The position numbers were made by a program, and so were the translations under genes. A stretch of DNA of 37,219 bases, from positions 1 through 37,219 of the forward strand of contig NW_005434403.1 of NCBI RefSeq assembly GCF_000315625.1, read 5' to 3'. The DNA is from Guillardia theta CCMP2712 (lineage: Eukaryota > Protista > Cryptophyta). This document shows, one piece after another, positions 1 through 37,219 of this stretch (the stretch's first letter is position 1; each line of letters begins with the position of its first letter). The notes under the pieces were generated by a model. It was not told the DNA's origin and searched no databases. It saw only the letters and a list, made by a program, of their open reading frames with translations.

Positions 1-55
1 AGGAGAGGAGAGGAGAGGAGAGGAGAGGAGAGGAGAGGAGAGGAGAGGAGAGGAG
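1..55. repeat. (AGGAG)n microsatellite
   Basis: Perfect pentamer repeat at the window start; probably intronic. Confidence 0.95.
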
Positions 56-112
56 GGGAGGGGAAGATGGACAGAGAGGAGAGTGCGGAGGGGAGGGCAG
101 AGGACGGTTAAA

Positions 113-803
113 CCTTTCGCTGCATCTCCTTCATCTTCGAAACCTGTGCCACGAAGAAGACTGGTCAACAATCTTTACCATCCCGCCACCATCCCGTCAC
201 CTGGTCCATGATTCTCTGCTTTCTCAGATCTAAAGTTTTGTTCCTCCTGCTTCTTCATCATCTTCAAGAACCACCACCCATTGAGGTATCCTCTTCATCT
301 CTCTCCTCCTCCTCCTCCTCTCCCCAATTATCCTGCTCGAGCTCCTCCTGCTCCTCCTCGAACAACTCCGTCTTCCTACACGCCAACGGACCTGCAGCGA
401 ACGAGCGCATGTCCATCTTGCGATCGCTCGTAGACAGTGCTGCCTATCCTTATCCTCTCTGGCACCCTCGCAGCTCCCGCAGCTGACGTCGGCGCCTTGA
501 CCCTGCTCTCACTGACCGAGGCCAGCATCACAACAAGAGCAGGAGGAGGAGGAGATAGCTGACTCAGCATCGTCGACTACTCTGATGAGATGTTTGCTCC
601 CTGCATCTCTCCTGTACTTCACTCCACCTTGCATGACGTCAGCTGTTAAGTCGGGCAAGGAAGTCAGACCGATCGTGATCATCCAGGAGGTTGGTGGCAG
701 CAGGTCTTTGGGAATGACCTGCGAGAGAAATTTACCATGACAAGTGTCATAGGAGATGACAGAAGGGAGAAGATGTACATGGAACAGGAAAGACTATTTC
801 TTA

Positions 804-835
<32 letters not shown>

Positions 836-1660
836 GTCACCACAATCACCATCATCACGTCATCATCATCATCATCACCACCACCACCACCATCAAGCAC
901 CTTCTTCGACCATGTCTTGTTCGTGTTAGCTTTCAACTTGTCAGATTTAAAAGTCTGTTTCTCTTGTGAGTTTGGACTTCGATCTCTCTGCTACCATGAC
1001 AACCAGGCTCTTGTATACCCTGTAAGGTGCAACTGCGCCTCCTCTTCTTCCTGCCGCAACGACATGAGCTCATGTAGGCTGTCGAGTCTGCATCGTTACC
1101 CCTGCTCGGGTGGAAGCTGGTCCAGAACCTTGCAAGGGCGGGGCGGGTCAGGACGTTCCTCCTCCCTCTCCCTCCTCTCACCCTCTCCCTCCTCTGTAGC
1201 CTCCACGCGATCTCCCGCGAGCTGTGCAGATATGAATACCCTTGAGCTCTCGCTCTGCTCTGCTCTGCTCCTGTCACTCTCCTCCCCTCCCCTCTACCTC
1301 GTGTAGACAACGAACGACCAACATGCCCTCCTCTCTCGCTGGCATGCTGCTGACACGCGTCAATCTGAGTAGCACAACCTCTCCTCCCTCCTCTACATCG
1401 CTCGTCTTGTCTGCCTTGCTCTCCATCTCGCTCGCTTCCGCCTTGTCCTTCTGTCGTATCAGCTCTACAGGAACGAGAGTCACGAATCCCATTCCTCTTC
1501 CCTCCTCCCTTACGATTCCCAGACTTCTGGTAGAGCGACGTTCCCACACGCACGAGCTTCTTGCTCTCAAACAGCCTATTGCGATCATCAGCCAGTAACT
1601 TCCAGCTCCATACCTTCTCACCTTCCTTGTTGATTCGGGTACGGATAGGAGGACGGCATC
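113..1660 (-). CDS. Multi-exon gene, 5' part, probably continuing off the left edge; weak resemblance to the region preceding the CCCH fingers of ZC3H3/Red5-like proteins
   Basis: Short exon-like blocks between GT..AG introns encode VRVGTSLYQKSGNRK, GGVKYRRDAGSKHLIRV and RIRIGSTVYERSQDGHALVR, similar to the 'IG..Y......L.R' motifs I recall from ZC3H3-like proteins. No zinc finger is in the window and boundaries are approximate. Confidence 0.3.
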
Positions 1661-2224
1661 GACCAACCCCCCCTCCCCCTCCCCCTCCCCCTCCCCCTCC
1701 CCCTCCCCCTCATCCTTACAGGCCTTCCGATCACGCCTACAGATATTTTCCTCCCCTCATCGCCATAGGTCGTCTGAGATGCACTTGAATCAGATCACTG
1801 CTGTCCTCTCCATCCCCCACCTCCCCCCAACCGCCCCTGTTTTCGTTCTTCCCGTTAGTCTTTCCCCTTGATCCTCCCCTTGCTCTTGATCCTGTTCTCG
1901 CTCTTCCCCGTCTTCTCGCCCCTTCCTCTCACTCTGTCCCTCCCTCTTGCTCTCTTGCTCTCTTGCTCTCTTGCTCTCTCCTCCTCCTCCTGCTCCTCCT
2001 CCTGGTCTGATTCACCCTGATTCGTTTCCCTAAAACTTTCTTTTTAAAATTGTTCACCCTATTCTTACCTCCAGGCTTATTCCTACCTACCACCCCTACA
2101 ATTTACCCATGTACCCCCTTTTTGTCTATTGTATAACCCCTAAATTTTCCCTCATCCATGACCCCCACCACCATTCTTGTGTACCCTACCCTCTGCACAT
2201 TCTAGTAATCTTCGCCTCTCTGTC

Positions 2225-3176
2225 ATGCTGGCGTCTGTGGTGCGGCGGGCGGCGATGGGAGGAGGAGGAGCGAAGAAGATGACGGAGATGGCGAGGACAG
2301 GAGCGCTATCAGAGGCAGTGCAAGCAAGAGCAGCCATGGCCAAGGGCTCCTCCTGCCCCACTAGCTGCTCAGCCGTCAGTGTAGGCAGTTCCCTCCACCT
2401 CGAGGGCAGGAACGGCCAAGCCATGATGAGCAGGAGCAGGAAGGAAGCAGTTAGGGCGTGGGGGGTTGGAGGGGTTCTGTCACGGTCCTTCCATGGGATC
2501 ATCGTTGAAGGGAAAGGGGAGCAAACCCTCCTGCAGCGCCTCGATCCCCGTACCCTCGCGGGGAAGGCTGTGGAACCATTGCAGCCATCAGCAGCACTGA
2601 GGGCAGGGAAGGTGCTTGGCGGTCAGGCGACACATCTTCTTGGTATGATGCAGCTGTTTGATGCAGCGCTATAGAGAGAACCTCCTGACAATGAGCCTTT
2701 CCTGCAGTTCCACAGGTACCTTGTTTCTTCAACAGTGTCCTGGCGGATAGGTCAGTCTTTACAGCCAACCGCTGGATCGCAGCGCTGACTTTGACTGGCA
2801 TCAGAGCGATGGACCAATTCATCATCTTCCCAAAGCATCCTGCTCTTGAAGCTCAAGACATCTCCAACTTGTCGTACGAAGAGCCGGTGCAGGACGTTTC
2901 CGACCTGCCCTCCTTCCCCAACGTCAACGAGCCGGTGAGAAGCAAGGACGAGGACGCAGTCGTGTTGACCGACTTGTTTGGAAGATGCTTGCGATCAAGA
3001 GGACGTATCAGCCCCACACTCGTCGTAGGAAGAGGAAGCACGGGTAAGGCTGTGCTGTGTTTGATAGGGACTGGCGTGTTTGACGTGTGGGAAGATTTTT
3101 GCACAGGCTGAAATATAACAAGAATGTGCTGAAGCGCCGTAAGTTGAAAGGAAGACACAGGCTGACACCTGTCTAG
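2225..3176 (+). CDS. MRPL34: Ribosomal protein bL34, probably mitochondrial, with a long N-terminal extension
   Basis: Splicing introns 2935-2984 and 3044-3094 gives ...NEP-MLAIKRTYQPHTRRRKRKHG-FLHRLKYNKNVLKRRKLKGRHRLTPV* (TAG 3174-3176), matching the L34 signature KRTYQP..RKRKHGF..R...RR.KGR..L. ATG 2225 (MLASVVRRAAM...) looks like a mitochondrial presequence. Middle exons are not resolved. Confidence 0.85.
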
Positions 3177-3945
3177 AAGAAGAGCATGTCTTGCTGTTTG
3201 TTGCTCAGTCGAACATGTCAATTCTCCTTCAGAAGTGAATGAATGGTTGAATGCGATTGTACAGGTTTCAAATGAGGAGGAGGCATTTGAAAAGAATAAC
3301 TCATATTTACGTCACTTGGTACAAAACAATCTACTCACTCACTAAGACACGAGATCTTCACTTCTTCACATCCTTGCAAACAAAACTACATCTCAAATTC
3401 GAACGCGAATTCAGAAAGAGATGAACAATCACGCTCGTTTTTAACAGATTCTTCGTTCTCTCGTTGACTCCTCTGTAAACTCCTCCAACGTCGCCTCTTC
3501 TCCTTCCTCTGTGCTCTTCCCCATGTCAGAATGATCGGTTTGCTGACAATCCTTGCACCCATGCTGCCTTTGGCGGTTTGGCGGCGGAGGAGCAGGCCAT
3601 GGAGGAAGCAGCGGAGGAGGAGGATGATAAAGCAGAAGAATAATGTTTGTTCTCGGAGAAGGGAGCAGGAGGGGAATTGAAAATCTTTGTTCTGGGGGAG
3701 GGGGGGGATCAGGTGAAAAATGTTTGTACCCACGAGGGGAGCACATCGAAAACGTTTGTTCCCAGGAAGAGGAGGCTGATGCTACGACCAACGTCGTGAG
3801 AGGAGAAGGGAGGGGAGACAGTCGGGATTTTGAGATCGTTTGTTGTCGATCAAGCACAACAGCAACCCGTCTTGCTTCTGGACTGCAACTTCGACTCGTC
3901 AAACTGTCTCTAGTGAAAATGATAAGAACATGAAATGAATCCTCC

Positions 3946-4452
3946 GTCTCGTCTCGTCTCGTCTCGTCTCGTCTCGTCTATTCTTCTCTCTTCTACACCT
4001 CTTCTATGCTCCCCTTTACACCTCTTATCTGCTCTGATCCCCACGTCTCCTCTCCTCTCGTCTACCCAACCCTCCTCTCCAGTACACCTCTACTTTGCTC
4101 TGCCCTCCACGTCTCCTCTCCTCTCCTCTCCTCTCCTCTACACCTCTTCTCTCCTCTCATCTACACCTCTGCACTGCTCTCCTCCCCACCATTGACACTT
4201 TCCTCCCCACTTCTCCTTCCCACCTCATCTCTCCTCTACAACAGTCCTGTCCTGTCCTGTCCTGCCCTGCCCTGTCACTCTGCCCTGCCCTGCCCTCTAC
4301 TGTCACTGTCCTGTCCTGTCCTGTCCTGTCCTGTCCTGTCCTGTCCTGTCCTGTCCTGTCTTCTTGCCTCCTCTCCTCTCCTCTGCTCTCCTTCCCACCT
4401 CTCCTCTCCTCTCCTCTCCTCTCCCCACCATTGACACTCTCCTCCCCTCTCT
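3946..4452. repeat. Pyrimidine-rich low-complexity tract: (GTCTC)n, (CTGTC)n, (CTCTC)n, with a duplicated CTCCCCACCATTGACACT
   Basis: Directly visible simple repeats. Confidence 0.85.
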
Positions 4453-5504
4453 CCAGGCGGCGGCGCGGCTCATTGAACTTCGGAACTCCAGGAACCCGGC
4501 CGGCCCGGGCCCAACGTCAACCGTTGGACCGTGAACCCCGGGCCCCGGGCCGGGCCGGGCCCGGTGCCGCAACGGTACGCCAGCGGCGGGGGCCCGGGCC
4601 GTGCCGGCGGCTAAGCCTTCAGTCAGTGCCCGGGCCCGCGGCCACAGCCACCGACTCCGGGCTCGGATCCTCCGGGTACCCACCGGATCCTCCAAGGGAG
4701 GCCGGGTTCTCCTCCTCTCGGTATCCACTCAGCGAAAAGGAGTCTTTTCACTCTGGTCCAACAAAAAGAATTTGACCAGGGATCCGCTTACCCTGACCAC
4801 CCCTCCCACTTCCAAGTCTTGTCACTCATTCACAGCTCATTACCGGTACTTTGGTAGTGAGTAGTACCGGTCCACTCTGGAATCAGAGAACCCCCTACCA
4901 TGAAGGGTAGAGAGCAGCTCATGTCCCCGATTGCCCCCTCCTCGCTCCTCCTACTAAAACCTTGCTCCTCCTTCCCGCCGCTCCTTCGTTATAGGCTGCT
5001 GGTACAGCTCTCCTGCCTCCTGCCTCCTGCCTCCTGCCTCCTGCCTCCTCTCTCCTCCCTCCTCCCTCTCCTCTCTCCTCTCTCCTCTCTCCTCTCTCCT
5101 CTCTCCTCTCTCCTCTCTCCTCTCTCCTCTCTCCTCTCTCCTCCCTGCTCCTTCCTCCCTGCTCCCTGCTCCCTGCTCTCTGCTCCCTGCTCCCTCCTCA
5201 CCCTCTTCCTTCAACTCTCTTCCACCTTCTCTACCTCCCACTTCATCTTTCTCCTTTTTCACCGCTCTCTGCTCGCTTTTTGCTCCTAACTTCCCGCCAT
5301 TACTTTCAAGCTGCCACTTGCCCTCGCGCCAGTCCCAATCTTGTTCATGCTTTCTACTTCCTTGGCTCGTTTCCTTTCTCCACCTATGTTTGCTTCTTTG
5401 TTCTGCAAAACAACTGACACTCTTGTCTGCTAGCAACTTACTCTTGCCCATCGTTTCCGAACAGAAAACTCCGAAGTTTTTCCCATCGCTACCAAACAGG
5501 CACT

Positions 5505-6714
5505 ATGCAGGTGAAGGGGCTGAGAGGTGAGATTCTTGCTACTGTGGTCATGGTCTCACGAGCATCATACTCCAGCTCTCTGGTTGCTGTCCTTGTGCTC
5601 CGCTGCCGTCCTTGCAGAGGAGGCCTCCACGAGCAAGGACGAGTCGGGGGAAAACAAGATGTTCAGTGTTACAGCCTTGTTCATTTGCTTCCGAGAGGCG
5701 CTGGAAGGGTGCGTCATTATGTCCCTACTCCTCAACATGCTGCACAAGACAGGGTTCGAGATGTACAAGAAGTGGGTTTGGATCGGAGCGATAGCGGGTA
5801 TAGTCGCCTTCGTGCTCGTGGGAGCCATCTTCATCAGCGTCTTCTATGCAATCAAGTCAGCCGTCCCCGACGCCTTCATGTACGTGTTCGAGGGCCTGTT
5901 GGCTCTGTTTGCCAGCTGCATCCTGACGGCGCTCGGCCTCAACTTCCTGAGGATGAAGGATCTAGAGCGCAAGTGGACGGAGAACCTCTTCCAAGGCAGA
6001 GAGAGCCTGCCGGAAATACCGCAGGACGTGGGGTACCTGAAGAGGAAGTACCTGGAGCTGAAGGCGAAGCTTTCGATCAAAAACCAGGCGATCGATGACG
6101 AGGCAAAGAAGCAAGGGCTGACATGGTCGATGGTCTTCTTTATTACCTTCTCCTCTATCTTCCGTGAGGGGGTAGAGACCGTTTTCATGCTGCTCTTCGT
6201 CAACTCAGACCCTGCCGGGCTGGCCATCGGAGGGATCGTTGGGATCGTTTGCGGGATCGTGTTCGGGATCATGGTGCTGCTGGTGGGGAGATACTTCCTG
6301 GTTGACATCTCCACCTTCTTCCATCTGACCACCATCTTCATCCTCTTCATCGCCGCTGGACTGGCACGCTACTTCATCCATGAGTTCGAGGAGCTGGGGG
6401 AGGTACGGGCTAAGACTACCAACGACCCTATCATCCTACGCCCTCTCTACGACCTGACGGCCTCTTGGGGACCCGGGTGGTCTCAGAACTCCGGGTGGGG
6501 TGCGATAGCGAAAGCCCTGGTGGGGTATACCCACAAACCGACCATGCTGGAGGGGCTGTGCTGGCTGGGGTACTGGGAACTGATCATCATGGTTATGCTG
6601 CTGAGGTACAAGAGGGGAACCCTGTTCAGCAAGTACGTGGCAGGAAGGGAGGAGAGCTCGAGCTCTGTGGGCTCAGGAGATGCGAAGGTGAGGAGGGATC
6701 AGCTGGCAGTGTAA
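5505..6714 (+). CDS. FTR1: High-affinity iron permease, FTR1/EfeU family
   Basis: ATG 5505 and a 49-nt intron 5527-5575 give the signal peptide MQVKGLRALWLLSLCSAAVLA. Two RExxE iron-binding motifs (FREALEG, FREGVET), about 7 hydrophobic helices, C-terminal 'LVGYTHKPT..E...W.GYW' motif; stop TAA 6714. Confidence 0.93.
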
Positions 6715-6882
6715 GGAAGAGAGAGGAAGAGCAATGGTGGTCCAGTGTATTTGTTGTTCACTTCAAAACTAAATCTCCTCCAAAATGCACTTGATCGCGG
6801 GCCTGCTGTCCCTCGTGCACAGAGAATGTGTCTTGTCTTCTCCTCTCCTCCTCATTGTTTTACCTTAGCGTTCGTCGCTGCA

Positions 6883-9017
6883 TCAAGACAGGTCAGAAGG
6901 GTCGTCCTTCAGAAACTGAATGCCCTGGATCGCGACTCAGCATAGCACCGAGCAACGGAGGAGGAGCGAGTTACCTCTGTCTCTGCGCCAGCGTTGAGGA
7001 CTGGAGAGCTGCCCCCTTCATCGTCGTCCTCAGCTTTGCTCTGCTAGTACGTCATCTCAAGGGTCGGGGAGCAGAGGAGCGGGACCCCTTCTTCCTTCCC
7101 CTGCTCAACTCCACATCCATTCACCCTTGCGCGTTTAGTCGGCCTCTCCTCCTTCTCCTCCTCCTCCTGCTCGCCAGATGTCAAATCGAGCTCAACTAGC
7201 GCAAACAGCCCACCTGACAGGTAGCAGAGGACCCTCCCACGTCGCCCGACTTCTCTTCCTCCCCCTTGCCCTCCACACCGTTCGGTGAGGGCTCGTTGGA
7301 CCGCTCGTGGTGCTCTTCCTTCTCCTCGTAACGCTGCTGATCTTCCTCCCGTAGCCTCTTCTGCCTCTTCGACAGCTCGCTCTGCTCGCAGTATCCGTAC
7401 AGATGCTGCGACTTTGACTTGCCGCAGTTCTTACAAGTCCTGTTGCCTCCGAACAATGTCCACAAGAATCCACGGCCTTCCCATCTGCCCAGCGCCGTCA
7501 GACTGGCTGCCGGACTCGAGGCAGGGGAGGGGAGGAAAATGATGGAGCGGAGAAGGAGGACGAGAGTAAGAAGGGAGGGAGGAAGCCTGAGGGTTAGAGT
7601 GAGAAGCGGGAAGAACGGAAGGAACCGAGGGATGCTGGCGAAGGGAGGGCAGCAGGAAGGGAGACAATGGGAATGATACAATGAGGAGAGGATGATGGCG
7701 AAAGGGACAGGAGGGAAACAATGTCTTTCCTGCTCTTCGCGTCTCTGTCCTTGCACTGGATGCAAGCGAAAGTTTCGTAGACTAGCAGTCCATGTCCTCG
7801 CGCCTGGCATGAGGGAGATAAGGAGGAGGAGGAGAACGGACGAGATCGTCATGATCAACTCACACACTGAGGGAGGGAAGCAGCGAGTCCAACCGAGGCA
7901 AGACAAACCAAATTACATTCAGAAAGCTGTTGATTCATCACATTCAAAACTCACATTCTGAGATTCATGGGTCAGTGAGCAAGATTGAACATCCGAACAA
8001 ACTTACACAACACTAGCAGCCGGGAGGACGTGAAAGTTGAAACACGAGCGAATGTCAGGCACAAAGAAATTCGAACAACTTGATTTGATTACCCACTGAA
8101 AACCAAAACGACATGTCAGAATGTGAACACGACAAGATTTACTTCCTTACATTCTGCACATGAAGGAAGTTTGTGACAATGAAGGCAGGAGATTGTGAAA
8201 CAGTCAGTAAACATCTTGCTGGATGTCAAGAACAAAAAGCTACCAGCTGCCGAGCAAGTCATTTTCAGATCCGTCAATGAGTCCAAGAGAGCGGAGGAGG
8301 CAAGGGAGGAGGGGAACGGGGGGGGGGGGGGGAGGGGGCGAGGGGGAGGGGAAGTGGGGAGGGGATGGGGAGGGAGAGGGGAGGAGAGGGAGAATAGGGG
8401 AGAAGAGATGATAGCATGTCAAACATCACAGAAAGGAGAAGAGATCTCAGAATTCACTTACCCCCTGATCATACAGTCAGGAAATACACAGTGGCGAGAT
8501 CGGTACGATTCAAGCATTCTAGTCAGTTTCTGCCATTCAAAGACATATTGACTCACTCCCTGCATTGAGCGACAAGATGAGATAGATATCATCAGGTGAG
8601 ATCATGACGCATGCTCAGGTAAGACAAGTTGAAAGAAAGAGTATACCGCCTGAGTACGCGCGGTCATGGGGGATCACAAGAGCGAAAGGCGAAGCCACTC
8701 ACGCATTTGTTGGCGTCGTCGCTATCCACCTCTACGATGAGCTACAAAATTCTTAGTGATGCACGCATGAAGGATCTCAGCCCTCGTTCTGCTGCTCAAT
8801 CATGAACTACGCTTCACTGTAACCTTTCCCGATTCCCCCAGCATAACTCTGCTTCCTCAATTTCTGCTCCCGCATCTCCTGACCTGCATCTCCTCCTCTC
8901 CGCTGCCCTCCTCGCCCCCGCTTACTCTTCCTTCCCTTCTCTCCTCCTCTCTCCTCCTCTCCCTCTCCTCCCCTCCTCCTCCTCCTTCACCTTGCATACT
9001 TCGCATGGCCACGGCAT
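6883..9017 (-). CDS. Cys/His-rich putative zinc-binding protein assembled from single-codon micro-exons
   Basis: Exons 9017-8991, 8741-8703, nine micro-exons and an exon starting at 7803 give MPWPCEVCKLIVEVDSDDANKCAGGLNWCCNCARGHGLLVYETFACIQCKDRDAKSRK. A later exon encodes TCKNCGKSKSQHLYGYC followed by charged/acidic segments. The junction across ~7720-7490 and the stop position are uncertain. Confidence 0.6.
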
Positions 9018-9720
9018 TGCGGCCACGGGAAGCGTACAATCCTCTTTTGGCAATTGGGAAACAAAAAGTGCTTAAAATAAGTAAAAACGCTTAAAAATAA
9101 GCTAAATTTGACTAGAGGTTGATTGGTATGTTGAGTAAACCTTCATGGTACTCCTGTTAACATTCCTGCCTGACTACTTCAAATTTCATTGGCAAATTTG
9201 AAATTCTCAAAAATAGCATGGATTGTTGGTGTTTCCCAGGCGAAAAAAAAATTCCCAGGCCCCGGAGTCACAATATCCGGCGATTTACGTGGACGACACT
9301 GAGGACAGGACCGGGACTCGGGGACAGGACCGTGAGGGTACATGACTCTCTTTACATGACAGTGACGACAGTGACGACACTGACAGCCAGTGACTGCCAC
9401 CGCAGTGCCCGGCCCGGTCCCCGGTCCCGGTCCGATCCCGGTCCGGGAGTCCCGCCGGGTCCCGGAGTCTCGGGGCCCAGTTGACAGTGACACTGAGGCT
9501 GAGTGCAGCCACAAGTGCAGTGCGGCGCAACCAACTTTGTCGGCTGACAGTAGGTGGGGTATAGGGAGGGAAATGGGGGATACCCATAGTGAATTTAGGG
9601 GGTGCTTGAGGTATGAAGAAGGGGTAGGGGTCCAAGTTTGTGAGGGTGGAGAACCAGACTCGAGACAAGAATGCGCAAAAGCTAAGGGCGAGGAGGAAGA
9701 GGCGAAGAGAGCAGTGAAGG

Positions 9721-9850
9721 AAGGAGGAGGAGGAGGAGGAGGACGAAGAAGAAGAAGGAGAAGAAGAAGAAGAAGAAGAAGAAGAAGAAGAAGAAGAAGA
9801 AGAAGAAGAAGAAGAAGAAGAAGAAGAAGAAGAAGATTAGGAGGAGGAAG
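9721..9850. repeat. (GGA)n/(AGA)n microsatellite
   Basis: About 30 AGA triplets upstream of NAR1; explains the poly-R ORF. Confidence 0.95.
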
Positions 9851-10104
9851 AGGGAAGGGAGGTGAGATGAGGAGAGGGCAGTAGAGAAGAGGGGAAGCGA
9901 GGACTCAGAGCAGATGAGAGGTTGGACCGAGAGGATAGAAACATTTTAGAAGCGGGAGTGGATGGGAATTTAAGGCATGACAAGCAAGAGGAAATGAAAA
10001 GGAAGGGGGAGACGGAATGGGAGGAAGGGAGGACGCATGCTTATTTGGAGGTATAAGACTGAAAATATCCTCGTCTAACGTTCACTAAGGAACAACACGG
10101 TTCC

Positions 10105-13581
<3,477 letters not shown>

Positions 13582-13780
13582 AGGACGAGGACGCGGACGA
13601 GGGGACGAGGACGAGGACGATAAGAGAAGGAGGGCAAGTGTACAGTAAAGATATGTTGAGGGTAGGGTAGAAGGGTGACATGTTTCTGGGAGGAGAGAGA
13701 GAGAGAGAGAGGCGAGTCGGATTGCAGATGTTATCTCACAACTTCTTTCATCGACAAGAACATGTCTTCTACCAGCACCA

Positions 13781-14811
13781 TCACCGCACAGCCTCCATCC
13801 TGCAAGACAGACACTGCTGGTTGTACTGTAGAGTCTGTCCCACCTGTGTAACCCTGTTTGCTACCTGTAAGGAACAAGTCAGAGCAGACACGCGGCTGGG
13901 CAAGGTCAGTACGATGCTGTGGAGGGCTTCGTTTCCAGTATCCAGCTCCTGCCGCCATGCGTTAACCGTTGGAGCAGCGGACGGGACAACGTCACCATGA
14001 TGTGGGAGACTATGATGGAGAATCGCAACGAAAGTTCCTCTAGTGTGTTGTGACAAGATCTCAACACCTGTCAGACATTCTCAGCAACAGAAAGAACTTG
14101 ACGATTTCACATCCAGCAGCGTCATCAGCAACAAACAGAACAACTCGATGCTCAACAACAAGACTAAGACTTGATTGTCCTCACCCGCAACACCTCCGAC
14201 CCCATCGTGTTCCCAGATGCAGTTTGCATGACCCTCTGGCATTGACTCTCGACATGCATGAGCTCACGGAGGTAGATGATCAACCTTGCTGCTGACACTC
14301 TCATCTCTCCTTCATCTGCTCTTTCGCTGCCCATCCTTCCTCCTTGCTCAACCCTCTGCAGATCCTCGCTTCCTGTTGCAAGAAGGGCCCTGTTTTCCTC
14401 CCCTAAGACGTAGAAAGCATTCCTGCATGCTTCACAGATCGGAGACCGCGGCTCGATGTCACTGCAATCGAGCATCAGCAGAGCTGGATCACATCAAATA
14501 GATGACAACACCTTTTCTTTGGAGATGTAAGACAATCTGAAAACCTTCAAAGGTTCATAGTGTATCAGAAAAAGACCCATTGATACAACAAATGATTCTC
14601 ACCCTCTCAAGAAATCGACCTGCGCTTGTTTCATCTCATTTCGACCTCCCGTCATGACAAACGGCTTGCTCTTCTCTCCCCACAGCAGCAGATGCGCTCG
14701 ACAGGTCACTTGATTCTTCTCCCTTCTCGTATTGCTCCTTGTCTCCGCCATGGCTAACAGCGTCATGGAGGAAGCTAAAAAGAACCCTGCTTGCAGATAT
14801 CTTGAGCTCAC
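13781..14811 (-). CDS. Hypothetical multi-exon gene convergent with NAR1
   Basis: Complex, protein-like blocks (e.g. DCSDIEPRSPICEACRNAFYVLGEENRALLA; RLIIYLRELMHVESQCQRVMQ) lying downstream of a CCGG island on the minus strand. No family recognised and boundaries are rough. Confidence 0.35.
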
Positions 14812-15139
14812 TGATGTATCAAGATGCTGATGATACGAAGGAGTTTCGACGAGGATGAATCAAATTCTCCTCCTCCTCTTCCTCTCCTCCTCCTTCCCTC
14901 AGTTCAAACCACTCGCCATTGTGCAACTCGCCGTTATGAGCTCAATGTATCCCTCATCTCCCCACTGACCACACCCCGGGAGCCGGGGCCAGAGCCGGGG
15001 CCTCTCCTGAGAGCCGGGCCCGGGGCCCGGCCAGAGCCCGGCGGCCGGGCGGCCTGAGCCGGGGCCGGCCGGCACCGGGCATCATGGCATGCCGGCCGGC
15101 CGCATAGCGGCTGGGCCCGGCGGGGCCTTCCGAGCGTCC

Positions 15140-15306
15140 TTTACTCAAAGTTAAGTTAAAAATCATTACGAGGACAATCAGGAGAGTCCGATCGAGGAGG
15201 CTTGACCCTGACACTGTCGCACAGGCCAAACGGCGAGAAGAGAAAGACAGCGAGAACCAAACCCAATCCTGCCGACTGCTGTCCCCCAAACTTAACTGAT
15301 ACCTTC
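15140..15306. mobile_element. Short dispersed element (MITE-like), copy 1
   Basis: Near-identical over ~150 bp to 31481-31628. Begins TTTACTCAAAGTTAAGTTAAA, has an inverted ACTTAACT near the other end, and is bracketed by direct repeat CCTTCCGAGC (15126-15135, 15302-15311). Confidence 0.65.
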
Positions 15307-15767
15307 CGAGCACTACAGGCATGCTGGGGGGCAGTATGAGCCTTGAGGCTGACGAGCTCGAGGTTCATCATGCCTCTTGCACGCCCCCCGGAGGCGGTAG
15401 CAGTACGGTAGGCGGCCATCAGAGCCTTCAGTGCTGCCTTCACGTTCGTGACGACAAGAGAAGACCATAGCTTCTCACCTTCGCAGAGCTCGGATATTGA
15501 GTCAGAGGTGCACGTTCAAACTTGAAAGGTTCTCCTAGAGGAGTGACGGTGTGATCGGACGCAGCGACGCAGCCAGCGTCCGAGCGGACAGAGTCAGGTG
15601 CCTTGATGGTACGGGACCAGTTTTACAGCGGTTTGCCCAGCCGGGGGTTCAGTCACGATTGTTGATTGTATGAAGTTTGATTGTATTACAGACAATTCAG
15701 ATGAAATTTGAGATCAATATAGTACAACAAGGATTCGAATTGTTAACGAGAGATAAGAAAGCTACAA

Positions 15768-16112
15768 TCAGGTTGATCGGAGGTAAAGTGTTTCTACTCC
15801 TTTCGATGACAGCAACGTGTTTGCAACTTCCGTAACATCCTTGGCAGAGCATTGTGTTGTTGTTCTCCACGTTGGAGGTAAGCAGGGAGCTATTCTCTTC
15901 CCTGCGACAGATTTCCTTGCTGCCATGATGCTCTCATAGCAGGCACCATCCTCGATCGCCACTCGTACACTTGCCCCACTGCCGTCGCGAGTTTGCATTG
16001 CTTCCAAATAAGCCTCTTGCTCTTTGTTGAGGTGGAAAACTGTTTTCTTGAGCTCGAGTTTGAATGACTTGGGAGCAGAGATGCTGAACGTGGTACACGA
16101 ACCGGTCATGGG
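15768..16112 (-). CDS. Hypothetical protein exon/ORF
   Basis: Uninterrupted ORF of ordinary composition (MTGSCTTFSISAPKSFKLELKKTVFHLNKEQEAYLEAMQ...); no family recognised. Confidence 0.3.
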   Translation of the reverse strand, partial: PMTGSCTTFSISAPKSFKLELKKTVFHLNKEQEAYLEAMQTRDGSGASVRVAIEDGACYESIMAARKSVAGKRIAPCLPPTWRTTTQCSAKDVTEVANTLLSSKGVETLYLRST

Positions 16113-17367
16113 AGATGAAACAAGAATTTGTGGAAGGAAGTGAAAATCGACGAGGAAAACGACGAGGGGCAGGAGGGCAGGATAGTTCGAAAAGAAGGAG
16201 GGAAGTTCGAAGGTGCCGGAGATCGCTAAGGGGATGGCAGAGCAGGAATGGGACAAGCTGCAAGGAGAGGCGAGGCGAGGAGGGTCGAAGGGGAAGGAAC
16301 TGGGAGGAAGGAAGGGGTCGGTGATGGGAGGTCAGAGGTACCGATGATATAGTCTACAGAGGAGGGCGGATTTCCGTGTAAGCCTGGCATCCCGCCTGGT
16401 GCACCGCGGGATGTCTGGACCCACCCTAGATGGAACAAAGAAAATTGCGCAAAAGGACCCGGTACCCATAAAACGAGTAATGATCGGCCTCTAAAGATCG
16501 CAACGTTTCGCAATCATTTATCATAAAAGTCATCAAAAGCATCTTTTTGGGATTCTTGCTTGTCATAAATAAAGGGTAAAGAATTGAAAAGCTCTATTTT
16601 GAAGTCTTGAAATGGCCTCATCGCATATGCAACCCTCAATGGAGGTTATCTCCGTTTCGCAATTATCGAAAAATTGCTTTTTCATCATTGACTGGCAGCC
16701 ACTCGCATCATCAGATTCCGATCGCTGTGTTTTCAAATCTTCTTGTCGCTGACTACCCTACCCCATAAAAACTCCTTCGAAATCTTCTACGGAGGGGTAA
16801 TTGGAACGTGTAGTAGAAGGACCTCTGCTGCGCCTCCTTTTCGACCTCTTCGGCCCCTTCTGCCATTCACCTCCTTGTCGTGTCTTTTTCATTCGCGTCA
16901 GCATACGAAGGGGTCTCCTTCCTCCCCCTCTCCTCCCTCCCAACGACATGACCAGCATGCCGAGAAGCTACATCCTATGGACTTCAGAGCATGTATGGCA
17001 AGCTCCCGGCAAAGTACAACTTACCACAGAGATCTCTCCGTACAAGGCGCTCCCAGCATGTTCGTTTGGTGATCGGGGTTACAAGAAACGGAAGCACTCT
17101 CAGATCTCCATACACGACAAGCCTTCCATGGATTCATCGTGACCCTCGTCAGCTCTGTGGTTGAAAGTACAGCACAAGTTCCCATTCCGTAGTTACTTGA
17201 CAGCGTCAACATCTGCCCATTGATCGAGGGATCACTTTTTGTCCTTTGAAGAACCGTTGTCGGGTCTTTCACAGCCTCTTCTCAACTTGCGTTGTGGTCC
17301 CTTCACGATGGAGCCAACACCCTGATAGATTAAAGATTTATTGCGCGTTTCCGTGCAGACTCAACTT

Positions 17368-18397
17368 TCATTTCTTCTTCTTCTTCTTCTCGCCTCCTTT
17401 CCCTTTCCCATCTTTCCCTATAAGCAAGGTGACTAATAACCTCCTTCAGGTTCGAACACTGACAAACCTGCTTTTTTGTCGGCGCTCTTGGCCTTTTTCT
17501 TCTTGGAAGGGTCAAATATCTGCGTTTGAAATCCCATCAACACAATCACTTCCCAGCAGAAGAGAAAACCTTGGTGTTTGTATTCCTCAGCTCCATCTGC
17601 CCGTAGACATCATACACCATGGGTGGAAGAAGAGCTATATTGGTGTGTGTCAGGTAGCAATCAGGGAGGGATTACAAATCATCACGATCACATGTGATTG
17701 CGTTGTATCCGTTCTCCTTTGCCCAGTAGTACGCAGTCTTGCCCTGGTTGTCCTTCATATCTACCAGCCTTTCGCCAATCGGCAAGCTTTCATCCTCTAT
17801 GCTGCTACCAACATGCCTGTAAGAGGGTAGGCCAGATACAATCAGAGCATCTCACCATGTGTCAATCAAGAACTCCGCTATCTCCAGATACCCCTTCATA
17901 GCACAGATGTGCAGAGCGGTCCGGCCTTCCTTGTCCTGTACACGGGGGTCGGCCCCGGCCCCCATGAGCTCCTTCACCATCTCGAGCTCCCCCAACAGCG
18001 TCGCTGCGTGTAAGGCTGTGCTCGCCCCGACCTCTTCGTTGTCTTTCAAGTTCACGTCTGTCAGAGAGTGTCAGCACTGAGCAGATGCGTTAGAGCTGAG
18101 AAACGAATGACCAGGTCTGAACTGCAGGATGACTTTGAGCATTTCAATGTCTCCAGATTTGACAGCGACATGGCACAAGGTCGCCCCGCTCGAGTTCCTG
18201 ATGTTGACATCGCCGTCCTCCATCAGGATCCGACGGGCGTACTCCAGGTCACGACGGCCGACGGCATCGAAGAAAATGTTTGGATTCATGCCGCCAGGCC
18301 TCTTTGAGGGAGAGGAGTCAAATCCTCGTATGCTCGCGTATTTGTTCTTTATGGATTGCAGCCACTGCAAGGCTGGGGCATCCTTCTCTGACTGCAT
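17368..18397 (-). CDS. Ankyrin-repeat protein with a Lys-rich C-terminal tail
   Basis: Spliced ankyrin repeats: GDVNIRNSSGATLCHVAVKSGDIEMLKVIL; STALHAATLLGELEMVKELMGAGADPRVQDKEGRTALHICAMKGYLEIAEFLI; MKDNQGKTAYYWAKENG. Ends ...GKDGKGKGGEKKKKK* (TGA 17370-17368). 5' end uncertain. Confidence 0.85.
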
Positions 18398-18844
18398 CTG
18401 AACTTGCCCTTGCCTGTTGGCCAGTACAGATCACTTCTGAAGTTCTGCTCAACATTCATGCTTCAGTTCACCAACTCCAGGCTGCTGTTTTCACTCATTG
18501 CACACAAACAGGCATGCTACCTCTCAAACATTCAATCTGTTCCTACTACAACGGCATCTTACCCTCTTACAAGCAGATTGTTCGTAGCATACACCGCTTG
18601 AACCATTCGTATTCTGAACTTGTACTCTTCCTGTCTTTTCTCCTTTTCACCCGGCCTTACATCCCATCCCTTGCAATTACCTCTTCATCTCCTCCTTTCC
18701 TTCTCCTCCTCCTTCCTCCTGTATCTTCTTTTCTCCTGTCTTCTCTGCTCTTCTCCTTACTCTTCTCTCTTGCTCGTGCTCGTGCTCGTGCTCCTCTACT
18801 CTCCTCTATTCTACTCTACTCTCCTCTCCGCTCCTGCTCCTTTT

Positions 18845-18883
<39 letters not shown>

Positions 18884-20210
18884 CTTCCCCCCCCCCCCCC
18901 TCTCCCTCCCTCTCCCTCTCCCTCCCTTCCTCCCTCCCTCTCTCTCCTTCCTCCTCCTTCTCATGTCCTGTCTCCTCCTGTCCTCTACCCTCCTCCCCTT
19001 CCCTCACCTTCACGCTTGATCAAAAGTTTCACCTTCACCATGACAAACGAGCAGCAACTGATATTATTTTTACTCAAAAGATTTACTGAAAAGATTTACT
19101 CAAAGTTAAGTTAAATCCATGTCATGATAATCGGATCGGAAGCCATGCGGCGGTCCTTGTTTTGTTGTGATTCAGAATGATGATAGAGTCTTCCTCCCAA
19201 GAGCGAACTTGGGACAGTGACCATGCAGTCGTTGACGTGTCTTTCCGATGTCACTGGAGCGAAGTAATTCGAGCAAGGATCATCGGCGGACAGGGAGCTC
19301 GGAGAAGGCTGGAGAGTTCTTGTAGAGAAAGAGCAAGCAGATTCGTTTGTTTCTCTCTCTGTTTACTTCAATCATGACTTGAGCATCATAAAAACAGCCA
19401 ACTGTTCGTAATGGTGGGTCCATGGGATGGAGAAACTTTCTTTCTGGTCGGAGCTGCCGCGCCCAAGACCAGCCTGCGTAACCGTGATAAGTGAAAATAC
19501 AACAGCATATTGAGGTGTTGTTCGGCTTCGTCGATCAGGATACTACCTTGTGGCTCGTTGGCTTTATCGAAAACACCGTTTCTGTTTCCGGGTGTAACGA
19601 GCAAGGAGAGGGCAAGAGTGTAGATAATCTTACAACACAATCTTTAGATCCCAAGAACTATTAGTCTCCTCTCCTTACGAGCGCTTCTTCCTCCCTCCTC
19701 CTCTTCGCCTCTCCCGGAGTCCTGGCCGGCATCCCCCAGGAAGGCTCTCCCTCCTCAGTTGGGTCTCGGTCTCAGGCAGCAGGGAACTGAGCCACCATCT
19801 CCTTCCCCTTCTCAAATCAGCACGTCCATGTTTCCATTACGCGTCGAGGGGGTAAACTCCTCCAAACTCTTCCCTGAGGGACACCGGGGTGGGTCAGCAA
19901 GTTGACCATGTATAGGGGTGAGGTCGATTTGACTAAGAGGAAACCTAGTGAATGAAGCGAGTAGTGTGGGTGTGTATGACATCAGAAACATGCGAGGGGT
20001 GGGGTGGCGAACCACACCCTGTCCTTAGTCCGTACTAGTGACCATTTTTGAAACTCCCCTCACCCCCACCCACCTATCCCTGCCCCATCTACCCCACCCC
20101 TGGTAATCACGGAGTCTACAGGGTGTCCTGCTTCTTTTTTTGGAGGTATCACGAATTCAAAAGGAACAGATGTTGTCACAAGAGCTCAATCATTGACGAC
20201 TCACAGCAAC

Positions 20211-23200
20211 ATGCAGCAGTCGAATGTCAATCCTGTGTTGACTCGGGACGAAGTTGTTGAAACATCTTACGAAGTTGAAACATCCTCTGCGAAAGAAAGT
20301 GATGGTGAAAACCAAGGGAAAACATCCTTCCTTGCTCTCTTCCGTTTTGCTAGTGCGATGGACCGCTTTCTTATCGTCGTATCCCTCATCGGCTCTGTTG
20401 CAACTGGTGCAGCGCTCCCTGTGTTCACCCTCTACTTCAAGGACCTCATCGACGGGGGGTTCGGTGCAGGATCGCAATCTGCCGAGGAGGTCAACAAAGC
20501 TGCTCTCAACTTCCTCTGGATCAGCCTTGGCCTGTTCGTGTGTGGCTCCATCTCCAACGGCTCGATGCTCTTGGCCGCTGCAAACCAGGGGTCTCGGCTG
20601 AGAAGGCAGTACGTGAAGGCCATCTTGAGGCAGAACATCGCCTGGTTTGACACTCAGAAGACCGGAGAGATCACCACGTCGATCGAACGCGACTGCTCCA
20701 ACGTGCAGGGAGCGATCGGCGAGAAAGCCGTGCTCTTCGTGCACAACATGTCCACTTTTATCATTGGCATTGCGCTGGGCTTCTGGCAAGGGTGGCAGAT
20801 GGCGTTGGTGAGCTTGAAGCAGTGGTCGTTGACAAGCTCCCAACTGACTGCGAAGCTGCAGGTGATTTGTGCCTGTCTGCCGCTGCTGGCCGGGGCCGGG
20901 GCTTGGATGGCCAAGAATCTCGCAGGGATTGCTTCCAAAGGAGAACACGCATACCGCTCTGCAGGTGTGGAGCGAGCTTGTTGGTGGGTGAGTGTGCTGA
21001 CGGGCCTTGGCTGAGCAGGAGCTGTCGCTGAGCAGGCCATCACGGGGATCAGGACCGTAGCCTCTCTGCGAGGAGAAGAACGAGAGAACCAGAGGTTCTG
21101 CTCGAACCTGGACGAGGCGCTAGACATGGGGATCAAGAGGGCTCGCACAAACGCGCTGGGAATGGGAGTCGTGTTAAGCACTACTCTTTTGCCCTACGCC
21201 CTAGGGCTTTGGTTTGGGAGCTGGCTGATATCGCATGGCATAACCAACAGCCGAACAGGGTTGCTCTACTCGGCCGGAGATGTGATGCTGGTCTTCTTCG
21301 CCATAGTGCTGGGAGGATTCAGCCTCGGTCAGGTGGGGCCATGTGTGCAGGCGTTCATGAAGGGCCAGGCGTCGGCCAAGAAAATCTTTGATATCATCGA
21401 CCGCAAGCCTCCCATTGACATCCAAGACCCGTCAGGTGACAAGCCAGCTGGCGTGAAAGGTGATCTCTGCCTCAAGGGCGTTGCCTTCACCTACCCAGCT
21501 CGTCTCGATGCTCCGATCTTCACCTGCCTTAACCTCAACATCGCAGCTGGGCAAACGGCAGCCCTAGTCGGAGCCTCAGGAAGTGGAAAAAGCACTGTGA
21601 TCCAGCTGCTGCTTCGCTTCTACGACCCGGACGAAGGGCAGGTCATGCTGGACGGGAGAGACCTGCGAACTCTCAACGTGAAGTGGCTCCGCGAGCATCT
21701 GAGCATCGTGTCCCAGGAGCCGATCCTGTTCGCGGTCTCAATTGCGGAGAACATCAAGTATGGCAAGCCCGACGCCACGATGGACGAGATCAAGAAGGCA
21801 TGCGTGGCGTCCAACGCTCACTTGTTTGTCGCCGGGCTTCCGGACACGTATCATACGCTGTGCGGGGAGAGGGGGACGCAGCTCAGCGGCGGTCAGAAGC
21901 AGAGGATCGCGATCGCGCGCGCCGTCATCTCCAATCCCAACGTGCTCCTGCTGGACGAGGCCACGTCGGCCCTGGACTCGGAGAGCGAGAAGCTCGTACA
22001 GGACGCGCTGGACAACCTCATGGAAGGGAGGACCGTCGTGGTGGTCGCTCATCGCCTGTCAACCATCCGCAATGCGGACAAGATCTGTGTGTTCAAGACG
22101 GGAACCATCGTCGAAGAGGGCACGCATGAGGAGCTTTATGCAAAGGAAGACGGCTTCTACCGGGAGCTCGTCTCGAAGCAGATGGTGGCAGGAGAGGCAG
22201 CGATTGGAGGGGCTTCGGCAACAGCAGAGAAGAAGATGCCCGCAAACGACGTGGCGCAGGGCTCATCAACAGCAGTGAAGTCTCCTGAGGTGAAACTCAA
22301 GGAAATGAGCAATCAGGAACAGCAGAAGGCAGAGAAGGGCTACCTGAAGCGAGCCTTCAAGCTCAACAGCCCAGAGTTCTTCCCCTGGGCGTTGACGGGG
22401 TCGGTCGGAGCCTGCATGAACGGAGCGGTATATCCTGTGCTTGCACTTCTGCTGACGGAGATGCTTGCGGGCTACAGTCTGTGCCAGGAAAAAGAAGGCA
22501 TAGATCCTTTCAATCCGGGCAAGAAGGTTGTAGTCTCTTATTTCATGGATGCAAAGAGCTGCGGAGCATCCTGCCTATACCTCGCCACCCATCAGTGGAG
22601 TGGTGAATGTTTGAGTGAGAATAACACAAAGATTTGGTGCTACCAGGTTGCTAATTCTTCGGCCGGACATTACATTCGCTTCTACAGCAGCCAACCCGAT
22701 GAAGCCGTAGCAGTAGTTCAAGATCTCCGACTCCATGATATTGAAGCACTCGTTTCTACAACTCTACTCCTTCGGAGTGATGGGCGAGCATCTCACGCAG
22801 CGCCTGAGGAAAATGTGCTTCGCCTCCGTGCTCCGGCAGGACGTGGGCTTCTTCGACTACCCGGAGAATGCGAGCGGCAGCCTGACGACTAAGCTTGCAA
22901 AGGACGCTTCCTTGGTAGAGAATGCGGTGGGATCCACAATCGGCCTGATGATCCAAAACCTGGTCGTCATGGCAATATCCCTGACGATCGCTTTCATCCG
23001 AGGGTGGATGCTGACTCTGATCTGCTTCTCGACGTTCCCGCTGATGGTTGCTGCCAATATGCTGCAAATGAAGTTCATCGCGGGCTCTGGTGGCGACCTG
23101 TCTGCTGCTTATGAGGTAAGCGATGGCTGTAAGGTTCTCTGTCTAGAGAAAGCTTCAACTTGTAGCATCACTTATGAGCAATCTCGTGCTATTGACCTGG

Positions 23201-25436
23201 TTTTCTTGGCAGAACGCGACAGCGATAGCGAGCGAAGCAGTAGCTGGTTTGCGGACTGTCGCTGCATTCTCAGCAGAGGAGCAAGTCGAGAATCTTTACG
23301 AGGAGAATCTCAAGTAAGATTTGTTATGAATGTTTCAGCAATTGAATGACCGGTTACTCGTCGACAGATCAGAAAATGGCGCACAGCAGAAGACAGCTTT
23401 GGCAGCTGGCCTCGGGCAGGGCTTTTCGCTTTTCACCGTCTTCTTCCTCTACTACTGCGGGTTTGCAGGAGGAGCATACCTGATGAAACACGAGGGCTAC
23501 TCTTTCAAGGATGTGCTTCAGGTAATGACAAGGATGCATCTGTTTGCTGTAGAGGAGGGCAGGAGAGAGTTTGAAAAGGATGTTGAACAACTTCAGCTTG
23601 ATAGCTCAAGTCTCATGTCAGGTGTTCTTCACGGTAACGTTTCTGGGCATGGCAGCTGGCATGGCTGGAGCAGTCGCGCCAGACATCGCCAAGGGAAAGC
23701 CTGCTCTGATTTCCATTTTCAAGCTGATCGACCAGGTAGCTGATTGTGAGAAGACAAGGAGGCTAATGGCATCTACAACACCAACAGGAGCCGAAGATCG
23801 ATGTTAACGATCCTGCTGGCCAGAAACTCCAACGTGTAACGGGAAAGATCGAGCTGAGGGATGTATCCTTTAATTACCCAGCTCGTCCGGACGTGAAAAT
23901 CTTGCAGAATCTGAATCTCAGTGAGTGCTTCCTGTACTGATATTCTCTTTACCCTCCTGGCCATCAGCCATTCCTGCCGGGAAGACATCAGCGCTTGTCG
24001 GGGGGTCGGGCAGCGGAAAAAGCACCATCATCTCCCTTATCGAGCGCTTCTACGACCCTGATAGCGGCAAGGTGAGTGTAGAGGTGAAGGAGAGCGATGC
24101 ACAGGCTCAGTACTAGGCAGATCCTGCTAGACGATGTTGATATCAAGCAGCTCAACTTGTCGTGGCTACGGTCGCACTTGGGGCTTGTCAGCCAGGAGCC
24201 GGTAAGAAGTGGGTTGGAGAGGGAGAGGGAGAGGGAGAGGGAGAGGGAGAGGGAGAGGGAGAGGGAGAAGGGGAGCGAAGGAGGGAGAGAGAGGGCAAGA
24301 GGAGGGGGAGGAAGGAGCAATGGAGAGAGCTTGGAGAGAGAGAGAGAGAAAGAGGCAAGAGGAGGAAGCGAGGAGCGAGGACTAGATCCAGTAGGGAGGG
24401 AAGGAGGAGAAAGAGGAGGGGGGGGCGAGGGAGGAGATAGAGATCGAGACAGGAGAAACCCAGAAAAGAGCCGCAGAGGATGGAGAGGCTAGAGAAAGAA
24501 GGGAGGGAGGGAGGGAGGGAGGGAGGAAGAGAGGAGGTTGAGCGCAAAGGGAAAGCAGGATGTTACATTAACAGGAGGTTGTAAGATATTGTTTGCCACT
24601 TCCATCTTTGAGAACATCCGATACGGAAGGTCGAGCATCTGATGTAGGGACCCAGTTGACCAGCTAGCAGGGAGGACGCGGGGGAGGGGGAGGTGATTGA
24701 GGCCTCCAAGAAAGCCAACGCGCATACCTTCATCATGGAATTTCCTGGCCAGTTCGAGACGCAATGCGGAGAGAAAGGAACGCAGATGAGCGGCGGGCAG
24801 AAGCAGGTGATCTTGTATCTAACTGATCTCACACTGATCTCTTGCATTTTCCTCTTCCTCTCCCCTCGTCCTCGGCAGAGGATCGCGATAGCTCGTGCCA
24901 TGGTTGCAAACCCAAGCGTGCTGCTCCTGGATGAGGTGAAAGCTGTTCTTGCTGTCCTGTTCCAGCTGATCCTTGAGCTGACAGGCAACGTCCGCGCTTG
25001 ATTCGCAAAGCGAGATGCTCGTACAAGAAGCTTTGGACATCCTCATGGTCTGTTGGAACATGCGGCTCTTGGTATCATGTCTGAAGGTGTTGCTGCAGGT
25101 TGGAAGGACAGTTGTTGTCGTGGCTCACAGACTGTCAACCATCAAAGTAAGCAAGCACCCGTCGTGCTCCAACATGCGCTTATGTTGCATCAGAATGCAG
25201 ACAAGATCGTCGTCATGTCGGGAGGAGAGGTTGTTGAAGAGGTGATGCGATATCAGAAGTTATCTCTCTCATGGCTGAAACTGAGCTGATTGGACCAGGG
25301 CAAACATTTTGATCTGCTTGCTAACACGACTGGACCGTACGCGAAGCTCATCGCTCATCAGGCAACTGATGTCACTCTAGAGACCATTTTTGATGAGACA
25401 GACAGATGCAAGCATGATTCGGCGAAGACCTCTTGA
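20211..25436 (+). CDS. Full-size ABCB (MDR/P-glycoprotein-like) transporter, TMD-NBD-TMD-NBD
   Basis: ATG 20211; [17 protein letters not shown]1: [49 protein letters not shown]2: [46 protein letters not shown]. Stop TGA 25434-25436. Confidence 0.95.
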
Positions 25437-25460
25437 CAGGAAGAAAGTGAAATGAAGCAC

Positions 25461-25659
<199 letters not shown>

Positions 25660-26699
25660 AACCACCAACACTTGCTCCGCAAAAGCTGCTAAACATACCA
25701 AGCTCACTCCCTGCCAGTCAGCCAGGAGAACTTCTACCTGTGCCCTTTGCAGGAGCCGAGCAGGAATCGACCATGCCCTACTTGAGAGATTGAGCTCCTG
25801 CAAGCTGGAGGAGGCGGACAGGCTCTGTCTCGTCGATTTCCATAGCCGCTCCTCTGTCGTCCTCGTCCCTTAAAGCAGAACATGTTTCTTACTGCAGTCA
25901 CACCGCATTTCTCCTCCACCCTGGCACCCAATGAAGGAGTTCCTAGGAGGACGGCAATGAAACGCAGGGTCCCCGTACACCGCCTCCTGACTACACCCAT
26001 CCCACTCCGCCGTCAAGCTTGCTCCACGGTGGTTTGCTCAGTTCCAAAGAAAACGCAAAGCCATCTGTATCTGCAGCGATGGGAGGGAAAGCCTTAGTTG
26101 GATAAGGGTTACGTAGCTAGCGCGATGATCCGAAATCTTCTGTTGTGCCGACGGAGCTTCCGGACGTTGTTGTAGGGATGAATCTTGGTCACGTATATTA
26201 CCCTTCGCATTACACCAACTCACATCCAACCGAAGATGTTTGCTGATTGATATGCGAGAACCCCTTTAGATAGATCAACAGGCGAGAATTGAGCACAGAG
26301 CGATAGTTCTTAGCTATGAAATTCTCGACTAAATACAGGGTCATGAAAGTTGCATTGGCTCACTGCAGAAAGCTTACGGTGCGCCGGCCTCGTTGAGGAG
26401 GGTCATCAGACACTCTTTTTCAGTGATACCTGAAAAAGCATGAACATCAACCAATCAACTGAGTAGATTGCGATTTCTTACGAGTGGACTTGGACGTATC
26501 ACAAGCGTAATTGCCCGTACAACAGCTCGTCTGGGCAGCAGTGGCTGTCAACGCATGAAGGCACCCAGTATGCTGCGATGCGGAATGTTTTCAAGGTCTT
26601 GCAGTCGAATTCAGTGTGATAATCTCTCAAGCCACCCAGCACAGTTCCCTGGTCCCGGACAGAATTGTCGCTGGAAATCGCAGCTGCAGCCGCGCCTGA

Positions 26700-26905
26700 G
26701 GCAAATATACAGGTAGAGAATCATCGGACGCTCTTTGATCGCTCCCACACAGCCAAGGATCGGAATGAAGAATATGAAAACCCCGACGAAGACAAAGGCG
26801 ATCGCAGTAGGGATCGAAGCACGGCCTGGAACAGTTATGCACAGGTACAACCTGCAGTCTAAGAATCTCTCAAACTCTTGCACAGAGATGAATGAACCAA
26901 CTCAT
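26700..26905 (-). pseudogene. Tetraspanin-like fragment (TM2 and following loop)
   Basis: AIAFVFVGVFIFFIPILGCVGAIKERPMILYL matches the tetraspanin 'LGCxGAxKE....L..Y' motif. TM1 and TM3 could not be found, and the upstream side abuts a duplicated block at 26968. Confidence 0.45.
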
Positions 26906-26967
26906 CGTAGGTCAAGAGGCTCTGCCCACCTCCTCTAGTATTCTCCCCTTCCGCTATCCCTTTCCTC

Positions 26968-27298
26968 TCCCAGCCCTCCTTCAGCATCTCCCTCCCTGAC
27001 CCCTCCACCCTCTTCCTCCCAGCGACGCAGGAGGCAGAGGAGTGCAGATCACGGGTAAGGCACCAGAGATGATTTGGTTTTGTACAGATCAGTAAAGAGA
27101 GGACGCGCGTATGGAACCTTGTTTGCTATGACACAATCACAAGCGCTGAGCTCCCGGCGAGATGTACCAAGACGAGCATGCGTCATCAGCGCGTGTGCTG
27201 GAAGGGACTTGTAGGAGGTTGACTGCAGACTCGACTCGATCGTCAGCCTTCGGCGCCCTCGGCTGCCATGTTGGTCGACGGGCGTGGTGATCTCCGAC
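26968..27298. repeat. Internally deleted copy of the 28389-29053 segment
   Basis: 26968-27020 matches 28401-28453, and 27060-27298 matches 28811-29053 with few differences. Confidence 0.9.
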
Positions 27299-27902
27299 GT
27301 CGTGCGACAGCTACTGAGTGTTGCGAGGTAGCCTCCGTGTCTTCAAGCTCCTCAGCTCCCTCCTGACTCGCCTTCAAGTCATCACTAGCCTCTAGTAGCC
27401 CGCGGCTTGCCCTCCTATCCGCTCAATACGAGTCCGACTGAGTCACTGGCTGTAAATCCTTATTGGCCCGCCGGCCCCGGGCCGGCTGTACACCGCCGGG
27501 CCGTGGCGGGCCGGCGGTGTGATGGAACACAAGTTTGTTAGACTTGTACTAGTCCAAAGTCACGCAGATATCACATCGACCTTAGTTGTAACAAGACAGT
27601 TTTTGCTCAAGACCGAGTTTAATGCACACAAAACCAGTATTAAGGAGCACATGAGAGATAGACTGTATGCTAGGATGTGAAACCCAAGCATCCAGACATG
27701 AGAGGACCTTAGCAAGACGGCTAGGAAAGCCCCCTCTTCGTCCCACACGCTACATTGGCCGCCTTGACACGTCAGTCGTCTTGGTTTACAGGAGAGTTTT
27801 TGTTAACTCGGCGCTATCTGACTGGCACGGCTGGCATACGTTCCATCACGGTGTGATGCACTTGAAGGCGCCCTGCGGGTATTGGTAATACGCAATAAGA
27901 AT

Positions 27903-27990
27903 GCGCAGTCTTTACTCGGTCGGAAGTTAAGTTAAAGATCAGTAGCTGATACCTTCACTTAACTGCGCGCAGGACAATTCCCCCCCCAAA
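27903..27990. mobile_element. Collapsed hairpin form of the dispersed element
   Basis: AGTTAAGTTAAAGATCAGTA-GCTGATACCTTCACTTAACTGCGCGC is the two ends of the 31489-31666 copy joined without the internal body. Confidence 0.6.
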
Positions 27991-28388
27991 GTCAGGAACA
28001 ATGAGAAGGAAAGGAGCTCCTATCGAATCTTTGTTTGTCGCTCTGAGTTTACTTTCACAAGCCAGTGCCTAAAGCCCTCTACGTACGTGTAAGGTGACCC
28101 ACTGCAAACGTGATCGGACTGTAAGCCAGTCGCAAGGTGACCCAGTAAGCCAGTCGCAAGGTATCGCATGGCCCGCAAGGCTGACTGTCCTCGAGGCCTT
28201 TACACCAGCCTCCTCCTGCCCCTTTCTTGGCACTAGGATATCCCCCCCACCCCACCCCTCCCCGCACGTGACCTCCGCATCGAGTTTTTGGTTTTAAGGA
28301 GGTTTTAAAAAGACTCTCGCCCCCTTCGGAATATTCTACTCTGGTCCCTCGCTCGCTCGCTCCCTCCCTCCCTCCCTCCCTCCCTCCC

Positions 28389-29053
28389 CCTCCCATGCGC
28401 TCCCAGCCCTCCTTCAGCATCTCCCTCCCTGACCCCTCCGCCCTCTTCCTCCCTGCCGCATCCTCTCCCTCCCCCTCTCGCCCCAGGCTCAGGCTCTCTG
28501 CCGCACTCGTCCCTTGCTCGCGGCCAGCGACGTCCAAGCCCCCGACGAGCATCAACGAGGAGGCCTTCTGCCTCAGCAACATCCTCGCGGCACGCAAGCG
28601 CGCCAGGGGGCAGGGAGCTCTGACGACGGGGAGGCTGCGGAGGAACGTGTCAGCGCAGGACGTGACGGAGGGGGCAGCGATGCTGCTGGAGGGCAGGGAA
28701 GAGGACGTGGTAAAGGAGGAGGAAGAGGAGGAGGTAGAGAAAGACAAGAGGACGTGGTAGATGATGAAGAAGAAGGTGATGATGATGAGCAGGAGGAGGG
28801 GGTAACTTAGGCACCAGAGATGATTTGGTTTTGTACAGATCAGTAAAGAGAGGACGCGCGTATGGAACCTTGTTTGCTATGACACAATCACAAGCGCTGA
28901 GCTCCCGGCGAGATGTACCAAGACGAGCATGCATCATCAGCGCGTGTGCTGGAAGGGACTTGTAGGAGGTTGACTGCAGACTCGACTCGATCGCCGCCGA
29001 GCCTTCGGCGCCCTCGGCTGCCATGTTGGTCGACGGGCGTGTTGACCTCCGAC
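28389..29053. repeat. Longest copy of a locally triplicated segment (possible degenerate gene)
   Basis: The first ~300 bp recur at 30125-30423 and the last ~240 bp recur at 27060-27298. Confidence 0.9.
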
Positions 29054-29108
29054 ATCGAAGTAGAGACGTACAGCTCCTCACAAGCTGATACCTGACTCTC
29101 ATCGGGCT

Positions 29109-29557
<449 letters not shown>

Positions 29558-30124
29558 AGGAGTCCGCATGAGGTGTGACGGTAGAGCAAGCCTACTCTTC
29601 TCCTCTCTCCTCCCTGTGCGAGGGTCTGGTATAAGACACATCGCACATTGAGACGAGGCCGCTCCGAGCCCACCAGCCAACTTCATCCGTTGGAGGAGGA
29701 TCAGAGGGGACTAGCGCCAGCTCGATCAGCTCGCAGAGGTCGATCTCAGCTTGACAAGGGTCAAGCAACTCTAGGAGCAGCCTACTCTGAGAGTGCAGTA
29801 CCACTAGCGTCAAGACTCTTCGCCTTTCAGTCAAGCCCATCGGTCTGTTTGTCCCCCAGCAGAAACGTCGGGACGCGGGCCCGAAGGCGCTGCATGTTTG
29901 ACCTCCGCATCTCTCAGATCCCAACTGGCGCGATTTCGAGTGTCTTTTTTAGCTCGCTCTCTCTTGTTCGCCTTCTTCAAAACCCCGAGAAGCTCGCTCC
30001 TGTGTATCCTGCTCCCTACCTGCCTCCCTCAATCCTCTCCGCGCTGTACGGATCTCAACATCTCCAGCTTTCGCTTTTCCGTCACCTTGATTCCTGCTGC
30101 TCCTCTCCGGGGGGCCTTCCTTCC

Positions 30125-30423
30125 CCTCCCATGCGCTCCCAGCCCTCCTTCAGCATCTCCCTCCCTGACCCCTCCGCCCTCTTCCTCCCTGCCGCATCCT
30201 CTCCCTCCCCCTCTCGCCCCAGGCTCAGGCTCTCTGCCGCACTCGTCCCTTGCTCGCGGCCAGCGACCTCCAAGCCCCCGACGAGCATCAACGAGGAGGC
30301 CTTCTGCCTCAGCAACATCATCGCGGCACGCAAGCGCGCCAGAGGGCAGGGAGCTCTGACGACGGGGAGGCTGCGGAGGAACGTGTCAGCGCAGGACGTG
30401 ACGGAGGGGGCAGCGATGCTGCT
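30125..30423. repeat. Near-identical duplicate of 28389-28687
   Basis: Same MRSQPSFSISLPDP...GAAMLL translation in both ORF-track entries, with only a few substitutions. Confidence 0.92.
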
Positions 30424-30807
30424 GAGGGGAAGGAGACAACAGTGAAGTCGCTCTAGATCAGATGTATCAGATCTTTATATGGGGTCGTGTTGTCATTCAT
30501 ACTTGCACTGGGAATTCTTGGGACGTTGACTAATTGTGGAGTTACGGATCGCAAGCTTGAAGGAGAATCGCCTTCATCTTGTTGCCTATGATGAATTCTC
30601 CTTCTTCATCTGGCATGAAGAACGGGACGTCACGGATGCTTTTATTCGATACTCCTTATTTCAACCCCTAGTTACCGTATTTCTTCTTGCCTTCTTTCTT
30701 CTTACCCTCTCATCCTGTGCGCAGTAAGAGTGGTGTTAGTGTTCTAAATTGAGTTGGTTTTGTTTACATCAACTACACTGTCAAACCGTGCTTGATCTTC
30801 TCCATCT

Positions 30808-31444
30808 CCTACAAGTCTTTCTGATTCAAAGTTCCTACAAGTCTTTATGATTCAAAGTTCCTACAAGTCGTTATGACTCAAAGTTGCTACAAGTCTTTAT
30901 GACTCAAAGTTCCCACAAGTCTTTATGACTCAAAGTTCCCACAAGTCTTTATGACTCAAAGTTGCTACAAGTCTTTATGACTCAAAGTTCCTACAAGTCT
31001 TTATGACTCAAAGTTCAAGTTGCTACAAGTCTTTATGACTCAAAGTTGCTACAAGTCTTTATGACTCAAAGTTCCCACAAGTCTTTATGACTCAAAGTTC
31101 AAAGTTGCTACAAGTCTTTATGACTCAAAGTTCCCACAAGTCTTTATGACTCAAAGTTCCTACAAGTCTTTATGACTCAAAGTTCCTACAAGTCTTTATG
31201 ACTCAAAGTTCCTACAAGTCTTTATGACTCAAAGTTCCCACAAGTCTTTATGACTCAAAGTTGCTACAAGTCTTTATGACTCAAAGTTCCTACAAGTCTT
31301 TATGACTCAAAGTTGCTACAAGTCTTTATGACTCAAAGTTGCTACAAGTCTTTATGACTCAAAGTTGCTACAAGTCTTTATGACTCAAAGTTCCTACAAG
31401 TCTTTATGACTCAAAGTTGCTACAAGTCTTTATGATTCAAAGTT
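30808..31444. repeat. Minisatellite: 24 tandem copies of 26-bp (C/G)C(T/C)ACAAGTCTTTATGACTCAAAGTT
   Basis: Head-to-tail units with no spacers; two slippage insertions (CAAGTT, CAAAGTT). Confidence 0.97.
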
Positions 31445-31480
31445 CATGATTCAAGGGCCAAGTTCCTACATGCGTTCTCT

Positions 31481-31695
31481 TTATTCAAAGTTAAGTTAAA
31501 AATCAGTACGAGGACAATCAGGAGAGTCGAGGAGGCTTGACCCTGACACTGTCGCACAGGCCAAACGGCGAGAAGAGAAAAGACAGCGAGAACTAAACCC
31601 AATCCTGCCGCCGCTGCTGTCCCCCAAACCGTTGAAGGGAGCTGATACCTTCACTTAACTGCGCGCGGGACCGGGACATTCACTTAACTGCGCGC
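31481..31695. mobile_element. Short dispersed element (MITE-like), copy 2, with imperfect TIRs
   Basis: Left end AGTTAAGTTAAAAATCAG; right end, reverse-complemented, AGTTAAGTGAAGGTATCAG. Body shared with 15140-15306; TTCACTTAACTGCGCGC is duplicated at 31650 and 31679. Confidence 0.65.
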
Positions 31696-32328
31696 CATGC
31701 CAGCGATGTCGCTTGCGGGCTGACGAAAGATCCGCCCTGGACATGCGTTCAAGTCGGACGCCCCCCAGCCCACCCCCCGCCCCCGTACTACTGAGGCTGA
31801 ACTGAGAGCCCGGGGCTGAGCCGCGGGGCCGGTAGGGTGACCGTGACACGGACGGACCGTACTCCCGGACGCACGGCACGGCCCGGCCTGCCTGGGCCGA
31901 TTCACTTTGAGCCGACCCGCCTCAGCGCAGGATAGAAGTCAGGAGGCCGACGATGGTTTAAAGGTAAGAGAAGACGATCAGTCGGACAAGAGCGAGAAGA
32001 GGAAGAGAGGGAGGAAGTGCGAAGAGGAGGAGACAACAAGAGCAGAAGAGTGCTTGACAGCTTCAAGACATGTTCGTGCGATGGGGTTGAGAGGAGAGGT
32101 TGTGCCGAGGAATCGATGAAGCGAAAGTAAGAATCCTGAGGTTTCATGTGATGTGAAAACGCGGATCGAAGAATCCAATGGGCAGTGGCGATGATGATGT
32201 AGCGATGACGATGTAGCGATGACGATGTAGCGTACGAAATGATGACGGATACTTCAAGTCCGAACAAACAGGAAGGTTGTCTTGTGAACATTTTCTCTCT
32301 CTACAGACCGAGTGCGGATTACCAGAGC

Positions 32329-32936
32329 ATGTCAGGGAACGGACGGCTGATCCTTACCTTGCTCTTCGCTCTGTGCGTGCTGGACCCAGCATGCGAGGCG
32401 TTCACCAACCTCTCGGTGAGAGCGCTGCTCTATCTCCATCCTCCTAGCTCTCCTGACGTGAGCAGAAATACAATGTAGGACAAGGAAGAAGGACCGCGAT
32501 AAAGCAGCAGATCTCCTACCCTCGACCAGCAAGACGCAACTTGTTTTCACGACTTGTATGCTACTCTACTCTGACCGTCTTGGAACGCTGACACGCTCAC
32601 GCTGACATAGAAGTCCTCTCTGCCTGTGGCTGCTCCATGGGCTGAAAACATCGCCAGCTCCATTGCGCAGGTCCTGCCTGATCCTCTTGCTCAAGATGTC
32701 GCCTGCACTATGTTGGGAGTGAGTGTCAGACGAGGATGTGAGAGGTGCTGTTGGAGGTTGTGGTGATGTTTGTGTCAAGGTTGTTGGAGCAGGAGCCTGG
32801 CTGGCGATCTGGAGCAACCTGGCCAAGTATGGGATGATCGACCCTAAAGTGTCGCGCAAGGTTCGTGATTACCCGGAAGAAGTGATGGTGGTGGTGGTGA
32901 TGATGATGAAATGGAGGAGGAGGAGCAGCAGGAGCA

Positions 32937-32982
<46 letters not shown>

Positions 32983-35247
32983 GGGTTTGGGGTGAGGAGG
33001 AGATTGTTGAGGTAGAGGAGCAGGAAGACTTTAATGATGATGAAAATGCGGGATGACAAAGTTAGAGACGGAGACGAAGATGACGTTGTCTGTCAGATTG
33101 TTCATTGCGGGAGTGGACCTCTCTTCCTCCTGACCTGGCCTCTTTTCTCCTCTTCGCACACAGCTCCTCTACTCGCCTCCATCGGTCTTTCCGTCCAGTC
33201 CGCAGCCGACTCTGACGAGCTCCCTGCAGTCCCGACCATCAACGCTCTGCGCCTTGTGAGCGCGGGAGGAGGAGTAGGAAGAACATTGTCGGCACTTGGA
33301 TTCACTCAGGCCGGAGAGGAGGAGGGTCGAGGGGAGAGTGACGGGAGGAGGTAGAGAGGGCAGTAGGCAAGCAGCGTTCTGATGTGATGATGCAGACGAA
33401 GAGACTCTGGGTTGGTCACAGCAATCTCTCGGTCAGGGAGGTCAGAAGAGGTGAGAAGCTGTGCTGGAGAAGGGAGGAAAGGCGGGAAGATGGGAGGGAG
33501 GGGAGAGAAGGAGGAGGGAGAGGAGGGAGGGGAGGGAAGGAGGAGGGAGAGGAGGGAGGGGAGAGAAGGAGGAGGGAGAGGAGGGAGGGAGTGGAGGGAG
33601 AGAAGAGACAAGGATGGCGAGATGTTGTGTGGTTGAGAGGGAGGATATATGGGGTGAGAAAGGAGGATGGGAGGAGAAGATGCAGAGCAACTCGACGGTG
33701 AGGAGGGAGAAGGGTCGAGATATCAGTCAGCCGGTGAGCGAGAGGGAGGAGAATAACCACCATGCCGCAGGTCATGCAGGGACCGCTGATCTACACTCTT
33801 GTCCTTCTGTGGGGAGTTGTCGGCGGTTGGCAGCAAGCTATGAGCATCACGGCTATCACGCAGGTGCTGCCTGCTCTTCCTGCCCTGTGTGAGCTGAGAG
33901 GGGGGCAGATGGCTGCTGGGGATGGACTGGCGGACATTGTTGGGAGGAGGTGAGGAGTTGCAGCTCTAGAGTTTGTCAAAGTGAGAGGGAGGGCAGGTGG
34001 GGAGTAGTCAAGTGGCCCTGGAGTGACAGCAAGAGTATCGCCGGGTCGCTCGGATTCGTCGTCGGGGCATCCGTTGGTATTTGCGAGCTTTGCCTACCAT
34101 CCTCCTCCTCCTCCTGCTCCTGCTCCTGCTCCTCCTGCTCTCCTCTCCTCTTCTCTCTCCATCAGATCCTCTCTCTGCTCCTCCTCCTACTCCCCTTGGT
34201 TCCGACTCAACTCCCCAACTTTCCTTTCTACCTGCTCCAGCTCCACCAGAGCATCGTCTCATCTCATCTCCCATACACTCGCTCCTCTTCTCTGCGACTT
34301 GTCTGTCACGTCTGCTCTGCTTAACGCTCCTCTCACCCTTGGCTCTTTTTCCTCAGTCATGATGGCTGAACTTTTGTGGTTCAATGCCTTTGGCCTTCTC
34401 TCTTTCAAAGGGACGGAAGTTTATGATAAGGTAAATCCTCCCCCTCCCTTACATCCTCCCTACCCGGGGGCCCCACCACCACCTCCTCCACAACCCCCCT
34501 CCGCCACTTCCTCTCCCACCACCTCCTCCTCCACCTCCTCCCCACTTCCTCTCCCACCACCTCCTCCTCCACCCCCTCCCCACTTCCTCTCCCACCACCA
34601 CCTCCTCCACCCCCTCCCCACTTCCTCTCCCCACCACTACCTCCTCCACCCCCTCCCCACTTCCCTCTACCCATCAGCTTTCCCCTGACCTCCCCCATCC
34701 CCTTCCTCTCTACCCATCAGCTTTCCCCTGACCTCCCCCATCCCCTTCCTCTCCCTGATTGTTTCCTTCCACCAATACCTTTCCCCCGCGCCGTCTTCTT
34801 CTCTCATCTATCTGAACCTCCTGGTCCTGATCTCTTGCTCTGTGCTCCTACTTTGTCCTCCTCTCTTTCGTCGCCTCTCCTCCTCCCTGCAGCCTCGCCT
34901 GCCTACCCTGCCGCTCTTGCCTGACTCTTGTCACTGCTCCCTGTCGCCTCTCTTCCTTGTCCCTCCTCCCTCTCTTTCTTCCTCTTCCTCTCTCCTCCCT
35001 CCCTCTCCTGGTCTCCTCCCTCTCCCCCCCCTTTCCCTCCTTGACGTCTCCTGCAGGTCATCCTCATCTCCCTTCTCTGCGCTGCAGTCGAGCTCATCCC
35101 CCTAGACAAGGTCTGTACCAGCCCTTCTCCACCTTGCCCTCGAAGTCCAGCTGAGCTCCAGCTCAGGTCCTCCCTGGTCGTCTCGGGGACGACAACGTGA
35201 CGGTGCCAGCGGTGGCGGCTGTGCTGGCGCTGCTGCTGCTGCGATGA
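32329..35247 (+). CDS. VTE5: Plastid-targeted phytol/farnesol kinase (VTE5/FOLK family, dolichol kinase-cytidylyltransferase superfamily)
   Basis: Signal peptide MSGNGRLILTLLFALCVLDPACEA-F. Spliced motifs: IDPKVSRK-IVHCGSGPLFLLTWPLFS; LVTAISRSGRSEE-VMQGPLIY; MAAGDGLADIVGRR-WGVVKWPWSDSKSIAGSLGF; AAVELIP; DDNVTVP. Stop TGA 35245-35247. Confidence 0.9.
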
Positions 35248-35950
35248 TGAAGAGCAAGCGGCGACCGTGAAGTCTAGGAGGAGGCAAGAGGGAGGGAGGC
35301 GAGGAGAAGGGGGGAGGGACCTGGGGACGAGGGCGATGAGTGGATGATGGTCACTGGGAGCCATGCAAGAAGGGGAAGCTGGATGAAGCAGATACAAGGG
35401 TGGAGAATCGATAAAAGTTACAGCTTGAATGAATACAGGAGGAAGATTGGCGGAGGAGGAGAGCGAGGAGAAGGAGCGAGGGAGGAGGGCGAGAAGCGAG
35501 GGAAGAGGGAGAAGAAGGAGGAATTCAAAGCGGAGAAGGAGGACGAGGAGTAGAGCCCGATGAAGGGGAGGGAGGTAATGATGGTAAGGAAGAGGAGGAG
35601 CCGAGCTCCAGACCTCTCCCGAGCTCTCCCACGGCTCCTCCATCCCCAAGTCGGATTGGCATGGCTTCAGCAGCTGCAGCAGCAGCAGCAGCAGCAAGAC
35701 TTTCTCGAGCTCAAGTCTCAGGAGGGTCAGAGGCGTTACGATCACTTACTAGACTTCACGCGGGCAGACAGTCGGAGGAAGGAGGAGAAGCAGCCTAGTG
35801 GGCAGAGCCCAGGGCCTGATGAGTTGAAGCCAGAGGAGAGAGAGATCAGATGGATCCAGCTCTAGCGAGCCAGGGAACTCGACGGTCTCTCTCAACTTCG
35901 ATCCTCTTCTCCCCTCTCTCCGCCTCTGAGAGCAGAAAGAACAAGGCATC

Positions 35951-36141
35951 ATGTTGTATACACAACCTTGCATAAGACCTTGAGCTCAGATGATCGTTTC
36001 ACTTTCAACAGTTTGCTTGTTTTGTTTGCTGAAATCATTCTTGGAATCGTTTGAGATTCTGAATCAAAGCTGGAATGTGAACCAATTCGCTACCATATGT
36101 TGTATACACAACCTTGTGTAAGACCTTGAGCTCAGATGATC
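35951..36141. repeat. 45-bp direct repeat pair
   Basis: ATGTTGTATACACAACCTTG(CA/TG)TAAGACCTTGAGCTCAGATGATC at 35951-35995 and 36097-36141. Confidence 0.9.
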
Positions 36142-36611
36142 TCGGGATCTCTGTTTAATAAGCACACACACTCATCAGATCAGCACCATGCTCTCTGGCA
36201 GCTGTCCGGCATCGTCATCTTGTTTCCCTACGCTACGTCCAAGGGCGTCCGGTATGAGTCGAGGATACAACACATCTGGTCCATAGAGAGAGAGAGAATA
36301 AGGCTGAACAATCGAATTCATTCCTATGCTCCGCTACTGGATTGAGACTTTGGTCAGAGTCTTCACAGTTTACACCAGGAGCCAAGATAGCACACAATAA
36401 AAACAACCTTTTTGTCGCACATTTAAAGTGGTAAATAGACAAACGTTCATTCCGAACTGTTCTAGTACACGTGACAGGTTCATTCAGAGCTTCATGACCT
36501 GGCGAAAACCTGCCCTCTTGTTGTGTTCCAGAAGAAAAAAATATGGTTGTTTATGTGATCTGACAATTGCAAGTTACAGGATCAAAAAGATTGACATAAA
36601 CGCGAGCACTT

Positions 36612-37219
36612 TCACATGTCCTGTTTGTCAATTGACACCTCAAACATACACTCATCAAGAAATCTCTGATACCATATAAGGTTGTGATACTGAATAGCCC
36701 GATCGATAACGACCAAACCACCACAAGCACGCAAACGATTGCGATTGACAAAGGAACCAGCCGTCATGCTCGCCAGCGCCCAACATGCTGCCTCCTGTAC
36801 CCCCGCGTGCTCCCCGTGCCTCTCCATCGCCCCGACTGCTGCCTCTACTGCCCCTGCCTCCCCGGCCTTGACTCTGTTTGCCAAAACATAAAAGCACATG
36901 CTCGCCAGCGCCCTGCATGCTGCCTCCTGTACCCCCGCGTGCTCCCCGTGCCTCTCCATTACTTTGACGGAAGCCTCGATCCCCCCTGCCTCCCCGGCCT
37001 TCAACTGATGTTCACAAAAATAAAACGTCCAAGAAACAATTCCCTCGCACGCTGCCTCCTGTACCCCCGCGTGCTCCCCGTGCCTCTCCATCGCCCCGAC
37101 GGCCACATGAATGGCTCCTGCATTCACAACCTCAACTTGAAAAGAAAAACAGAAAGCTATAGATGCCAGCGCCCTGCATGCTGCCTCCTGTACCCCCGCG
37201 TGCTCCCCATGCCTCTCCA
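36612..37219 (-). CDS. Armadillo-like tandem repeat protein, 3' part (frame open to the window end)
   Basis: Four 43-44 aa units, AGA.EA.V.AMERHGEHAGVQEAAC.AL.S..., typical ARM consensus; DNA period 132/132/129 bp. Confidence 0.85.
   Translation of the reverse strand, partial: ERHGEHAGVQEAACRALASIAFCFSFQVEVVNAGAIHVAVGAMERHGEHAGVQEAACEGIVSWTFYFCEHQLKAGEAGGIEASVKVMERHGEHAGVQEAACRALASMCFYVLANRVKAGEAGAVEAAVGAMERHGEHAGVQEAACWALASMTAGSFVNRNRLRACGGLVVIDRAIQYHNLIWYQRFLDECMFEVSIDKQDM

Follow-up and report, generated by a model that had tools for sequence, protein, structure and literature searches.

What kind of gene can draw ten amino acids from some 900 nt of apparently non-coding DNA, almost one codon at a time, and to what end? 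The question is raised by a locus on the minus strand of contig NW_005434403.1 of Guillardia theta, within the window of 37,219 nt that was analysed as a whole. A preliminary description, made from the sequence alone, had proposed that nine consecutive micro-exons of one codon or a codon pair contribute to a Cys/His-rich domain and that any subset of them might be skipped in frame. We found all nine exactly where it had placed them, flanked by AG and GT, in phase 0 and with introns of 49 to 215 nt. The gene model consists of the following features, where C22, C33 and C19 denote paralogues in the same genome.

8991..9017, minus strand: coding exon 1, nine codons with the first CxxC; the nine-codon size is also found in paralogues C22, C33 and C19
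8703..8741, minus strand: exon 2, 13 codons, the last encoding Cys22; the paralogues likewise have 13 codons ending in Cys
8647..8649, minus strand: micro-exon 1, GCG, Ala23; motif and P0001
8557..8559, minus strand: micro-exon 2, GGA, Gly24; motif and P0001
8462..8464, minus strand: micro-exon 3, GGG, Gly25; motif and P0001
8244..8246, minus strand: micro-exon 4, CTG, Leu26; motif and P0001
8151..8153, minus strand: micro-exon 5, AAT, Asn27; motif and P0001
8093..8095, minus strand: micro-exon 6, TGG, Trp28; motif and P0001
8007..8012, minus strand: micro-exon 7, 6 nt, Cys29-Cys30; a 6-nt Cys-Cys exon also closes most other chains
7955..7957, minus strand: micro-exon 8, AAT, Asn31; C22 and C33 likewise devote an exon to Asn
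7864..7866, minus strand: micro-exon 9, TGT, Cys32; fused with the next exon in C22 and C33
7730..7803, minus strand: exon 12, residues 33-57, with the last CxxC of the module
7485..7729, minus strand: intron of 245 nt, which, judged from the protein, must read GA...AG (non-canonical donor) to yield P0001
7214..7484, minus strand: exon 13, small CxxC-x6-H-x4-C knuckle-like motif and a charged stretch
7086..7166, minus strand: exon 14; the next intron (45 nt) is retained in isoform P0003
6975..7040, minus strand: exon 15; the next intron (50 nt) is retained in isoform P0002
6883..6924, minus strand: exon 16, including the stop codon

The decisive evidence comes from P0001, a complete open reading frame of the MMETSP transcriptome assembly, which was the only match to the 90 residues of exon 13 in a search whose query did not contain the micro-exon chain. 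Its residues 23 to 32 read A-G-G-L-N-W-C-C-N-C, identical to the ten residues predicted from the DNA and in the predicted order, and are flanked by the products of exons 8741-8703 and 7803-7730. Since P0001 was found via the downstream exon alone and yet carries these residues, we regard it as the main proof of the micro-exons. The translation of the 16-exon model, built from the coordinates above, equals P0001 over its 209 aa with no difference, and 10 of these 209 residues are encoded by micro-exons. Eight tripeptides taken from the ten residues were looked for in the forward frames between 8702 and 7804, and none has a contiguous coding sequence there. Isoforms P0002 and P0003, which belong to the same transcript cluster as P0001, keep the whole chain and differ only by intron retention near the 3' end. 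The window gene is therefore real and expressed, and its nine micro-exons are joined in order in assembled transcripts, the splicing evidence being at the protein level and derived from assembled RNA; look-ups by protein for the nucleotide contigs of P0001, P0002 and P0017 came back blank.

The preliminary description had also suggested a genome-wide comparison with shuffled sequence; ours covers the chain region. From 8702 to the last acceptor, at 7804, there are 14 YAG trinucleotides, nine of which are followed 3 or 6 nt on by a GT[AG] donor, as against a mean of 0.63 such motifs and a maximum of 5 in 5000 dinucleotide-preserving shuffles. With strict GTRAG donors the count is 6 versus 0.034 in shuffles, and the opposite strand of the chain region holds no strict-donor micro-exon motif. 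As the region was picked after the fact, the shuffle test does not serve as the main proof.

The chain introns of the window gene, all in phase 0, measure 53, 87, 92, 215, 90, 55, 80, 49, 88 and 60 nt, so that nine of the ten lie between 49 and 92 nt and the remaining one has 215 nt. Outside the chain, the gene has ordinary short introns of 45, 47 and 50 nt. The preliminary description was right about the lengths of the chain introns but not in likening them to the others in the window, since their median, taken over four genes, is 83 nt. As for the 245-nt intron at 7729-7485, the preceding exon ends in CAG, the sequence continues with GAAAGA, and the intron is flanked by direct GCAG repeats; it may represent a GA-AG intron, or else reflect a difference between alleles or a fault in the assembly.

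Chains of this kind recur in the genome. When the 669-contig, 87,145,349-base assembly was searched with a strict pattern for three successive one-codon exons, 108 matches were obtained genome-wide, many of them tandem repeats, versus 1 in the reversed control. Among the matches listed, 11 are clear non-repeat loci, and all 11 belong to the same family: in nine, a 6-nt Cys-Cys exon follows downstream in the same orientation, and in the remaining two the next large exon begins with Cys-Cys. Looser triple patterns with GTR donors were discarded, being swamped by tandem repeats and leaving 3-nt and 4-nt spacing unseparated. The three paralogues that we read (C22, C33 and C19) share a nine-codon exon 1 with CxxC and a 13-codon exon 2 ending in Cys, followed by the chain, which comprises 8 micro-exons in C22, 16 in C33 and at least 33 in C19; after it come Cys-Cys-x-Cys and, 13 residues on, the final CxxC. 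The longest chain that we noticed, on C105 at 50038-57160 (plus strand), extends over ~7 kb and ends in a Cys-Cys exon at 57160; judged from its spacing, it would contain about 80 one-codon exons. Exon 1 of both L026 and L030 (the C22 and C33 paralogues) has a GC donor, and 6 of 61 chain introns end in an AAG acceptor.

The encoded module follows the pattern CxxC-x13-C-x(6 to 40)-CCxC-x13-CxxC, in which the eight cysteines are conserved and the variable part is the loop from Cys22 to Cys-Cys, 6 residues long in the window gene and 40 in P0017. The domain is thus cysteine-rich as first described, whereas the histidine included in the original motif is not conserved in the paralogues. Protein searches with P0001 residues 10 to 92 or 100 returned P0001 itself only and no homologue outside G. 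theta, three weak matches having been dismissed as unrelated repeat proteins, and two metagenome scans were blank.

Evidence at the nucleotide level is available for a sister gene, from L041, a 1411-nt JGI contig that encodes P0007. In this RNA contig the last part of exon 2 is followed by a single retained intron of ~83 nt and then by joined loop codons; genome alignments cover bases 1-120 and 159-600 of the contig, while bases 121-158 align nowhere contiguously. The codons CAT/TGG, GAA/CAC/TTC and AAA/CCG/GGA of L041 are found on C228 as one-codon exons at 31711-31826, 32144-32365 and 32680-32890, in this order, and the two triples are unique in the genome and lie at positions predicted beforehand. 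In this way 8 of the 13 loop codons were located, and the exon spacing of about 107 nt fits 13 evenly spaced codon exons over the 1494-nt gap. Two codon-triple patterns with gaps of 68-98 nt had given no match, because the C228 introns are longer. Retention of the upstream intron in L041 fits the chain introns being removed first. The chain of L041 matches C228 and its downstream part is closer to C149 (99% versus 97%), a mixture that may reflect an assembly chimera, an allele or gene conversion between paralogues.

How the spliceosome might handle such exons can be approached from the intron signals. Branch motifs of the CTGAC type, to which the preliminary description had drawn attention, are indeed present, but mostly far from the acceptor. 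We examined 50 chain introns of 70-110 nt, drawn from four genes, assigning branch sites by the CTRAY motif. CTRAY occurs 28-48 nt from the donor in 27 introns, versus 4.2 (maximum 13) after shuffling, and 8-25 nt from the acceptor in 4 introns, versus 3.6. The last 45 nt of these introns contain 10 AG dinucleotides where 81 are expected, while near the donor there are 60 versus 70 expected, so that AG is not depleted there as it is at the 3' end. Such a pattern suggests that splicing is probably intron-defined, each intron having a strong donor and, at the customary distance of 30-45 nt from it, a branch site. Most chain introns add an AG-free spacer of 40-55 nt before the acceptor. This spacer may make up for the exon length that is lacking, and the acceptor would be set by whichever AG comes first after the branch point. 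A chain intron can be pictured as the head of an ordinary intron plus a spacer, probably giving the spliceosome room. In the window gene, the branch motif of two introns (55 and 49 nt) lies 14-20 nt from the acceptor, and in three others none stands out clearly, which indicates that the spacer is not obligatory; the two short introns without a spacer are presumably removed in turn. Neural microexons of animals are likewise preceded by an extended distance from branchpoint to acceptor (median 45 versus 34 nt; PMC12871342), and their displaced branch site appears in G. theta in a stronger form, regular across the whole run.

Among paralogues that are 92-99% identical downstream, the chain span varies from 963 to 2583 nt, the chain lengths being taken from alignment gaps, and three C228 intron starts, from introns seen in part, resemble one another while their codons differ. 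The span differences and the look-alike young introns point to codon-plus-intron units being gained, lost and altered at the DNA level. Such units would arise by tandem duplication and disappear by loss, always in frame, and the loop between Cys22 and Cys-Cys would thereby grow, shrink and change. Recent duplication of the window gene's own units was considered and rejected, its introns being no more alike than shuffled ones; since they are unrelated to one another, we read this gene as an old copy, probably an old, short-loop member of the G. theta family.

The module itself belongs to no family that we could recognise. No Pfam match was obtained for P0001:10-209 (the window domain without residues 1-9) at E<=0.1, nor to the module for the whole paralogue domain P0017:1-95 at E<=0.05; the ESM Atlas search with P0001 residues 10-92 yielded no family, its best score of 0.83 being at chance level; and AlphaFold single-sequence models were unusable (mean pLDDT 40.5 and 47.5). 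The eight cysteines, with a CxxC pair at either end, hint at two zinc sites. In these features the module resembles RING, PHD, FYVE and zinc-ribbon domains, although its spacing fits no standard pattern. Downstream of the module, C19 and P0017 carry a Roc GTPase (Pfam), C22 gives a weak SPRY match (Pfam), and C33 shows a coiled coil and a kinase-like stretch (by inspection, in a fragment without a Pfam match); the window gene has no signalling domain there, only the small knuckle and an acidic tail. The cysteine pattern and the Roc, kinase-like and SPRY partners make it most likely that the module is a two-zinc domain displaying a variable loop, which would serve signalling proteins as a head for sensing or binding, the sensing role being suggested by the partner domains and by analogy with brown algal ROCO genes. 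Knuckle-like CxxC..H..C motifs occur both inside the variable loop of P0017 (residues 41-58) and downstream of the module in the window gene (7484-7214); kinship between the exon 13 knuckle and the P0017 loop insert was not accepted, the similarity of the pair being weak (E 0.027).

On this evidence we consider it probable that the window gene is an expressed gene whose nine micro-exons are all normally included, spliced by intron definition with a spacer, shaped by unit duplication at the DNA level and encoding a two-zinc loop module. The opposite extreme, that the motifs are chance occurrences or recursive splice sites whose codons never reach the mRNA, has practically nothing in its favour beyond the fact that support for the window gene is at the level of proteins from assembled RNA; the ten predicted residues stand in order in P0001-P0003, the codons of the sister gene were mapped at the nucleotide level, and the shuffle test agrees. 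Recursive splice sites, which leave no exonic sequence in the mRNA, are ruled out by the presence of the codons in P0001. The combinatorial use envisaged in the preliminary description, in which in-frame skipping of codon-exon subsets would derive many loop variants from one gene, as in the schistosome micro-exon genes (MEG), seems unlikely to us. It is true that the exons are all in phase 0 and made of whole codons, so that any skip stays in frame, and that brown algal ROCO genes alternatively splice their repeat exons (PMC11378527); the phase, however, is equally required by unit duplication in the DNA. The ten residues are kept in all three isoforms, the sister RNA contig fits inclusion of 13 out of 13 loop codons, and the residues at stake include the conserved Cys29, Cys30 and Cys32, without which the domain should not hold together. 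Rare 3-nt variants are collapsed in de novo assembly, and the assembled isoforms accordingly leave skipping unsupported rather than refuted.

The chain might also be functionless, a tolerated product of a selfish or mutational process by which introns of this family are inserted or duplicated at codon boundaries, and would then at most slow mRNA maturation. The short loop and diverged introns of the window gene would suit this explanation, as would the incomplete splicing seen in L041, which retains the intron preceding the chain, and the fact that conserved positions (Cys-Cys, Asn, Cys) are split by introns as well, with gains and losses between paralogues. We nevertheless judge it quite improbable, because the chains are limited to one family and to one site in the domain, and codons differ where introns stay alike, the opposite of neutral drift (a comparison of three introns seen in part). 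A bolder possibility, which we put forward tentatively alongside the reading preferred above, is a diversification system of codon resolution for immune-like receptors in a unicellular alga. A hypervariable loop, held by an invariant zinc scaffold and linked to Roc or kinase signalling, would have each residue in its own 3-nt exon within a unit of ~85-105 nt, and recombination or gene conversion among dozens of paralogues would add, delete and swap residues in frame, possibly with skipping too.

Two known systems invite comparison. Schistosome MEG form a variable multigene family with strings of very short exons, which annotation misses and whose lengths are mostly divisible by three; the exons are mostly about 15 bp (range 3 or 6 to 81) and alternatively spliced, the introns 0.1-5 kb, and the proteins secreted, with a signal peptide (10.1101/2023.06.21.545858). 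MEG proteins derive mainly from the short exons, as against 10 of 209 residues in the window gene. The window gene likewise has a series of short symmetric exons, nine in phase 0 and of 3 or 6 nt. However, the G. theta exons are uniformly one codon long, with introns of about 50-110 nt; their chain forms only a short insertion within a cysteine module, with no skipping in three assembled isoforms; the N-terminus of the window protein is, by inspection, rich in Cys and acidic residues without a hydrophobic run; and MEG have no sequence relation to the G. theta family. Brown algal ROCO genes have an exon-modular variable region on Roc proteins, show fast gene birth and death and have been proposed to encode immune receptors (PMC3341825, PMC11378527). 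Here the likeness lies in the exon-modular variable region and in the Roc domain of several G. theta members, but in the brown algae each unit comprises an entire LRR or TPR repeat, with one LRR per exon under diversifying selection, and in G. theta it is a single codon. There the variable part sits in the N-terminal cysteine module, is also fused to non-Roc proteins and, in the window gene, occurs without Roc. The G. theta chain thus works like an exon-modular variable region and is a member of neither the MEG nor the ROCO-LRR system. Microexons elsewhere are isolated: 27 exons of 3 nt are spread over 26 genes in Coprinopsis (PMC12230235), and those of animals, plants and fungi occur singly or, at most, as two neighbours (PMC8831610), whereas G. 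theta has runs of 8 to at least 33 in succession.

In the literature searched, outside which most subscription papers including the genome paper fell, we found no description of one-codon-exon runs or of the G. theta family, cryptophytes included. Accurate spliceosomal joining of such long runs is a natural test of minimal exon size, and the many replicate introns in one genome offer a test bed for intron definition, branch-point anchoring and first-AG scanning. The chains also suggest a new route to loop evolution, by one residue at a time and without frameshifts, in genes resembling signalling or defence receptors. BLAST does not see such chains, and gene predictors probably miss them too; the family is therefore likely misannotated and may be hidden in other protists.

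Other features of the window may be recorded briefly. An FTR1-family iron permease (Pfam E 2.6e-30) is encoded at 5527-6714 on the plus strand, convergent with the micro-exon gene; the two stop codons are about 170 nt apart and the 3' ends may overlap. At 20193-23349 (plus strand) there is an ABC transporter with membrane and ATPase domains, ABCB1-like by inspection. Isolated YAG-NNN-GTGAG motifs are found off the chain at 29084, 25710, 25131 and 3341 on the minus strand and at 33731 on the plus strand; the codon of the motif at 3341 is a stop codon, while the one at 25710, immediately preceded by a branch-like motif, may mark a genuine single micro-exon.
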